In this document: positions 1 to 64,000 of the stretch, in pieces
How positions within the stretch are numbered: position 1 is the first letter of the stretch
How the letters are laid out: each line of letters opens with the position of its first letter
From: Phage NC-G
Sequence record: MK310184
DNA: 64,000 bases
Reading direction: 5' to 3' (one strand)
Made by a program: the position numbers and the translations under genes
The notes under the pieces: model-generated
What the model saw: the letters and a program-made list of their open reading frames with translations, nothing else
What the model was told of the DNA's origin: nothing
The model's database searches: none

Positions 1-57
1 CCTTCTTGAGTAGGTTCTGCACAACGACGAAGTTCATTAACAATATTCAGCTTGTTC
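1..57 (-). CDS. hypothetical protein, N-terminal fragment (continues beyond window start)
   Basis: ATG at 57-55 with GAGGAA RBS just after motA stop; open to position 1. Confidence 0.35.
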
Positions 58-77
58 ATAATAATTTCCTCAGTCAG

Positions 78-710
78 TTAAATTGCATTAGTTACGGTTT
101 TGATAACTTCAGATGATACGTTTTGGAAGTCAATATAAGTATTCTTACCACCAGTCTTAATCTTAACATCAAGATTCAAGGAAGTAAACACTTGTTTTTC
201 TTTATCAGTCATATTATAACCGAAGATACGCATCATTCCGTCACGACGGACTTCGATTTGGCGAATACCGTTGGTACGTTTAGCGAATCGAACTTCAAGA
301 TTGCTACGGTTTTCAGCAATTTCACGAATCTCGATACGGTCTTCTAACAAAGATTTAACTTCATCAGCCAATACCACCATTTCAGGAGTAACACCACGTG
401 AACTGCGAGTTTTACGTTTTTCCAACATCTCTGGAGCATTTTCAGAAGCGAACAGGTCGGCAGCTTTTTGAACTAGGTCCATTGCTTCACCCGTAGCCAC
501 CAGTCCATCACCGGATTTTTCGATGAATCCTTTCTTAATCAATACACCGATGTTAGAATTAACTACCGCAGCACTAAATTGCTCACTCAGGGCTTCACGG
601 ACTTCGCCTGAAGTGATGAAGTTATGCTTGATGATATGTACTAAGATAGAAGCCGTTTTTTCATTCAGGACGTCTTCAGAAGCTTTGATGATATAAGTAA
701 TTTTAGACAT
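78..710 (-). CDS. motA: MotA, activator of middle transcription
   Basis: 210 aa; N-terminus and NSNIGVLIKKG..EKSGDGL region match recalled T4 MotA; synteny beside gene 52. Confidence 0.88.
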   Translation of the reverse strand: MSKITYIIKASEDVLNEKTASILVHIIKHNFITSGEVREALSEQFSAAVVNSNIGVLIKKGFIEKSGDGLVATGEAMDLVQKAADLFASENAPEMLEKRKTRSSRGVTPEMVVLADEVKSLLEDRIEIREIAENRSNLEVRFAKRTNGIRQIEVRRDGMMRIFGYNMTDKEKQVFTSLNLDVKIKTGGKNTYIDFQNVSSEVIKTVTNAI

Positions 711-744
711 TTTAATCTCCGATAACCATTTATTTGATAGGTCT

Positions 745-773
745 ATAGTATCATGTTTAAAGCAGAAGTAAAC
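745..773 (-). promoter_or_regulatory. early sigma70-type promoter upstream of motA
   Basis: minus strand -35 GTTTAC (768-773), 17-bp spacer, extended -10 TGaTACTAT (745-750), upstream A-tract. Confidence 0.6.
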
Positions 774-780
774 ACCTTTT

Positions 781-817
781 TTGCACTAAACCAAAAAAGG
801 AACCCGAAGGTTCCTTA
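781..817 (-). repeat. terminator/UP-element module, near-identical copy at 55841-55880
   Basis: ttttgcactaaacc-aaaaaagg-aacccgaaggttcctt shared with 55841-55880 apart from 1-2 indels. Confidence 0.6.
791..817 (-). terminator. intrinsic terminator after gene 52 operon
   Basis: 8-bp stem AAGGAACC/GGUUCCUU with UUCG tetraloop (797-816) followed by U6 on minus-strand transcript. Confidence 0.7.
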
Positions 818-919
818 CTTTTTAAAGTGTGCCGCTATTAAACCAATAGCTAAGCCTGTTGCCAGGCCTAGGATAACAGCAAAGATACAGAGTAACAAGA
901 ACTCGACTCCAAGGCTCAT
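815..919 (-). CDS. small hydrophobic peptide (34 aa)
   Basis: ATG overlaps gene 52 stop (ATGA), GGAGG RBS, hydrophobic MSLGVEFLLLCIFAVILGLATGLAIGLIAAHFKK; below track size cut-off. Confidence 0.35.
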   Translation of the reverse strand: MSLGVEFLLLCIFAVILGLATGLAIGLIAAHFKK

Positions 920-2295
920 AGAGCCTCCAAATCTTTAACATACTCAGTTACAACATCAGTGGTTTTCCAGTATTGATGCTCTTCTTTCTTGGCCTTGGCT
1001 TCCAAAGCCAGTTTCTTAGCTTCATCGGACGTGATATGGAAAATGTTCATTGCTACGAGTTTATCGGCATATTCACCATAGACTTTATTGCTGGCCAATT
1101 CTTCGGTTAAAACCTTACGGGTCTTACCTTGGATAACCACTACACCATCAATAACATCTTTAATGAATGTAGCTTTGGCCAATGCCAGTTTGAAAGCTTC
1201 TTCGGTTTCGATGATTTTACCATCAATACGTTTTTGTACAAAGGTCTTACGGACCTCAACGAAATCACGAATCAGTTCAACTACATCTTCGTAAACCTTA
1301 AGTTTACCTTTTTCATTAATGACGGTCAGGTTTTGCGAACGACGTTCGATTAACCCAAAGTCCTTCATGATTTTTTCGTGCTTCTTATTTTCTTCAGTAG
1401 GCAATTCGTATTCTTTACGAATCTTAACCTTGAAGCCGAAACCATTCTCGTCACAGTCGTCATCATACGTGATATACCCTTTGTCTTCTAAAGGGTCCAG
1501 AACCTTAGCTACATACGTTTCACGGTCATATTTGTACGGGATTTCTGTGATATGCATTTGGGTTCGAGATGTGAATTTATACGTTCCACGAATCTCATAA
1601 CTACCCGGTTCAATCTCAACCACATCACCACGGAATTCCGGATAAGCCACCTTAGGCTTGGTTACGCGTTTTTCTTGAAGAACCTGCAATACAGCTTTCT
1701 TAACAGAATCAAAACTATGAGGAAGAATATTAGTTGCATAACCAGTTGCAATACCGGAAATACCATTAAGAAGAACAGTAGGAATAATAGGCAGATAAAA
1801 AGCTGGTGGCTTATGTTCAACATCCGCATGAACCGGAGCATATTCTGTATCCTTATAAACCTTTGCGAAATTAGTTCCAATACGTGCAAAAATATAACGA
1901 GAGGCTGCAGCCTTTTGAACCAAACGAGAACCAAAGTTACCTTGCCCATCCAACAGTGGGAAGTTGTTGTTCCATGTGTTAGCCATCAAAGCACCTGCTT
2001 CCTGAGCAGAGCCTTCACCATGGTGATATCCAAGGTCGGCTACACCGCCTGCAATAGAAGCTAGTTTGTGGAATTTTTCTTTATTACCACGAGCCATATC
2101 AAGACAACGAGCAACTACAAAACGTTGTACAGGTTTAAAACCGTCAATCATATTTGGAATGGCGCGGTTTTCGACAGTATACATTGCGTAAGCCAGCGCT
2201 TCGTTGTCGATAATGCTTTTTAAGTCACGACGAGTAAAAGCGTCATCGTAAACATCTAAGGATTGTTTAAAAAGGGTATCAATTACATCAGCCAT
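916..2295 (-). CDS. 52: DNA topoisomerase II medium subunit (GyrA-like) gp52
   Basis: 459 aa; DLKSIIDNEALAYAMYTVENRAIPNMIDGFKPVQRF and downstream blocks match recalled T4 gp52. Confidence 0.93.
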   Translation of the reverse strand: MADVIDTLFKQSLDVYDDAFTRRDLKSIIDNEALAYAMYTVENRAIPNMIDGFKPVQRFVVARCLDMARGNKEKFHKLASIAGGVADLGYHHGEGSAQEAGALMANTWNNNFPLLDGQGNFGSRLVQKAAASRYIFARIGTNFAKVYKDTEYAPVHADVEHKPPAFYLPIIPTVLLNGISGIATGYATNILPHSFDSVKKAVLQVLQEKRVTKPKVAYPEFRGDVVEIEPGSYEIRGTYKFTSRTQMHITEIPYKYDRETYVAKVLDPLEDKGYITYDDDCDENGFGFKVKIRKEYELPTEENKKHEKIMKDFGLIERRSQNLTVINEKGKLKVYEDVVELIRDFVEVRKTFVQKRIDGKIIETEEAFKLALAKATFIKDVIDGVVVIQGKTRKVLTEELASNKVYGEYADKLVAMNIFHITSDEAKKLALEAKAKKEEHQYWKTTDVVTEYVKDLEAL

Positions 2296-2299
2296 AATT

Positions 2300-2440
2300 T
2301 TACCATACTAGTGAATGAATAACCATAATAACATCGGAAATAAAAAGCACAACTTGGATAAGACCGAATATTACTCCATAATACAGTGCTACAAATAAAG
2401 CAGCAAGGGCTACAGAGTAGCCCAAGATTTTCTTAATCAT
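2300..2440 (-). CDS. small membrane protein (46 aa)
   Basis: ATG overlaps stop of upstream ORF (ATGATTAA); hydrophobic MIKKILGYSVALAALFVALYYGVIFGLIQVVLF...; ends 5 nt before gene 52 ATG. Confidence 0.35.
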   Translation of the reverse strand: MIKKILGYSVALAALFVALYYGVIFGLIQVVLFISDVIMVIHSLVW

Positions 2441-2594
2441 TTTTAATCATCTTAAGTAAGCCGACAGAAGTAGAAAGCACCCAGCCAATAAACAGAAAAC
2501 TTAAGAATACCGGACCAGGGGTCCACACACCTAAAAAGAAGCAAACTGAACAGACTATAGCCATAATAAGTTCAATAAAAACTAGGATAATCAT
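2433..2594 (-). CDS. small membrane protein (53 aa), ac-position
   Basis: track ORF 2433-2666 trimmed to ATG 2594 with GAGG RBS; two predicted TM segments. Confidence 0.4.
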   Translation of the reverse strand: MIILVFIELIMAIVCSVCFFLGVWTPGPVFLSFLFIGWVLSTSVGLLKMIKND

Positions 2595-2604
2595 ATTTTC
2601 CTCA

Positions 2605-2712
2605 TTAGCGTCCGAAGACGCCTTTAGTTTTAAGATTGATACGATAGAACTGCATCGCATGTTCATTATGGAAATTACTCCGTAATACAGTAGCCCAAGA
2701 TTTCTTAATCAT
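2605..2712 (-). CDS. stp: Stp-like peptide, N-terminally extended paralog (35 aa)
   Basis: ...[24 protein letters not shown] matches recalled T4 Stp; ATG overlaps upstream stop. Confidence 0.45.
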
Positions 2713-2858
2713 TTTTTGGTAAAGGCCTGTAGAATCAGAACAAATGCCAATATGAATTGTGGAATGGCCTGAGAAATGACCGAAGTTTCACCTGTTGTAA
2801 TAGTCCAAATACCTAGATAAGTCCAAATACCCGCAGCAAAACCTTGTAAAATATTCAT
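2709..2858 (-). CDS. small membrane protein (49 aa)
   Basis: ATG 2858 with GAGG RBS overlapping stp stop; hydrophobic; stop overlaps ATG of stp-like paralog. Confidence 0.4.
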
Positions 2859-2865
2859 ATTTTCC

Positions 2866-2946
2866 TCAAGGGCGTCCGAAGACGCCAGTTAATTTCAGAT
2901 TATGACGGTGCCATTGCATCACATGTTCATTATAGAAATTACTCAT
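2866..2946 (-). CDS. stp: Stp peptide (26 aa)
   Basis: [26 protein letters not shown] closely matches recalled T4 Stp [26 protein letters not shown]; ATG overlaps upstream stop. Confidence 0.65.
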
Positions 2947-3112
2947 AGATACCACACATTTTGCATAAACGTTCAAAACAAATATAACCACCACATAAAC
3001 ACATCATGACGGCAACTTTATCATTAAAGGGCATACCGAAAGCCATAAAGGCTCCGGTAACTACTAATGAAGCTAAAACAAATAGATAACCCATTACAAA
3101 GAACGTTCTCAT
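2939..3112 (-). CDS. small Cys-rich membrane protein (57 aa)
   Basis: ATG 1 nt after ndd stop (TAATATG); hydrophobic N-terminus, C-terminal [16 protein letters not shown]. Confidence 0.4.
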
Positions 3113-3113
3113 A

Positions 3114-3563
3114 TTAATAACTCTGTAGAACGAATTTAAAGTTATCAGCCAACATGCGGTTCATTTCTTCCAGGGTCTGAAGGTCGGAACTATGGTTGCG
3201 AGTGAAAGCCATTGCAATTTGACCCTTACCAAAACCTGTAGTCAGTGGTTTCATTTTAGAAGCAGGTACATAAAGAACTTCATACACTACACCGTTCACA
3301 GCCATAGTGCGAGCTGATTGAGAACGTTTCTTACGGATGTTAGCCACAATACCATCAAGACCTTGAGCTGAACGTTGGTTGCCGACATAAAAGCGAGCGG
3401 CTACGACACGAGAATCTGCTTCACCTTTAACAAAGAAGTAGAAGCCTGGCTGGGCAGCGATTTCTTTAGAAGGCTTACCATTTTGGTATTCGCCATTCTT
3501 AACATAAGCAACAGTAGTAGCACCAGCAGACAGAACGTCACGGCGAGTCATATAAGTATTCAT
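3114..3563 (-). CDS. ndd: Ndd nucleoid disruption protein
   Basis: 149 aa; [39 protein letters not shown] blocks match recalled T4 Ndd. Confidence 0.9.
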
Positions 3564-3612
3564 ATCAATTTCCTCAGTAGATTAATGTTTTGTTATCCAG
3601 TCAACGAGAACC

Positions 3613-3641
3613 ATTATAACATGATTCTCGAGGTTGTAAAC
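3613..3641 (-). promoter_or_regulatory. early sigma70-type promoter upstream of ndd
   Basis: -35 GTTTAC (3636-3641), 17-bp spacer, -10 TATAAT (3613-3618), upstream A-tract. Confidence 0.65.
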
Positions 3642-3985
3642 TATTTTTGTAGCTGTTCTAAAATAAATCCGCTCGTATAAAAAGAAGCATTATAAACCTT
3701 GTTCAGCGGGTTCAAAGCACGTCCGTAAGTATCACGTAATTCTTTGATAACGTTTTCATAACTCACGTAGTAAGCACTATGATAACCTGGGTCCATACTC
3801 ATACGAAATTTAATGAACCGATAAAAGCCTGTTTCCGGGTCTTGAACGAAAACGAAATCAGCACTCGTCATAATCTTTGAATGTACGCCGGGAATCATAC
3901 TTTGATTGAATGCCACCGATGCATCCTGAAGGCTGAGTTGTTTAAAGAACATTACCTTAGCATTACCAAAAAATACTTTAGACAT
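3641..3985 (-). CDS. hypothetical protein (114 aa)
   Basis: track ORF, co-oriented and tightly packed; no motif recognised. Confidence 0.55.
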   Translation of the reverse strand: MSKVFFGNAKVMFFKQLSLQDASVAFNQSMIPGVHSKIMTSADFVFVQDPETGFYRFIKFRMSMDPGYHSAYYVSYENVIKELRDTYGRALNPLNKVYNASFYTSGFILEQLQK

Positions 3986-3999
3986 AATAATTTCCTCAA

Positions 4000-4224
4000 T
4001 TATTCAGAGTCGACTTCTTCTGATAATTCCATCAGTTCATCAACCGTGAAACACTCGGTATTATTTTCAATAGCAAAACGCTTTTGATAAAAAGGATAAT
4101 CCAAACAGTTTTCAGTACGAATGGGTCGCTCGCTATTATCCATTAAAGGAGAAATACGAATCAATTGTTGACCATTACCTAAGACAAATTTTTCACCAAC
4201 TGCGATATCTTTAAAAAGTTTCAT
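4000..4224 (-). CDS. hypothetical protein (74 aa)
   Basis: track ORF trimmed to ATG 4224 with GAGG RBS right after upstream peptide stop. Confidence 0.5.
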   Translation of the reverse strand: MKLFKDIAVGEKFVLGNGQQLIRISPLMDNSERPIRTENCLDYPFYQKRFAIENNTECFTVDELMELSEEVDSE

Positions 4225-4234
4225 AATATTTTCC

Positions 4235-4345
4235 TCAGAAGTTAAAGAATACACGTACATGGTCAATCATAAAAACTATTGGGAAAATGCTCAATACAAC
4301 CAATAGCACAAACATGTTCCAAATTGCTTTAAGTAAGTTTTTCAT
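4235..4345 (-). CDS. small hydrophobic peptide (36 aa)
   Basis: first ORF after early promoter; GGAG RBS; MKNLLKAIWNMFVLLVVLSIFPIVFMIDHVRVFFNF. Confidence 0.35.
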   Translation of the reverse strand: MKNLLKAIWNMFVLLVVLSIFPIVFMIDHVRVFFNF

Positions 4346-4371
4346 AATCATCTCCATTAGTTGATAGGTCT

Positions 4372-4400
4372 ATAGTATCATGTCTAATGGAGATGTAAAC
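4372..4400 (-). promoter_or_regulatory. early promoter with RBS-complementary spacer
   Basis: -35 GTTTAC 4395-4400, 17-bp spacer, -10 TACTAT 4372-4377; inverted repeat 4351-4360/4384-4393. Confidence 0.6.
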
Positions 4401-4490
4401 TGATTTATGCCAATTTCCACAACAATAAACTAAAACATATACAAATAATTGGGATACAAGTCAACCAAATAAGGCACCAGGTTTTGCTAC

Positions 4491-4751
4491 TCATAATACT
4501 ATCTCTTTTATTTCCATAAACCCATCATTCAGTGCATGGCGGAGTTCATAATGGATATCTATACCATCGACATTATCTAATTTACCGTCGATAAGTTTTT
4601 GTAAATCTTTTTTTGACGCTATCAAAGGACGAAGAAATCTACAATTAGAAAGGGATAATTCCGTAATAACATCTTCACCTGATGCATCGTACATTGCGGC
4701 AACAACTTTACCCGTAACTTTGTGTTTAGCGTAATATAATTTGATATCCAT
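4491..4751 (-). CDS. hypothetical protein (86 aa)
   Basis: track ORF trimmed to ATG 4751 with GAGG RBS. Confidence 0.5.
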   Translation of the reverse strand: MDIKLYYAKHKVTGKVVAAMYDASGEDVITELSLSNCRFLRPLIASKKDLQKLIDGKLDNVDGIDIHYELRHALNDGFMEIKEIVL

Positions 4752-4781
4752 TTTGTTTCCTCTCATGTAGTTGATAGGAAG

Positions 4782-4811
4782 ATAGTAACACCATCCGTGG
4801 CGTATGTAAAC
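4782..4811 (-). promoter_or_regulatory. early promoter
   Basis: -35 GTTTAC 4806-4811, 18-bp spacer, -10 TACTAT 4782-4787, conserved ctatcaac box downstream. Confidence 0.5.
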
Positions 4812-4825
4812 ACTTATTTTAAAAA

Positions 4826-5302
4826 TTATAAGGCGAGATACCAGCCGTTGTAATTACTCTTACGGACTAGCTTTTTGATGGATTCTCTGTCACCAGAGAA
4901 CTTAGGAGTGAACAGGACGTCGCCTGCCTCATTTACTGAAGTGTCGAATATAATTATACAGTCTGCAACTTTATGATTCAAGAGCGGTCCCAGGTTAATC
5001 CCTTTTCCATAAGGGAAGTCACCCGAGTATCCTGTAGTGCAGGAAATCCACTTAGAATCGGATTGGTGGGTCTTGACCTCTACACGTAGCCCACAGTACA
5101 TAGGATGGGCTAAAACATCCCAGGCGTAGGTATAAGGGTCGTCATGGTCTTCCAGACCACTGTTGACATATCCTTTCAACCAATCAGCAACCATGTACTC
5201 TGCATACGTCGCAATAACACACCGAGTCAATACTTCTTTCTTATCTTGGGATGGGTCCTGGCTTAAGGAATACAATACGGTATCCTTAATCTTGACCTTC
5301 AT
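4826..5302 (-). CDS. hypothetical protein, possible nuclease (denB position)
   Basis: track ORF trimmed to ATG 5302 with AGGTGA RBS; D...EVK pattern; synteny between ndd and rIIB. Confidence 0.45.
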   Translation of the reverse strand: MKVKIKDTVLYSLSQDPSQDKKEVLTRCVIATYAEYMVADWLKGYVNSGLEDHDDPYTYAWDVLAHPMYCGLRVEVKTHQSDSKWISCTTGYSGDFPYGKGINLGPLLNHKVADCIIIFDTSVNEAGDVLFTPKFSGDRESIKKLVRKSNYNGWYLAL

Positions 5303-5315
5303 TTCACCTGTTAAA

Positions 5316-5642
5316 TCAGATGTCTTCAGGGTAAATGTCGGCATCTTCGACAGTCGAACTAGTCCCGGATTTGACGGATTCATAATCACCACCAATATAC
5401 AATTCTTCGACGTGAACATTACCAAAATAGATACGAGAGTTTTCACTCAATTTACTGTGGTCTAATTTTTTAAGGTTTTCAACTGAATCGAAAATCACAT
5501 CTGTTGCAAAAAGATGGCCTGTAGCTTTATCAGATTTGATTACATCTACACAATAAACCTTATCGGCCACATGATTACCCTGGAGATAACTATCTTTGAT
5601 ATCTTCGTCGCCGACGTTCATGAAATTAATCATTTTACTCAC
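5316..5642 (-). CDS. hypothetical protein (108 aa)
   Basis: track ORF, co-oriented and tightly packed; no motif recognised. Confidence 0.5.
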   Translation of the reverse strand: MSKMINFMNVGDEDIKDSYLQGNHVADKVYCVDVIKSDKATGHLFATDVIFDSVENLKKLDHSKLSENSRIYFGNVHVEELYIGGDYESVKSGTSSTVEDADIYPEDI

Positions 5643-5832
5643 CGAAATAAGAAATACGAACCTCTAAACAATGAGCATATGCACCCATCGCATCCAGTTG
5701 TGCAATAAGTAACCCTTGTTGACGGATATCAAGAGTTTCAAAAACACCACCTTTAATAAACTCTTCGAGAGCATTAATTTTCAGGACCAGTTGGTCATAT
5801 TCTTCAATTACACATGCTTGGAAACCTAACAT
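5635..5832 (-). CDS. hypothetical protein (65 aa)
   Basis: track ORF; GAGG RBS right after hairpin downstream of rIIB. Confidence 0.5.
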   Translation of the reverse strand: MLGFQACVIEEYDQLVLKINALEEFIKGGVFETLDIRQQGLLIAQLDAMGAYAHCLEVRISYFGE

Positions 5833-5844
5833 AATTCCTCATTA

Positions 5845-5860
5845 GGAGGCCGAAGCCTCC
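5845..5860 (-). other. RNA hairpin GGAGGC-UUCG-GCCUCC between rIIB and next gene
   Basis: perfect 6-bp palindrome with UUCG loop, no U-tract, immediately 5' of downstream RBS. Confidence 0.5.
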
Positions 5861-5870
5861 GTTTATTGAT

Positions 5871-6905
5871 TTAGTATTTGTATTCGTTTGCGAACTGTTC
5901 AGTGACGTCTTCCAGAACTTCATAATAACATACACGCATTTTAGCATCACCGTAATCGACCGGGATACTAACAACATCACGTGGGTTAACTTTGCATGAA
6001 ACTACTTTACAGTTAGAGTTACCAAAATGACCAATATAGCTACGAGAGCAAACGTGCAGACCACTTGAACAAGTTACTTCGTCGTCATCATTTACACGCG
6101 AACGAGGCATTTTAACTGGCTTACCTGGCGAGTTATCAAACGTACCGGTACGGCAGTCGGTGTAATCAGAGTTAACAACTTTCCATGCGATAAAGTGGCC
6201 GTCTTCAGTGATTTTGATATCGTTCGCGACCAGGAAGTCGAACAGACGCTGTACAGCTTTTTCGCTTGGGTTTTCTAACAGGTTTTCAAGGAACGGCAGG
6301 TAGAATTCAAAATCTTCGCCATTTTCCATTGAGGTGATAATACGGTCAATCAACCCTGAACGCAATTCGATACCTTGATAAACCAGACGTCCACCTTCAA
6401 TACGAACGTTACCTTTAACGAAAGCCTTAACAGCTTCTTTAATGGAAATCAGTTTAATCGCATCATCAAAACGGGATTCTTTAAGGGCCTGTACGATGGC
6501 ATCAAAATGTTTGTTCTTATTAGTAGTGTTCCATACTGTGCGACCTTCAGTGATGGATACGAATTTAGAACTCGCGTTCCAAATAATTTCCGGACGAGAA
6601 CCACCAATAGTAATATCAACCGGAACAACTCGCGGCTCATTAGGAACTGTTACTTTAATATTTCCGGTAATAGTCACTTCTGTTGGGGCATTAAGAGGTA
6701 CAGCAGGCGCTTTTTTAAGAGACTCTGCCATAGAATTAGCCACTTGAGAACGTTTAGCTTCTTCAGAATTTTTCAGGACTTTACGGACAGTATCAACAGA
6801 AACACTATGCCAATCGGCTAGTTCCTGCTGAGTATAATTACCTGTGGCATAAAGGTCAACGATGTCGGCTTGTTCGGATTTGGACAAACATTTAATATTG
6901 TACAT
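5871..6905 (-). CDS. rIIB: rIIB protein
   Basis: 344 aa; N-terminal region matches recalled T4 rIIB; directly downstream of rIIA. Confidence 0.88.
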   Translation of the reverse strand: MYNIKCLSKSEQADIVDLYATGNYTQQELADWHSVSVDTVRKVLKNSEEAKRSQVANSMAESLKKAPAVPLNAPTEVTITGNIKVTVPNEPRVVPVDITIGGSRPEIIWNASSKFVSITEGRTVWNTTNKNKHFDAIVQALKESRFDDAIKLISIKEAVKAFVKGNVRIEGGRLVYQGIELRSGLIDRIITSMENGEDFEFYLPFLENLLENPSEKAVQRLFDFLVANDIKITEDGHFIAWKVVNSDYTDCRTGTFDNSPGKPVKMPRSRVNDDDEVTCSSGLHVCSRSYIGHFGNSNCKVVSCKVNPRDVVSIPVDYGDAKMRVCYYEVLEDVTEQFANEYKY

Positions 6906-6919
6906 AATATTTCCTTAGA

Positions 6920-9130
6920 TTAAGCCGCTTCCACGGCTTTCATGAATTTAACAATTTGAGCTACAGAAGCCTCGGTAATGGATGTTCCACGACGATACAT
7001 GTAGTCCGAAACTAAATGGTAATCAGATTCAAACTGTACAGTCATTTTATCATTGTTGCTTGAAGCATTATTGGTTAACGTATTAAACGTGGTATTACAG
7101 ATTTTCTTGATAACGGAAAGCTTGTCATCAGTGATATAACCATGGAAATTCATGTAACGGAATATATCATAGAAATTACTCAGACGAGTATATGCTTCAG
7201 TTACCGGCTTGTCACTGAAATACTTGGTCATGAAATTAAGCTGAGGGAACTTAGCAATGATTTCAAGGTAATACCGAGCTCGAGTATTGCTACCAAGGTA
7301 GTCATCAATATCTACCGCATCCAGTGCTTCGGTATAAGCTTCTAATGTAGCTTCCATCAAGCATTCGCACTGGCCTAACTTTTTAATCTTTTTGGCAATC
7401 TGAGGACGGATGATATGGAATTCGGTAATACCTAACAAATTAGCCATACGAGTCATTGTAGTGGTGTTGATGTCAAAGATACCATAAGCTTCGTCCATCC
7501 CCATGATATCAGAACGACTGCCAAACAGAACATAACCTGTAATTTCTTCTGCTTCTGCGGCGGTCAAATACATTGTCTCTGTTTGCCAACGACCATCTTT
7601 AATGAACCAACGATAAGCACTTGGTGTTTTAGGACGAGGTTCTGATGAACGAACAGTGACCGGAATCCATGGCTTAACAATTTTATTCAGTTCAGAGACT
7701 TTATAAAAATGAATTGTATCACCTTTAAAAAGTTCTTTAACCTTTTCAAGCTGCTGCATTTGCAACATTGAATTCGGGTCGACAAAAATAAGGTCAGTTC
7801 CGTATTTAGGAATATTGTTCTCTTTAACAATTTTCTTAGCCGAAGCACTGTTGTCCATTGCCAGAGCCCAAAGTCCTCGAACCAGAGGTACGCGACCCTT
7901 TTCATCGTCATAAACAACATGGATTTCTTTCTTATTAATGCCTAATAAACCACTAAGTCCTGCTACCGAAGAAGTATTACTACTCGGCTTAATTCGTTTC
8001 AAACGTGGGTCCATACAAACTTCGTAAACCACACCTAAATTAATAAGGTCGTTTTGAAGGGTATAACGCTGGTATAATTTCTCGTATGACAATTTTTCTG
8101 TAGTAAACAGGCTAGTTCCACCTTTTTTGGTAAGATAGTCACGAGCACTGTAACCAAGGTTAGAAAGGTCGCGATAAACATGGCGTGGATTATCGGATTC
8201 CACCCATTCTTGGGTATCGTTTTTAAAGACCACTGCATCTAGTGCTTCAATACGAGTTGCAATATTTTCCATTGTGCGTTTATCAAGAGACAGCACTTCA
8301 CGAGACGGAGCAATATCCAGCGAACCCATAGGGAACTTAATATAAACTACATCATGGCGAGTACGCATCCATGTGCCTTTAATATAGGCAGAATCCAATG
8401 GATAGACAATACCACCATAAACTGCATAAAGTCCTGAACGTTCGAAGCTGCCATAATTTGTAGTGGTTACAGGATGGTAATCGTCAAATTCAGGGAAATA
8501 ATCAACTTCAACACCGTCTACATCACCAAGACCAATGAAAGGCCGCATGATATAACGAACTTCAGTTTCAAACTTACGGAAATCTTCTTCATCGACAGGA
8601 ACCGTGATTTCGATACCTGTTTTGTCACCGGGTTGCATCGGTTCAACGAATGTAGGTTTAATCTGCGGGCCATCGCCATCCATATAAGCTACATAACCAC
8701 GAACTTCACCGTTATGCCATGAGGTGATATTAAACGTTTCGGTATAACTGAACGGAGATTTTGAACCAAGGCCAAAGCCACCGATGAAATCGTTAGAAGC
8801 GGTTTTGGATGATGCGAAATAAGAGTTATACAAACCTGTTTCGTTTTCATCACCACGAATTTGGAAATCGCTCATACCCGGCCCGAAGTCACGGCATACA
8901 AAACGAGGGTCCAGTTTACCAGGAACCTGTACTTTCCAACGTTCTTTATTACCATTCAGAATATGGGCATCAATCATATTGGTAATTAGTTCACGTACTA
9001 CAGCACGTACTTTATTACTATAAAGGTCTGATGACAGAATTTTAAAGACCTTAGGCGAGGCCTGGATAGTAAAGCCTGTGGACTTGGCACCATTACCAAT
9101 GATTTGTTCTTTTTCGGTTTCAATAATCAT
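6920..9130 (-). CDS. rIIA: rIIA protein
   Basis: 736 aa; N-terminus (GNGAKS..FTIQASPKVFKILSSDLYSNKVRAVVRELITNMIDAH) matches recalled T4 rIIA. Confidence 0.93.
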   Translation of the reverse strand: MIIETEKEQIIGNGAKSTGFTIQASPKVFKILSSDLYSNKVRAVVRELITNMIDAHILNGNKERWKVQVPGKLDPRFVCRDFGPGMSDFQIRGDENETGLYNSYFASSKTASNDFIGGFGLGSKSPFSYTETFNITSWHNGEVRGYVAYMDGDGPQIKPTFVEPMQPGDKTGIEITVPVDEEDFRKFETEVRYIMRPFIGLGDVDGVEVDYFPEFDDYHPVTTTNYGSFERSGLYAVYGGIVYPLDSAYIKGTWMRTRHDVVYIKFPMGSLDIAPSREVLSLDKRTMENIATRIEALDAVVFKNDTQEWVESDNPRHVYRDLSNLGYSARDYLTKKGGTSLFTTEKLSYEKLYQRYTLQNDLINLGVVYEVCMDPRLKRIKPSSNTSSVAGLSGLLGINKKEIHVVYDDEKGRVPLVRGLWALAMDNSASAKKIVKENNIPKYGTDLIFVDPNSMLQMQQLEKVKELFKGDTIHFYKVSELNKIVKPWIPVTVRSSEPRPKTPSAYRWFIKDGRWQTETMYLTAAEAEEITGYVLFGSRSDIMGMDEAYGIFDINTTTMTRMANLLGITEFHIIRPQIAKKIKKLGQCECLMEATLEAYTEALDAVDIDDYLGSNTRARYYLEIIAKFPQLNFMTKYFSDKPVTEAYTRLSNFYDIFRYMNFHGYITDDKLSVIKKICNTTFNTLTNNASSNNDKMTVQFESDYHLVSDYMYRRGTSITEASVAQIVKFMKAVEAA

Positions 9131-9137
9131 ATTTTTC

Positions 9138-9341
9138 TCAATTCAGGTTACGTTTAAAAATATCTGCTACTTCAAGGAGCTCGTCCTTAGTAGCGATGTC
9201 GTTGAGTATTTTATATCTGATTTCTTTAAAGCGTTCTTTAAAATCCTCAGCCGCATTGATATCAAAAAAACGTTGGATTAACCGGAATTCTTTATGAACA
9301 GCTTTATCAAACAAATCAATATTGACTTTAAAGTTTGTCAT
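9138..9341 (-). CDS. hypothetical protein (rIIA.1 position)
   Basis: track ORF, co-oriented and tightly packed; no motif recognised. Confidence 0.5.
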   Translation of the reverse strand: MTNFKVNIDLFDKAVHKEFRLIQRFFDINAAEDFKERFKEIRYKILNDIATKDELLEVADIFKRNLN

Positions 9342-9651
9342 TTTTAACTACCTCATGTTGAACATATTCTCTGGTAGAACCTAGTTCAGCCAGAATTCTT
9401 CTCATAGAACCCATTGTACTTTTGTGCTCTCTGTGGCGATACAATATCTCTAAAACCTTTTCCTGGACAACAGGAGAGAGCGCCTGGTTATCTTTAATCT
9501 TTAAGGCAATAGATTTTACAGCCTTTAAGTATTCTAACCCCTTACCGCTTGTAATCACTACTCCTTCATCTTTACAGTTACGAATAGCCGTTTCCATAAA
9601 GGATAAAGCCAAGTTGTCAGTGTTCACTATACTATTATCTTGCATAATCAT
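9328..9651 (-). CDS. hypothetical protein (107 aa)
   Basis: track ORF; strong AAGAGGTGA RBS. Confidence 0.55.
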   Translation of the reverse strand: MIMQDNSIVNTDNLALSFMETAIRNCKDEGVVITSGKGLEYLKAVKSIALKIKDNQALSPVVQEKVLEILYRHREHKSTMGSMRRILAELGSTREYVQHEVVKNDKL

Positions 9652-9669
9652 ATTCTCACCTCTTAGAGA

Positions 9670-9699
9670 ATCGTATCACACTTTTAACCTGTTGTAAAC
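9670..9699 (-). promoter_or_regulatory. possible early promoter
   Basis: -35 GTTTAC 9694-9699, 18-bp spacer, weak -10 TACGAT with upstream TG. Confidence 0.35.
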
Positions 9700-9700
9700 C

Positions 9701-9724
9701 CCCGAAAAGGGCCTTGCGGCCCTT
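9701..9724 (-). terminator. intrinsic terminator (GNRA-loop hairpin)
   Basis: AAGGGCC-GCAA-GGCCCUU (9707-9724) followed by UUUUC on minus transcript, after the 53-aa ORF. Confidence 0.5.
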
Positions 9725-9726
9725 GA

Positions 9727-9888
9727 TTAGTTGCTTGAATCGACTCTATAAACTTGACCACGGGTTTGGTAAACTTCGCCGTCCCATGTTTCAACTGTGA
9801 TAGTAACGTACTCTGCAAAAAGAGGACGTGTATCTGTCCAGAGATAACCATATTCACCTGTGACGAGCGTAACCCAGTACTTTCTCAT
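9727..9888 (-). CDS. hypothetical protein (53 aa)
   Basis: ATG 9888 with AAGGAG RBS; not in track (below size cut-off). Confidence 0.4.
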   Translation of the reverse strand: MRKYWVTLVTGEYGYLWTDTRPLFAEYVTITVETWDGEVYQTRGQVYRVDSSN

Positions 9889-9902
9889 AAAGTCTCCTTT
9901 TA

Positions 9903-9922
9903 TACGGTACTCATGTACCGTA
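9903..9922 (-). other. RNA hairpin between gene 39 stop and downstream RBS
   Basis: 8-bp palindrome tacggtac/gtaccgta with 4-nt loop, immediately 5' of AAGGAG RBS. Confidence 0.45.
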
Positions 9923-9930
9923 CGTATTTA

Positions 9931-11748
9931 TTACGACATCCAAGCCTTACGGAGTTGAGGGTCGTTTCCAAGGAGCATTTCGAACTGTTCTTTCCAATCT
10001 TCAGGCAATTGAACCACATCAAATTTAGGGTCTTGAATCATTCGACGGTATTCGGCCTTCTCAAGAGAACCGAGCCCTTTAATATAACGAATAGAATGTT
10101 TAGGTAGAGAGTCCTTAGCTTTGGTATAACTAGGAACGTCATAAAACCATTCTTGTTCTTTACCAATCTGAGCAATAATTACAGGAGTCTTACAGAAACG
10201 AATTCGTCCTTGTTCGAATAATTCAGGCCATTGGCTAAAGAAGGCTAATAACGAAGGATAAATCGAACCAGTACCATCCACATCGGCGTCAGTCATGATA
10301 GCAATATTACGATAGTTGGTTTTATCTGCAGGTTCACCAATAACCAGTCCAGTGATTGCACAGATATCAAACAATTCTTTGTTCTTCATGATATCGGCAG
10401 CAGTCATACCCCAGGTATTCATAACCTTTCCGCGTAACGGATAACCGCCTTGGAGGTCTTTATTACGAACTTCAATGAAAGGACCCATTGCAGAATCACC
10501 TTCCGTAAGGAACAAAGTCGTATCAGCATCTTTGCCATACATATTGGCTTTAATATGCTTATGGACCTTGGCTTTCAAAGCTTTCTTAGCAGCTTTTGTT
10601 TCGGCGGCTTTTTCAGCAGCGAGTTTACGTGCTAAAGCTGCTTCGACAATAGGCATAATCAACCCATCAACTTTAAGAATAGCCGTTGCAATTTTCTTAG
10701 CATCAATTTGGATATGGTTACGAATCTCACCAAACGGAGAGGTTAATCGCTCTTTAGTCTGTGAATCAAAACGCATATTGCTCATATCACGAATGAACAT
10801 TACCATCGTAAGGCATTCTTTAACACGAGCCTTAGTTACTTCGATTCCTTTATATTTCTTTTTAATACCGGGTAGAAGGTGCTCACAGATATCATCGAAC
10901 ACACATTCAACGTGGTGGCCGCCATTCTTAGTATGGATATTGTTTACATACGTCAGTTGACGGAACCCGTCAGGAGAAGGAGTAAATGCCATCGAAACAT
11001 TATCAGTTTCCTGGATTACAAAGTCTTCACCAAATTGCTTAGCATACTTTTTAAAGTTGCCATCTACTTTTTTACCATTAAAAGTAAATTGGATATCTGG
11101 ATAAATTACAGCCAGTGTTTGAAGACGGTCTAGTGTAATATCCAGATAAATTTGAGACAGACTATTTTCTTCGAAATGGTTAAAGTCTGGGGTGAATATA
11201 ACCGAAGTACCCTTACCTTTAGATTTCTTAGTAGACCAACCTTTGTTTTCCATTCCATTGGAACAGTTAACAGTAATCTCATTCTCGCCATCAGAGGTGA
11301 TGCCTGTGAACAAAACAGAGAAGATATTAGTTAAACTACTACCAACACCGTTCATACCACCTGTCTTACGCTCAGCGTCATCTCCAAAGTTACCACCGGC
11401 CTTTGGAATAGTCCATGCAGCTACAGGACCTGGAATCTGTTCACCGTTTTGGTCAGTAACCATTGCTTGAGGAATACCACGCCCATTATCAGAAACCGAA
11501 ACCTGGTTATTCTTAATTTGAACATCAATTTTATTTGCGAATTTAAAATTGGTACGAATAGCTTCATCGACAGAGTTATCAATGATTTCGTCAATTAATT
11601 TAACCAGTCCAGGAACATAGTTCACCTGGGTAAAATTACCAAACAGGAATCGACCGTGAGCTTCATTAGCACTGGAGCCAATATACATCCCACTACGTTT
11701 TTTGATATGTTCAATGTCGGACAGTACTTTAATTTCATTCTTAATCAT
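9931..11748 (-). CDS. 39: DNA topoisomerase II large subunit (GyrB-like ATPase) gp39, contiguous 39+60
   Basis: 605 aa; GyrB ATPase and Toprim motifs (SDNGRGIP, EGDSA, IMTDADVDG); single uninterrupted ORF. Confidence 0.93.
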   Translation of the reverse strand: MIKNEIKVLSDIEHIKKRSGMYIGSSANEAHGRFLFGNFTQVNYVPGLVKLIDEIIDNSVDEAIRTNFKFANKIDVQIKNNQVSVSDNGRGIPQAMVTDQNGEQIPGPVAAWTIPKAGGNFGDDAERKTGGMNGVGSSLTNIFSVLFTGITSDGENEITVNCSNGMENKGWSTKKSKGKGTSVIFTPDFNHFEENSLSQIYLDITLDRLQTLAVIYPDIQFTFNGKKVDGNFKKYAKQFGEDFVIQETDNVSMAFTPSPDGFRQLTYVNNIHTKNGGHHVECVFDDICEHLLPGIKKKYKGIEVTKARVKECLTMVMFIRDMSNMRFDSQTKERLTSPFGEIRNHIQIDAKKIATAILKVDGLIMPIVEAALARKLAAEKAAETKAAKKALKAKVHKHIKANMYGKDADTTLFLTEGDSAMGPFIEVRNKDLQGGYPLRGKVMNTWGMTAADIMKNKELFDICAITGLVIGEPADKTNYRNIAIMTDADVDGTGSIYPSLLAFFSQWPELFEQGRIRFCKTPVIIAQIGKEQEWFYDVPSYTKAKDSLPKHSIRYIKGLGSLEKAEYRRMIQDPKFDVVQLPEDWKEQFEMLLGNDPQLRKAWMS

Positions 11749-11773
11749 GTTATTTCCTCATGTAGTAGGAGAA

Positions 11774-11799
11774 TATTATCCCATTTCACTTAAAGCATA
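11774..11799 (-). promoter_or_regulatory. MotA-dependent middle promoter for gene 39
   Basis: MotA box TTATGCTTTA (11791-11800) 11-12 bp upstream of -10 GATAATA (11774-11780). Confidence 0.5.
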
Positions 11800-11816
11800 A
11801 AAGGGCCGAAGCCCTT
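11795..11816 (-). terminator. terminator-like UUCG hairpin
   Basis: AAGGGC-UUCG-GCCCUU (11801-11816) followed by UUUAUGCUUU; overlaps stop of upstream ORF. Confidence 0.45.
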
Positions 11817-12075
11817 AATCAAATCGAATAGTAGACTTTTTAAAGAATAATCCAGAACAAACCGTTCCTTCAACCCTTTTACCTGTCGGCCCTACAGCAA
11901 TAAAGCCTGTACGTTGGAAATCATCTTCAGAACAACCGAATAGGTTATATCCTGTGATTTGGATTTGTTCGTAGCCATTTGCATCTAATACACGGGTAGC
12001 ATTATCGGCATCAGTACAACCAACCAACGAAACTGCTAGTACAAGAGCTGCAATAGAACGATTAACATATTTCAT
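11815..12075 (-). CDS. putative lipoprotein (86 aa)
   Basis: signal peptide with lipobox LVGC. Confidence 0.55.
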   Translation of the reverse strand: MKYVNRSIAALVLAVSLVGCTDADNATRVLDANGYEQIQITGYNLFGCSEDDFQRTGFIAVGPTGKRVEGTVCSGLFFKKSTIRFD

Positions 12076-12081
12076 AATTTC

Positions 12082-12258
12082 TCACTTAGTTAGTAGGTCG
12101 TAAAACCCGCCGTTAACATGTTTAGGAGCCGAGACTAACCGAACAGCCAGCCGATGGCAATCAGGGCAAATATCATTATCTCTTTCAGAGATTTTCTTGA
12201 TTTTTTCGTATTCTTTTGCACAGTCTTCAGATTGGCATTTGTAATCATAAAGTGGCAT
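12082..12258 (-). CDS. zinc-ribbon protein (58 aa)
   Basis: ATG 12258 with AAGGAA RBS; CQSEDC...CPDC motif; below track size cut-off. Confidence 0.4.
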   Translation of the reverse strand: MPLYDYKCQSEDCAKEYEKIKKISERDNDICPDCHRLAVRLVSAPKHVNGGFYDLLTK

Positions 12259-12264
12259 CTTCTA

Positions 12265-12636
12265 TTATTCCTTAAAGTGAGCTTTCAGCATCTGGTAAAC
12301 TGTCCAGGCTTCAGAATTATTAGAGATAGTGATTTTAGTCAAAGGGAAATCACTCGGTTCCGATGGGCCCACGTCTTCGCATTCATCTTCAGTATCGTCA
12401 TCTTTTTCTTCTTCAAAGAAACGACGCTCATCTTTCTTTATGAATAGGCTCGTAAATTCACCAGTTGATAATTCCATTTTATACACATCACCATCTTCAA
12501 TTCTGACTGGTCTAAATCCCTCGCCATTGATTATAGTATTGGCTATATTATCATTATCTGTACATAGCAAACGGAATTTGCTTTCAGCATCATTATCTTT
12601 AAAATAATACCACTTATCAGTTTCAAATTTGGTCAT
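12265..12636 (-). CDS. hypothetical protein (123 aa)
   Basis: track ORF trimmed to ATG 12636 (GGAAGGAAA RBS) to remove overlap with upstream gene. Confidence 0.5.
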   Translation of the reverse strand: MTKFETDKWYYFKDNDAESKFRLLCTDNDNIANTIINGEGFRPVRIEDGDVYKMELSTGEFTSLFIKKDERRFFEEEKDDDTEDECEDVGPSEPSDFPLTKITISNNSEAWTVYQMLKAHFKE

Positions 12637-12847
12637 TATAAGTTTCCTTCCAGAAGTCGGTGCCTTCAGCAGTGATTTCACGGAACACTGCATAGATAGG
12701 ATTTTTATCACCTTGATTTTTGTATACATAAACCGACGATAAATGAGAAAATGTATCAGAATGTTCCTTTTGAACCACGATTAAATCAGGGTTGAACAGA
12801 ACGTCTTCAAATTCTTCACGGGTCGAGTTCACGGTAACTTTAGCCAT
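12623..12847 (-). CDS. hypothetical protein (74 aa)
   Basis: track ORF; GAGAGGAAAA RBS. Confidence 0.5.
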   Translation of the reverse strand: MAKVTVNSTREEFEDVLFNPDLIVVQKEHSDTFSHLSSVYVYKNQGDKNPIYAVFREITAEGTDFWKETYNDQI

Positions 12848-12877
12848 TTTATTTTCCTCTCATTTGTTGATAGGGTA

Positions 12878-12907
12878 ATCTTATCACTACCCTATATTGT
12901 TGTACAC
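12878..12907 (-). promoter_or_regulatory. possible early promoter
   Basis: -35-like GTGTAC 12902-12907, 18-bp spacer, -10 TAAGAT 12878-12883, conserved ccctatcaac box. Confidence 0.35.
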
Positions 12908-12920
12908 TACTTTTTAAACT

Positions 12921-13424
12921 TTATGCACGATGAATATTGGCATACTCGACGATAAAGCTTTCAGGAACCACCTTAAAGGTTCCAAGGAACACGATGTTAT
13001 AGAGCTTAACGCCTTCTTCAACCCACTGGTCAGTGATGTACCCAGACATGCTAGTGGTTTCGTAAGTACCAAACTCTCCATCAATATATTCAAACGGTTT
13101 ATGTGAAACGAAAAAGACGCCTTGACCTAATTTCCATTTGAAATCAACACCAACATGAGACTGATCGATGGTTTCAACTTCTTCAACTACAGGAGCGACA
13201 CATCCAGTAAATTCAGTTGATTCCAGGAATTTAGAACGCACGTAGCCGAATTGTGTTTCCGTCTGGCCATTTTTAGGAATAATACGTACTTTTACTTCAG
13301 CGTTTTCAGGTCTGACACCTTCTTTAAGTTGAATACTAACAACTTCAACTAAACGGCCTGCAGCTTTTGAACGAGATTGTTTGGATACGCGAACGATACC
13401 ACCGATATCGGAAATAGTAATCAT
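12921..13424 (-). CDS. hypothetical protein with C-terminal domain shared with 13498-14244
   Basis: track ORF; C-terminal GY.TDQWVEEGV.L.N.VF.G.F.VVP.S motif. Confidence 0.6.
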   Translation of the reverse strand: MITISDIGGIVRVSKQSRSKAAGRLVEVVSIQLKEGVRPENAEVKVRIIPKNGQTETQFGYVRSKFLESTEFTGCVAPVVEEVETIDQSHVGVDFKWKLGQGVFFVSHKPFEYIDGEFGTYETTSMSGYITDQWVEEGVKLYNIVFLGTFKVVPESFIVEYANIHRA

Positions 13425-13466
13425 AATTTTTCTCTCTTGGTTAAAGGTTTATTCTCCATGAGAGCC

Positions 13467-13495
13467 ATTATAACATGGCTCTCGATAAAGTAAAC
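13467..13495 (-). promoter_or_regulatory. early promoter
   Basis: -35 GTTTAC 13490-13495, 17-bp spacer, -10 TATAAT 13467-13472 flanked by inverted repeat gagagccat/atggctctc. Confidence 0.6.
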
Positions 13496-13497
13496 TA

Positions 13498-14244
13498 TTA
13501 GTTCAAAACATTCACAACTGCACTACGAGGTACTACACTAAAATCACCTGCATGGACTACGTTCAGGAGCTCGACACCATCTTCAATCCATTGGTCTGTT
13601 ACCCACCCACAGATAGGATTATCAAAAGGACGACGGACGCTTACTGGCTTACACAACAAATCGGACGGGTCTTGTTCTTCAACTTCTTGGAACAGGATTA
13701 ACTCTGCTTCATAAACCAGGTTTTTCTCTACTTTGTTATTATCTAACCGGCGGCCGTGGATGACGTAAGATTTGGCAAACCAGTCACTTTTGGTAAATTC
13801 TTCAACAATAAATTCGCCTTCGCCAAAAACATCAGTCAGAGTTTTATGGCCGGAAATCAAGGCCTTAGTTTTAATTTCAGGTTCAACCAGTTTGTAGGTT
13901 TTGCCGATTTCAATAGTGGTAGTCATAGTAGGTTCCTTAATTTCCAGTGGTTTAACAGGGCATACATAAGTGCTTACAACATCAAAATCGATAAGCTGCT
14001 TTGGAGCTAAACGAATAAAGGCAGCCATTTCTCGTTGCGACAATCGAATAGTATGGATCCCGGGTCCGCCGCATTCTTGAACTGTTACAGATTTAATATT
14101 ATCAAGCTCATCAGGTCCAATAGAAAGAATACGAAATTCATTGCCTTTAGTCATCTTTTTAAGGATATCATAAGCTTGGTTGTAGAGCTTAAGTTCAGCG
14201 TACGGGGTAACGATGTATTTGGCATTCAGATCAAAAGTATTCAT
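13498..14244 (-). CDS. hypothetical protein (248 aa), paralogous C-terminal domain
   Basis: track ORF; C-terminus CGWVTDQWIEDGVELLNVVHAGDFSVVPRS resembles 12921-13424 C-terminus. Confidence 0.6.
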   Translation of the reverse strand: MNTFDLNAKYIVTPYAELKLYNQAYDILKKMTKGNEFRILSIGPDELDNIKSVTVQECGGPGIHTIRLSQREMAAFIRLAPKQLIDFDVVSTYVCPVKPLEIKEPTMTTTIEIGKTYKLVEPEIKTKALISGHKTLTDVFGEGEFIVEEFTKSDWFAKSYVIHGRRLDNNKVEKNLVYEAELILFQEVEEQDPSDLLCKPVSVRRPFDNPICGWVTDQWIEDGVELLNVVHAGDFSVVPRSAVVNVLN

Positions 14245-14750
14245 AATTGTCTCATTTCAATAAAATCTACGAGTTCAGCATGGGATTTGCGGAACATTAC
14301 TTGGTGGTCACCAATGACAACCTCATCTTCAGGTATTTCGTAAACAGCAAGATAGAATCCTTTAGAAGATAATTCTTCTCGCTCTTCATGACTGAACCAG
14401 CGCATCATATCATACTCACTGGCAAAAGCAAAATGATAGAGGTGAACAAACCAACTAGGTATATAGTTATCTACACCATTATAATCAGGGCGACCCCACT
14501 TAGTATTAATTGCTCTATTAGAATTCGCAACCAACAATTTATCTTGGGATGGTACCGGGATATTTTTAGTATTGCTATGATGGTGTCTAAAATCAGGTTT
14601 ATTATAACCCGCTTCTAATAACCATCCTTCACTCCACTCGTCGAATAATCCGCTATATGGTGTTAACTGACGACTCGCCTGTCTGGTGATTGCGATAGCG
14701 TTTCTGTCATCTAAAACACTGAATGATGATTCAACTCTATAAATTTTCAT
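14241..14750 (-). CDS. hypothetical protein (169 aa)
   Basis: track ORF; GAGGAG RBS; first gene after early promoter. Confidence 0.6.
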   Translation of the reverse strand: MKIYRVESSFSVLDDRNAIAITRQASRQLTPYSGLFDEWSEGWLLEAGYNKPDFRHHHSNTKNIPVPSQDKLLVANSNRAINTKWGRPDYNGVDNYIPSWFVHLYHFAFASEYDMMRWFSHEEREELSSKGFYLAVYEIPEDEVVIGDHQVMFRKSHAELVDFIEMRQL

Positions 14751-14776
14751 TTTGTTCTCCTCATGTTGATAGGGCT

Positions 14777-14805
14777 ATAGTATCATGTCATGAGGAGAAG
14801 TAAAC
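14777..14805 (-). promoter_or_regulatory. early promoter with RBS-complementary spacer
   Basis: -35 GTTTAC 14800-14805, 17-bp spacer, -10 TACTAT 14777-14782; inverted repeat ctcctcatg/catgaggag. Confidence 0.6.
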
Positions 14806-14809
14806 ACTT

Positions 14810-15484
14810 TTATCGATTTTTTACACTCAAAGGGTCTGGATTCTCAGGGACATCTTCCAGGCTTAAAGCGTATCGTTGGGCGTATTTAAGCATCAAGATA
14901 TCCTTAGCACAGTCATGAATAGAGTCATGAGCTACAAAGCCACTCAATGTTCCATTAGGCAGCGGACACATGCTTAACCCACGAGTCAACGAGTACGCTT
15001 CAATAGCAGTACGGATATCGCGTTGGTTCCAGAATTTAACAGGTTCTAACTTAGAGGTATCGATTTCATTCTCAGGAACACCTTCAGAACGGTATGCATC
15101 ACGGATTAGGTCGACCAAGATTGGAAAATCAAAGGACATTCCACGACACCACATCTGGGATTTCCATTGGTCTACTTCGTTTTTGCGACAGTATTCTAAG
15201 AAGTTACCAAGCCCAATAGAAGTAGACACATCAATTTCAGACGGGGCCAGGTTTTTACGTGCTTCAGGCCCTTGTTCTTTCCACCATTGGAGAGTGCTTT
15301 TAGAGAACAGACGTTTATCACGTTGAGAAGCCAAATCGAATTTAATACGAAGGCCTCGTTGAGTAAGCTCTTCAAACGATTCTACTACCTCTGGATTAGG
15401 GTCATAAGCAATTACGGCGAGGTCAATAACCGCCGCATTTTGGGTAGCGGCAAAGGTTTCGAAGTCAATAATTATATCTTTCAT
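14810..15484 (-). CDS. dexA: exonuclease A (DnaQ-like 3'-5' exonuclease) DexA
   Basis: 224 aa; DEDDh-type exonuclease motifs (IIIDFETF..., H..DC); synteny with dda. Confidence 0.85.
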   Translation of the reverse strand: MKDIIIDFETFAATQNAAVIDLAVIAYDPNPEVVESFEELTQRGLRIKFDLASQRDKRLFSKSTLQWWKEQGPEARKNLAPSEIDVSTSIGLGNFLEYCRKNEVDQWKSQMWCRGMSFDFPILVDLIRDAYRSEGVPENEIDTSKLEPVKFWNQRDIRTAIEAYSLTRGLSMCPLPNGTLSGFVAHDSIHDCAKDILMLKYAQRYALSLEDVPENPDPLSVKNR

Positions 15485-15720
15485 TTAACGTACCTCATAA
15501 GGTCTCGGATTTGGCCAATAGTGTAGTCTTCAATATAAACTGAAGAGATATTGTCGTCCATCAGATTTTGCACTGCAATAAAATCACTTTCAATCTCTTT
15601 AAGTGAATGCAAGACCTTATGAGCCTTGCCACGAATATTTGTATCGTCTTGGTTGACCTTAATAATATATTCTGTTTCAAATTTCAACTTATAAAACTGG
15701 TCTTTAGTTACTTTAATCAT
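15481..15720 (-). CDS. hypothetical protein (79 aa)
   Basis: track ORF trimmed to ATG 15720 with GAGGAA RBS just after dda stop. Confidence 0.5.
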   Translation of the reverse strand: MIKVTKDQFYKLKFETEYIIKVNQDDTNIRGKAHKVLHSLKEIESDFIAVQNLMDDNISSVYIEDYTIGQIRDLMRYVK

Positions 15721-15727
15721 ATTTTCC

Positions 15728-17059
15728 TCAAACGTAGTAGGCGTCAGTACGAGCACGAGTAATACTAACATAAGCCAGCTGTGAAGCTAAATTCACATCA
15801 GCCATATGCATGCATGGAGTATAGATAAAACTGTTCTGGACTGTAAGTCCTTGGGATTTATGAACAGTGCTCACAGGAAGAGCTCGAACCTTAGTAAACA
15901 TTCGCTTGGCTTTCCAGAAATCAGCCCACTTAGGTTTCTTACCGGTTCCACGCATAGCCTTATACTCAGTAGCAACCTTAGCCAAGAAATAATGGAACTT
16001 CTCAACTGAAGCCTCATCGATAACCTTTAAATGCTCTACATAGTACTCGTCGTCTTCATCAACAGATTCTACTTGTAGGTCCCAGTAGTTAATCATTTGT
16101 CGAGTGCCTACATCCTTAGCAGACAAGAACAATGAGGTGTGGTTCACATCTAGAATACGAACCATTTGACCGTTATTAAAAATGGTTTCAGAGAATTTCT
16201 TACCATCGTATTCAAGTTCCTTCATAAAAGGCTCTTGCATCACTAGGATTTCACCCTTAATATAAGGCGCATCGGTTTCATAAAGCTTTTTACGAATAAT
16301 GCTATTCAGCTTTTCAACCGATTTATTTGTATAAGCAAACATCCTATTCTCAAACAAGTCATCCGCGTCTTTTACAATGGAAAAATAATTCATCATAAAA
16401 TCTTTTAAAGCAGTTTGAGATTTAAAACCGTGGACACCATGTCCTTCGAATACACAATCTCTAAACCAACCACCATTACGGATTTCAGTAGCAACCTCAA
16501 TGATAGGAGCATTACTACGCATCACTTCAGTCAGATGTAGCTGTTTAATTTTAGGATGAGTAAAGAACGGAGATAACTGCGGACTTCCATCACTTCCGGG
16601 TTCTACCGGTTGTAGCTGAGCTCTGTCGCCAATCCCTAATACAGTGCACCATGGTGGCACGGAGGATTCAATAATCTTAAACAGCTTACCGTCAATCATC
16701 GAGCCTTCATCAACAACTAACACATTGCATTTGCTCAAGTCAGGAGCTTCGCGTTGTTCGAAGATATCCTGGTCTTCATATGTAGTAGGGTTAATTTTTA
16801 GAATTCTATGGATTGTTGATGCTTCTTGACCTGCGAGTTTCGACAACACCTTTTTGGCCGCATGAGTAGGTGCAGTCAAAATAACTCCGAGTTCACCGTT
16901 CTTGACTAAGTGGTCAAGGATAAATTTAGTAAGGGTTGTTTTACCTGTACCGGCTGGGCCGTTCAATGTAATCCATTCACCCTTACGTCGTTTAATAGCT
17001 TCAATGATTTCTTTAAAGGCCGTCCTCTGGCCGATGTTCAAGTCTTCAAATGTAATCAT
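15728..17059 (-). CDS. dda: Dda DNA helicase (SF1B)
   Basis: 443 aa; Walker A GPAGTGKTT and long blocks matching recalled T4 Dda. Confidence 0.93.
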   Translation of the reverse strand: MITFEDLNIGQRTAFKEIIEAIKRRKGEWITLNGPAGTGKTTLTKFILDHLVKNGELGVILTAPTHAAKKVLSKLAGQEASTIHRILKINPTTYEDQDIFEQREAPDLSKCNVLVVDEGSMIDGKLFKIIESSVPPWCTVLGIGDRAQLQPVEPGSDGSPQLSPFFTHPKIKQLHLTEVMRSNAPIIEVATEIRNGGWFRDCVFEGHGVHGFKSQTALKDFMMNYFSIVKDADDLFENRMFAYTNKSVEKLNSIIRKKLYETDAPYIKGEILVMQEPFMKELEYDGKKFSETIFNNGQMVRILDVNHTSLFLSAKDVGTRQMINYWDLQVESVDEDDEYYVEHLKVIDEASVEKFHYFLAKVATEYKAMRGTGKKPKWADFWKAKRMFTKVRALPVSTVHKSQGLTVQNSFIYTPCMHMADVNLASQLAYVSITRARTDAYYV

Positions 17060-17355
17060 GCCAATTTTACTCGCTTAACATATAAAGTGTCTAAAACTAA
17101 TTTAAGTTCTCGGGCTCGTTCTTCGGTAGGATATACTGTTTTAGTTTCCCACTTATCAAACCACCATTTTCTAGGTGTGCACACCGTTTCAAGGCGTCCA
17201 AGCCGAAGATATCTTTTTGTTGTCATTTCATAAACGGATAGAGCTGTGTCGGCTCCAATCTTTGTCGAATACAAAGTCACTTCACCGGCCTCTTCTAATG
17301 GAATTTCATACCCGTCTTTGTCCTTGTGAACTAATACGTATGCATAGTACATCAC
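17056..17355 (-). CDS. hypothetical protein (dda.1 position)
   Basis: track ORF, start overlaps upstream stop. Confidence 0.55.
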   Translation of the reverse strand: MMYYAYVLVHKDKDGYEIPLEEAGEVTLYSTKIGADTALSVYEMTTKRYLRLGRLETVCTPRKWWFDKWETKTVYPTEERARELKLVLDTLYVKRVKLA

Positions 17356-17356
17356 G

Positions 17357-18121
17357 TTAACCTCTAATCAATGAAAAAATTGAAGCATTCAGCGGAAGAC
17401 CTTTTTTCAACTTCATTTTGTCAATAAAAGAAAGGTGTTCTAAACGCTCCAGACCTTGAATAATTTTATCATACATATCGTAACGCGTTTCTGCTTCAGA
17501 CAATTTAAACTTAACCCGCCAATCAGGCCCACCAATTAAAGATTTAAGACCCTTTTCCATAGTACCGATTGAAGCATTAGAGCCATGGATACGGGCTTTA
17601 ATCGCGATGACAGAAGGGGTCTTATCGGTAGCTCCTGATTTAATAAGGTCCTTAAGACGTTTTTCACGCTTTTTAAGGCCTCTTTGGGTATCTTTAATAT
17701 TTTTAACTATTTTACGAATTTTATAATAATTATCGGGGGTTACTTTAAAACTATTAGGCATTTTAGAACTACCTGAAATACGAACTGCTAAACGAGTCTG
17801 GGCACGTTTCAGTTCATCAAGGGACAAATCGGCACGTAAGCTGTTATACTTAACTTTAACTGGGATTACATTACCCTCAATATAGCCGATATCGTTGTTA
17901 AAACGTTCAAATGAAATCTTGTCATTAACTGAATTTTCATCAAAGTACTCGCCTGAATAAGCACACACTTTTTGTTCGAGAAGTCTACGAACATACTTAC
18001 TAGACAGATTGAAGTCCTTACCGCGTTTATAAGCAGAAGCTTTGGTGTGTTTGCGGCGGTTGTAAACCTTTAACTCAAATTCATCGTTAGTTTTAATAGT
18101 AGGCATGATATTTTTTCTCAT
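17357..18121 (-). CDS. hypothetical protein (254 aa, srd position)
   Basis: track ORF; first gene after early promoter; basic C-terminal half. Confidence 0.55.
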   Translation of the reverse strand: MRKNIMPTIKTNDEFELKVYNRRKHTKASAYKRGKDFNLSSKYVRRLLEQKVCAYSGEYFDENSVNDKISFERFNNDIGYIEGNVIPVKVKYNSLRADLSLDELKRAQTRLAVRISGSSKMPNSFKVTPDNYYKIRKIVKNIKDTQRGLKKREKRLKDLIKSGATDKTPSVIAIKARIHGSNASIGTMEKGLKSLIGGPDWRVKFKLSEAETRYDMYDKIIQGLERLEHLSFIDKMKLKKGLPLNASIFSLIRG

Positions 18122-18147
18122 CTTACGGACGATTAGTTGATAGGTCT

Positions 18148-18176
18148 ATAGTATCATGTTGCTTAATAAAGTAAAC
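18148..18176 (-). promoter_or_regulatory. early promoter
   Basis: -35 GTTTAC 18171-18176, 17-bp spacer, -10 TACTAT 18148-18153, conserved agacctatcaac box. Confidence 0.6.
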
Positions 18177-18181
18177 ACTTT

Positions 18182-18208
18182 TTTGCTTTAAATTTTCGAC
18201 GGTATAAT
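18182..18208 (+). promoter_or_regulatory. candidate MotA-type middle promoter on plus strand (antisense to modA-like gene)
   Basis: consensus MotA box TTTGCTTTA (18182-18190), 12-bp spacer, -10 TATAAT (18203-18208). Confidence 0.35.
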
Positions 18209-18245
18209 GAATCAAGGACTTTGCCTTTCAATTAAACCGGGTGGT

Positions 18246-18860
18246 TCAGTAAGAAAGAACGGAAAGATTCCAAATGGTGTAATTATTCCATTTAGGATTT
18301 CTCTCAATAGAGTCTACGCGCAGCGTAGTTCCCGCAGGGAACATCATCTCATCTTCATCATTGATTAATTGTAAGTTTGCTACACGGGTAGATTCAGGAA
18401 ATGCGCCTGGGAACTCTTCAGGGGGCGCAGCACATAACATTTTAAAGATTTCTTCCTGATAATTGTACACAAATGGCGCATCATTAATACAAAAGATATT
18501 AAATGTGCCGTAGAAGTTATAAGATGCGAAATTCCTTGCCACGTTGAAGTCTTTAGAGAAGCTCATCACACGGTCGAATTCAATTACTGCACCTACACAC
18601 ATTGTGGACTCTAGATACTTCATAGTCTTTTTAGATATGCCGCGATAGAGCTTATCAGGCACTACAGAAGTCATATTCTTACGAATGATTTTGTTCAAAG
18701 TTTCTTGGATAGAATCCGGTTTATTTTCCATACACTGCCAGAGCGTGCTCTGTTCTAAATCAGAATACACCTCATCAATTTCTATCTGAGTATTCTCACG
18801 GAAATCATCGCATTTGGCATTGTTGATAAATTCTGCTAATTTATGGCTTGGGTATAACAT
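18246..18860 (-). CDS. modA: ADP-ribosyltransferase, Mod family
   Basis: 204 aa; R-S-E triad context (LYRG, SFS, EDEMMF); synteny after dda; A/B assignment by position only. Confidence 0.65.
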   Translation of the reverse strand: MLYPSHKLAEFINNAKCDDFRENTQIEIDEVYSDLEQSTLWQCMENKPDSIQETLNKIIRKNMTSVVPDKLYRGISKKTMKYLESTMCVGAVIEFDRVMSFSKDFNVARNFASYNFYGTFNIFCINDAPFVYNYQEEIFKMLCAAPPEEFPGAFPESTRVANLQLINDEDEMMFPAGTTLRVDSIERNPKWNNYTIWNLSVLSY

Positions 18861-18885
18861 ATTATTCTCCTCAGTTGATAGAAAG

Positions 18886-18915
18886 ATAGTACCACACGCT
18901 TCCTTGCCTGTAAAC
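18886..18915 (-). promoter_or_regulatory. early promoter
   Basis: -35 GTTTAC 18910-18915, 18-bp spacer, -10 TACTAT 18886-18891. Confidence 0.55.
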
Positions 18916-19484
18916 TAAAAATCCAACATTTTTAAATGAATTGTTTTATACTCGATTTCGTACGGGTCCCTTTTGACGGTTTCGATTGCAACAATCTCAA
19001 ATCGCGATAGACTAGAGACCATGAACTCACATTCGGTTTCAACCATATCATAGAGGTCAATACGGGTTTCATCTATTTCAAGCTCATCCACATTCCCTGC
19101 AAGAACAAGGTCGATAGCATGGTTGTAGTAGTCAAAAATGAAGGGTGCATTCCTGAGACTTAAAATGGTTTTTGTTCCATATTCCCAAGCCCCTGCGAAC
19201 TGTCGAGCCTGGGAGTATTGAGTACTAAAAGAAGTAACTCGACCAGGAGACCATTGACACCCTACTGAAAGGAGCTCTAATTGCTCAAGTTCTCTGGTGG
19301 TAATCCCACGATACAACTCTACCGGAACCGCTGAAGTAACATGCTTGCGAACCAGTTTGTCGAGGTCGTAATGGAAGTTAGGGTCTTTTTTGGCGTCCAG
19401 GCATTTTTCTAAAAGATTCTGTTCATGTTTTGAAAATTTGGAATTGATTCGGTCTTGATAAAGACATTTTTGTTCGATGTTCAT
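18915..19484 (-). CDS. modB: ADP-ribosyltransferase, Mod family
   Basis: 189 aa; R-S-E triad context (LYRG, TSFST, ETECEF); paralog of adjacent gene. Confidence 0.65.
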   Translation of the reverse strand: MNIEQKCLYQDRINSKFSKHEQNLLEKCLDAKKDPNFHYDLDKLVRKHVTSAVPVELYRGITTRELEQLELLSVGCQWSPGRVTSFSTQYSQARQFAGAWEYGTKTILSLRNAPFIFDYYNHAIDLVLAGNVDELEIDETRIDLYDMVETECEFMVSSLSRFEIVAIETVKRDPYEIEYKTIHLKMLDF

Positions 19485-19508
19485 ATGACCTCCAGTGATT
19501 TAGAGGTC

Positions 19509-19537
19509 ATTATAACATGAAGGGAGGAGGTGTAAAC
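19509..19537 (-). promoter_or_regulatory. early promoter embedded in RBS-sequestering hairpin
   Basis: -35 GTTTAC 19532-19537, 17-bp spacer, -10 TATAAT 19509-19514; 8-bp inverted repeat atgacctc/gaggtcat spans RBS and ATG. Confidence 0.6.
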
Positions 19538-19782
19538 TACTTAAACACACCAAGTGGGACGCCAAACACTGCAATGTCAGCAGCCATGCCTAATGAGGAT
19601 TGGGTATATAAAGTATAGGAGCTTTTTGATTCATAAGAGCTTTTTGTTTCTGGCTTCTCGACTTCAATCTTAGGAGCTTTCGCCTGAATATTTTTTTGCT
19701 CGATTTCCCTACGAGCCTGTTTACGGTCGATATCCAATGCCGATGTAGGTATATTAGTTAGCCAATTCATTATTTTACCCAA
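19537..19782 (-). CDS. hypothetical protein (81 aa)
   Basis: track ORF, co-oriented and tightly packed. Confidence 0.5.
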   Translation of the reverse strand: MGKIMNWLTNIPTSALDIDRKQARREIEQKNIQAKAPKIEVEKPETKSSYESKSSYTLYTQSSLGMAADIAVFGVPLGVFK

Positions 19783-19964
19783 GGGGCCCAGGGTGGAGGG
19801 TCTTGATAGTAAGAAGCAAGGTCGCTCAGGACCTCTTTAGGCAACTTAAAGCCGTGCTTCTGTATAATCATATCAAGTTCATTAACAAGGTCAATAGGCG
19901 GCTCCCGAGTTGTTTCAGGCTCAGGGTCCGGGTCCGGGATGACAAACATATCAAATAAATCCAT
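19770..19964 (-). CDS. hypothetical protein (64 aa)
   Basis: track ORF, co-oriented and tightly packed. Confidence 0.45.
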   Translation of the reverse strand: MDLFDMFVIPDPDPEPETTREPPIDLVNELDMIIQKHGFKLPKEVLSDLASYYQDPPPWAPWVK

Positions 19965-20455
19965 TAGTAACCACCGATAGGACCATAACCATACATACGA
20001 GCTCGTAGCTTAGCATCACGAATAGCTTCTTCAGTCGGGGTAAAGCGCAAACCTATATCAAAGTGTTTCCAAATCTGACATTCTACTTCCGTAAGGTCTT
20101 CGATGGTAGAAATCAGATATGTGCGACCTTTAAGTCGTTCAGTGGCCATTTTATCTCTATCTTTATAGAAAATATCCGCAGTACCTTCTGCATATGGGTC
20201 CGCCGGATAACGATAGCCTTTTATATGCAAGGCTTGAGCCACACTAAAAGGGCACCCATCAGCAACATCAACATTTTGATTATGACGTACTTTCATCATA
20301 ACATTTTCAGGAAGCTTGATATCTTTTAAGCGCGTTTCTAACTGGGTGATAGAATTCATACCGTTGTCAACAAAGATAAGACACGCCGTAGCATCATAAG
20401 GCCGTGTTTGGCCTGATGAATCACGCACATGGAATTCGAGTTCATAGACTTTCAT
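19964..20455 (-). CDS. hypothetical protein (163 aa)
   Basis: track ORF; AGAGGA RBS. Confidence 0.55.
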
Positions 20456-20609
20456 TATGTTTTCCTCTTTTTAGTTTACCTACTAAAGGACCATCCGGAA
20501 TTTTATTTTCCTGGATGTATTTCTCGTTTTCTTCCATCATTTTACTACCAATTTTAAGAAGCAAATCCAGTGCCTCTTTAGCATGTTTTTCAGCCTCTTC
20601 AGTAGTCAT
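20442..20609 (-). CDS. hypothetical protein (55 aa)
   Basis: ATG overlaps upstream stop (ATGA); fills gap between track ORFs; below size cut-off. Confidence 0.4.
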
Positions 20610-20806
20610 GATTTATCCCCATAGATGTCACACATAATCCTAAGGGCTTCGCGTTCTAATTTCTTTTCGCGTTCTTCACGGATACCTTTAAGAATCCATT
20701 CTTCGGAGTCGCGTTTCATTTCTGCATTGGCTTGGTCTAACCAACCATCATCAAGATAATCGCCAGGGCGGTCTAGCCAATCTTTAAGCCATGATAATGG
20801 TTTCAT
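20606..20806 (-). CDS. hypothetical protein (66 aa)
   Basis: track ORF, co-oriented and tightly packed. Confidence 0.5.
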
Positions 20807-21123
20807 TAATCACACGAGCTAGACGATGAGTCACAGCTTCCCGAGTCAGAATAAGACGAATCACCGGTCCATGAGCTAGCAACAACCGCTGTGGTCACAA
20901 TGGTAGAAGCATCTAAATTACTTCTGCTACGTTGCTCATCTAAACGCGATTGTGCCAGGCGTTTATTTACCTGTTCTATGCGTTGTTGAGCTTCAGGCGT
21001 TACTATAACTTCTTCCATCATGCCATCGCCCATGTAGGTGTATTCCTTTTTAGGAGGTGCTTCAATAGGAACCATTCCTTGGCCTGGGGTAGAAGCAAAC
21101 AACTCTTTAAGCCACTTAAACAT
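20806..21123 (-). CDS. hypothetical protein with Ser-rich C-terminus (105 aa)
   Basis: track ORF. Confidence 0.5.
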   Translation of the reverse strand: MFKWLKELFASTPGQGMVPIEAPPKKEYTYMGDGMMEEVIVTPEAQQRIEQVNKRLAQSRLDEQRSRSNLDASTIVTTAVVASSWTGDSSYSDSGSCDSSSSSCD

Positions 21124-21338
21124 TATAAGAACCCTCGTACAAATGAGACTTTAGGAAGTGGTTCGTCTTCGAAATCACTACGGATTTCAGCATTAAACTC
21201 AACAGAACCGTCTGCGTGCATCATGAAAGAATGCACAACAACTTCAGCATACCATAGTTGAAGATCGTATTTCTGTATAACCTGACGAGCAATAACTTCA
21301 TCTAAGGTTTGATTAGGTTTAATCCAACGATTTAACAT
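21123..21338 (-). CDS. hypothetical protein (71 aa)
   Basis: track ORF; first gene after early promoter. Confidence 0.5.
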   Translation of the reverse strand: MLNRWIKPNQTLDEVIARQVIQKYDLQLWYAEVVVHSFMMHADGSVEFNAEIRSDFEDEPLPKVSFVRGFL

Positions 21339-21366
21339 AGTGTTCTCCTCTTGTTTTGATAGGACT

Positions 21367-21396
21367 ACTATAACACTGTTTTACAAGGATGTAAAC
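21367..21396 (-). promoter_or_regulatory. early promoter
   Basis: -35 GTTTAC 21391-21396, 18-bp spacer, -10 TATAGT 21367-21372. Confidence 0.55.
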
Positions 21397-21400
21397 TGTA

Positions 21401-21432
21401 GAAACGAAAAAAGGAATCCCGAAGGATTCCTT
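21401..21432 (-). terminator. intrinsic terminator after soc
   Basis: 9-bp stem AAGGAAUCC/GGAUUCCUU with UUCG loop (21411-21432) followed by UUUUUCGUUU. Confidence 0.65.
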
Positions 21433-21441
21433 ATAATTAAC

Positions 21442-21693
21442 TTATGCTTCGGGTCCTGGAGGAACCGGTGCAGGTTCTGGGGTAAACATAGCTTCATTTG
21501 CTGTTGCCCAATCATCTGCGGTGTCAACCACAGTATCATAGGCTGGTTCTTCAGACGGGAAAGTCTGATAGTGCGCACCTGAGATTCGATGAGCATTAGA
21601 ATAAACTTCAAATGCAACAGAAACCTCGGTACCTTCTACTGTACCACCTTCTACTTCATGGTCGAACGTTTTGATATTTACATATCCACCCAT
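21442..21693 (-). CDS. soc: small outer capsid protein Soc
   Basis: 83 aa; GYVNIKTF...VSVAF..YS..H.ISGAHYQTFPSE matches recalled T4 Soc. Confidence 0.85.
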   Translation of the reverse strand: MGGYVNIKTFDHEVEGGTVEGTEVSVAFEVYSNAHRISGAHYQTFPSEEPAYDTVVDTADDWATANEAMFTPEPAPVPPGPEA

Positions 21694-21721
21694 AATTTAC
21701 TCCTTTAGTTAATTACAGGTG

Positions 21722-21729
21722 TATTTATA
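21722..21729 (-). promoter_or_regulatory. late promoter (TATAAATA) for soc
   Basis: minus-strand TATAAATA 28 nt upstream of soc ATG. Confidence 0.5.
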
Positions 21730-21731
21730 TC

Positions 21732-22253
21732 TTAATATCCATTATCCTGGCGTTCAAAATTATGTTTGTTCTTCAGGTAGTACAATTTAAAGATTTCTTC
21801 AGCAGTAAGACCAAGACCTTGGAACATATTCAGAACGAAATGGAGAATATCAATCATTTCAAATTTGATTTCAAGCTGGTCTTCAGGAGACAGTTCATCG
21901 ATACGACGATTTCGATATTCAGCATGTTGCGCCTTCCACGGCTTCCATACACTGCTGGCGGCTTTTTCACCATTGCTCATACCACCAAGTGAAGTCAGCA
22001 GTTCACGGAATTCATCATCAATATAATCTTTCTGATTACGTAGCCAATCAACAACATCACCAGCAGTGGCCAATTCATCAGGATGTTTGTTATGTTCAGG
22101 CTTGTCATTTGCCAGACGAACCTGTAAAGATTTCTGCATATCAAGCATTACCTGCAACGGGTCTTTATCTTCGTGAATAAGAGCATTAAAATAAGCTTCT
22201 TCAGCTTTATCAACACCAGCAATCAGTTGTGAACATTCGTTAAAGTGCGCCAT
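21732..22253 (-). CDS. 56: dCTPase/dUTPase (MazG-like) gp56
   Basis: track ORF trimmed to ATG 22253 (AAAGGA RBS); 173 aa; general resemblance to recalled T4 gp56. Confidence 0.8.
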   Translation of the reverse strand: MAHFNECSQLIAGVDKAEEAYFNALIHEDKDPLQVMLDMQKSLQVRLANDKPEHNKHPDELATAGDVVDWLRNQKDYIDDEFRELLTSLGGMSNGEKAASSVWKPWKAQHAEYRNRRIDELSPEDQLEIKFEMIDILHFVLNMFQGLGLTAEEIFKLYYLKNKHNFERQDNGY

Positions 22254-22288
22254 TTTATTTCCTTTCAATTCATGTTTAAGAGATGATA

Positions 22289-22315
22289 ATTATAACAAAC
22301 CCGATAGAAAGCATA
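22289..22315 (-). promoter_or_regulatory. candidate MotA-dependent middle promoter for gene 56
   Basis: MotA-like box TATGCTTTC (22307-22315), 12-bp spacer, -10 TATAAT (22289-22294). Confidence 0.4.
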
Positions 22316-22339
22316 AATAGTCCTAACGTAGGAGGATTT

Positions 22340-22417
22340 ATGGGAACTGTGTTCTATCAAATCTGGAAGTTAGTAGATAAAGAATCTCGTAAGTTGATAT
22401 TCTTTTTCTCACTATAG
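22340..22417 (+). CDS. small ORF (25 aa) on opposite strand
   Basis: AGGAGG RBS 6 nt upstream of ATG; lies in gene-free gap; very short. Confidence 0.2.
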   Translation: MGTVFYQIWKLVDKESRKLIFFFSL

Positions 22418-22534
22418 ACGTTTTAGTATGGAACCTGGTAATAGTTCCATTAGCGGCAACTCAAGCTATTATATTACTACAAGTAGAGTTGCAGCATATA
22501 CTCTCAATAATCAACGCAATTGGAGTTAATTTGC

Positions 22535-22732
22535 ATGCTTAAGTTACCTGCACTACTTATGGCCATTAAAGGCAATAAAAAGAAGACTATCCTGGCCTCT
22601 ATTATAGCAGGAGGTATTGTTTCTTGGAACTTTGTTTTTGCGCCGTTGTTAGTTGCCCATGGGCTCGCTGTTCCTGTAATCCCTTTAGATACAGTAGTAG
22701 ATTTAGCCTTTGCATTTGTGGGGTTAGTATAA
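22535..22732 (+). CDS. small membrane protein (65 aa) on opposite strand
   Basis: GGAG RBS; two predicted TM helices; ends at GNRA hairpin terminator; no overlap with minus genes. Confidence 0.4.
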   Translation: MLKLPALLMAIKGNKKKTILASIIAGGIVSWNFVFAPLLVAHGLAVPVIPLDTVVDLAFAFVGLV

Positions 22733-22735
22733 GAA

Positions 22736-22760
22736 TAGGGAGGAAACTCCCTATATTTTA
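22736..22760 (+). terminator. hairpin terminator between convergent genes
   Basis: UAGGGAG-GAAA-CUCCCUA (22736-22753) followed by UAUUUUA on plus strand; also at gene 61 stop. Confidence 0.5.
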
Positions 22761-23779
22761 GAATATTTACTTAAACGCATTTTTGCCATTAAACCTTGTG
22801 CGATATTCTCTTTCATATAAGAAAGGATATCGTTTATATTGGCTTTATCTTTCATAACCATATCATTTATATCTTTAGAAGGCCATGGGGCCTTGTCCCA
22901 GAACAGAACCCTTTCGCCTGCATCAACTAATCGTTGCATACGCTTAATTGTGTCAGGATGGCGGGGTTCATTGTCCATTACCCAGGCACGAGTTTCTTTA
23001 CATGGAACTATAGCCAAGTCCAACGACCCACCAGTAATTGCTATTGCATTCGGTACGAATAATGAATCGATAGGACCTTCCATTACCCACACCAATTGAC
23101 GTTCATCCACAGTATCCATTCCATATATTTTTGTGGCTTGGTCATGAGCTTTTATTGTAATATATTTTTGTGGAGCATCTTTACGTAAGGCTCGACCCTG
23201 AAAACTTTCTATTTGTTTATCCTTATTGAAAATAGGAATAACCAAACGTGGTTCAGGCATTTCTTTGGAATAGGTCCCTGGATTAACCGAGTTCACCAAT
23301 GCGGGCCATTCTTTAGTAAACCACAGCCGATTCCATTTGTTTTCAGGAATGCAACGTAGTGTCACATATTTGATAATAGGATGGTCCTTCGGCATTCTAT
23401 CTAATCGTTCACAGAAATTAAGCTTTTCGATGACAGGCATCTTAGCTTTAATTTTTTCAGATATCTCCACCTTAGGTGCAGCTTGTCTCCCGAACGATTG
23501 CTCTTTATGTTTCTCAAGAATATATTCGCGATATAAATCAGGCTCGTATTCGTATAGATACTTCTTAATTCCTGCTGAATAGTCACAGTTAAAACAGTGT
23601 AGCATTACAGAGCCGTCGTTAGCAGGATAGGCCCAAAAACGAGCTTTGTTCTCATCTTTTAGGGAGTCGCCACATACACGACAACGACAGTTTAATTTAA
23701 AATCACTACCAGTTACTTGTCTGAATTTAGGTTGGTAATTCAAGGCACGTACAGCAAATTCTCTATCGACATATGACAT
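22751..23779 (-). CDS. 61: DNA primase gp61
   Basis: 342 aa; N-terminal Cys4 zinc ribbon (CRCRVCGD...CFNCDY) and Toprim-type region; resembles recalled T4 gp61. Confidence 0.88.
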   Translation of the reverse strand: MSYVDREFAVRALNYQPKFRQVTGSDFKLNCRCRVCGDSLKDENKARFWAYPANDGSVMLHCFNCDYSAGIKKYLYEYEPDLYREYILEKHKEQSFGRQAAPKVEISEKIKAKMPVIEKLNFCERLDRMPKDHPIIKYVTLRCIPENKWNRLWFTKEWPALVNSVNPGTYSKEMPEPRLVIPIFNKDKQIESFQGRALRKDAPQKYITIKAHDQATKIYGMDTVDERQLVWVMEGPIDSLFVPNAIAITGGSLDLAIVPCKETRAWVMDNEPRHPDTIKRMQRLVDAGERVLFWDKAPWPSKDINDMVMKDKANINDILSYMKENIAQGLMAKMRLSKYSKI

Positions 23780-23817
23780 TATTTTTCCTTGGGCTCTAAA
23801 TTAATAGAGCCATTATA

Positions 23818-23979
23818 TCATTCGTTTTCGGATTTTTCTTTACGCTTTTTAGATGGGATTTGTTCAGGCCCTTTGTTGACGACTGCACCTGAGGTAGTTC
23901 CGGAGGCAATATTAGATGGGTTTCCACCTGCATCGCCTGCGACCATATCTTCGTTCATAACTTCTTTAAAAGATTTCAT
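23818..23979 (-). CDS. hypothetical protein (53 aa) with late promoter
   Basis: ATG 23979 with AGGAG RBS, TATAAATA 14 nt upstream; below track size cut-off. Confidence 0.4.
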   Translation of the reverse strand: MKSFKEVMNEDMVAGDAGGNPSNIASGTTSGAVVNKGPEQIPSKKRKEKSENE

Positions 23980-23992
23980 AGGCTCCTGGCCT

Positions 23993-24000
23993 TATTTATA
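23993..24000 (-). promoter_or_regulatory. late promoter (TATAAATA)
   Basis: exact TATAAATA on minus strand upstream of the 53-aa ORF. Confidence 0.45.
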
Positions 24001-24187
24001 TTACGAAAATAGCTTTGTCACCGTTGGCGTCAGTGACTTCGTACGTATCTTCGTGGTAAAGTGGGATAATCCAGGTCACACCATCATCAGCAATAACATG
24101 GATAGCTTCTTGGTCTTTTGATACGATTTCATATTCTTCGAATAATTCGAATACAGAAATCTTAGAGCCCGTACACATTGCAGTCAT
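23996..24187 (-). CDS. hypothetical protein (63 aa)
   Basis: track ORF, co-oriented and tightly packed. Confidence 0.45.
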   Translation of the reverse strand: MTAMCTGSKISVFELFEEYEIVSKDQEAIHVIADDGVTWIIPLYHEDTYEVTDANGDKAIFVI

Positions 24188-24188
24188 A

Positions 24189-24629
24189 TTAACCTCGGTT
24201 CATAAAGGCATTAAAAATCTGGTCGTCAATTGAATAAACTGGAGCTTCCAGAATTTTCAACAGGCTATTTTTGATATACTTGCTAGGGATATCCATATTA
24301 ACGCAGTCGTTCAATTCGTTGTCAGGGAGGATATCTTTAAATTCGAATCCTTCAAATTCAACCTTGTCGGGAAAACCATCAGCGAAAAAATAAACCAATT
24401 GGTGCATTGTATTGCGCGAAAATAATTTAGACTTAACTGCAATAAGTTCTTGCCATTGGTTTAATTCTTTGTTAAGAAGTTTATGGGCAAATACAATCCT
24501 ATCATCGCTATCAACAATAAAATAACCCAGGTATTTATGGTCGTCGCTCCAAAACATCCTGTATGCTTGTGCATTTGGATTTTTACAACGAAGTTTTTTG
24601 ATAACCAAATTTCTGTTAATCTTATTCAC
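24189..24629 (-). CDS. hypothetical protein (146 aa)
   Basis: track ORF, co-oriented and tightly packed. Confidence 0.55.
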   Translation of the reverse strand: MNKINRNLVIKKLRCKNPNAQAYRMFWSDDHKYLGYFIVDSDDRIVFAHKLLNKELNQWQELIAVKSKLFSRNTMHQLVYFFADGFPDKVEFEGFEFKDILPDNELNDCVNMDIPSKYIKNSLLKILEAPVYSIDDQIFNAFMNRG

Positions 24630-24915
24630 CTGTTACCTCTTTAACGATATTTTTGTTATCGAAATTGGCATCACAGTACAGAACATAGTTATACTGCATA
24701 ACACCGCTAGAAGCCAATTGGTCAGATACTTCTTTAACCATATCAGGACGGTCGCGTTTAGTGATGTTCATGATATCAGCATAAATCTGATGTTCAACTG
24801 ATTCTTGGTCTGCAGTCATTGACCATTCACAAAGGTCTTTATCCAGTCCGGCTGTAACTGGAGCTGTACCACATGATGCTACTATAAGGATTGCTGCGAT
24901 TAATAACTTTTTCAT
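24622..24915 (-). CDS. periplasmic lipoprotein (97 aa), possibly spackle (Sp)-like
   Basis: track ORF trimmed to ATG 24915 (GAGGAG RBS); signal peptide with lipobox VASC; Sp assignment is recollection only. Confidence 0.5.
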   Translation of the reverse strand: MKKLLIAAILIVASCGTAPVTAGLDKDLCEWSMTADQESVEHQIYADIMNITKRDRPDMVKEVSDQLASSGVMQYNYVLYCDANFDNKNIVKEVTGE

Positions 24916-24943
24916 TTTTAACTCCTCGTTAGTTGATAGGTCT

Positions 24944-24974
24944 ATAGTATCATTTACCATAGACCGTTGTAAAC
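24944..24974 (-). promoter_or_regulatory. possible early promoter (long spacer)
   Basis: -35 GTTTAC 24969-24974, extended -10 TGaTACTAT 24944-24949, but 19-bp spacer. Confidence 0.4.
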
Positions 24975-24976
24975 AC

Positions 24977-25273
24977 TTATTTTACTTTAGCGTAATCTAA
25001 AGTTACTAACTGTGATTCCATTATCAGACGACGTTGACGACGGAGAACCTCACCACCAACATAAGCACGAAAAGCTTTTTTGCACTGACGAATCTGGCGC
25101 TTAGTAGGACGAACAGTAAATTCGTAGAACTCTACAAAATCCATTTCGCCTTTAGTTTCCTGAGAAAGGACAAGTTCCCAGCGACTGTTAATACGATCTG
25201 CATAAATCTTATGCTTACCGAAAGACCTGTCCCAAAAGCCACTTTTAACAGGCTTCATAATTTGAATATTCAT
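24977..25273 (-). CDS. hypothetical protein (98 aa)
   Basis: track ORF trimmed to ATG 25273, 1 nt after upstream stop. Confidence 0.5.
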   Translation of the reverse strand: MNIQIMKPVKSGFWDRSFGKHKIYADRINSRWELVLSQETKGEMDFVEFYEFTVRPTKRQIRQCKKAFRAYVGGEVLRRQRRLIMESQLVTLDYAKVK

Positions 25274-25274
25274 T

Positions 25275-25415
25275 TTATTCCTCGTCTTCATGTTTATGAG
25301 CAATTTCTTCGAATTCACTGTCACAGTCTAAACAAGTCGCATTATCATACGCGTCAAAAACGGCTTCGTCTTCATAGACACTACAGCCGCACACTACACA
25401 TTCTACTTCTTCCAT
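25275..25415 (-). CDS. zinc-ribbon protein (46 aa)
   Basis: CVVCGC...CLDC motif; ATG abuts upstream stop; below track size cut-off. Confidence 0.4.
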   Translation of the reverse strand: MEEVECVVCGCSVYEDEAVFDAYDNATCLDCDSEFEEIAHKHEDEE

Positions 25416-25619
25416 TTAGATTTCCTCAATACGGGCATCATATTCAAAAACTTTATTGTCATTAACAAAGGCTTTCACCAGCGCATTATTCACTTCTGCA
25501 TACTGCACTGTAACCCATTCAATCATATTTTGGTCACTAACATCCAGCGCAGTTTCTTTGGTAAACATATTACCGTTTTCAAACCAACCAATAAATACTA
25601 CGATCTCTAATTTAAACAT
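25416..25619 (-). CDS. hypothetical protein (67 aa)
   Basis: track ORF, co-oriented and tightly packed. Confidence 0.5.
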   Translation of the reverse strand: MFKLEIVVFIGWFENGNMFTKETALDVSDQNMIEWVTVQYAEVNNALVKAFVNDNKVFEYDARIEEI

Positions 25620-25937
25620 TTAGATTTCCTCGCAGAAGGCCCATTCAGCATGATAAACCGTAGCGCCTTTAGTATCATTTAAACAAACCACATCCACCGG
25701 AGCAATTACGCGATAAAGACGAGGTTCTCCTCCCACTGAACGAGCAGCTCGTCCAGCATAAATCTTAGCCAAACCGATGTCCTCAGTAAAGAATACACGA
25801 TTCAGGTTTTTCTTACGACCAGTTTCAGACAGAACTCCTGTTTCCTCAGGAGGACAAAGCATATTACCAATATTAGCAACACTACAACTTCCGTGATAAT
25901 ACACTTTATATTCTGCTTTACAGTCGATGGTTTTCAT
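25620..25937 (-). CDS. hypothetical protein (105 aa)
   Basis: track ORF trimmed from TTG to ATG 25937 with GGAGAA RBS; first gene after promoter. Confidence 0.55.
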   Translation of the reverse strand: MKTIDCKAEYKVYYHGSCSVANIGNMLCPPEETGVLSETGRKKNLNRVFFTEDIGLAKIYAGRAARSVGGEPRLYRVIAPVDVVCLNDTKGATVYHAEWAFCEEI

Positions 25938-25961
25938 TTTGTTCTCCAAGTTGATAGGTCT

Positions 25962-25990
25962 ATAGTATCATGCCTACAGGAGAAGTAAAC
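25962..25990 (-). promoter_or_regulatory. early promoter
   Basis: -35 GTTTAC 25985-25990, 17-bp spacer, -10 TACTAT 25962-25967; inverted repeat ttctcc/ggagaa. Confidence 0.6.
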
Positions 25991-25997
25991 CCTTAAA

Positions 25998-26022
25998 ACA
26001 AAAAAAGGAGCCGAAGCTCCTT
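25998..26022 (-). terminator. intrinsic terminator after gene 41
   Basis: AAGGAGC-UUCG-GCUCCUU (26005-26022) followed by U7; overlaps gene 41 stop. Confidence 0.65.
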
Positions 26023-27460
26023 AAAATTTTATAGATGCTGCCAAATCGTCCAAATCGCTTCTATTAACACGCGACTGGCGATTGACTTCGGCTTGGCGAT
26101 TCATTTCACCTGTAGCCTCACGAACGGTGTTCACAGGGCCTTGGTTAGAATCGTCTTCAACTTCATACCAACGCTGGTTTCCTTTCTTAACACCAATCTT
26201 AAATTTGTTGTAGTAGCTCTTATCACCATAACGAGATTTAAGCTGCTTAATCATCTGCATACCCATCTGGGCAAACTCTTCTGTCTCGACCACACCTAAC
26301 ATGAAGTCTGCAGTATGTGCAATACCAAAAGATTCAGCGATATCAGCCATATCGATTTCGGCAGCAACGTTTGCACCACGAGTAGTCTGGGCCGCCGTCC
26401 ACAACAATAATTTCTTCTCTACTGCAAGGCCACGTAGTTCTTCGGCAACCATCTTAATCAATCCGTAACTGTTTTCAGAGAAAACTTTCGTACGGGATGA
26501 AGCACAGATAGCCAAGTAGTCGACGATAACGACCTGTGGAACAAAGTTTTGTTTGAGCTTGTATTCGTTTAATAATGCACGGAATGTATCGGCATTAGCA
26601 CCACCGGTAGGATACTGTTTAATCTTTAAACGACCTAAAGTAGCAGTTGAACGCCACTTATCCATCTTAGCTTTATATTCAGGCCATGAGACGTGACCAT
26701 CATCGATATCATCCAGCGATACATCCAGAAGGTTAGCATCGATACGCTTAGCACATACTTCTTCTGCCATCTCCATGGAGATATAAAGAACATCGTAACC
26801 GGATTGAAGGTAATCAGCAGCCAATGAACATAGTCCAAGAGACTTACCTACGTTTGTTCCTGCCAACAATACGTTTTCAGTACCAAACTCAGCGCCACCC
26901 TTAGTAATCTTATTCAGAATATTAAGACGGAATGGAACCTTACGTGCTTTATCAGAATAACTTTTGAATCGTTCTTCATAGTCATCCATCCAGTCATGGC
27001 CTAATTCAGAATCGAAACAAATCGATAATGCATCACGCATGATATCCGGAATAGCACCGATACCTGGGAGTTTTCTATTTTGTTGCTCAACCGGAAGGTC
27101 GGCATTAGTTTGAATTTCAATAATTTTTGAAGTGGCATTATACATCGCTGCCTTCTGAACATATTTCTCTGTCTCTTTAACCAACCATTCTTGGTCTTCA
27201 GGGCCTGCATTCAGAGAATTTAAAAGCTCTTTAGCTCCTTGGTGTTCGACTTCTGAAAGGGTGCTGTTATCTAATGCAATACTCAAAGCATTTTTAGAAG
27301 GCACCGCATTATATTCATTGACATGTTTTTTGATTTCTTTGAAAAGGGTCTTTGCCGGGCCCTGGTCAAAATAAGAATCATTCATATAAGGCCAGACCTT
27401 AGTGAAATAATCACTATTGCCTAGCAGTTGAGCCAAAATAGTTTCTACCACTTCCACCAC
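26021..27460 (-). CDS. 41: replicative DNA helicase (DnaB-like) gp41
   Basis: 479 aa; Walker A GTNVGKS and DnaB-family C-terminal domain; synteny with 61/uvsX. Confidence 0.92.
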   Translation of the reverse strand: MVEVVETILAQLLGNSDYFTKVWPYMNDSYFDQGPAKTLFKEIKKHVNEYNAVPSKNALSIALDNSTLSEVEHQGAKELLNSLNAGPEDQEWLVKETEKYVQKAAMYNATSKIIEIQTNADLPVEQQNRKLPGIGAIPDIMRDALSICFDSELGHDWMDDYEERFKSYSDKARKVPFRLNILNKITKGGAEFGTENVLLAGTNVGKSLGLCSLAADYLQSGYDVLYISMEMAEEVCAKRIDANLLDVSLDDIDDGHVSWPEYKAKMDKWRSTATLGRLKIKQYPTGGANADTFRALLNEYKLKQNFVPQVVIVDYLAICASSRTKVFSENSYGLIKMVAEELRGLAVEKKLLLWTAAQTTRGANVAAEIDMADIAESFGIAHTADFMLGVVETEEFAQMGMQMIKQLKSRYGDKSYYNKFKIGVKKGNQRWYEVEDDSNQGPVNTVREATGEMNRQAEVNRQSRVNRSDLDDLAASIKF

Positions 27461-27774
27461 CTCTTAGATTTAATTTTATCCAGTTCTTCTTGTATTTGCA
27501 TTGTAACACATTTTTCTACATGAAGCGCTAGCTCTTCTTTTCGGTCTTCGGAAGGCGTTCCGAAATCAACCGACACTTTTCCATCTTTCTCAATAACAAT
27601 ATTCATCACATAAACGATGTGAGCAGTGCCATCGGGTAATGTAAGCATAATTTCCTGCTTAACAGAACCCATTGACTTACGGATTATATCTAACGATTTC
27701 TCATAATAACGAGGGTCACTAGGACCCTCTTCAGTATCTTTAACAAAATTATCTAAATCAGATAAATCAGTCAT
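27445..27774 (-). CDS. hypothetical protein at gene 40 position
   Basis: 109-aa ORF overlapping uvsX stop and gene 41 start, as gene 40 does in T4. Confidence 0.55.
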   Translation of the reverse strand: MTDLSDLDNFVKDTEEGPSDPRYYEKSLDIIRKSMGSVKQEIMLTLPDGTAHIVYVMNIVIEKDGKVSVDFGTPSEDRKEELALHVEKCVTMQIQEELDKIKSKRWWKW

Positions 27775-28939
27775 CTAAATCCATCTCTTCTAAATCGTTT
27801 TCGATATCAGCAGCGCTTTGAGTGTCACCACCCAATTTAACTGCAACGTTTTTAGAGACACGAGAGTTAATAAGGTCGTTCACCGCATCATCGACTTCTT
27901 TAATAGAATTAATTGCACCGAGCTTATACTTATTCTCGATTGCTTCACGGAATGGAGCATGTTTAAACAGCGGTCCCCAGAACTCAACACAATCGGTAGC
28001 TTTAGCACGCCATGATTTTTCTTCTTGAACCATTTCACCTGTGGTTTCGTCAAGGAATGCACGATTATACCAACCAGCTTTAGGTTTCACGACAAAGCCA
28101 ATATCAGTAGCCATTTCGAGCAGACCACTAAATGGGTCAATACCACCTTCAAAGTTCACAGTAATTGGGAACGTTGATTTCTCTTTAACAGTACGAGATT
28201 TTTCGGCCTTCAGGGTGAAGTCATAACCAGTGAGCTCGGTTCCATCTTTAACCTGACGTTTGGAGATAAAGAACACGGTAGAAGCAGAGTACAGAATACC
28301 AGTACCACCACCCATAATCTCTTTAGGATACATTCCACCAATTTCCATAGCCGTATGGTTAATTGCTACACAAGGAATATCCTTGATAGTCAGATAAGGT
28401 GTTACGATACGGAACAGAGATTTCAAAGACTTAGCACGAGTCATATCACCTACAACTTTCTCGTTCAAAGCATCTTCGGTTTCTTTCTTAGAAGCAGTGT
28501 TACCGATGGAGTCGATAAAGATAATAACCTTTTCGCCACGAGTAATTTCTTCTAATTGGTTGGTCATGTCAACCTTCAGTTGTTCGACCGACTGGATTGG
28601 CGTATGAACCACACGTTCCAGGTCAACACCCATTGAACGGAAATAAGATTCTGAAGCACCAAACTCAGAGTCATAGAACAAACAAATTGCGTCTGGATAT
28701 TTCTTCATATATGCCGCAACCATAGTTAATCCAAACAACGTTTTAAAGTGTTTAGACGGCGCAGCAAAGATTGTCAAACCTGATTGTAAGCCTGCATTCA
28801 ATGCACCACCCAATGCAATATTAAGCATAGGAATACGAGTAGGAACTTCGTCACGACCATTAAACAATTTAGATTTGGTCAGGTCGGCAGTCATTTTAGA
28901 AGTAGAAGCTTTAATCAAACGGGATTTTAAATCAGACAT
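27767..28939 (-). CDS. uvsX: UvsX recombinase (RecA-like)
   Basis: 390 aa; RecA-fold Walker A (AAPSKHFKT) and long collinear resemblance to recalled T4 UvsX. Confidence 0.92.
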   Translation of the reverse strand: MSDLKSRLIKASTSKMTADLTKSKLFNGRDEVPTRIPMLNIALGGALNAGLQSGLTIFAAPSKHFKTLFGLTMVAAYMKKYPDAICLFYDSEFGASESYFRSMGVDLERVVHTPIQSVEQLKVDMTNQLEEITRGEKVIIFIDSIGNTASKKETEDALNEKVVGDMTRAKSLKSLFRIVTPYLTIKDIPCVAINHTAMEIGGMYPKEIMGGGTGILYSASTVFFISKRQVKDGTELTGYDFTLKAEKSRTVKEKSTFPITVNFEGGIDPFSGLLEMATDIGFVVKPKAGWYNRAFLDETTGEMVQEEKSWRAKATDCVEFWGPLFKHAPFREAIENKYKLGAINSIKEVDDAVNDLINSRVSKNVAVKLGGDTQSAADIENDLEEMDLDD

Positions 28940-28991
28940 TATATTTTTCCATAGGCATCATTATATTTTTCTCACGTTTTAAGATAGGGTA

Positions 28992-29018
28992 ATTATATCA
29001 CTTCACAGCTACAGCATT
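28992..29018 (-). promoter_or_regulatory. candidate MotA-dependent middle promoter for uvsX
   Basis: MotA-like box AATGCTGTA (29010-29018), 12-bp spacer, -10 TATAAT (28992-28997). Confidence 0.4.
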
Positions 29019-29148
29019 ACTTAATTCCTCGGTTGATAGCCTTATCGACTATCTTCCGAACTTCTCGTTTCTCGAGCCACACTAATAATAGCAAGGCTCC
29101 GAAAGAGAATAATAACAAACCTATAAAAAGCAATAGAGGACCTAGCAT
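29017..29148 (-). CDS. small membrane protein (43 aa)
   Basis: ATG overlaps upstream stop (ATGCTAG); hydrophobic MLGPLLLFIGLLLFSFGALLLLVW... Confidence 0.3.
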   Translation of the reverse strand: MLGPLLLFIGLLLFSFGALLLLVWLEKREVRKIVDKAINRGIK

Positions 29149-30035
29149 ACTACGTCCTCATAACGTGGCATTTCGTATTCAGAATGAATATTGGCACCGA
29201 AATAAATGAATTCAGCCAGACCAGGATGAAATACTAAACCTGGGTTCTCATGATAAATGATATGTGGTCTTGATTTCAGAATTTGATAATATTCAACCTT
29301 ACTCGGTTTGAATTTAATAATCTCTACATCAGGACGATAGTCTTCACGTTTAAATGAATCGTTAGGGTCGGTGATATAAAGACGAGCACCTTCAGCCGCA
29401 GCTTGGTCTACAACTCTTTCGAATTGATAACACTTATCTGAAATACGGAACGGATGGAAAATACCATCAATTTTAATAGGCGCTAGACCTTCAGAGTAAC
29501 GCTCAATTACTGCCGGATTAATTACCTTTTGGTCTACAAAAATTTTATCAGAGGATGCACCTCGTGACACCAGGACGTCTTTCTGGCATTGATTCAGCAC
29601 TGTAGTATAAAGTGAACGTTCAACTGAAGCCACATCAATATCAATGAACTCGTCGATATAATAACGAGGAACTTCAGGGTCCATTGTGATATTAAAGTTG
29701 AATTGTACAGTATGAGCGCCGTCATAACCGGTGATATCGGTTACTAGTCCTGAGCAATCATAGTATTCGATTAGAGAATCGACTACAAACTCGTTTTCAG
29801 ACCAGAAATGTTTACGGGTTTCATAAGCATTTTCTTTATACCAAAGTGGTACGAAATTCAGTTCTGGGAATAATTCAATGCATTCTTTGATATCGCTCGA
29901 ATTTCTAGGATAAGCCAGATAATCACCTGGACGAGCACGATTTAAATGGAGTTGAAAATTACCGTCCTTAAGGACGGCATATTCACCTGTTTCGTAACTA
30001 CGCATACTGAAAATAGGAACGATAAACAGACTCAT
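29142..30035 (-). CDS. hypothetical protein in beta-gt slot; candidate hmC sugar transferase
   Basis: 297-aa ORF; start overlaps stop of 42-like gene (ATGA); function inferred from position only. Confidence 0.55.
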   Translation of the reverse strand: MSLFIVPIFSMRSYETGEYAVLKDGNFQLHLNRARPGDYLAYPRNSSDIKECIELFPELNFVPLWYKENAYETRKHFWSENEFVVDSLIEYYDCSGLVTDITGYDGAHTVQFNFNITMDPEVPRYYIDEFIDIDVASVERSLYTTVLNQCQKDVLVSRGASSDKIFVDQKVINPAVIERYSEGLAPIKIDGIFHPFRISDKCYQFERVVDQAAAEGARLYITDPNDSFKREDYRPDVEIIKFKPSKVEYYQILKSRPHIIYHENPGLVFHPGLAEFIYFGANIHSEYEMPRYEDVVC

Positions 30036-30730
30036 TTCAGGAAACCTCGGACGTAGTCAAAATCACGTTCAAACACGTGTGCACTTACCATGGTGTGGGA
30101 ATACGTACCTAAACCGACACCACACTGTTCAGCAATAAATGCCATCAGTTTACCCTGCAGATAGAAATCCAGTTGCATAACAACAGCGCAGTTTTGTGAA
30201 CGCATATGGGTATGTGCATACAAACGTCCGTCACGGATATAATACGTCACCGAATCAGTGCATGGATATTCTAAGGATTCGTCAGAATCAAGGAGGGCTT
30301 GGTCTTGTTCTTGGAGAATCTGGAACACAACTCTTCGCGAGTTAGCCTTTTCTTTAAGCTCTTTAAGTAGGGCTGGGAGTTGGGCCACAATTCGAGGTCC
30401 ATAGAAAGTGTTGAAGTTTGCAGGCAATACGTCACTTTTCGGCTTATCAATGAACTTAGCAACATTAGGATATTCCTTAAATGCTTCGGCAGCGTCAGTA
30501 CCACCAGAAATCATAAATTTCCAAAAGGATTCGGCATATTCGTAACTAATACGATTGATACGTGGGTCGGTGAATTTATAGGTGCTGGCATCCAGTACTT
30601 CTATCGAAGCAGAACCAATTTCATAACAACGTCCGATACGAGAATCAACTGCAAACTGCGGAGCTTCCAGGATTTCTTCGTTCATTTGTTTAAATGCATT
30701 TTCAAAACTAACAGCGGTAATGTGTTTCAT
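30032..30730 (-). CDS. 42: dCMP hydroxymethylase-like (thymidylate synthase family), divergent gp42
   Basis: 232 aa; TS-family signature around catalytic Cys (SRR...YPCTDSV.YYIRDGR...MRSQN); ATGA coupling both sides. Confidence 0.65.
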   Translation of the reverse strand: MKHITAVSFENAFKQMNEEILEAPQFAVDSRIGRCYEIGSASIEVLDASTYKFTDPRINRISYEYAESFWKFMISGGTDAAEAFKEYPNVAKFIDKPKSDVLPANFNTFYGPRIVAQLPALLKELKEKANSRRVVFQILQEQDQALLDSDESLEYPCTDSVTYYIRDGRLYAHTHMRSQNCAVVMQLDFYLQGKLMAFIAEQCGVGLGTYSHTMVSAHVFERDFDYVRGFLK

Positions 30731-31263
30731 TTATTCACCTTATTTTCAATATATTCGTTCAGACGTTTTAATTCTACCATATCAACATTAAGCAAATTAT
30801 TATGGCCGTCATGATTTAAGATTTTAAACACGTTTTCAAAACATGTTTCGTATTGCCGGATAGTTAGGTTGAACTCATCTTTGGTTAATTTAATAAGGTC
30901 GTCTTCAAAGTCTTCATCTAATGGATTACGAGTTAAAATAACCTCGATAACATTAAATTCGGATTTAAACCCTTTCCAATCTTCCAGTTCTACATAAGGG
31001 TCCATTTCACCACGAAGGAATCCTGAGTAAACAATATTACTTGGATAACCGCGGTCAAGGATGTAGACGAAATTAGGGTCTAAAAACTTATACAGAGTTT
31101 CAACTAAGGCCTTATCGTTATCAGTTCCTAATGAAATACATTTACCATTAATCTTTTTAGGAAAATCAATAAGACGATATTTCTTATCGGATAACAGATT
31201 TTTAATTAAAGTAGACTTCCCGGAATTATCCGGGCCGTCTATAACAATGATTTTTGGATTCAT
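30727..31263 (-). CDS. P-loop kinase (nucleotide or sugar kinase family)
   Basis: 178 aa; Walker A IVIDGPDNSGKSTL; translationally coupled within cassette. Confidence 0.6.
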   Translation of the reverse strand: MNPKIIVIDGPDNSGKSTLIKNLLSDKKYRLIDFPKKINGKCISLGTDNDKALVETLYKFLDPNFVYILDRGYPSNIVYSGFLRGEMDPYVELEDWKGFKSEFNVIEVILTRNPLDEDFEDDLIKLTKDEFNLTIRQYETCFENVFKILNHDGHNNLLNVDMVELKRLNEYIENKVNK

Positions 31264-31643
31264 GGATGATAGGCCTTATAACTATCAAGAGTTCCTTCAC
31301 GAACCATTTCTTTAAAGTGGTCAGGACGGATTGCTCGGTCATCGATGATAAAAGTATAACTCGGCTTGTGTGTAAGCAAATTGTGGTATTTCAATCCAAT
31401 TTTTTCAAGGTTCTTAACCAATGCAGGAACTACTTCAACCAAGATTCGACCTGGGCCACATGAAGTCATGCCACGGGCGGTGAACAATGTAATCTCGTAC
31501 CCTTCATCATAAAGCTTATTAATCATGGACACCATTTCGGTGTCCGGTTTAAAGTTCTCATAATCACGGTCATGGTTCCAAATCGTGATTGTGTTATCGA
31601 TATCAAAACATAAATGTGGCTTATTTTCTACTCGATGCGACAT
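31260..31643 (-). CDS. HAD-superfamily phosphatase
   Basis: track ORF trimmed to ATG 31643 (TAATG coupling); motifs DIDNTIT, LFTARG, FIIDDR. Confidence 0.65.
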   Translation of the reverse strand: MSHRVENKPHLCFDIDNTITIWNHDRDYENFKPDTEMVSMINKLYDEGYEITLFTARGMTSCGPGRILVEVVPALVKNLEKIGLKYHNLLTHKPSYTFIIDDRAIRPDHFKEMVREGTLDSYKAYHP

Positions 31644-33316
31644 TAAATTTTCTTCCATTGTTTGTGGAGTTCAGTAGAACCTGTAGGTTTATATTTTACA
31701 CCAGTTTCCTGGTCAAGCAAAACCCACTTATCAGGACAACGAGTAATAATTTGAGCCGTAATAGGGTCACGAACTTCATCGACAAATTCACCAGTAATAA
31801 GCTTACGCTTACGAGGATGCCGCTTCAGCAGCACACTCAGTTGGTACAAACCGTTATAATAAGCACCTAGAGCTTTCAGAGGGTTATTCTTAAAGTAACC
31901 TGCCAGAGCCATCCAAATAACAGCAATCCAGAGCTTGTGCTTAAATGTGCACATAGGAATATCGTCTAAAGGCATAACCTTTTCAATATCAACGAACACA
32001 CGAGTCCCATTACGAGTTAAGCCACCCCATAGAGGGTCTGAGTTAAATTTGTCATAGCCATCGATAGAATAAAGCACCTTAGCTTCATCATAAATCGCAG
32101 GGCCTTTAGAACTATTACCGAAATAACCACGTGGGTCGATGATTTTAATATCACCTTCATCTGACAGCATAATATTACTGTAGTGTGGGTCGCCATGAAT
32201 AAGTTGGTACGGCTCTTTATGTTCAGACAGAATTTCTAATGCATGGCGGAGAAGTTTTTCAGGGTCGCCTACCTTGAAGTCATTAACGTGGGTAATGCCT
32301 TGTGGAGCAAAGCCTTCAATCAATCCGGCAATAGAAGCATTACGAATAAGGACCTTGTCCAATACTTCTTTCTTAACATCGGAATACCATTGCTCATCGG
32401 ACGGGTTATCGATAGTTCCACCGAATGAACGTAATGCACTAATGACCTTATAAACCATGAGGACTTTAGTTTCTTTAGACATAAACCGGTAGGCATCTGC
32501 CATGGTACGACCAAAGATACGTTCCATTTTAATGAATTCGCCTGGAGAAAAGTCTACAATGCTAGGAACGAATTCAGAATCAATAGAATTATACCAATTG
32601 ATTTCTTTAGATTGAATTTCTTTACCTAATTCGTTAGTTGGTACTTTAATGGCCAGATTCTCGGTGAACTCTAATTTATTAAATTCACGGTTAATTTCAG
32701 ATTCTTCATGGGCTTTAGCCAGTTTCAATTTGTCACCGACATCAACTACAAAGTCCAGTTTACGTTCAGTCAAATAGACCATTGAATCCAGGTTATCAGC
32801 AAGGTCTTCGCCATAATTAGAACGGTCGAAACCTGTCCAATTGGCTACCTGATACAAACCAACTACGCCACCACCCGTACCAATTTCACGTAAGTACGGT
32901 TCTTCAAATGTAAAGCGACAGTCAGTTCCATAGGTATAACAGTAGTCGTTACCCCATTCAACTTTATGACCAATAGGAATGATGTCACACCAGTTAAACA
33001 AGACATTATGGCCAATGATATCTTCGGCAATGCAATCAATAGCATGAGCTGAACCATTAGCAACGTCAACGTTACGAATAGTGAATTTAGGCTTATCACC
33101 AGTAATCATGTTAATGGATTTAATATAGCCTTTAACGAGGTCGTTAAATTTGCTGTGAATAACCAGAATAATTTCATCTGATTGGTTACTATACAAATCA
33201 TACAAATGCTTTAATACCGTATGTTGTTTGTAGTTAACCAATACCTTCGGGATTTCGTTAGTAATTGGATACAACCGTGAGCCAAGACCCGCGCCTAAAA
33301 TAACAACCTTTTTCAT
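31643..33316 (-). CDS. bifunctional sugar-1-phosphate nucleotidyltransferase / sugar kinase (APH-like)
   Basis: track ORF trimmed to ATG 33316 (GAGGAA RBS); N-terminal ILGAGLGSRL; C-terminal HGDPHYSN and IIDPRG. Confidence 0.7.
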   Translation of the reverse strand: MKKVVILGAGLGSRLYPITNEIPKVLVNYKQHTVLKHLYDLYSNQSDEIILVIHSKFNDLVKGYIKSINMITGDKPKFTIRNVDVANGSAHAIDCIAEDIIGHNVLFNWCDIIPIGHKVEWGNDYCYTYGTDCRFTFEEPYLREIGTGGGVVGLYQVANWTGFDRSNYGEDLADNLDSMVYLTERKLDFVVDVGDKLKLAKAHEESEINREFNKLEFTENLAIKVPTNELGKEIQSKEINWYNSIDSEFVPSIVDFSPGEFIKMERIFGRTMADAYRFMSKETKVLMVYKVISALRSFGGTIDNPSDEQWYSDVKKEVLDKVLIRNASIAGLIEGFAPQGITHVNDFKVGDPEKLLRHALEILSEHKEPYQLIHGDPHYSNIMLSDEGDIKIIDPRGYFGNSSKGPAIYDEAKVLYSIDGYDKFNSDPLWGGLTRNGTRVFVDIEKVMPLDDIPMCTFKHKLWIAVIWMALAGYFKNNPLKALGAYYNGLYQLSVLLKRHPRKRKLITGEFVDEVRDPITAQIITRCPDKWVLLDQETGVKYKPTGSTELHKQWKKI

Positions 33317-33375
33317 TATCTGTTCCTCAAGTGAATGTAGGTACATTATACACTATTTTTAATAAATTCTATTGC

Positions 33376-33876
33376 TTAAATCTTATCTTTACCGTATTCC
33401 ATACACTGTTCTACTGCAGCAGGCACTTTGGTCTTAAGCTTGTTGATTTGTTTCTTATAATCACGCGCCTTATCGAAGCTCTCGGTTTCGAGCATTTCGT
33501 AATAACGAGCCTCATGAATAGAAACCTGTAAATTGATATGGTTTACACACATCGCATACAGTTTCTGCTTTTTGTACAAATCATCTTGGCGCTTCATTTC
33601 TGCCTGGTGTTTGGCTAGTACCGCTTCACGCTTAGACTCTTGTTCACGTTGGAATTCGATTTCCCTTTGAGCATATTTTGCGCAGTTATTACCGCATTGA
33701 TTATTAGCTCGGGTATACACAAGTCCAGAACCGGCACGGAATTTCATTTCGCCATCGAATTGTTTCTGTTCGGCTGCAATACGAGCTTTACCAACTTCAT
33801 CAGCTGAAACTGCATCACCGTATTGGACCGCGCAACCTGATAGGAGCATACTCATTGCGATAATTAACTTTTTCAT
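33376..33876 (-). CDS. putative lipoprotein (166 aa)
   Basis: signal peptide with lipobox LSGC; GAGGA RBS; charged coiled-coil-like C-terminal half. Confidence 0.6.
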   Translation of the reverse strand: MKKLIIAMSMLLSGCAVQYGDAVSADEVGKARIAAEQKQFDGEMKFRAGSGLVYTRANNQCGNNCAKYAQREIEFQREQESKREAVLAKHQAEMKRQDDLYKKQKLYAMCVNHINLQVSIHEARYYEMLETESFDKARDYKKQINKLKTKVPAAVEQCMEYGKDKI

Positions 33877-33883
33877 AATATCC

Positions 33884-34021
33884 TCAATTAAAACAGTTAT
33901 ACTTAATTTGTGCTATAAGAATAATCCATCCCATGATTAATGTTGGAATCATTGGAGGAATTGCCACTGCCCAATAAATGGTAAAGGCAGCCATTATAAG
34001 AAATAAAATAATTATCTTCAT
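33884..34021 (-). CDS. small membrane protein (45 aa)
   Basis: ATG overlaps upstream stop (ATGA); hydrophobic; below track size cut-off. Confidence 0.35.
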   Translation of the reverse strand: MKIIILFLIMAAFTIYWAVAIPPMIPTLIMGWIILIAQIKYNCFN

Positions 34022-34254
34022 TGTTTAACGATAATGATTTGTGCGTTTGATTTACGTTCAGCGACGATAGCCCAGATTAAAGCCACTACCCAACCAATCA
34101 TCGTCCATCCTAACAGGAGATTAAGGAAGAAGATTCCGACATTGCTACGAGTGCCTCGCAGAAGAGCCAGAATCCATGGTAAAAAGTAACCAATGAACAT
34201 AATAACCAGAGAACCGAATCCTAAAACACCAGCACTAACGATTAAAGCTTCCAT
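34018..34254 (-). CDS. small membrane protein at imm position (78 aa)
   Basis: track ORF; two TM helices; first gene after early promoter; position matches T4 imm. Confidence 0.5.
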   Translation of the reverse strand: MEALIVSAGVLGFGSLVIMFIGYFLPWILALLRGTRSNVGIFFLNLLLGWTMIGWVVALIWAIVAERKSNAQIIIVKQ

Positions 34255-34284
34255 TATAATTTCCTCATGTAGTTGATAGGAAGG

Positions 34285-34314
34285 ATAATACCACGTTCCC
34301 TGTGGTATGTAAAC
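34285..34314 (-). promoter_or_regulatory. early promoter inside 3' end of gene 43
   Basis: -35 GTTTAC 34309-34314, 18-bp spacer, -10 TATTAT 34285-34290, conserved cctatcaac box. Confidence 0.5.
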
Positions 34315-34316
34315 AC

Positions 34317-37028
34317 TTAAAAGTCGAACATGTCAAATAATGTTGCTTTTTTCTCGTAGTCGATTTTAGCAGACTCGGTAAAACCGGTCAGAGGTTTGAT
34401 AAAGGTCTTTTGGAACAGTACGTTGTAGTCCATCCAACGGAGGACTTGGTCACGAATCTGAATCGGGAGTTCAATACCTGACGGCCATGCCATACAAGCT
34501 TCACCGAACGGGTTGCCTTCTTTAAGTGGCAGTACATATACCTTCTCACCATCAACGATACGAGGCATAGTCAAATCACCAGCAGAAGCACGCATGTAAG
34601 CTAAGCAACCTTTGATGTGGTACGGACATTTAGAACCAGGGAAACCACCTTCATTATATTTCTCAATGTTGTTAGCACTGGATACTGCAGCAATGCTTAC
34701 ATAGTCTAATTCGTTAAATTCCTTATTAAACTGTTTGAAATATTCTTGCAAAGAGGCCTCGCCTTCTTGAAGCATACGACGGATGCATTCTTTCAGTGCT
34801 TTCTGAACCGCTTTAGGTGTACTTGATTTCTGAGTTTCGAGACCCATGATTTTCAAGTGTGGTTCGGCATAACGAGTACCTTCCATGTCCCAAACGTTCA
34901 GTGCATAACGTTTCTTGCCTGTCCAGAATCCACCAAGACCTTTAGAACCAAGTGGAGGACCAGCGATAGCTTCTCGGTCCATGAACATCAAGTGCTGTTT
35001 ATTGTTCATGTATTCACACATCTCACGGAAGCCTGCATCAATAGCAGGTTCCATACGTTCACGTGCAAATTTATCTAAGAAGTCAACCCAGTGGTTAGTA
35101 TCACGGAATTTGTCTTCGCCTACTTTATTGATGATTGCGTCAGCCTTAACATAAATGGAGTCGGTATCACCATAGAGCACGAACTTCTGGTTTTCGGTCT
35201 TACATACGCTATTCAGATATTCGTTAACCTTACGTTCAATCCATTGGAGGGCCATTTGACCAAACAATGTGATTGCAGTTGCGTTCCTGAGGTCATAGTA
35301 ACGGAACCATACGTTACCAAGTGCACCATAAAGGGAGTTGATAAGCAACTTACGGTTAATCTGAGCAGTCATACCTGCGACTTCAGTACGTTCGGCTTTG
35401 AACAACATTTCTTTTAAAGAAGCTTCTGACAATTTTTTAATCTGGGCTTTGACTTCGTCAGAGAAGTCGAAACGATAATCAACATCCAGTGGACTATCAT
35501 CAGACGGATTAGGATTTTCTAATGCTTCTTTAATTAACTCGCCATTACGTTGAGCTGCAAGCATATAACCTTTATGTTCTTTACGTTGTAAGAACACCTT
35601 CGTGATTTCTGTAGGAATAACACCATCACGGTCTTTATAGTACATCATGCCGTTAGGAGAGCAACTGTAGGTGTCGCTAGGACGCGGAGCAGTTCCGGCA
35701 ATATATTCATGTATAGGTGCGTTGGCGAATGTGCCTGCGATGGTCTCTGGGCTTATATTCACTTGTCGAATGATACTCGGGTACAGAGATGTAAGGTCGA
35801 AACTCATTACATATTTGTACGCGTTAGGAATCGGTTCCTTAACGAAAGCACCTGGATAAGGTTGAACCGCGTGCGATTTGGCCTGAGGAATAACTTTACC
35901 CTGTTCTTTAAGGCTATTAAAGATAATAGCGTCCCAAGTCTTAATTGGGCTGAACACCGACTGAATCTGCATCTTGGCATAGTAACCCATGTCCAGACTA
36001 AGAAGAATGAACTGGCGCTTCATATCAATCTGCACAACACGATATACGTCGATAATGTTATAGGAAATATATCGTTGGTGGTTCGTCTCACGTAACTTGG
36101 AGATAGGACCATCATATTTCAACTTACCTACTTTCAATTCATATTCAGAAACATAATCCAGAGAATAAGAAGGCTGGTTGGTAAAGCTGAATTTTTTATA
36201 AAGGTCGATATAGTCCAGAACAGAAATACCGAACAGTGTAATAATTTCACGAGCACCGTACATGTTCTCGATAACTTTAACACGAGTCTTACGATGCGGG
36301 CTTAATCGCTTAGCAGTGTTCTCACCAAACAGATTTTTCAGACGGTTATAAACGTATGGCACGTCAAATGATTCAACGTTCCAGCCGGTCAAAATCACAG
36401 GAGTTTTCTGTTGCCAGAAATTCAGATACTCGAGCATCATTTCTTCTTCGGAATTAAACGGAAGATAAACGATTTTGTCAATGATTTCCTGTGGAACTTC
36501 GTCACCACCTTCGTCTTGGAGTTTCTCAGCGATTTTAATCGACCACTCTTCGACCGTACCATAAGGTGAAACTAAAAGGTCAAATACATAGAATTTATCA
36601 TCAATCGAGTCGTAGTGAGTAATGGCATCGATAGGATGTTTAGCCTGGGCAGGTTCAGGGAATCCATCAGGAGATGTTACCTCGATGTCGAAGTTAGCAA
36701 TACGAATCTTGGAAGAATCATACTTGATTTCTTTACGATAGGTATCAGACAAATAGGCTAATTTATAGTCGTCCATACCAAGGGCTTCAAGTCCCATATC
36801 GTCCATGCGCTTCATCCATTGAGAAGCATCACGCATTGAATCGAATTCTTTCTTAACACAACCCTTACCATAGATGTCAATGTATTTTACGGCTTGCTCT
36901 GGGTTAGCATGCATAAACATTGTAGGCTTGTAAGGAACTTCACGACTACGTTCGTTACCATTTTTATCGATGTAACGTTCGAGAATATTATCACCGATTT
37001 GTTCGACTGTCAAATAGAATTCTTGCAT
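34317..37028 (-). CDS. 43: DNA polymerase gp43 (family B)
   Basis: track ORF trimmed to ATG 37028 (AAAGGA RBS); 903 aa; exo and pol motifs (FDIE, YGDTDS); collinear with recalled RB69/T4 gp43. Confidence 0.95.
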   Translation of the reverse strand: MQEFYLTVEQIGDNILERYIDKNGNERSREVPYKPTMFMHANPEQAVKYIDIYGKGCVKKEFDSMRDASQWMKRMDDMGLEALGMDDYKLAYLSDTYRKEIKYDSSKIRIANFDIEVTSPDGFPEPAQAKHPIDAITHYDSIDDKFYVFDLLVSPYGTVEEWSIKIAEKLQDEGGDEVPQEIIDKIVYLPFNSEEEMMLEYLNFWQQKTPVILTGWNVESFDVPYVYNRLKNLFGENTAKRLSPHRKTRVKVIENMYGAREIITLFGISVLDYIDLYKKFSFTNQPSYSLDYVSEYELKVGKLKYDGPISKLRETNHQRYISYNIIDVYRVVQIDMKRQFILLSLDMGYYAKMQIQSVFSPIKTWDAIIFNSLKEQGKVIPQAKSHAVQPYPGAFVKEPIPNAYKYVMSFDLTSLYPSIIRQVNISPETIAGTFANAPIHEYIAGTAPRPSDTYSCSPNGMMYYKDRDGVIPTEITKVFLQRKEHKGYMLAAQRNGELIKEALENPNPSDDSPLDVDYRFDFSDEVKAQIKKLSEASLKEMLFKAERTEVAGMTAQINRKLLINSLYGALGNVWFRYYDLRNATAITLFGQMALQWIERKVNEYLNSVCKTENQKFVLYGDTDSIYVKADAIINKVGEDKFRDTNHWVDFLDKFARERMEPAIDAGFREMCEYMNNKQHLMFMDREAIAGPPLGSKGLGGFWTGKKRYALNVWDMEGTRYAEPHLKIMGLETQKSSTPKAVQKALKECIRRMLQEGEASLQEYFKQFNKEFNELDYVSIAAVSSANNIEKYNEGGFPGSKCPYHIKGCLAYMRASAGDLTMPRIVDGEKVYVLPLKEGNPFGEACMAWPSGIELPIQIRDQVLRWMDYNVLFQKTFIKPLTGFTESAKIDYEKKATLFDMFDF

Positions 37029-37085
37029 TTCATTTCCTTTATAGACGAGTGATTGTCTTTTGTTTGTTGATGAATCATTATACTC

Positions 37086-37106
37086 CAAAAAGGGACCGAA
37101 GTCCCT
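37086..37106 (-). terminator. terminator-like UUCG hairpin between regA and gene 43
   Basis: AGGGAC-UUCG-GUCCCU (37091-37106) followed by UUUUUGG; -10-like TATAAT directly downstream. Confidence 0.5.
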
Positions 37107-37116
37107 CTGCTTAAAC

Positions 37117-37479
37117 TTAATTACCAATCGTATACTTAGACAGCAGTTCCCAGTCATTTTTCTGTTTAAAGGAAATGACGCGGAAGTTGTTGGTGATTTC
37201 GAACAATTCGGAATCGTCTACAATATCAATAAGTCCCCAATCCTTAAGAAGCTGGGCGATAGAATCGCGACGTTGGTAGTCTTCACCATCGATATCTACC
37301 TGGCGTCCGTCCATACGCAACATTTCTTTAAAGTGGACAATATAATATCGTCCTTGCTTTTGCAAAATGTGACAGGACTGATATAGTTTCTTTTCTTTAT
37401 TATTAGCGATACCCATACGAGTCAGGGTCTCTTTCACTTTTAGGAAGTCTTCGGGTTGCTTCAGAGTAATTTCAATCAT
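37117..37479 (-). CDS. regA: RegA translational repressor
   Basis: 120 aa; near-identical blocks to recalled T4 RegA (MIEITLK.PEDFLKVKETLTRMGIAN...). Confidence 0.9.
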   Translation of the reverse strand: MIEITLKQPEDFLKVKETLTRMGIANNKEKKLYQSCHILQKQGRYYIVHFKEMLRMDGRQVDIDGEDYQRRDSIAQLLKDWGLIDIVDDSELFEITNNFRVISFKQKNDWELLSKYTIGN

Positions 37480-37485
37480 TTTAAT

Positions 37486-38058
37486 TTACCATTCCAATGC
37501 TTTCTTTTTCAAGTCTTTTTGTTCTTTCACATTTTTGGTTACGGATTTCAGGAACTCATCCGTAACCAACCCTTTCATCTTCTTAAGCATTGCCGGAAGA
37601 TGGCCTTTAATTTTATAAGTCTCGAGATAACGATAAGCGTCATCATTATTAATTGAATGGTATTTCATCAATAAACGAGTAATAAAAACTACACTAACTT
37701 CATCATCATGGGCCTTAGCCCATTTACCAAATCTCTTACCCTTAGGAACAGCATGTAAAAGATAGTTGAAGTGACTTTGGTCGTCAAGTTTAAGACAGTT
37801 AACCATTGCAGCTTGCATAATGCAATCTACGTGTTGGCTCAAACTATTATCGAGCCAGAATTGATTATAGTTTTCCGATTGAGCCAAGTTACGTTGTTTC
37901 TTACCGTATGTGATATCGTTCATAATGGCAAACAATTCGTTTTCAGCCTTTTCTTTAAATGAATCGGCCAAGGCTTGAATAGCAGCGTCGTTACGTTGTT
38001 TCCAAGCAACTTCATGTTCATTCAGTTCAACGTCATCATCAAAAAGACTTATAGCCAT
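37486..38058 (-). CDS. 62: clamp loader small subunit gp62
   Basis: 190 aa; position and overlap with gene 44 as in T4. Confidence 0.75.
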   Translation of the reverse strand: MAISLFDDDVELNEHEVAWKQRNDAAIQALADSFKEKAENELFAIMNDITYGKKQRNLAQSENYNQFWLDNSLSQHVDCIMQAAMVNCLKLDDQSHFNYLLHAVPKGKRFGKWAKAHDDEVSVVFITRLLMKYHSINNDDAYRYLETYKIKGHLPAMLKKMKGLVTDEFLKSVTKNVKEQKDLKKKALEW

Positions 38059-39008
38059 TGGAGCTCCAGAGCAAGTTGGATAAACAGATAGGTCAGGTGA
38101 ATTTCTGGGTTAGCAGCAATACCATGGTATTGGTTATTTTCACCGACGATTTCATACATTCTAACAATGCTTGGCCCAGGCAATTTACCATAGAGTTCGT
38201 TAGCCAATGTCATAATAAAGTTGGCATAATCATTGACATGGCGTGGAGCTAATGCACGGAGTTCTTTAAAGTTTTTATCTTTCAGTGCAGCCACTACTTC
38301 ATCAATAGGCGAATTGGTATTCATTACAATACTCAAAATGCCTGTATCGATTTTACCGCTTGAGGAATAACGGTCTAGTTGGTTAACTGTTTTACGGAAG
38401 TCAGGGAAGTTTTGTTTAACTAAAGCAGCAATAACTTTAAGGTCTTCGACTTCAACATTTTCATTTTTACAAATTGCTACTGCACGATGAATCATTTCTT
38501 TCATCATGGCTGTTTGGTCAGCTGGAGTGGCTTCACCAAATTTAATTACACGACAACGGGATTGAAGTGGACCAATGATACCATCAATATTGTTTGCTGT
38601 AATAATTACAGAACAGTTTGAGGAATAGGCCTCTAAGAATGAACGAAGGTGGCGTTGGGCTTCAGCAACACCAGCACGGTCGAATTCGTCAATAACAATT
38701 ACCTTACGTTTACCTTCGATAGATTTAGAAGATGCAAAACGAGTAAGTTCGTTACGAACGAAATCAATACGGCAGTCAGAACCGTTAACAAACAACATGT
38801 CTGAATTTGTATCAGCACACAATGCTTTAGCTACAGTAGTTTTACCTGTGCCTGGTGAAGCAGAGACTAGGATAATGTTAGGGATTAGGCCCTTATTAAC
38901 AATGGCTTGGAGAGTTTCTTTATCATGAGCAGGCAGAATACATTCGGATAAAGTACCTGGACGATATTTCTGTTCCCACATGAATTCATTATTATTTACT
39001 GTAAGCAT
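38049..39008 (-). CDS. 44: clamp loader large subunit gp44 (AAA+)
   Basis: 319 aa; Walker A SPGTGKTT, SRC-like motif; synteny 45-44-62. Confidence 0.9.
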   Translation of the reverse strand: MLTVNNNEFMWEQKYRPGTLSECILPAHDKETLQAIVNKGLIPNIILVSASPGTGKTTVAKALCADTNSDMLFVNGSDCRIDFVRNELTRFASSKSIEGKRKVIVIDEFDRAGVAEAQRHLRSFLEAYSSNCSVIITANNIDGIIGPLQSRCRVIKFGEATPADQTAMMKEMIHRAVAICKNENVEVEDLKVIAALVKQNFPDFRKTVNQLDRYSSSGKIDTGILSIVMNTNSPIDEVVAALKDKNFKELRALAPRHVNDYANFIMTLANELYGKLPGPSIVRMYEIVGENNQYHGIAANPEIHLTYLFIQLALELQWL

Positions 39009-39046
39009 ATTAATTTCCTCAGGTTTGTTTTTACATTATACTCCAA

Positions 39047-39063
39047 GGGAGGAATTTCCTCCC
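39047..39063 (-). other. RNA hairpin between genes 45 and 44
   Basis: 7-bp palindrome gggagga/tcctccc with 3-nt loop just after gene 45 stop. Confidence 0.4.
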
Positions 39064-39069
39064 TATGCT

Positions 39070-39768
39070 TTAGAACGAGTGGCTTGAGCCTGCTTCCATA
39101 GCTAATACGTAAGAAGCTTGTGTACCTTCAAACTTAGCTGCAAATCGAGCATCTTGACCTTCACCACGAGCCCATAACAATACATGATAATCGGCCGGCA
39201 TCATTTTCATATTAGTTTTGTTAATGATGAACTTAAAGTCAGGACCGTCATGGTCGGCCACGACCAGAGAATACAATGGACGAGTTAATTCTTTATCGTC
39301 GACTTGTTTATAACCGTTGATAACAATTTTACCATCGTCTACAGTGATTGCAAATGTATCAATACTCAGACCAGAGGACACACGCATCAACTGTTGATAA
39401 TCTTCGGCTTTCAGGTCGAAAATAACTTCAGCCACAGGGAACGGAATAGCTTTACTTGGGAATGCGATTGTGCTTGGGTCGGCAATAGGCCACTTAATTG
39501 TTGAACGTTGGTCTTTAATAATTAATGTGGTTTGGTCTTCACTTACCGAAACTTCAGCACTTTCTGATACCAAAGACAGAATACTTAAGAAGCCATTCAA
39601 ATCATAGATTGCTGCTTCGATATCGAAGGTATCACTTACAGTAGCTTCACCATAACTTGCGCCGGTAACAGATCGGGTCAGAATGGTGTTACCTGGTTTA
39701 AGCATAATGCCCGGGTTAATACCGGAGAAGTTTTTAAGAATGTTCAGGGTTTCTTTAGAGAATTTCAT
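39070..39768 (-). CDS. 45: sliding clamp gp45
   Basis: 232 aa; size and synteny between rpbA and 44. Confidence 0.8.
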   Translation of the reverse strand: MKFSKETLNILKNFSGINPGIMLKPGNTILTRSVTGASYGEATVSDTFDIEAAIYDLNGFLSILSLVSESAEVSVSEDQTTLIIKDQRSTIKWPIADPSTIAFPSKAIPFPVAEVIFDLKAEDYQQLMRVSSGLSIDTFAITVDDGKIVINGYKQVDDKELTRPLYSLVVADHDGPDFKFIINKTNMKMMPADYHVLLWARGEGQDARFAAKFEGTQASYVLAMEAGSSHSF

Positions 39769-39793
39769 AATGTTTCCTTATCAAGTCAAATTA

Positions 39794-40228
39794 TTAAGCA
39801 ATTACGATCATTTGTTTACGGATTGATTCAGGCAGAGATTCAATATACTCTGGAATCTTGGAAGCAACAATGGCACCGGCTTCAAGCAACTGCTCATCAG
39901 GGTCGACGCAATAATCATCTTCTAAACGTTCAGAACCGTCGCGGTCGATAACAAGTTTAGCACCTGCAGCCAAAGAATCTTTAAAGTGTTTACGCATGAT
40001 TTCAATCCACTTATCAGATACATCATTATCGATGATACTGTACAGCATAAACTTGGTTTCTTGTGGAAGAGACTGCAGACGACGTGCAGAGTCGGTATCA
40101 ATATTCAGTACCCATGATTTACGGATACGGTTCTGATTATGTGGGTTGGAATCAGTACGGATGGTTTTAACTTGGATATCTTTAACGGTAACGCCATTAG
40201 AAGTAGCAAACATAATATTTTCTCTCAT
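39794..40228 (-). CDS. rpbA: RNA polymerase-binding protein RpbA (by position)
   Basis: track ORF between 45 and 46 as rpbA in T4; start may be ATG 40213. Confidence 0.5.
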   Translation of the reverse strand: MRENIMFATSNGVTVKDIQVKTIRTDSNPHNQNRIRKSWVLNIDTDSARRLQSLPQETKFMLYSIIDNDVSDKWIEIMRKHFKDSLAAGAKLVIDRDGSERLEDDYCVDPDEQLLEAGAIVASKIPEYIESLPESIRKQMIVIA

Positions 40229-40269
40229 TTAGTTGGTAAATGTATTATAAATCAATATTTTAAAGCAAT

Positions 40270-40461
40270 TTAATCAAAATACTCATAGACAAACCATGCT
40301 GGATTTCTATTTGACATGATTGTAACATATTCTGACTTAAAAGCATTTTGGAGATATTCCTCAGTAACAAGATGTTCATCTCCAGAGAAGTTGTTAACTA
40401 AAACATATCTCTTTATTTCTGGAACGGCCAACAAATGCTGGCCTGTTATAAAATCACTCAT
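40270..40461 (-). CDS. hypothetical protein (63 aa, 45.2 position)
   Basis: track ORF. Confidence 0.5.
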   Translation of the reverse strand: MSDFITGQHLLAVPEIKRYVLVNNFSGDEHLVTEEYLQNAFKSEYVTIMSNRNPAWFVYEYFD

Positions 40462-42140
40462 TCCATCACCGTGAATCGTCCAACTTTCTTCATTTGAAGA
40501 TGTTGGCCATAAGCTTGTGGGTCATGGTCTCGGTGAGAGATAATGAACACGTTCGTATCCTCAAGGCTATTCAAGATGGTTGCAATGCTCTTAACGCCTT
40601 CAGCGTCGGTTGCACTGTCAAATACCTCATCAAGAATCAGTGTGGATATATTAACACCTGATACCCTAGAAGCAATATCACGCCATGTAAAAAGTAGTGC
40701 GATATCAATACGTGCTTTCTCACCCTGTGAAAATGAAGCATAACTAAAGTCTTCACGTCCACGTGATTTAATCGTCTCATTGAATTCTTCGTCTAGAGTA
40801 AAGACGTAGTCCGCCTCCATAATCTTCAAATAAGAATTAATCTGCTTATTAAAGATAGGAATGTATTTCTTAATAATAGAACCTTTAATACCAGTATCCT
40901 TCAACATTTCTGTCAGAATTCCACGATGATATTTTTCCATTACCAAGGACGATTTGGTAGAGACGATTTTATCAAGCTCTGCTTGAAGCGTAGCAATCTC
41001 TTCGGCATTACTTACGAACTCAGCTGCCGCTTGGTCAATTAATATCTTAACCTTTTTGGCTTTCTCTACAGCAGTAATAGCTTGCTGCTTATGAGTAGCT
41101 ATCTGAGATTTAATAGCCAACGCTTTATTGCGTTGTTCGGTTACTTGGTCTTTAATGAGCTTGAGTTCTTGGTATTGCTCATTAATCTTATCCAAAGATT
41201 TTTGAAGCTCAAAGTTTTTATCCTTAATTTTGGTAAGGATGTTTCCATGCTCTTCTAATCCTTGCATACATGTAGGGCAGTGACCACCTGTTTCGTATAA
41301 TTTAACCACCTTTGTAAAGGTCGCCATATCATTTTTGATTGCAAATCCTTTATTACTCAGGTCACTCATGGAGTCGCTAGGGTCATCATCTACGATAACA
41401 TTGAGTAATTCATCAGTCAGAGATTCTATGCTCGCCTTCGCAGTCCTGGCTTCTTTAACGAGCTCATCATACATTAATTGTAGACGGGCAGCGTTTTCGC
41501 CAGATAATTTACGTTGACGTTCTTCGTTGTCATTATAAATTTTAATTTGTTGGGTAATAGAATCTTGCTTAACATCTATTACTTGGATTTGGCTATTAGT
41601 CTCACGAATCAAAGATTTGTTTAACTTATCCATATCCGCTAATACAGAAACCTCTAAGAGGTCTTCGACGAGTTTTCTTCTTGCAGGAGTGGATAGGCCC
41701 ATAAAAGGGGTATATCCAGCTGTGCCGAGTACGACAATTTGTTTGAAGCTTGCATAGGACATTCCGATAAGCTGTTCAAATTCCGCTTGGAAGTCTTTAC
41801 TGCTGGCAGATTCATCAAGACGTTCACCGTCACAAGAGATTTCAAAAACGTTGGGTTTTTGCCCGCGTTTGATATAGTATTCTTTGCCATCATATTCCAT
41901 CCACAGTTCGACCAAAAGGTCTTTCTTGTTACTTGAGTTAATCAACTGCCCTTTCTTAACATCACGAAAAGGCTTACCAAACAGAGCAAATGTTACAGCT
42001 TCAAGGAATGTTGATTTCCCTGCACCATTTTTACCAGTGACTAAGGTCTTTTGGACCTTATCAAGTTGGATTGTAATGGGCTGCTGCCCTACCGACATAA
42101 TATTTTTATACGTTACTTTTTTTAACTTAAAAGTCTTCAT
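40458..42140 (-). CDS. 46: recombination nuclease subunit gp46 (SbcC/Rad50-like)
   Basis: track ORF trimmed to ATG 42140; 560 aa; Walker A GKNGAGKST, long coiled coil, Cys hook CPTC. Confidence 0.9.
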   Translation of the reverse strand: MKTFKLKKVTYKNIMSVGQQPITIQLDKVQKTLVTGKNGAGKSTFLEAVTFALFGKPFRDVKKGQLINSSNKKDLLVELWMEYDGKEYYIKRGQKPNVFEISCDGERLDESASSKDFQAEFEQLIGMSYASFKQIVVLGTAGYTPFMGLSTPARRKLVEDLLEVSVLADMDKLNKSLIRETNSQIQVIDVKQDSITQQIKIYNDNEERQRKLSGENAARLQLMYDELVKEARTAKASIESLTDELLNVIVDDDPSDSMSDLSNKGFAIKNDMATFTKVVKLYETGGHCPTCMQGLEEHGNILTKIKDKNFELQKSLDKINEQYQELKLIKDQVTEQRNKALAIKSQIATHKQQAITAVEKAKKVKILIDQAAAEFVSNAEEIATLQAELDKIVSTKSSLVMEKYHRGILTEMLKDTGIKGSIIKKYIPIFNKQINSYLKIMEADYVFTLDEEFNETIKSRGREDFSYASFSQGEKARIDIALLFTWRDIASRVSGVNISTLILDEVFDSATDAEGVKSIATILNSLEDTNVFIISHRDHDPQAYGQHLQMKKVGRFTVME

Positions 42141-42390
42141 CGTTATAAGCATCCTTGATGCATGATTCAGCCATATGAATTAATGTTTCTGGAGTATCAT
42201 CTACCATTACATTAAAGCTAAATTCCACAGCCCAATCGGTAGCAACATAAACTTTAATAAGCTCGCCGGTATCACGAGTGCTCACAGCTTCAAACCAGAA
42301 CTTAATTGTACTAGGTTGGCCATCATCGTCAATAACTATACAGTCGTGTTCCAGTTCAAGTCCCGATTTTTTGAATTCATCTAAAGTCAT
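42127..42390 (-). CDS. hypothetical protein (87 aa, 46.1 position)
   Basis: track ORF. Confidence 0.5.
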   Translation of the reverse strand: MTLDEFKKSGLELEHDCIVIDDDGQPSTIKFWFEAVSTRDTGELIKVYVATDWAVEFSFNVMVDDTPETLIHMAESCIKDAYNDEDF

Positions 42391-43409
42391 CGTGTAACCT
42401 CATTATAAAGTTGTGCGGCCATAGTCTTAAGGGCTTTAACATCGTCTTCAGTGTGGCCATCAGGAAGGGCATCGATATAATCATACATCATATCCAAGAG
42501 GGACTTAACTTCATCTTCCTCTTCAGAATCATCGATATCAACGCTGTTATCTACCTTAGACACAATACGTAAAGAGTGAACAACCTTTTCAAGCTCTGAT
42601 TCGAACTTAGTAAGCCCGTCATCGATTTTATCGACTATAACACGAACTGCGATATTTGTAAAATCTTTGTAATCGATGGTTGCATTAGGATAATGAATCT
42701 TACGGTGCCAACAGGTTTCATTAATTACGAAATCCATTTTATGCGTTTCGGTATCGAAAATCCAGAAGCCACGAGGGTCGTTCTCATCACCAGCAGTTAG
42801 AGTCCATGGGGTGCCAATGTACTTGACGTTTGCTGCATCAGAAATAGTGTGGAAGTGACCAGACCAAACTTGCTTATACTTTTTAAGGAAATCAGGTTCT
42901 AAACCGTGAGATTTCATTCCTTTATAGAAATAGAAACCATTTAATTCCCAGTGACCAATACAGAAATCTGCTGTAGTATTTTTGATATGTTCCATGATAT
43001 CAGTCGTGTTTTCTTCACACATCCATGGAATCAAATCAATTTCTGTGCCATCAAAGTTAACCGTAGTAGGTTTTTCAATAACCTTGATATGGTCATATTT
43101 ACCCAGAACTTCAGAAGCCGCGTTCGGCGTCAGGGTATTTTTGTAGTGGGCATCATGGTTACCAACGACCGTATACATGGTAATGCCACTTTCTTTAAGC
43201 AAATCCGAAATATGTCTAGCAAATTCCATGCACTTATGGGTAATTGCTTTACGGACGTCAAAGATATCACCATACTGAATCCAAACCGTGATACCGTTTG
43301 CTTTAGAATAATTGATGGCGTCTTTAATGCCGGCTAATTGAATATTCTGCACCCAAGGGTCATCGTTCTTCACTCCAAGGTGCCAGTCACCTGTATTAAG
43401 AATTTTCAT
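42387..43409 (-). CDS. 47: recombination nuclease subunit gp47 (SbcD/Mre11-like)
   Basis: track ORF trimmed to ATG 43409; calcineurin-like phosphoesterase motifs (GDWHLG, GNHD, GHWE). Confidence 0.9.
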   Translation of the reverse strand: MKILNTGDWHLGVKNDDPWVQNIQLAGIKDAINYSKANGITVWIQYGDIFDVRKAITHKCMEFARHISDLLKESGITMYTVVGNHDAHYKNTLTPNAASEVLGKYDHIKVIEKPTTVNFDGTEIDLIPWMCEENTTDIMEHIKNTTADFCIGHWELNGFYFYKGMKSHGLEPDFLKKYKQVWSGHFHTISDAANVKYIGTPWTLTAGDENDPRGFWIFDTETHKMDFVINETCWHRKIHYPNATIDYKDFTNIAVRVIVDKIDDGLTKFESELEKVVHSLRIVSKVDNSVDIDDSEEEDEVKSLLDMMYDYIDALPDGHTEDDVKALKTMAAQLYNEVTR

Positions 43410-44013
43410 TGCGTATTCGTTCCCACATTTTGGAGGCTGCTTTAGAAGCAGAGCCAGGAAGTTTACCTTTGACCCACCCATCAGGAATATTAGATGGATT
43501 AATCAGTTTATGTTCTATTCCGTTATTATACCACTTCCTGCCCTTATTATGACTAGATGCTTTATAATTAGGCGAACGGCCCTCTACATATCCTTCAGGA
43601 ACCGTGGGTGCAAAGGTTTGTTCTAATGTAGCAGGATTATAGGAATGGATATATCCCTTGGCATTATGAGAACCATAAAGAGGATGCTGTTCTTTAGGTA
43701 GCGAAAGCCCAAAGAACCCTTTAGGGGCTGCAATAGACCTATTAAAGAACAGAGGGTTTTGAGCTGCATCCATTCTTAATTGGTACGTTCTTTCAGCTTC
43801 TAAAGCCTCTTCTCTTGTAGGGTGTTCACTTACAATACACGAGTCAAATAATTCAGGATGCTCTAAAAGCTCCTTGTTATAGATTTCTTTATATGCTTTA
43901 GAAAGAACACTCCCATGGTATCCTTTTAAATGCTTCTCTAAAGTAGTGGACCCTATATAAAACGGTGGAAGCTTAGTCCCGGAATATATTGTCAGGTATG
44001 TGATGTATTTCAT
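43396..44013 (-). CDS. hypothetical protein, possible GIY-YIG endonuclease (alpha-gt slot)
   Basis: 205 aa; N-terminal TIYSG..(8)..YIGST resembles GIY-YIG; C-terminal KWYNNGIE-type motif. Confidence 0.45.
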   Translation of the reverse strand: MKYITYLTIYSGTKLPPFYIGSTTLEKHLKGYHGSVLSKAYKEIYNKELLEHPELFDSCIVSEHPTREEALEAERTYQLRMDAAQNPLFFNRSIAAPKGFFGLSLPKEQHPLYGSHNAKGYIHSYNPATLEQTFAPTVPEGYVEGRSPNYKASSHNKGRKWYNNGIEHKLINPSNIPDGWVKGKLPGSASKAASKMWERIRNENS

Positions 44014-44040
44014 AGATTTATTTTATCATCCGAATATAAA

Positions 44041-44064
44041 GCAAAAAAGGAGCCTAAGCTCCTT
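44041..44064 (-). terminator. intrinsic terminator
   Basis: AAGGAGC-UUAG-GCUCCUU (44047-44064) followed by UUUUUGCUUU. Confidence 0.55.
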
Positions 44065-44227
44065 TACCAACTAATACACCATACAGAGGTTCGCGATTAG
44101 ACGTGAACTTGATTTTCTTATACGTAATAGTACCTTCATTTTCTGCTTTAATACGAGTGGCTTCAAATTGAAGTATCATCTCATTTTTGTCAGATTTAAT
44201 CTTATCAAAATCCATCGAATTCGTCAT
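44054..44227 (-). CDS. hypothetical protein (57 aa)
   Basis: ATG 44227 with AAGAGG RBS; stop inside terminator stem; below track size cut-off. Confidence 0.35.
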   Translation of the reverse strand: MTNSMDFDKIKSDKNEMILQFEATRIKAENEGTITYKKIKFTSNREPLYGVLVGKGA

Positions 44228-44316
44228 TCATAAAACCTCTTAAACTTTTTCGTATTCGTCATTCATAAGCTTAAAAATCCGGGTGTTCGTCTTTCATTAG
44301 CCACCTGTCCACGTTA

Positions 44317-44517
44317 TCATCGTTGCCACCATTTTTTAAGTTGATGTGAATCCACCCAAACCTTGGCTACAGGCTCAATCTGAAAAATTCCATCAGAATA
44401 TTGGCCCATCATTTTATATTCGGTTTCGGACTGCTTAATACAGATATTACCGTATGAGCGAAGTCTAAAGGCGGCTCCAATAAGAAGCCGTTTAAAGGGT
44501 TTATTTACTAGAGCCAT
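44317..44517 (-). CDS. hypothetical protein (66 aa)
   Basis: track ORF. Confidence 0.45.
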   Translation of the reverse strand: MALVNKPFKRLLIGAAFRLRSYGNICIKQSETEYKMMGQYSDGIFQIEPVAKVWVDSHQLKKWWQR

Positions 44518-44812
44518 TGACGATTTCCCAAATTTGTTTGCGGGTAGATTCCCACATCAATTGAACAAGTTCATCAGTAACAGGTTGACGGTAAATACCG
44601 CGTAATTTAATTAAAGCGTACTTATATGCTTCAAAGTTGTTTTCAAGTACAGCGCCTTGGGCATGGAGATTTAAACGACGGATTTCACGAGCATTCTTCT
44701 TAAGAATCTTAGCCGCTTGCGAATTAGCTTCTTTAATATTGTGCTCTTCTAAACGTTGCTGGGCTTCTTCAATTTGCTCATCAGTCAATTGAGAAATGTC
44801 ATGGCTTTGCAT
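44501..44812 (-). CDS. hypothetical protein (103 aa)
   Basis: track ORF. Confidence 0.5.
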   Translation of the reverse strand: MQSHDISQLTDEQIEEAQQRLEEHNIKEANSQAAKILKKNAREIRRLNLHAQGAVLENNFEAYKYALIKLRGIYRQPVTDELVQLMWESTRKQIWEIVNGSSK

Positions 44813-44813
44813 A

Positions 44814-45065
44814 TTAATCCTTTGGAGTCAATTCAATAGTGAAGTAGAAATTAGCGTTCTCAACATGATAACGATAATCTACGTTATTGTCAGGAGAAGT
44901 GAATTCAATATTCCTGACGTTAAGTGGGTCAATATCAATAGGAAGGCCTTTAACATCTCGTAATATCAATTTAATAAAATAAGGGAGTGCTTCGAAGTCT
45001 TCCATTCCATCTAAAAGTGGAGTGATATTAATCTGATGTTCCATATAAAAAATCCAGTTCACCAA
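44814..45065 (-). CDS. hypothetical protein (83 aa)
   Basis: track ORF; start likely internal because it overlaps gene 55 end. Confidence 0.45.
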
Positions 45066-45585
45066 CTTTAGGTTCAGCGCTCTTATCAGACCCTGGTGCT
45101 TTAGTTAAAGAGGTTTCATACTGTGTCATTTTATCGTAGATATCTTGGATAAAGGTTTCATCTGCAATACCTACCATGTCGTCGTCATTAGCGTCATAAA
45201 CGTTATGGACGAAGTAGCTGTATTTCTTTGCCATTTCTTTACGTTCTTTTTTGATACGCTGAACGAAGGCATTAAAACAAGCCATAGTGATATATGCATG
45301 TGGGTTGTCGTATTTTGTTTCGTCGAAGTTGTGAAGACCTTTAATCGAAGCTTCGATTCCATCAGCAATCATTTCTTGCTTCCAGGATTGGGTATATCCT
45401 GAGAAGTTGAAACGCTTAGAAAGGCCTTCAGCAATGAGCATAATAGCCAAGCCGATAACGTCGTTCTGACGAACTATTTTATTAGGGTCGGTATTTTCTC
45501 GGAGCTCCGTTTTCCACTGGGTAATGGCTTTAAGAAGCTCCTTATTATTTACATAGTTATTTTTAGTCAGTTTAATTTCGGTCAT
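45028..45585 (-). CDS. 55: late sigma factor gp55
   Basis: 185 aa; long blocks matching recalled T4 gp55 ([52 protein letters not shown]). Confidence 0.92.
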
Positions 45586-45651
45586 TGTTACCTCAGATAA
45601 CTCAAATCATAGGTCTATTATATCATAGTATTTGGAGACCTGTTTAAAGCA

Positions 45652-45915
45652 TCAACGGAGTAAGCAATAAGCCTGAAATACCGTTTCAAGGATTTGTGTG
45701 AATTCAGGATAAGAAATTGTATCGGTACATCCATGTTCAGACATATATCCGCAAAATTCTTTAAAAAGTTCTGGATAATCTCGTTGGTTGTATTTAGAGA
45801 TATGAGACTTCCATACTAAAGAAGTCTCGCCACAAACAAACTCCACATCCATACAGTTATCTATTAAGAAAAATCCTAGACCTTCATAAGCGAGGGTGGT
45901 GGATATAGGTTTCAT
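45652..45915 (-). CDS. hypothetical protein (87 aa)
   Basis: track ORF. Confidence 0.5.
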   Translation of the reverse strand: MKPISTTLAYEGLGFFLIDNCMDVEFVCGETSLVWKSHISKYNQRDYPELFKEFCGYMSEHGCTDTISYPEFTQILETVFQAYCLLR

Positions 45916-46178
45916 TGTAGGAATCTGGCTCCTTCTAGTGCATCGTCAAGATTATCAAACTCATCAACGTAATCAATACCACCAACCTCGTCTTTAGCGT
46001 ATAGCCAGTACTGTTTAAATTCATATTCGATAATAAAGTGATCGCCTTCGATTTGAAGTACATTGGCGTCATTAATTTGGACCGTATATCCAACTAGGCG
46101 GACATCATTAAGGATTTCTTCTTTCATGGTAATCATTTCCAGGTTTTTATCGTAATTAGAGAGTTTTATTTTAATCAT
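45912..46178 (-). CDS. hypothetical protein (88 aa)
   Basis: track ORF. Confidence 0.5.
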   Translation of the reverse strand: MIKIKLSNYDKNLEMITMKEEILNDVRLVGYTVQINDANVLQIEGDHFIIEYEFKQYWLYAKDEVGGIDYVDEFDNLDDALEGARFLQ

Positions 46179-46504
46179 TTCGCAGCCTTAACAATTTTCA
46201 GGTCAACGAATTTTTTCTTACGTTGGTTTTTCATACGACGAATAGTTTTATCTGTGATTTCACCCGGGTGCCAAGCTTTAGATTCAACACCAAAGGCAGC
46301 AACGTCAAACTCATCAAGGATATATTGAACCAGGATTTCACGAATACCATTCTTACCAATTTTCTGGTCTTTAGAACGCATGATTGGTAACAGTTCGGCA
46401 ACCCATTGGTCGAGAATTTCAGGAGTCACAAAACCTGTATTCATCAGTTCGTTTACTTTATCGAAAGCGAAAGAGTTCAGCACGTTTTTGATTGCTTGTG
46501 ACAT
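46175..46504 (-). CDS. hypothetical protein (109 aa)
   Basis: track ORF; first gene after early promoter. Confidence 0.55.
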   Translation of the reverse strand: MSQAIKNVLNSFAFDKVNELMNTGFVTPEILDQWVAELLPIMRSKDQKIGKNGIREILVQYILDEFDVAAFGVESKAWHPGEITDKTIRRMKNQRKKKFVDLKIVKAAK

Positions 46505-46542
46505 AATAATTTCCTCAGTTTAAATTTATAATCCGTAGGACC

Positions 46543-46572
46543 ATTATACTCTGATCCCAAGAGTTTGTAAAC
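46543..46572 (-). promoter_or_regulatory. early promoter
   Basis: -35 GTTTAC 46567-46572, 18-bp spacer, -10 TATAAT 46543-46548; similar to ndd promoter. Confidence 0.55.
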
Positions 46573-46772
46573 TATTTTTGTTTTAGTGCGCCTTTCCAGC
46601 CTTCGTACATCATTGCAGCTGAAATTAATATTGCTCCTGAGCATTTTGAATATTTGTTATTCCAAAACCAGTTAAGAAATACTTCGTCATCAATACCTTG
46701 GGCTATCATATTTTCAAAGAATTGACGACGGGCTTCAGCAATACGTTGTGATAATTTAGATTCAGGATTCAT
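46572..46772 (-). CDS. hypothetical protein (66 aa)
   Basis: track ORF. Confidence 0.45.
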   Translation of the reverse strand: MNPESKLSQRIAEARRQFFENMIAQGIDDEVFLNWFWNNKYSKCSGAILISAAMMYEGWKGALKQK

Positions 46773-46904
46773 TTAAATTTTCCAGTTACCGTTTTCATCA
46801 ATAAATTTAATCCAGTCATTTACTGACCACTTAGTCGTATCGCCTTTTGGAGCAGAATTTAAAGTATACAACCCTTGCTTAAAAAGCATTCGTTTGATAT
46901 TCAT
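46773..46904 (-). CDS. hypothetical protein (43 aa)
   Basis: track ORF trimmed to ATG 46904 (GAGGAA RBS) to remove overlap. Confidence 0.35.
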   Translation of the reverse strand: MNIKRMLFKQGLYTLNSAPKGDTTKWSVNDWIKFIDENGNWKI

Positions 46905-46911
46905 ATTTTCC

Positions 46912-47205
46912 TCAGCTATAACGATAACATTCGTTTGATTTACGTTTTGCAACTCGATGAGAAGTATTGTAATCAGGTTCATCGTCACTGTAAACATCTT
47001 TTTTCAGCTTTCTCACTTCTTTACGAAGTTGGCGGTTCATTTCATTCTTAACTTCAGAATCAACACCACGCATACGTTTCCATTTGTCTGAACGGAAGAT
47101 ATTTTCTTCAACTCGTTCCTGACTTACACCGTCGGGTGCTTTACGACGTCCTGAATAACAAAAATCTTTTACAGACAATTCTTTACGACGGATAGTTTTA
47201 CCCAT
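46912..47205 (-). CDS. hypothetical basic protein (97 aa)
   Basis: track ORF trimmed to ATG 47205 with GAGGTAA RBS. Confidence 0.45.
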   Translation of the reverse strand: MGKTIRRKELSVKDFCYSGRRKAPDGVSQERVEENIFRSDKWKRMRGVDSEVKNEMNRQLRKEVRKLKKDVYSDDEPDYNTSHRVAKRKSNECYRYS

Positions 47206-47212
47206 AGTTACC

Positions 47213-47461
47213 TCAGCAGTTAGCATCAATAAGATTTTTAATGTATTGGATATCGCGAATTCCTAAATCCAATTTAATATCTTCAAGGCGGTCGCCTAAA
47301 GTAAGAAATGTTACGTGTTTCCAATTCTTAACAGGACAACAATAAGTTTTAGGGCCGTTAGCGATTTCAATATTTTTATCTGTGATAGTAATAAAAATCA
47401 AACGTTCGTCATCAAGATTCAGGGTAATAACATTTCTCTTTGCGTGTATTTTCAGGCTCAT
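47213..47461 (-). CDS. hypothetical protein (82 aa)
   Basis: track ORF. Confidence 0.45.
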   Translation of the reverse strand: MSLKIHAKRNVITLNLDDERLIFITITDKNIEIANGPKTYCCPVKNWKHVTFLTLGDRLEDIKLDLGIRDIQYIKNLIDANC

Positions 47462-47640
47462 GATTTAATTTCCTTTGCTACTGAACAAAACACAGAACGG
47501 TCACACACCATAAGTGGAGCTTCAGGCCGGCTCAAAGGTTGATACCATACATCAAGAACGGTCACCTTAGTTACCTGGACAGGGTAGCCATTTACTGAAT
47601 AATACTGGTCAACTTTAATTTCTTTATCTTGGATAGTCAT
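47458..47640 (-). CDS. hypothetical protein (60 aa)
   Basis: track ORF; GAGGAG RBS; first gene after early promoter. Confidence 0.45.
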   Translation of the reverse strand: MTIQDKEIKVDQYYSVNGYPVQVTKVTVLDVWYQPLSRPEAPLMVCDRSVFCSVAKEIKS

Positions 47641-47669
47641 AATGTTCTCCTCATGTGTTGATAGGATAG

Positions 47670-47698
47670 ACTATACCACGTGAGGAGAGGAAGTAAAC
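47670..47698 (-). promoter_or_regulatory. early promoter with RBS-complementary spacer
   Basis: -35 GTTTAC 47693-47698, 17-bp spacer, -10 TATAGT 47670-47675; inverted repeat ctcctcacgtg/cacatgaggag. Confidence 0.6.
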
Positions 47699-47699
47699 A

Positions 47700-48017
47700 C
47701 TAATCTTCAATTAAATCTCGGTCATAACCAAGTTCAATCAAAAGGGATTTGAAGGCAGGAATATTTTCTATTTTCTTATTATCGACAAATATGACAGGAT
47801 AGCGTATCGCTAAGCTCTTGAAGCCGCCGCGTTTGGCCAATGATACTATAAGAGGCTTGTCATATACTGCACCTGACGGCGCCTGGTTAATCACAGGATA
47901 GAAAGTATATTGAATGGAAAGGGAATTTAGGAGCGATAGAACTGCAATGCACCCTGGACAGCGCATGACTGTCTCAGGGATACCGTAGATTTCGATTTTA
48001 GTTGACTTTTGGTCCAC
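47700..48017 (-). CDS. glutaredoxin-like protein (NrdH/Grx fold)
   Basis: KIEIYGIPE..CPGC...YPVIFVDNKKI pattern; probable GTG start 48017 with GGAG RBS. Confidence 0.5.
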   Translation of the reverse strand: MDQKSTKIEIYGIPETVMRCPGCIAVLSLLNSLSIQYTFYPVINQAPSGAVYDKPLIVSLAKRGGFKSLAIRYPVIFVDNKKIENIPAFKSLLIELGYDRDLIED

Positions 48018-48294
48018 AGGAAATAACTCCTTGGTAGTCCCAAGTTTTGATAACTTCGTCGTCATTAGTTCCGTACGGAACGTAAATCTGGATAAGGAAC
48101 CCGGTATCATCAAAAGAGAAGTAGACCGTAGGTTTAATACCATGAATCTCTGATAAAGCGTAGATGTCCTTGAGGTCGTCTTCCTTACCTTTAAAGAATT
48201 CAGGGTTCAGGTCGCAGTCATGGAAGTACCAATCATCACCGAACTTGTCCCATGCGGTCCAATTCAAAGCTACATATTCTTCAAAACGTTTCAT
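47998..48294 (-). CDS. hypothetical protein (98 aa)
   Basis: track ORF. Confidence 0.5.
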   Translation of the reverse strand: MKRFEEYVALNWTAWDKFGDDWYFHDCDLNPEFFKGKEDDLKDIYALSEIHGIKPTVYFSFDDTGFLIQIYVPYGTNDDEVIKTWDYQGVISCGPKVN

Positions 48295-48518
48295 TCTTTC
48301 ACCTTCACCATTTTTGCTATAACACTATGAACAGCCTGGATTCGTTTGTTGAACTCAGACCCTTCAAGACCCTTTTCAGTACTCAGCGCACCAATCATCA
48401 CAAACAGCAATCCAAATGGGATAACCAGGATTAAAAGGCACACAATAAACAGGACAAATGTAATATTGGCCAAGATATCAGAGACAGCATTACGAAATTT
48501 ATTCATACGATAGTCCAT
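48291..48518 (-). CDS. small membrane protein (75 aa)
   Basis: track ORF; central hydrophobic helices. Confidence 0.45.
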   Translation of the reverse strand: MDYRMNKFRNAVSDILANITFVLFIVCLLILVIPFGLLFVMIGALSTEKGLEGSEFNKRIQAVHSVIAKMVKVKE

Positions 48519-48612
48519 GTATTAGTTACAACAAATAACCATTGAGCAGGATACTCAACACCCATGCGCCGGATAATATCATTCATAGATTCGGTTAAGG
48601 CATAAAAATTAA

Positions 48613-49086
48613 TCATTTAAGCGATTTCCTCAGTTGTTTTTTAAATGAATCAACCATTTGTTTCTTTGTGTCAGATTCATTATAAGTCATTCCGTGTGAA
48701 AGCATTTCAGCAATCATTTCTTCCTTACCTAATCTACTGAACTCTTTGGTTTTATCAGGAACGAAATTAGGATGGATATTGTTTTCGGTATAATCAGCTT
48801 TTAGATAGACCAGCAAATTCTCTAACCATTCGAGGTAGTCAACGTTTTGACCTTTAAGACCAGAACGGTTGAACTTATGCTTCATTTGTCCTTCTGCAGC
48901 ATTGCACAGGTTACATAGTAAACCACGAACCTTACCGGCTTTTGGCCCGTTCAATTCATGGTCGTGGTCAAGGTGGTTACTTTGAACATCAGGGTTTAAT
49001 TCACGTTTACAAATCAAACACTTACCATGTTGTGCATCATAAAGTTTTTGTTTTTCTTCTTTGTATAGTTTGCCAGTCAACAACAT
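48613..49086 (-). CDS. 49: endonuclease VII (Holliday junction resolvase) gp49
   Basis: 157 aa; near-identical blocks to recalled T4 endo VII (HLDHDHELNGPKAGKVRGLLCNLCNAAEGQ). Confidence 0.92.
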   Translation of the reverse strand: MLLTGKLYKEEKQKLYDAQHGKCLICKRELNPDVQSNHLDHDHELNGPKAGKVRGLLCNLCNAAEGQMKHKFNRSGLKGQNVDYLEWLENLLVYLKADYTENNIHPNFVPDKTKEFSRLGKEEMIAEMLSHGMTYNESDTKKQMVDSFKKQLRKSLK

Positions 49087-49297
49087 AATAAACCCTTACC
49101 ATTATTAGATAAGGGTATTTATTAAACATTATAAAATGAGCGATGCAACCGTTTAAATTGACGAATCATCTTTTTGGTAGGACGGGTGTATAATCCTACA
49201 CAGGTGGCCATAAACCGGTCGGTAGGACTTCCTTTGATAAGAAGTTTCCAGACCTTGTCACCATTTAACTTTTCAGTATAGACTAATTTAGTTTTCA

Positions 49298-49513
49298 TCA
49301 GAACGCCTTATCAGCAAAGCGAAGTTGAGCTTCAAGCCAATGAATATAATCGGCTGCAGCTTTAATCAAATCGGATTCTAGGTCAGGTAACTTACGGGAA
49401 TCCGATAACTCGTAAAGCGAATGTTCAATCAGACGGCCTTTATGTCGACCAATTTCAATTTTGGTACTCATATCCAAACTCCATATCGATGAAATCATTG
49501 TTTGAAGGTTCAT
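49298..49513 (-). CDS. hypothetical protein (71 aa)
   Basis: track ORF; overlaps neighbour, true start uncertain. Confidence 0.4.
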   Translation of the reverse strand: MNLQTMISSIWSLDMSTKIEIGRHKGRLIEHSLYELSDSRKLPDLESDLIKAAADYIHWLEAQLRFADKAF

Positions 49514-49688
49514 TATACTCTATTTCGGAATCGTTGTAAACCGGTTCCTCTGGCTCGGTAGTTTCCCACCGAGCGACATACCATGGCTTAACGGTCACAC
49601 CACCAACTTGATACTTCAAAATCAGGCTCGCCATTTTCCCAATACCAAGGGCCAACCGGATGCCAATCGCCATGCTCATCTTCTTCAA
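49455..49688 (-). CDS. hypothetical protein (77 aa)
   Basis: track ORF; overlaps both neighbours, true start uncertain. Confidence 0.35.
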   Translation of the reverse strand: MKKMSMAIGIRLALGIGKMASLILKYQVGGVTVKPWYVARWETTEPEEPVYNDSEIEYNEPSNNDFIDMEFGYEYQN

Positions 49689-49896
49689 ATTCTTCAGATT
49701 CTAGCCCAACGTATTGCCATTGGACTTCATAAGCAGTGCCACCGATTACAACAGTATTCTCGCCATATGGGTTAGCCACAACAAAATCAATACCTTCTGC
49801 TTTAGCCAACCAAACCATATATTCGTATAGTTTATATTCTAGGTCATCTTCGGTACCATCACCTAGAAAAATGGTTTGTTCGTTTAACCCAATCAT
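49588..49896 (-). CDS. hypothetical acidic protein (102 aa)
   Basis: track ORF. Confidence 0.4.
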   Translation of the reverse strand: MIGLNEQTIFLGDGTEDDLEYKLYEYMVWLAKAEGIDFVVANPYGENTVVIGGTAYEVQWQYVGLESEEFEEDEHGDWHPVGPWYWENGEPDFEVSSWWCDR

Positions 49897-50065
49897 AATT
49901 CCACCATAAATTCAAATAACTGGTCGCGTACACAAGTATCAGTCCAACCCCATTCGTTGGCTTCTTCTTTTAACCAATCCGGGAGATTTGCTAATACGGT
50001 TTCTTTACTAGGGACAGGAGTATCAAACTCTCCTGCACAGGTTTCATAAGCCGTATCAAATTCGG

Positions 50066-50329
50066 TCATTTGAAATATGCTCGCAGTTGGTCAAAGCCAC
50101 CAATAGAAGTTCCATCAGGGGCAAATACCTGAGGCATAGTCAAACCTACTTGAGATTCACGTCCAAGAGCAGCCAGGAGTTCATCAATCTTCTCATCATC
50201 AAATACACCTTTTTCCGGCATCACGTTAATGAATTCATAAGGTTGTTTCTTAACATCAAGCAGACGTTTGGCATTATCACAGAAAACACAACGGTGAATA
50301 TTTGAATCATAACCATAAACTTTAAACAT
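50066..50329 (-). CDS. nrdC: thioredoxin/glutaredoxin NrdC
   Basis: 87 aa; near-identical to recalled T4 NrdC (MFKVYGYDSNIH.CV.CDNAKRLL.VKKQP.EFIN.MPEKGVFDDEKI). Confidence 0.88.
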   Translation of the reverse strand: MFKVYGYDSNIHRCVFCDNAKRLLDVKKQPYEFINVMPEKGVFDDEKIDELLAALGRESQVGLTMPQVFAPDGTSIGGFDQLRAYFK

Positions 50330-50330
50330 T

Positions 50331-50582
50331 TTAAATTCCTAATACTTGTTTGAATGCTTCAGAACGGTCAAGTTCTGTTCCATATTTTTCGAGGTGTTCG
50401 TATTTTAAATCATACACATCAGATAGTATATTATTATACGAACGAGTTAAAGCAGATTTCAATACTGAATAACTGTCTGGGAATTTACCATGCTCTTTAT
50501 AATAAGCCAAAGTAAGTTCGCGAACCGCCTTATCGGCGGCCTCTACATATTCTTTACGCTTTGCCATTTTCGTCTCGCTCAA
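50331..50582 (-). CDS. hypothetical protein (83 aa)
   Basis: track ORF. Confidence 0.5.
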
Positions 50583-50775
50583 ATTTGTGCTTACAATGTC
50601 GGCATTTATACTGAAGCGGATTATGACGCCATTGAATCAACTGAACCTGTTCAGTTCCACATTCAGGACAGTTAGGAACATTCTTAGAAGCTCGTTCGCG
50701 ACGTTCGACAATTTTAATAATTTGATTCCAATCAGGAATAGTTTGGTCGATATCATCGGCTAATTGATATTTCAT
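50554..50775 (-). CDS. zinc-ribbon protein (73 aa)
   Basis: track ORF; CPEC...CRHC motif. Confidence 0.5.
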
Positions 50776-51782
50776 TTCAACAGCTCCAGAGCTTGTTCAA
50801 GACGGTCTAAACGATTGGTAGACTCTTCCCAAAGTTTCTTGGCAGCGGTATATTGGGCAGTCAGTTTTTTGTTAATAGCAAGGGCGTCTTTATACGCTTT
50901 TTCCAGAGCAACTACTTCTGGCGGCTTGGATTTAGTAATTGGCGTAGGGACCAGTAGCCTTGGGCTATTCAGCTCATCAATCAAGTCTTCTAATGTAGCA
51001 GGCTCTTTATCGGTGTTCACAATTTCCTCACATTTTTCTTGGTAAATTTCAGCATCGGTTTTTGGAACAGGGCATTTGATTTCGCGAACTGTTACTAAAG
51101 CTTCATATCCTTTCCAACCTAACGGGTGTTTGATTTCTTGAATCTCATATTTCTCTACCGTATGCATCAAAGCTAAAGCCTGTTCTACAGTATTCAAGGT
51201 ATTGTAGGAAATATCTTGGTATTTAGAAACTTCGGCTTCATCTTTAGGTTTCCAACTAGGTGACCAGATAATAGAAATATGTACTTTACCATTTTTAGCA
51301 CAGGCTTTAATCATCTGGGGTGCTATTGGGTGGTTAGTACGGCAAACGCCCTTTACAAAAGTTTTGGCTGCAGCTTTAAGGATTAAAGCACTATTTGTAT
51401 GAAATTCACCGGCCCAACGTAAAGGAAATAGTCCCTTAGGGTCGGCACCTTTAATTTTGATATAGCTTTTTAAAACATCACCAAACCACTGGTAGTTAAC
51501 ATGACTAGTGCCGCAATACTTACCTTTACCAAATCCGGAAAGGAGGTCCTTATTGACCAAGCGTGAAAGCAGTCGAGACCCTTTAAAAGTTTCAATGATA
51601 TCAGAAATAAACAAGCGGCCTGCAATCTTTTCGATTTCAGATTTAAAACACCGTGACAAATCTTCATCAATTTGGTCAACCCATTTACTGATATTAGAAA
51701 CTATTACCTCATACGGTGTTAATGGTGGTGTATTGGTAGTGATATACGCAGTAAAGGCTTTGATATATTCGTTACGTGTCAT
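50772..51782 (-). CDS. hypothetical protein (336 aa)
   Basis: track ORF trimmed from GTG to ATG 51782 with GAGGAG RBS; first gene after early promoter. Confidence 0.6.
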   Translation of the reverse strand: MTRNEYIKAFTAYITTNTPPLTPYEVIVSNISKWVDQIDEDLSRCFKSEIEKIAGRLFISDIIETFKGSRLLSRLVNKDLLSGFGKGKYCGTSHVNYQWFGDVLKSYIKIKGADPKGLFPLRWAGEFHTNSALILKAAAKTFVKGVCRTNHPIAPQMIKACAKNGKVHISIIWSPSWKPKDEAEVSKYQDISYNTLNTVEQALALMHTVEKYEIQEIKHPLGWKGYEALVTVREIKCPVPKTDAEIYQEKCEEIVNTDKEPATLEDLIDELNSPRLLVPTPITKSKPPEVVALEKAYKDALAINKKLTAQYTAAKKLWEESTNRLDRLEQALELLK

Positions 51783-51809
51783 GATATTCTCCTCAGTAGA
51801 TTTAGAAAG

Positions 51810-51839
51810 ATTATACTCCACCCGTCCTTGGATGTAAAC
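51810..51839 (-). promoter_or_regulatory. early promoter
   Basis: -35 GTTTAC 51834-51839, 18-bp spacer, -10 TATAAT 51810-51815. Confidence 0.55.
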
Positions 51840-51840
51840 A

Positions 51841-52755
51841 TTATTTTAGAGCTAATACTGCCGCGCGGAGTTTGTCACGCTGGATTTCCATATTCTTGAT
51901 GCGAATCAATACGTCTTGAATACTCTTTTTCTCATCTTCGATCTGACCGTTTAAACGGTGGATTGATTCCTGGATGTAGTCTTCATGATACTTCTCAATA
52001 GGTTTCATCGTAGGGTTAGTAACCACCATAGAATTATCAGGTGTAATTTTCCACTGATATGGATTAGAATTGAATGGAGAAGGCACAGCGGTAGTTTTGA
52101 ATTTGTCATAGGCTGCATACTGGCCTACACTGTCACATGATACTGCAGAGATACGACGTTCCATTTGTGGTTCCTTTTGTTGGGATTGATAAGGGGCATA
52201 AGACAAAAGATATTCTTTAGTCAATTTAATATCAATTGCTATAGTTTTAAGGAATTTTTCTGTTTGATGGATATAATTTGTATCTTCATCAAACGTGTAT
52301 GCTTCAACGGCATGACGCATATAAAACAGCGCAATACCCATAACCTCTTTAAAGGCATCACAAAGGGCAACATCGCCTTTAGTAGTTGGCTTGAACTTAA
52401 TCTGCACCCCATCATTCTTGATATTGATAATCAAGTTATTGGAGTTGAAATTATAGTTTTTGATGTTAACCGAAGCTTTACGAATACGAAGTCCGCCAGC
52501 CAGGATTTCCTTGATGCTCTTGCGAACTGTGGCACCAAACAAAAACGCCGGGCGGCGGCAGTAATCATTCAGAGAATTAATTCTTACAATACGTTGTCCA
52601 TACCCCTGGGTGGCAGAACCTGATTTAATTTTGCCAAAGTTAACCAGAGAATTCATCGCGATAAGACGAGTCACACGAACATCATGTGGTTCATAACTAC
52701 TAGTATATTCAGCACGAGTTTTAATTTTCATATCATAGTCCAAATAATTTTTCAT
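51841..52755 (-). CDS. hypothetical protein (304 aa)
   Basis: track ORF. Confidence 0.6.
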   Translation of the reverse strand: MKNYLDYDMKIKTRAEYTSSYEPHDVRVTRLIAMNSLVNFGKIKSGSATQGYGQRIVRINSLNDYCRRPAFLFGATVRKSIKEILAGGLRIRKASVNIKNYNFNSNNLIINIKNDGVQIKFKPTTKGDVALCDAFKEVMGIALFYMRHAVEAYTFDEDTNYIHQTEKFLKTIAIDIKLTKEYLLSYAPYQSQQKEPQMERRISAVSCDSVGQYAAYDKFKTTAVPSPFNSNPYQWKITPDNSMVVTNPTMKPIEKYHEDYIQESIHRLNGQIEDEKKSIQDVLIRIKNMEIQRDKLRAAVLALK

Positions 52756-52945
52756 AGAGTTTAGCGAAAGGCCAGGTCACACACATTATAACAGCGATTA
52801 TCCAAAACACAGGCCATACGAATGTTGTGAACACTGCATCATACTCGTCCCCACTTTCGTAGGGACTATCAAACTTGTGGAGCAACAGGGTAGTAATAAA
52901 TCCCGTCAAAAGATAGCCAAAAATAATACTGATAATCAAAATCAT
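52733..52945 (-). CDS. small membrane protein (70 aa)
   Basis: track ORF; two TM helices. Confidence 0.45.
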   Translation of the reverse strand: MILIISIIFGYLLTGFITTLLLHKFDSPYESGDEYDAVFTTFVWPVFWIIAVIMCVTWPFAKLYEKLFGL

Positions 52946-52946
52946 A

Positions 52947-53795
52947 TTAATCCTTAAGCAATTTAATAACGTTCATCAGTTTATGACGTTCAGCTTTCGC
53001 TGCATTGTTCAGTCCTGACAGGCGGAAAATTTCATCATCTTGTTGCTGGATGGTGATGTTAAGTTCTTCAATCTGTTTAGTGAAAAGCTCAATTTGCTCT
53101 GAATATTTTTCATTGCTTCGCACTGGAACAGGTTCCATTTTAGGAGCTTGTTCTGAAGGACTATCAGCTACAACTCGGTCTTTAATTTGGCATAATTTAA
53201 TACGCTGGACGCCTCCAGTTTTAACATCATAAAAGGTAAGAACCCCATGATGTCCGAGTTCAGACAATGCCAAACGAAGATGGAATTTCCAGTTTTCGTA
53301 TTGACATCCACTAAAAGAAGAAATACTGTATTCGCCTTCATTTTGACCTTTAATAACATTAAATAGTTTATAATCTAAAGAATTATTGGTTTTAAAGGTC
53401 ATTTGTTTATCTTGACCGCTTGCTAAACGAGCACCTAATGCCAATAAACGGCGCTGGTTAGTATGAAGGTCTTTGACCACTTCATCAAATGTCATGGTGC
53501 TAATCGCACGACCATAAAGGTCATAACCTTTATTATAATTTTTAAGTAAAATTTTGGCGTTAGCACGAGACAACATACCAGCCCTGTGAAGAGATTTCAT
53601 GACTCGGTCTTCTAACGTAAATAAACCTTTAGTCTTGTCAAAGATTTTAGTGAATTCATCTACAGCAATACAAACTTCGAACTTTTCCCACATCATGGCC
53701 AAAACCTTTTCAACCACTTCTTTATTCAGTGGAATACGACCAAATTTAATAACTTTTTTAACTTCAGAACGAATTTGATTAATTGCTTGTGACAT
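52947..53795 (-). CDS. hypothetical protein (282 aa)
   Basis: track ORF. Confidence 0.6.
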   Translation of the reverse strand: MSQAINQIRSEVKKVIKFGRIPLNKEVVEKVLAMMWEKFEVCIAVDEFTKIFDKTKGLFTLEDRVMKSLHRAGMLSRANAKILLKNYNKGYDLYGRAISTMTFDEVVKDLHTNQRRLLALGARLASGQDKQMTFKTNNSLDYKLFNVIKGQNEGEYSISSFSGCQYENWKFHLRLALSELGHHGVLTFYDVKTGGVQRIKLCQIKDRVVADSPSEQAPKMEPVPVRSNEKYSEQIELFTKQIEELNITIQQQDDEIFRLSGLNNAAKAERHKLMNVIKLLKD

Positions 53796-53858
53796 AATAA
53801 TTTCCTCAGTAAGTAATTAAGAACCTAGAACCATTATACCATCCTTGGTATAAAGCGT

Positions 53859-54383
53859 TTATGCGAGAACCGTCTTTAAACGCTCTTCAAATTTCTGAAG
53901 CAGAGCTTGGCGTTCAGCTCGTTGTGATTTGTACTGCTCGATACGACCTGAAGTGAGGGCGTATTGTTCGTTTACTGATTCCCGCATGAATTCAGGAATC
54001 TCTTTACAAGCTTTGATTTCATCAAACTTATCAATAACCGCTTGTTCCTCGGCAATCAGATTATCGAAATAAGCGATATCAGATTTAACATTTGCCAGGT
54101 CGGATTCAGTAGGCATTAAACGTTTGTTACGTTCAGCTTGATAAGCTTGATTGGTTTCACGACTCCAGTGAAGAGTACGTTTTTTGTTAGTGTTTTTATA
54201 GAGCTCTACAATACCAACTGAATCGATGATAACAATCCAGTTCCAACGGCTTTTGTAAATCTCTCCTCCAGATACGGTAATCTCATTACCACAAGCAACG
54301 TCATTAAAGAACTTGCTTTGTTTTTCAGATTTGAAATTACCGTTATTAAAATTAATCAGTGAAAAAATATCTTTAGCATTCAT
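53859..54383 (-). CDS. hypothetical protein (174 aa)
   Basis: track ORF; GGAGG RBS; first gene after early promoter. Confidence 0.6.
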   Translation of the reverse strand: MNAKDIFSLINFNNGNFKSEKQSKFFNDVACGNEITVSGGEIYKSRWNWIVIIDSVGIVELYKNTNKKRTLHWSRETNQAYQAERNKRLMPTESDLANVKSDIAYFDNLIAEEQAVIDKFDEIKACKEIPEFMRESVNEQYALTSGRIEQYKSQRAERQALLQKFEERLKTVLA

Positions 54384-54409
54384 GATAACCTCCAGTAGTT
54401 GATAGGTCT

Positions 54410-54438
54410 ATAGTATCATTTCTACTGGAGATGTAAAC
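54410..54438 (-). promoter_or_regulatory. early promoter with RBS-complementary spacer
   Basis: -35 GTTTAC 54433-54438, 17-bp spacer, -10 TACTAT 54410-54415; inverted repeat ctccagta/tactggag. Confidence 0.6.
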
Positions 54439-54440
54439 AA

Positions 54441-54782
54441 CTAATAGAAACTTTTTTCACCTGCTTGTCCACTAAACCACGCTGATTGGGTATTAGGTTT
54501 CCGTTGATGTTCAATACGAATGCGATATTCATTCCTGATGGCGCAGAGTTCACCTCGGAAGTCGCCTGCCAACTTTACCTGCTTACGGTCTAGATTTATT
54601 AAGGCCTGGGTCTTCGCGGCCAAGAGCAGTCTCTTGTAGTCTCCTTCTTCACAATCGGTTTTATAAACTCTATTAGTATATCCGTCGATAACTTCTTTAT
54701 CATAGTCCTCGACGGACTGTTTCATGGCATCACGATGGGCCAAACCTGCTTTATAAAGATTGTAAATAAATTGTTCAAACAT
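54441..54782 (-). CDS. hypothetical protein (113 aa)
   Basis: track ORF. Confidence 0.5.
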   Translation of the reverse strand: MFEQFIYNLYKAGLAHRDAMKQSVEDYDKEVIDGYTNRVYKTDCEEGDYKRLLLAAKTQALINLDRKQVKLAGDFRGELCAIRNEYRIRIEHQRKPNTQSAWFSGQAGEKSFY

Positions 54783-54791
54783 AATTCACCT

Positions 54792-55772
54792 TTATTTCAG
54801 AAGTGTAACTTCAGCGATTTCGTTCCAGTCATTTTTATCGGTGGCAATGAAGTCCGCCAGATAAAGAGCTGTACGTAATGATACGTTACGAAGACGAGAT
54901 ACATTAGCCTTCATCCATGCCAGTGCTTGATAAGTCTCAGCATCAGTCAGACCTCGATTTTGCATCATATCAGTGGACAGGATAACGTCTTCAACACGAA
55001 CCATAATCTCTTCGTTAGAGTGAACTCCGAGGTCTAAGTAAACTGAACGAGATACTAAAGCCTGGAGGTGTGGAGCAAGTTTAGTTCCACGCTCTAATTC
55101 ACGGTCAATATCAACGTTGGTGATGAACACGATGGTGCCTTCATACTCGAATTCTTTATCGATATTTTTATCATCGAGATAAGAACTTGAAGTGCTCCAG
55201 CATACCTTACGTTTTTCACCAGTATCCAATGCCGCTTTCAGAAGGTTCAGGATATCCATATCAGAGAATACATCAACATCATCAATAAGAAGAACACTAT
55301 TAGGGCCGCGGTTATTCCAAAGCTGCTCGTAAAGACCGATTCCACTAATCTTTCCGTTGATTGATTTATATTCGATAGTTTCATTTTCGTGGGCATTTTG
55401 TAATGCTTTATCCAAAGAGTACGTTTTACCAATACCTGCTGCACCAGAGATGATAAGGGAACGAATTTTACCATCGATGATTCCATTAGTCATCATATTC
55501 ATTACTTTAAAACGTTTGTTGATGCGGTGTTTCATTTCATCCTGGGATTCGGTTACGACTGCAGGGGTTTCAACACCTTCAGTCTCGATATCAGATTTGA
55601 ACACCCATACACCACGCTCTACGCCATCAATCTGAACAAAGACCTTACCATCGCCGAGGTGGGCTTCAGATTCATGAATTTTATTAGGGAACCAGGTTTT
55701 ACCTGAACTCATGAACGTACCAGAGATTTCGTTACCGCGGTAGATACCTTTGTTGATTTTGATAGTTAACAT
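54792..55772 (-). CDS. AAA+ ATPase
   Basis: track ORF trimmed from GTG to ATG 55772 (GAAGGA RBS); Walker A ISGAAGIGKT, Walker B VLLIDDVD. Confidence 0.65.
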   Translation of the reverse strand: MLTIKINKGIYRGNEISGTFMSSGKTWFPNKIHESEAHLGDGKVFVQIDGVERGVWVFKSDIETEGVETPAVVTESQDEMKHRINKRFKVMNMMTNGIIDGKIRSLIISGAAGIGKTYSLDKALQNAHENETIEYKSINGKISGIGLYEQLWNNRGPNSVLLIDDVDVFSDMDILNLLKAALDTGEKRKVCWSTSSSYLDDKNIDKEFEYEGTIVFITNVDIDRELERGTKLAPHLQALVSRSVYLDLGVHSNEEIMVRVEDVILSTDMMQNRGLTDAETYQALAWMKANVSRLRNVSLRTALYLADFIATDKNDWNEIAEVTLLK

Positions 55773-55807
55773 TTTATTATCCTTCACTCATTTGTTTTGA
55801 TAGGTCT

Positions 55808-55836
55808 ATCTTAACACGATTAATCAGGTTGTAAAC
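55808..55836 (-). promoter_or_regulatory. early promoter
   Basis: -35 GTTTAC 55831-55836, 17-bp spacer, -10 TAAGAT 55808-55813, conserved agacctatcaa box. Confidence 0.55.
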
Positions 55837-55840
55837 AATT

Positions 55841-55880
55841 TTTTGCACTAAACCCAAAAAAAGGAACCCGAAGGTTCCTT
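55841..55880 (-). repeat. terminator/UP-element module, near-identical copy at 781-817
   Basis: ttttgcactaaaccc-aaaaaaagg-aacccgaaggttcctt shared with 781-817. Confidence 0.6.
55851..55880 (-). terminator. intrinsic terminator
   Basis: AAGGAACC-UUCG-GGUUCCUU (55861-55880) followed by U7 on minus transcript. Confidence 0.7.
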
Positions 55881-55884
55881 AATA

Positions 55885-56895
55885 TTATCGATAATAGGCG
55901 TTGTGGTTTTCTAGATAAACCTCTTCAACAAATTTGTCCCAGAAGCTCATGTCTACCTTATCAGGCATACCGTTCTTGGCCGCCCAGACTGCATTGGTTT
56001 CGACTTCATCGACGATTGCTTCAAGTTCAGCTTGTACATCTTTAAAAGCGTGTAGGCCTTGTTTGATTTCAAGGATAAATGGAGCTGTACGTAAAGGATA
56101 TTGGAGATCGCCTGTTTGATAGATTTCTTTCAACTGGTATCCAGCACGATAAGCATGGCTCAGGGCTTTCCAGTCAATACCTTCATTGGCTTCGGCCTTA
56201 CGAGCACGTTCGCCGTATTCAGCATCAAGTTTATTCAGAGATTGCTTAAGCTCGATTAATGACAAAGTGGTCTGGTATTTACGTCCTAAGACAGTATAGA
56301 ACGTTTGTGGACCTGTTTTCTCGTGATTATGGAATACCCATTCACAGAACTCGTTTTCAGGGAGTCTGTGTTTGATATCTTCTACCTTAGTGCGACGTTG
56401 TTTAGTTGAACCATCTTCTTGATAATCGACCCATTGTTCAGGAATCTGGTTGACTATTGCCAGTACACCACGCAGAGCAGCCAGACGAGAACCTTTAACA
56501 CCATACTTAGAAGCTTGCTTACGGACGTACCCTAAATATGCTTTCATGTTAGTTGTATAGAACCGAGAACGGTTGTCTTGAATAAATTTCCACACATCTG
56601 GTAAATCAGATTTGACTACCAGGTCAGCCGGAGTATGAATCATGTCCAGGGCAACGGTTTCGCCTTCGGCAGCCAGTTTAAAGAAATATTTCAGGCTATA
56701 AAGCTCATGGTCAACATCATCTTTTGTGTTTTTGGTAGCCGTGTTATTCGTATTCAAGTTGGTATGGTTCATCGCGGTTCCGAGCAGGATATCACGCGGA
56801 TGTGGAACAAAGATTTCTTTAAAATCAACATCAGATTCTGGAGTACTTGTTCCATAAAGGTGGCTACCGAAGTAGCCTTTCATAACTGTTCTCAT
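55885..56895 (-). CDS. Pol-beta-superfamily nucleotidyltransferase
   Basis: 336 aa; N-terminal GS-x9-DVD motif (YFGSHLYGTSTPESDVDFKEIF). Confidence 0.55.
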   Translation of the reverse strand: MRTVMKGYFGSHLYGTSTPESDVDFKEIFVPHPRDILLGTAMNHTNLNTNNTATKNTKDDVDHELYSLKYFFKLAAEGETVALDMIHTPADLVVKSDLPDVWKFIQDNRSRFYTTNMKAYLGYVRKQASKYGVKGSRLAALRGVLAIVNQIPEQWVDYQEDGSTKQRRTKVEDIKHRLPENEFCEWVFHNHEKTGPQTFYTVLGRKYQTTLSLIELKQSLNKLDAEYGERARKAEANEGIDWKALSHAYRAGYQLKEIYQTGDLQYPLRTAPFILEIKQGLHAFKDVQAELEAIVDEVETNAVWAAKNGMPDKVDMSFWDKFVEEVYLENHNAYYR

Positions 56896-57344
56896 TCTTT
56901 GTCCTTGAAGTGGATTACCGGACAGACCTTAGATTTACGAGCTTTAATGTATTGGATAACGATGTTTTCTTTAATTTCCTTTCCTTCGCGTTTAGCTTTA
57001 ATTAGTTCCCATTCTTTTTCTTCTTTACGTAAATCATACCAGGCCCAGAAACTCATCATACAGTACACAATACCAACGGCTACTGCTAGAATAAGAGCCA
57101 GTGTAACCAGTCCTAAAATAAAACCTAAACTTAAACCAACAGGAGTACTCAATACAAAGAACTGCTCCAATATACCGGCGCCTGCAACAGTTAAGCCGAA
57201 AATAGTACTACCTGCAAGCACAGAACACATAAAGCACACCCAAACCATTTTCCAGAAGTACGCGCATAATGAGCGCGGACGCGAATAACTGGCATAAAAA
57301 CGGTCATGCAATTTAACGTGCCAAGAGTTTGTATTGATAATCAT
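56892..57344 (-). CDS. membrane protein (150 aa)
   Basis: track ORF; three or four TM helices; start overlaps upstream region. Confidence 0.5.
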   Translation of the reverse strand: MIINTNSWHVKLHDRFYASYSRPRSLCAYFWKMVWVCFMCSVLAGSTIFGLTVAGAGILEQFFVLSTPVGLSLGFILGLVTLALILAVAVGIVYCMMSFWAWYDLRKEEKEWELIKAKREGKEIKENIVIQYIKARKSKVCPVIHFKDKE

Positions 57345-57355
57345 AATATTTTTCC

Positions 57356-57916
57356 TTAAGAGTTCATAGTTGGGATAACAGAGTTCAAATAAGAGACTAA
57401 AGCCTTGAGCTCTTCTTTAGTAAATACCACTTCATTTTCACCGTCGTGTCTTTGGACTAAGGATAGCAAATCACGGCCCTGATGTTGATACACGGATAAT
57501 TCGGTATCATAATCCAGTTCTTCTTCGTCGCCTTCAAAGGTTTCACTAGAACGAATCACAGCATCTTGGCCTGGGACTTTCCATTCAACTTCGGGCTTAC
57601 ATTCTTCCTGGAACAGTTTAAAAATACATTTAAAGAAATTAGCAGAATCACTAATGCTTAGGCATTCTGCACCCGTTTCCAAATTAAACCCGTTGTCATG
57701 GTTATAAATCTGGGCCCATATATCGTCGTTAATATCAAATACACCTCTAAAACTACCATTAAGATATTCGTGTTTGTCCAAAACCTTTAAATCGTAAAGT
57801 GGTTTAATATCTTGGATAGTTAGTACGATTTTATCGTCTTCTTGTGAAAGCTCAATTGCGTTATTAACTACTTCAGCAGTCAGGTCACCAAACAGCCCAG
57901 ATGTTTCAATAATCAT
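57356..57916 (-). CDS. hypothetical acidic protein (186 aa)
   Basis: track ORF. Confidence 0.55.
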   Translation of the reverse strand: MIIETSGLFGDLTAEVVNNAIELSQEDDKIVLTIQDIKPLYDLKVLDKHEYLNGSFRGVFDINDDIWAQIYNHDNGFNLETGAECLSISDSANFFKCIFKLFQEECKPEVEWKVPGQDAVIRSSETFEGDEEELDYDTELSVYQHQGRDLLSLVQRHDGENEVVFTKEELKALVSYLNSVIPTMNS

Positions 57917-57926
57917 TTTCTGTTCC

Positions 57927-58109
57927 TCATTTCACATTTTGTTTAATAAAATTTAGCAATTCTTTAAGGGCCTTATCTTCTTCTTTAGAAAGCCTAGTAC
58001 AATCATCAACCGAGTATTGGTGACAAAATGCGGTTTCGAATCTAGCAACTGTACCTGCATAGGCCTCGATAAGCTCTTCAAGCTTTAAGTGCTTTTCTTT
58101 AGTTTTCAT
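57927..58109 (-). CDS. hypothetical protein (60 aa)
   Basis: track ORF. Confidence 0.45.
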   Translation of the reverse strand: MKTKEKHLKLEELIEAYAGTVARFETAFCHQYSVDDCTRLSKEEDKALKELLNFIKQNVK

Positions 58110-58112
58110 AAA

Positions 58113-58379
58113 TCACCGGTTGTGTTTTAAAATACTGTATAATTCTTCAACTTGGCTCGCGTCCAAACAAATCATATCATTTTCTTGTTGAAGCGTAATT
58201 CCACCATGACAGTCCCACTCTGTAACGAAAACATCGTCATCAGAGTCTTTGTTATCCGCAAAAAGGACAATGATACCATTTTCAGAACAACCATTTGGAT
58301 CGTATAACATTACAGTTTCCTCGCTAACCATGAAAAGAATAAACCAATTAAAACAGGACCTATAAGCATTGTTAACCAA
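58113..58379 (-). CDS. hypothetical protein (88 aa)
   Basis: track ORF. Confidence 0.45.
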   Translation of the reverse strand: MVNNAYRSCFNWFILFMVSEETVMLYDPNGCSENGIIVLFADNKDSDDDVFVTEWDCHGGITLQQENDMICLDASQVEELYSILKHNR

Positions 58380-58429
58380 GCCCAGGGTTCTAAGTAATAA
58401 ATCATCTCATACTCCTATGTCAACAGCCA

Positions 58430-58612
58430 TTATACAACCAGCCCATTCAGATACTCAACCAATGCCGCTTTAGAGTTAGCCAAATCTCGTTTACACTGCT
58501 CTATTCCGGAATATGAATATCCTTCACAATGTTCTACTGCACTATCATAAGAATCACGTTCAATAGAAGTAGCAAGTTTAAGGATTTGTTCAATCTGTTC
58601 AGTAGTTAACAT
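58430..58612 (-). CDS. hypothetical protein (60 aa)
   Basis: track ORF. Confidence 0.45.
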   Translation of the reverse strand: MLTTEQIEQILKLATSIERDSYDSAVEHCEGYSYSGIEQCKRDLANSKAALVEYLNGLVV

Positions 58613-58616
58613 ATTA

Positions 58617-58853
58617 TCACCAGTATTTGTTGATGGTAGAAATTAATTCTTGGGCCTGGGTGGTTTTCAGTTTACACCCACAACCCTTTAACGTATCTTT
58701 AAGAAGCCACGGCTCCTTGAGCTCGACCTTTTCTAGACGAATTCTGTATCCTCGATAATCGGCGAAGATACTTCGGTCGTCGAATATCTTAATCTCAAGG
58801 AGGCGGTTATTGATTTCATATTCTAATGAAACCGTAGTACTTGTAAGTTTCAT
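58617..58853 (-). CDS. hypothetical protein (78 aa)
   Basis: track ORF; GAGGAG RBS; first gene after early promoter. Confidence 0.5.
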   Translation of the reverse strand: MKLTSTTVSLEYEINNRLLEIKIFDDRSIFADYRGYRIRLEKVELKEPWLLKDTLKGCGCKLKTTQAQELISTINKYW

Positions 58854-58882
58854 AATATTCTCCTCATTAGTTGATAGGTCTA

Positions 58883-58911
58883 TAGTATCATGTTCCTAGA
58901 GGATGTAAACA
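58883..58911 (-). promoter_or_regulatory. early promoter
   Basis: -35 GTTTAC 58906-58911, 17-bp spacer, -10 TACTAT 58883-58888, conserved agacctatcaac box. Confidence 0.6.
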
Positions 58912-58920
58912 CTAAAATGA

Positions 58921-58948
58921 AAAAAAAAGGTCCCACCGAAGTGAGACC
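58921..58948 (-). terminator. intrinsic terminator
   Basis: 8-bp stem GGUCUCAC/GUGGGACC with UUCG loop (58929-58948) followed by U8-9. Confidence 0.7.
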
Positions 58949-58953
58949 TTTGA

Positions 58954-59337
58954 TTATTCTAACGTCAGCAAATACTTAGTCTGGTAAAAGACACCAGTGA
59001 TATCGTCCAAAGTCGACTGGATGGCCTTAGGAAGGGTGTCATAGATTTTATCAGATGCTTTAAGAAGCTCGTCAAGAAAATCTACCGGGTCCTTAGGCAA
59101 GTCTGAAGCAGACGGTAATGATGCTTTATATTCTTTGCCACTGAATCCAAGATATTGCTCACTAAATTGGTCCAGCGGTCCTTGAACTTCTACGTAATAG
59201 AAGTCATACGCTTTGTGTCTTGCATAGCTTTTGGTTTCTAAATGGGCTGACTTAAAATAGGCTAAAGAAACCAATAGCCAACCAATATAAGAATCCACTT
59301 CAGACCCTCGACCGGGTACGAAATCATTGAACTTCAT
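58954..59337 (-). CDS. hypothetical protein (127 aa)
   Basis: track ORF. Confidence 0.5.
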   Translation of the reverse strand: MKFNDFVPGRGSEVDSYIGWLLVSLAYFKSAHLETKSYARHKAYDFYYVEVQGPLDQFSEQYLGFSGKEYKASLPSASDLPKDPVDFLDELLKASDKIYDTLPKAIQSTLDDITGVFYQTKYLLTLE

Positions 59338-59617
59338 CTTCCACCTTCATTAGTTTTGCATAACGCTCTCCGATGGCACGACCTTCAATTGAGCATGCTT
59401 CTATAGTCCGACAACTTGAGTTCTTCCAAGAAGCCGTAACATAGGCCCAATAGTCTTCGGAGGCCATTACGCTGGGTCTACTCATTTGCGCATAAACAGG
59501 CATCGCACTACTAGCAAATGCATCCATCAATTTATCGTTGGTATCATTTGCTAGTGAAACTGTAGGGCTTAAACATCCCGCCATAAGGATACAAGCCGCT
59601 GTACGGAAAATATCCAT
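59324..59617 (-). CDS. rI: lysis inhibition regulator rI
   Basis: 97 aa; N-terminal signal anchor; C-terminal region resembles recalled T4 rI; synteny beside tk. Confidence 0.75.
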   Translation of the reverse strand: MDIFRTAACILMAGCLSPTVSLANDTNDKLMDAFASSAMPVYAQMSRPSVMASEDYWAYVTASWKNSSCRTIEACSIEGRAIGERYAKLMKVEDEVQ

Positions 59618-59709
59618 ACAAAAGTCCTTTGTTGTTTTATACTATTTGCCTTTCGGCCTTAACCGATAGCGATTACCAAAAGCTAAAGCTCTACGGTTAG
59701 TATTATTAT

Positions 59710-59988
59710 TTATAGCTTTTTAAGCTTACGACAATAAGAATAGAACACGTCGTTAAAATTATGCTCAACCCAATTCCTCTGTATAGGCGAGGTAATGGAA
59801 AGCATATAATGGGCTTTAATTAAATTCATCCCATTTTTATTAGGGCATTCTTTATTATTAGCATTATACGTCGCTGCTACAACCTCTATCTCTCTTTTGT
59901 AAGCCGTATCATCCATGATAGGCAAAAGAACAATATAAGAAATAGCCACAGCTACCGCTAGAATTAAAATCTTTGAATTTAGGTCCAT
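59710..59988 (-). CDS. membrane-anchored hypothetical protein (92 aa)
   Basis: track ORF; N-terminal TM helix. Confidence 0.5.
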   Translation of the reverse strand: MDLNSKILILAVAVAISYIVLLPIMDDTAYKREIEVVAATYNANNKECPNKNGMNLIKAHYMLSITSPIQRNWVEHNFNDVFYSYCRKLKKL

Positions 59989-59995
59989 AGTATCC

Positions 59996-60568
59996 TCAAC
60001 TCGTTATTTCTATCCAGTGCTTCCTGCACAATGACACGTAAGAATCGTTGCCACCCATAGAAACTTGGGCGCCGTCCTTAATTGCGATACCATCTTGGAC
60101 CCTAGCAGTCATAGTAGCTTTACGGCCACAATGGCACACACCTTTGTACTCAACGAGTTTATCTGCTGTAGCGAGTAATTCAGCAGAGCCAGGAAACAGT
60201 TTACCCTGAAAATCAGTTCTTAGTCCATAACACATAACCGGAACATTATAATTGTCTACTATCTTCGCCAGTTGTTTTATCTGTGCAGGTTCTAAGAACT
60301 GTGCTTCATCCACAAACACGCAGTGGATATCTTTTTGAGATTCAGCCCAACGATAGAACTCGTATAGGTCCATATCCGGAGTCACGGCATTAGCCTCTTG
60401 ACTAATCCCTATACGAGACGAAATGCTATGGCTTGATTCTCTATTGTCTATCGCAGGCTTTAAAAGGAGTACGCCCATACCACGTTCTTTGTAGTTATGA
60501 GCGGCCGTTAGCAATGAAGCAGTCTTCCCGGAATTCATCGCTGCATAGTGAAACATCAAACTTGCCAT
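59996..60568 (-). CDS. tk: thymidine kinase
   Basis: 190 aa; P-loop AAMNSGKT, catalytic FVDEAQF, C-terminal zinc site (CHCGRK...C). Confidence 0.9.
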   Translation of the reverse strand: MASLMFHYAAMNSGKTASLLTAAHNYKERGMGVLLLKPAIDNRESSHSISSRIGISQEANAVTPDMDLYEFYRWAESQKDIHCVFVDEAQFLEPAQIKQLAKIVDNYNVPVMCYGLRTDFQGKLFPGSAELLATADKLVEYKGVCHCGRKATMTARVQDGIAIKDGAQVSMGGNDSYVSLCRKHWIEITS

Positions 60569-60577
60569 ATTACCTTC

Positions 60578-60763
60578 TTAAAGACTATTTACATAAGCAA
60601 TTAATTCGTTTTCTTTCTCATCAAATCGATTAGCAAATTCTTCCTGATGGTCGGCATCTATCGGGCCGTATTCATCGTAAAAAGCGTTTGCTTCTGTATG
60701 TTCATCCAAAAGCTCATGGATAAGCTCAAACAATTTGTCTTTCTGTTCTTTACTCAAACTCAT
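60578..60763 (-). CDS. hypothetical acidic protein (61 aa)
   Basis: track ORF. Confidence 0.45.
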   Translation of the reverse strand: MSLSKEQKDKLFELIHELLDEHTEANAFYDEYGPIDADHQEEFANRFDEKENELIAYVNSL

Positions 60764-60966
60764 TTAGGTTCACCATATCGCACAAATTTAGGGTGTTCAC
60801 AATCACCAGAATGGAGACCTTCACCTTCATGGTTAGGACATCCTTTATTAGAACAGTACCACCAGTAATCAAATCCACATTCCATTTCATCGTTGCATAA
60901 AACTGCGATTACTGGCCATTCGCATTTTTCACATTTGGCCGTTTTAAGAATTCGGGCTTGGCTCAT
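60760..60966 (-). CDS. zinc-ribbon protein (68 aa)
   Basis: track ORF; CEKCEW...CSNKGC...C motif. Confidence 0.45.
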   Translation of the reverse strand: MSQARILKTAKCEKCEWPVIAVLCNDEMECGFDYWWYCSNKGCPNHEGEGLHSGDCEHPKFVRYGEPK

Positions 60967-61405
60967 AATCCACCACCACTAAATTAATATCAGGAGTAAA
61001 CAAATTAATCAATTGATAAACCTTGTCCCAATCACCACCAGCAATACCACAACCAATGCGAGGAATATAAATTCTCGGTTTAAACAAAAGACCCTTTGCA
61101 GTACGGTTTAATTCTATCATACAGTTTACTAAAGCACCGTAATCAAGATTAGGACCTGGTTCATATTGGGTGTAAAGATTGTAGCAAATTTGCCCGTTAT
61201 TACCCGTGGCTTGAGTAAATGTTCCGAGTTTTGCTGCATCACCTAAATAAGTGGTTTTATCAATAGCAAGAATAGGTGGATACGCTTTAGCCAATTGACC
61301 CGCTACACCTGAACCCATAGTATGAAAACAGTTGCACCCGTGTGCAACATTATTACCTTGAAGAAACAGGGCGACGATATCGCCCTTAATATAATCAATA
61401 ATCAT
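60944..61405 (-). CDS. macro-domain protein (ADP-ribose binding / hydrolase)
   Basis: 153 aa; macro-domain glycine-rich motifs (NVAHGCNC...MGSGVAGQL and IPRIGCGIAGGDW). Confidence 0.65.
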   Translation of the reverse strand: MIIDYIKGDIVALFLQGNNVAHGCNCFHTMGSGVAGQLAKAYPPILAIDKTTYLGDAAKLGTFTQATGNNGQICYNLYTQYEPGPNLDYGALVNCMIELNRTAKGLLFKPRIYIPRIGCGIAGGDWDKVYQLINLFTPDINLVVVDYEPSPNS

Positions 61406-61758
61406 TTAGAGTTTAATCCTCGATTGTATGAGTCAACGAGTCTGTCTACCATAGACGCGCACATTTCTTTGTACTTTTTATCGGATGGAACACATTCAGT
61501 AACGTTTAGACGTTGCTCGTATCTTTTAGAAAGAGTTTTCTCTTTCATTCGGCGATGCTCTACGTCGTTCTGACCATCTTTAAAAGCAGCTGTGATTTTT
61601 GAACTGAATTCGATAATGCATTCAGTATTACTTGGATGACAATAATCTTTTGCTGTACGGGTAGCATACTCAACAATTGAATTATTGCTATCATCAACTT
61701 GTGACGCTAATACTCCCGGAGCGATCAACATAAGCGCTATAGTCATCTGTTTAATCAT
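61402..61758 (-). CDS. secreted hypothetical protein (118 aa)
   Basis: track ORF; N-terminal signal peptide. Confidence 0.5.
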   Translation of the reverse strand: MIKQMTIALMLIAPGVLASQVDDSNNSIVEYATRTAKDYCHPSNTECIIEFSSKITAAFKDGQNDVEHRRMKEKTLSKRYEQRLNVTECVPSDKKYKEMCASMVDRLVDSYNRGLNSK

Positions 61759-62322
61759 TTAATATACCGCCTCAAACATCTTTTTAGATTTTAGGTAATT
61801 GGCCTTTTCTAGAACCTCAGAAGCATATTTACTGCCTGCTTTGACATTCCAGCCCGCATTATAAGAAGCAATCGCTTTTCTCAGGTCACCTTTGTGAACA
61901 TCAATCCAATAAGACAGTTCAATGTAGGCCCAAGAGGCACTGTTCTGTCGTTTTTGGACCATACGAATTATTTCTTTGTCTGACATCTTCCAACCCACCT
62001 GTTGAACACGACTTCTTAACGTAGGCAAGTAATTTTGGAACATGCCATAAGCATGGTGCTTATCTTTATTTAAACCTTGATTAATTCCGGCGGATGATTC
62101 CTGCCATAGTAATCCGGCCATAATATATCCTAATCCTTTTTGATTAGGGTTTTCTTTGAACTTTCCCGACTTTTGGTATTGTTCACCGAAAGCATACGCA
62201 TAATGTAAATTATCGAGCTGGGTTTCTGTAAATACGGGTTCTGCTGCACTTACAGAAAACGAACCACACATAATAGCCGCTATTAAAGAATATTTAAGTT
62301 TTTTTAGAAAAATCATAATCAA
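61759..62322 (-). CDS. lytic transglycosylase (SLT domain) with signal peptide
   Basis: 187 aa; SLT motifs (LLWQESS, YGMFQ, SYNAG). Confidence 0.6.
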   Translation of the reverse strand: MIMIFLKKLKYSLIAAIMCGSFSVSAAEPVFTETQLDNLHYAYAFGEQYQKSGKFKENPNQKGLGYIMAGLLWQESSAGINQGLNKDKHHAYGMFQNYLPTLRSRVQQVGWKMSDKEIIRMVQKRQNSASWAYIELSYWIDVHKGDLRKAIASYNAGWNVKAGSKYASEVLEKANYLKSKKMFEAVY

Positions 62323-63028
62323 TAAGTCCTCGGTAATCTACATTAGGGAAGCCGTTCTTAATTGCGATTTTACTAAATCTTCCACACTTGAGCTTATTAT
62401 TATCTACCCATAATTTATATAATTGTGAATACATCGGTTCATGCCATATAGGGGATTTACGCAAAGAGGCTTTTTTCCTTTCTATAGTTTCTTTAGAATT
62501 TTGTATGGCTTTAAATTTTTGTCTATTTTCAGGATTTTCAAAATACTTAACCCGTTTTTCAGACATTTTAGCTTTTACTTTTGGCGAATTTAAAATTTCT
62601 TTGAGCCGTTCTTTAGAGCCTTCCTTTTCAAAATACTTTATTAAAGCCATTGAATGAGCAGCCCTATTTTCCTTTTTAGAGAAAAATAAAATTTTATTAA
62701 TAGATTGCAATTTTGAAAATGATTCTTTAGCCAACTTATAATTTTCAGAATCTACAAAATAAGACCTTTGTTTTGAATTTGAAGTAGAGCTCATATTTAA
62801 CCAGGCAAAATTCAACCCATAGTGGTTTGGATTAGCTTTGGCTAGATACATATGGGCCAAATAATGTTCATCAGCATAAAGCTCAACTAAATTGTCTTGA
62901 GTGTCAGGACCACCAACACAACTCGGAATTATATGATGCTTTTCTGTATAGGCGTCATTAGGTGTATCCCTAGATAAGGCCGCATTTATTATTTTATAGT
63001 AGTCATATGGATATTTTATAGTTTCCAT
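62294..63028 (-). CDS. HNH homing endonuclease
   Basis: 244 aa; HNH motif EKHHIIPSCVGGPDTQDNLVELYADEHYLAHM; basic repeat-rich C-terminus. Confidence 0.7.
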   Translation of the reverse strand: METIKYPYDYYKIINAALSRDTPNDAYTEKHHIIPSCVGGPDTQDNLVELYADEHYLAHMYLAKANPNHYGLNFAWLNMSSTSNSKQRSYFVDSENYKLAKESFSKLQSINKILFFSKKENRAAHSMALIKYFEKEGSKERLKEILNSPKVKAKMSEKRVKYFENPENRQKFKAIQNSKETIERKKASLRKSPIWHEPMYSQLYKLWVDNNKLKCGRFSKIAIKNGFPNVDYRGLIDYDFSKKT

Positions 63029-63035
63029 ACTGTCC

Positions 63036-63494
63036 TCACAAGTAAATTACTTTCGTGCTGGTTTTACCTTCTAAACGTTTAGAGTTAACAAATGCCATAC
63101 GGCATTTAAGGGAATATCCTTTATCAGGGTGTTTACGGTCTACTGTCATACCTAACCATAAGGTTTTATCGGTAATCTCAAGACGCAGTGGGCGATACAC
63201 TTTACCTGGGACAATTTCAGATTCTACATCAGGCAGAGGTTCCTGGATTAAAAATTCATGGATTTCTTTAACATGGTTATGGAGTTGCTTGAATAAAGCA
63301 AAAACGTATTTTTCGTCAATTTCACGTTGGATAGCACGGTCCAATAGGTGATTAGAGTACTTAATAAAGAAAGCTGGGACTCCACTCTTAATGGCGGCTT
63401 TTTTGATGGATGTATTCAGTTCACGAAATTCGGTTTCGAACTGACGACGTAATTTGTTGCGGCGGATGAATACTTCTGAATTAATTTCTGACAT
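63036..63494 (-). CDS. regB: RegB site-specific endoribonuclease
   Basis: 152 aa; blocks matching recalled T4 RegB (EVFIRRNKLRR.FE.EFR, HLLDRAIQREIDE.YVF, RLEITD..LWLG). Confidence 0.85.
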   Translation of the reverse strand: MSEINSEVFIRRNKLRRQFETEFRELNTSIKKAAIKSGVPAFFIKYSNHLLDRAIQREIDEKYVFALFKQLHNHVKEIHEFLIQEPLPDVESEIVPGKVYRPLRLEITDKTLWLGMTVDRKHPDKGYSLKCRMAFVNSKRLEGKTSTKVIYL

Positions 63495-63521
63495 TTTGTT
63501 TCTCCTGTAGTTGATAGGTTT

Positions 63522-63550
63522 ATAGTATCACTTCTACAGGAGATGTAAAC
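63522..63550 (-). promoter_or_regulatory. early promoter for regB with RBS-complementary spacer
   Basis: -35 GTTTAC 63545-63550, 17-bp spacer, -10 TACTAT 63522-63527; inverted repeat ctcctgtag/ctacaggag. Confidence 0.6.
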
Positions 63551-63554
63551 TGCT

Positions 63555-63806
63555 TTATTCTTGGAATGGCGTGAGTTTTCCGGCTATCGAACAAATTTCT
63601 ACCATCGCAGGATAAAACTCTTTCACTTGTTCAAGGCGCTGGACAGCGTACCGCATTTCGCCTTCTTCAAGACAAGCCACCTGGTCATCGAGCAAATATT
63701 TGTGGTAACCGGTACAGGCTTCGCTAATGATACGTTGGAATTCTTGCAAACTTTCAATTTTCACTAGTATTTTTCCTCGGGTCGAAATACTGCACGACAT
63801 GCCCAC
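63555..63806 (-). CDS. hypothetical protein (83 aa)
   Basis: track ORF. Confidence 0.45.
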   Translation of the reverse strand: MGMSCSISTRGKILVKIESLQEFQRIISEACTGYHKYLLDDQVACLEEGEMRYAVQRLEQVKEFYPAMVEICSIAGKLTPFQE

Positions 63807-63973
63807 ATGCTGGCTTCTTTTAGATGTTGCTTAGCATACTTAAGAGCCTGCACTGCGTCCATATCTTCTTTGGTTTGTTGCTCTGTTTCATTTTCTTTCA
63901 AGATATACGCTTCTTCAATCAGAGCATCAAACATCAATCCAAGACGGACTTCTGCATCTTTAATAGCGTTCAC
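63764..63973 (-). CDS. hypothetical protein (69 aa)
   Basis: track ORF. Confidence 0.45.
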   Translation of the reverse strand: MNAIKDAEVRLGLMFDALIEEAYILKENETEQQTKEDMDAVQALKYAKQHLKEASMWACRAVFRPEEKY

Positions 63974-64000
63974 TTTACCGATTTTATCGTCGGTATGTGG

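Follow-up and report, generated by a model that had tools for sequence, protein, structure and literature searches.

A stand-alone macrodomain gene of phage NC-G is an orthologue of T4 tk.4 (adfM) and a probable DarT2 counter-defence factor

Judged by its sequence and gene order, the minus-strand gene at 60944..61405 of phage NC-G (sequence record MK310184; "the window" is the whole stretch of 64,000 nucleotides that was analysed) is the Dhakavirus-type orthologue of T4 tk.4 (adfM). Its product is probably a macrodomain ADP-ribosyl-glycohydrolase, encoded in the early region, with which the phage would counter the toxin DarT2 in the manner of an orphan antitoxin, and its chemistry is likely to be of the SCO6735/BT1257 type. 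The tk.4 family, its domain and its DarTG2 role in T4 are already known, and the NC-G gene is a further orthologue: annotations of the family go back two decades, the counter-DarTG2 role in T4 was reported in 2025, and the biochemistry of PhiKZ AdfM followed in 2026. The remaining interest lies in an SCO6735-like glutamine active site and in a recurrent linkage of the family to NAD-salvage and NADAR genes.

The gene and its neighbours in the window are as follows.

63036..63494: regB
62294..63028, minus strand: HNH homing endonuclease, 244 aa, PHROG 655
61759..62322: vs.1
61402..61758: vs
61402..61405, minus strand: ATGA junction at which the vs stop and the tk.4 start overlap, read from the sequence
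60944..61405, minus strand: tk.4/adfM orthologue, a 153-aa stand-alone macrodomain protein of 153 codons with an ATG start (the coordinates include the stop codon)
60760..60966: Zn-binding tk.3-like ORF
60578..60763: DUF7438
59996..60568: tk

Full-length identity of 54% to T4 Tk.4 (73% positives, E 3e-64, residues 1-149 against 1-153), together with a T4-like gene order, identifies 60944..61405 as the tk.4 orthologue. The order in the window is regB - (HNH) - vs.1 - vs - tk.4 - tk.3 - DUF7438 - tk, as compared to regB - vs.1 - vs - tk.4 - tk.3 - tk.2 - tk.1 - tk in T4, so that both genes occupy the same slot between vs and tk.3/tk. The two proteins, of 153 aa in NC-G and 155 aa in T4, share the HGCNC, NLYTQ and IGxGI motifs and differ within the phosphate loop, which reads IGCGIAGGDW in NC-G and IGAGIGKGNW in T4. 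The DNA around the gene is ~95% identical to that of JS98/JS10-like (Dhakavirus) T4-type coliphages, and vs/tk.4/tk synteny is kept in ~30 T4-type loci, among which macrodomain identity falls as low as ~36%. The HNH ORF is an insertion between vs.1 and regB, at a place where T4 has no gene; 29 nt of it are shared with the beginning of vs.1, and alignments to most close relatives fall into two pieces over the region.

The family reaches well beyond the T4 type. Relatives were found by tblastn in 2,739 of 50,697 phage records spread over many genera, and members are frequent among Felixounavirus, T5-like, Pseudomonas, Campylobacter and Acinetobacter phages. Some of these relatives are already labelled 'macro domain protein', 'phosphatase', 'Poa1p-like' or 'O-acetyl-ADP-ribose deacetylase', and the T4 RefSeq record says of Tk.4 that it 'contains A1pp phosphatase motif'. 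The macrodomain gene is short or split in some T4-type phages (L029:5001-5246, L031:5210-5446, and proteins P0043, P0064, P0068 and P0074), the shortened copies being 92-130 aa long or represented by partial tblastn matches, which suggests that the gene has at times decayed into a pseudogene, as adfN is reported to have done in RB69.

The gene model can be trusted, because the N-terminus of the product is that of T4 Tk.4. The 4-nt vs/tk.4 overlap is identical in T4, and on the basis of this ATGA junction tk.4, an early-region gene, presumably shares a transcript with vs, which lies upstream of it, and is probably coupled to vs in translation. A promoter and terminator scan around the gene returned 15 sites against 15.1 expected from shuffles, nothing above chance, and thus provides no independent evidence of expression; two 'terminator-like' hairpins within the macrodomain coding sequence are probably due to chance. 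A plus-strand ORF of 83 aa at 61322..61573, which overlaps the macrodomain gene, was considered and found to be without support. At the other end, the Zn-binding tk.3-like ORF (Pfam Phage_zn_bind) begins before the macrodomain gene has ended, so that the two share 23 nt (60944..60966), as compared to 4 nt for tk.4/tk.3 in T4, and the tk.3-like gene is absent altogether from several close relatives (L004, L005, L027).

A sequence-only reading of the window had described the product as a macro-domain protein on the strength of two glycine-rich motifs, and this description holds: both motifs are present (NNVAHGCNCFHTMGSGVAGQL and RIGCGIAGGDW), and Pfam and the fold agree with it. The Pfam Macro domain PF01661 scores 33.1 bits against a gathering cutoff of 22 and is matched over profile positions 2-117 of 118, and the protein falls in PHROGs family phrog_335, labelled 'phosphatase', at 3e-67. 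The fold is three-layered, alpha/beta/alpha, with a central mixed beta-sheet. The conserved glycine-rich loops suggest that the protein binds ADP-ribose. Among solved structures, those closest in sequence are BT1257 (2fg1/2afc), SCO6735 (5e3b), Poa1p (6lf*), the Mtb DarG macrodomain (5m3i) and human TARG1. Comparison with known structures gave scores of 18.5 for BT1257, 17.6 for Poa1p, 17.1 for Mtb DarG, 16.4 for TARG1 and 16.2 for T. africanus DarTG, with coronavirus, alphavirus, MacroD and PARP macrodomains at 13.7 or less, and Foldseek is consistent with this. The neighbours are thus TARG1, DarG, SCO6735/BT1257 and Poa1p, rather than MacroD, PARG or viral Mac1, and structure comparison and Foldseek together place the protein among stand-alone macrodomains of the ALC1-like (TARG1/DarG/SCO6735) class and not the MacroD class.

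Which member of this class the protein resembles was examined at the active site, where conservation was counted over 66 diverse homologues and columns were assigned from MAFFT and HMMER alignments and from the published structure-based equivalence. Four segments matter.

61328..61345, minus strand: residues 21-26, AHGCNC, with His22 equivalent to SCO6735 His24 and Asn25 to SCO6735 Asn27
61298..61318, minus strand: residues 30-36, MGSGVAG, the first glycine-rich loop of the macrodomain ADP-ribose pocket
61166..61180, minus strand: residues 76-80, NLYTQ, with Gln80 at the position of the catalytic Lys84 of TARG1 and Lys80 of DarG
61028..61063, minus strand: residues 115-126, PRIGCGIAGGDW, the phosphate-binding loop

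In the first segment H22, G23 and N25 are invariant (66/66), and the equivalent of N25 is essential in SCO6735, as Asn27 (PMC9411070), and has been mutated in PhiKZ AdfM, as Asn23 (PMC13309987). G33 of the first glycine-rich loop is likewise invariant (66/66), and unvaried in all ten proteins of MAFFT alignment A2, while G31 is kept in 64 of the 66 homologues. N76, Y78, T79 and Q80 vary in none of the 66, and Q80 aligns with SCO6735 Gln85 and BT1257 Gln82 in both the profile-to-PDB and the MAFFT alignments. P115, G118 and G120 of the phosphate-binding loop are invariant (66/66 for the two glycines) and A122 is found in 61/66; Gly120 corresponds to SCO6735 Gly128, and Ala122, at the position of TARG1 Asp125, corresponds to SCO6735 Ala130 and BT1257 Ala128. 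The pairs Gln85/Ala130 in SCO6735 and Gln82/Ala128 in BT1257 have been described (PMC5087735). As aligned, the active site of the T4-type family is therefore SCO6735/BT1257-like (Gln) and not DarG-like (Lys).

The absence of catalytic residues had been named as the observation that would count against the macrodomain idea, and here the outcome is divided. The Lys84/Asp125 dyad of human TARG1 is replaced by Gln80/Ala122, and Lys80 of DarG (M. tuberculosis 5m3i, T. aquaticus 5m31/5m3e, T. africanus 7omu) by Gln80, so that these residues are indeed missing; their loss does not refute activity, however, because the Asn, Gln and Gly that are essential in SCO6735-type enzymes are invariant. MacroD and DarG, which the same reading had proposed as comparators, proved not to be the closest relatives: the protein belongs to the TARG1/SCO6735/BT1257 branch, and the catalytic lysine of DarG is lacking. 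The family profile ranks them accordingly, with 80 bits for BT1257 and 68.7 for SCO6735, as compared to 47 and 43 for DarG macrodomains.

Likeness to SCO6735 and BT1257 has its limits. Glutamine at the TARG1 Lys84 column, Ala122 at the Asp125 column and the equivalents N25 and G120 all mark the subclass, but identity to SCO6735/BT1257 is ~26%. The Val/Ile at position 25, which has been called SCO6735-specific (PMC9411070) and proposed to act through its backbone, is replaced by the invariant Gly23 (HGCN as compared to HVCN/HICN), and the Lys-bearing mobile loop is not found, since QYEPGPNLDY, set against QHGMKTGSKGAPVRY, is 4-6 residues shorter and has neither Lys89 nor Lys94. An electropositive groove is not indicated either, as judged by net charge: the NC-G protein has a net charge of -2 and a pI of 5.5, as compared to 9.7 for SCO6735 and 8.4 for BT1257. 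Val25, the longer lysine-bearing loop and a basic charge are among the features to which the activity of SCO6735 on DNA has been attributed, and their loss weighs against the proposed function. An argument from acidic charge against activity on DNA was considered and set aside, since the pI of PhiKZ AdfM is 5.05, and that protein is proven to hydrolyse DNA-ADPr. SCO6735 also differs in setting, being a chromosomal, DNA-damage-inducible gene, whereas the NC-G gene is phage-encoded.

Neither DarG itself nor PhiKZ AdfM is a good identity for the protein. NCBIfam DarG NF048014 is matched at 23.5 bits (2.8e-5) against a cutoff of 250, and only over the macrodomain (positions 3-149 of 338); the PADLOC DarG model is matched at 1.2e-7. 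Both matches are weak but specific and run over the whole domain, which is in keeping with the proposed function. DarG was rejected because these weak matches are confined to the macrodomain, and because the protein has neither the catalytic lysine nor a C-terminal DarT-binding domain, being a single domain, while its gene is flanked by vs and the Zn-binding tk.3-like gene with no darT adjoining. PhiKZ gp104, the AdfM of a chimallivirus and a DarG2-like antitoxin (Cell Rep 2026), is likewise a phage-encoded stand-alone macrodomain; it counters DarTG2, strips DarT2-made ADPr from DNA in vitro, rescues cells from DarT2 and, as a difference from the NC-G protein, is imported into the phage nucleus (PMC13309987). 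Against Mtb DarG it reaches 90.7 bits, and it carries the PTK lysine, whereas its relation to the NC-G protein is remote (23 bits in BLASTP, over the C-terminal 44 residues only; 96% probability in hhalign) and the active site is of a different type. The pairwise hhalign alignment of the two proteins is shifted by one residue at the Gln/Lys column, and the MAFFT and HMMER alignments were used instead. Since gp104 is DarG-type and the T4-type lineage carries Gln, two separate macrodomain lineages have been named AdfM, and the collision could mislead both annotation and mutant design.

The function proposed here derives from the T4 orthologue. A role against DarT-type toxins that modify DNA had been suggested for the NC-G protein from its sequence, and for Tk.4 this role has been found by experiment: in HIDEN-SEQ no T4 gene but tk.4 was significantly depleted on a DarTG2-expressing host, and a clean tk.4 knockout sensitised T4 to DarTG2, whereupon the gene was renamed adfM, for anti-DarT factor Macrodomain (preprint 10.1101/2025.11.20.689424). 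The knockout phenotype thus establishes the counter-DarT idea for the orthologue. In keeping with this, it had been reported earlier that T2 and T4 without the NADAR enzyme AdfN, which acts against DarTG1, stay resistant to DarTG2 (PMC11825919). The removal of ADPr from DNA by Tk.4 was put forward by the authors as an inference that 'seems likely' (preprint 10.1101/2025.11.20.689424). For the NC-G orthologue, at 54% identity, we infer by analogy both the same DarTG2 phenotype and protection by enzymatic means. A precedent for the chemistry is SCO6735, an efficient hydrolase of thymidine-linked ADPr on DNA that protects both E. coli and S. coelicolor against DarT (PMC9411070) and is inactivated by the mutations Q85A/Q85E, N27S and G128E (PMC9411070, PMC5087735).

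The mechanism may be pictured as follows. Infection would release the host DarT2 toxin, which would ADP-ribosylate thymidines of single-stranded phage DNA at TNTC motifs and thereby block replication. The phage enzyme would bind the ADP-ribose in its glycine-rich pocket, formed by the MGSGVAG and RIGCGIAGG loops, and Gln80, held by Asn25, would position the distal ribose and a water molecule, in place of the catalytic lysine of DarG and TARG1. Hydrolysis of the ribose-thymine bond would then yield free ADP-ribose and replicable DNA. Because the site is glutamine-based and SCO6735-like, with no DarG lysine, the mechanism should not be copied from DarG or from PhiKZ AdfM, and SCO6735 is the appropriate model.

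Protection might instead be stoichiometric, the protein binding and inhibiting DarT2 in the manner of ICP1 AdfB or of catalytically dead SCO6735, with the pocket unused for hydrolysis. ICP1 AdfB acts through direct interaction (PMC11481870), hydrolysis by Tk.4 has been proposed as likely (10.1101/2025.11.20.689424), and SCO6735 Q85A inhibits DarT in vitro by binding, more strongly than DarG K80A or TARG1 K84A (PMC9411070), so that protection without catalysis is possible in principle. The pocket residues H22, N25, G33, Q80, G118 and G120, however, are kept in 66/66 homologues from very diverse phages, and such invariance suggests that catalysis or ADPr binding has been under selection, and not a surface fitted to one particular toxin; the protein, at 153 aa against the 338 positions of the DarG model, also has no counterpart of the C-terminal DarT-binding domain of DarG. 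Stoichiometric inhibition is accordingly judged quite unlikely. Of the relatives that have been characterised, the nearest are TARG1 and SCO6735, and each of them cleaves Glu/Asp-linked protein ADPr, which raises by analogy a further alternative, namely a protein Glu/Asp-linked mono-ADP-ribosyl hydrolase that would reverse the action of host defence ADP-ribosyltransferases and protect from DarT2 only as a side activity. The requirement seen in the T4 screen was specific to DarTG2 (10.1101/2025.11.20.689424), and we regard this alternative as more improbable still.

Other loci in the window also bear on ADP-ribosylation.

18246..18860 and 18915..19484, minus strand: two tandem Mod-type ADP-ribosyltransferase genes, ~33% identity to T4 ModB
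24189..24629, minus strand: ORF in the slot of T4 61.2 (adfA, anti-DarTG1), between primase gp61 and spackle, PHROG 8539

The Mod-type genes named by the sequence-only reading are present, and both are strongly diverged from the T4 enzymes. Their presence would be in keeping with the suggestion that the macrodomain resets the phage's own ADP-ribosylation of host proteins by Alt, ModA and ModB, but that suggestion found no support. Alt, ModA and ModB modify arginine, and Arg-ADPr is removed by ARH/DraG-type enzymes; TARG1-class macrodomains are not known to act on it. Moreover, 42 kb separate the macrodomain gene from the mod genes, to which it is not linked, and its family is common in phage groups that are not T4-type, all of which makes a resetting role the least credible of the readings considered, and extremely improbable.

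As for other anti-DarT functions, NADAR (AdfN) was sought in the NC-G window and none was found. The ORF at 24189..24629 shares with T4 AdfA an identical 14-residue C-terminal tail, SIDDQIFNAFMNRG, and is otherwise unrelated to it, and the Pfam AdfA model scores 16.3 bits, under its cutoff of 27. This looks like a cassette swap in which the 3' end was kept, and NC-G may lack a functional canonical AdfA. A further ORF at 25620..25949, considered as an NAD-related fold because of a YHGS motif, was dropped, as it has no Pfam match and belongs to PHROG 2110, of unknown function.

Outside the T4-type phages, genes of the family often lie within NAD-salvage clusters. The order NMNAT-Nudix / NADAR / macro / Nampt occurs at L066:3455-6989, and NMNAT-Nudix or Nudix / macro / Nampt at L079:1299-4671 and L036:11-2597, while Prs-like and Nampt/NAPRT-like neighbours surround the macro gene in an Acinetobacter Saclayvirus (L002:904-4474) and a Vibrio T5-like phage (L003:3132-6138). 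A Nampt-like gene lies in the flank of 12 of the ~47 non-syntenic viral loci. No paper joining NARP1 and a macrodomain was found in the literature searched. Such neighbourhoods, together with the likeness to Poa1p, are what favours soluble ADP-ribose derivatives, rather than DNA adducts, as the main substrate: the protein might be a Poa1p-like ADP-ribose-1''-phosphate phosphatase, an O-acetyl-ADPr deacetylase or a degrader of ADPr-derived immune signals or toxins, or, in a variant, a supplier of free ADPr to NAD+ reconstitution, and an NAD-metabolism view has been argued in general by Iyer et al. 2022. Against it, the sole reported genetic phenotype of the T4 orthologue is DarTG2-specific (10.1101/2025.11.20.689424), and no NAD-salvage genes adjoin the gene in the NC-G window. 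The context itself is two-sided, since NADAR is common to the same NAD-salvage neighbourhoods and is the DNA-ADPr hydrolase AdfN (PMC11825919), so that these neighbourhoods fit counter-defence islands equally well. NADAR, the AdfN-type anti-DarT1 fold, adjoins a Tk.4-family gene in other phages, as would be expected for counter-defence. A main role on soluble derivatives is on balance unlikely, though less so than the alternatives above, and it is not mutually exclusive with action on DNA adducts.

NC-G, a JS98-like phage, is predicted to be DarTG2-resistant through its tk.4 orthologue, and N25, Q80 and G120 would be the key residues for mutation, mutant designs taken over from DarG or PhiKZ AdfM being ill-suited to this site. 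More widely, the linkage of the Tk.4 family to NAD-salvage and NADAR genes suggests islands of ADPr/NAD counter-defence. A broader joint reading, which we offer tentatively and consider doubtful, takes the family as a phage-specific glutamine-type offshoot rather than a captured DarG, and as a dual-specificity eraser coupled to NAD+ repair. Catalysis would then be independent of lysine, proceeding through water and the protein backbone, and would, by analogy with SCO6735, act on thymidine-ADPr in DNA as well as on Glu/Asp-ADPr in proteins. If this were true, the Tk.4-type AdfM would be a broad eraser directed against several ADP-ribosylating defences, the ADPr and NAD breakdown products released would feed NAD+ reconstitution wherever the macro gene neighbours NMNAT-Nudix, NADAR and Nampt/Prs-like genes, and de-ADP-ribosylation and NAD+ repair would constitute one functional module.
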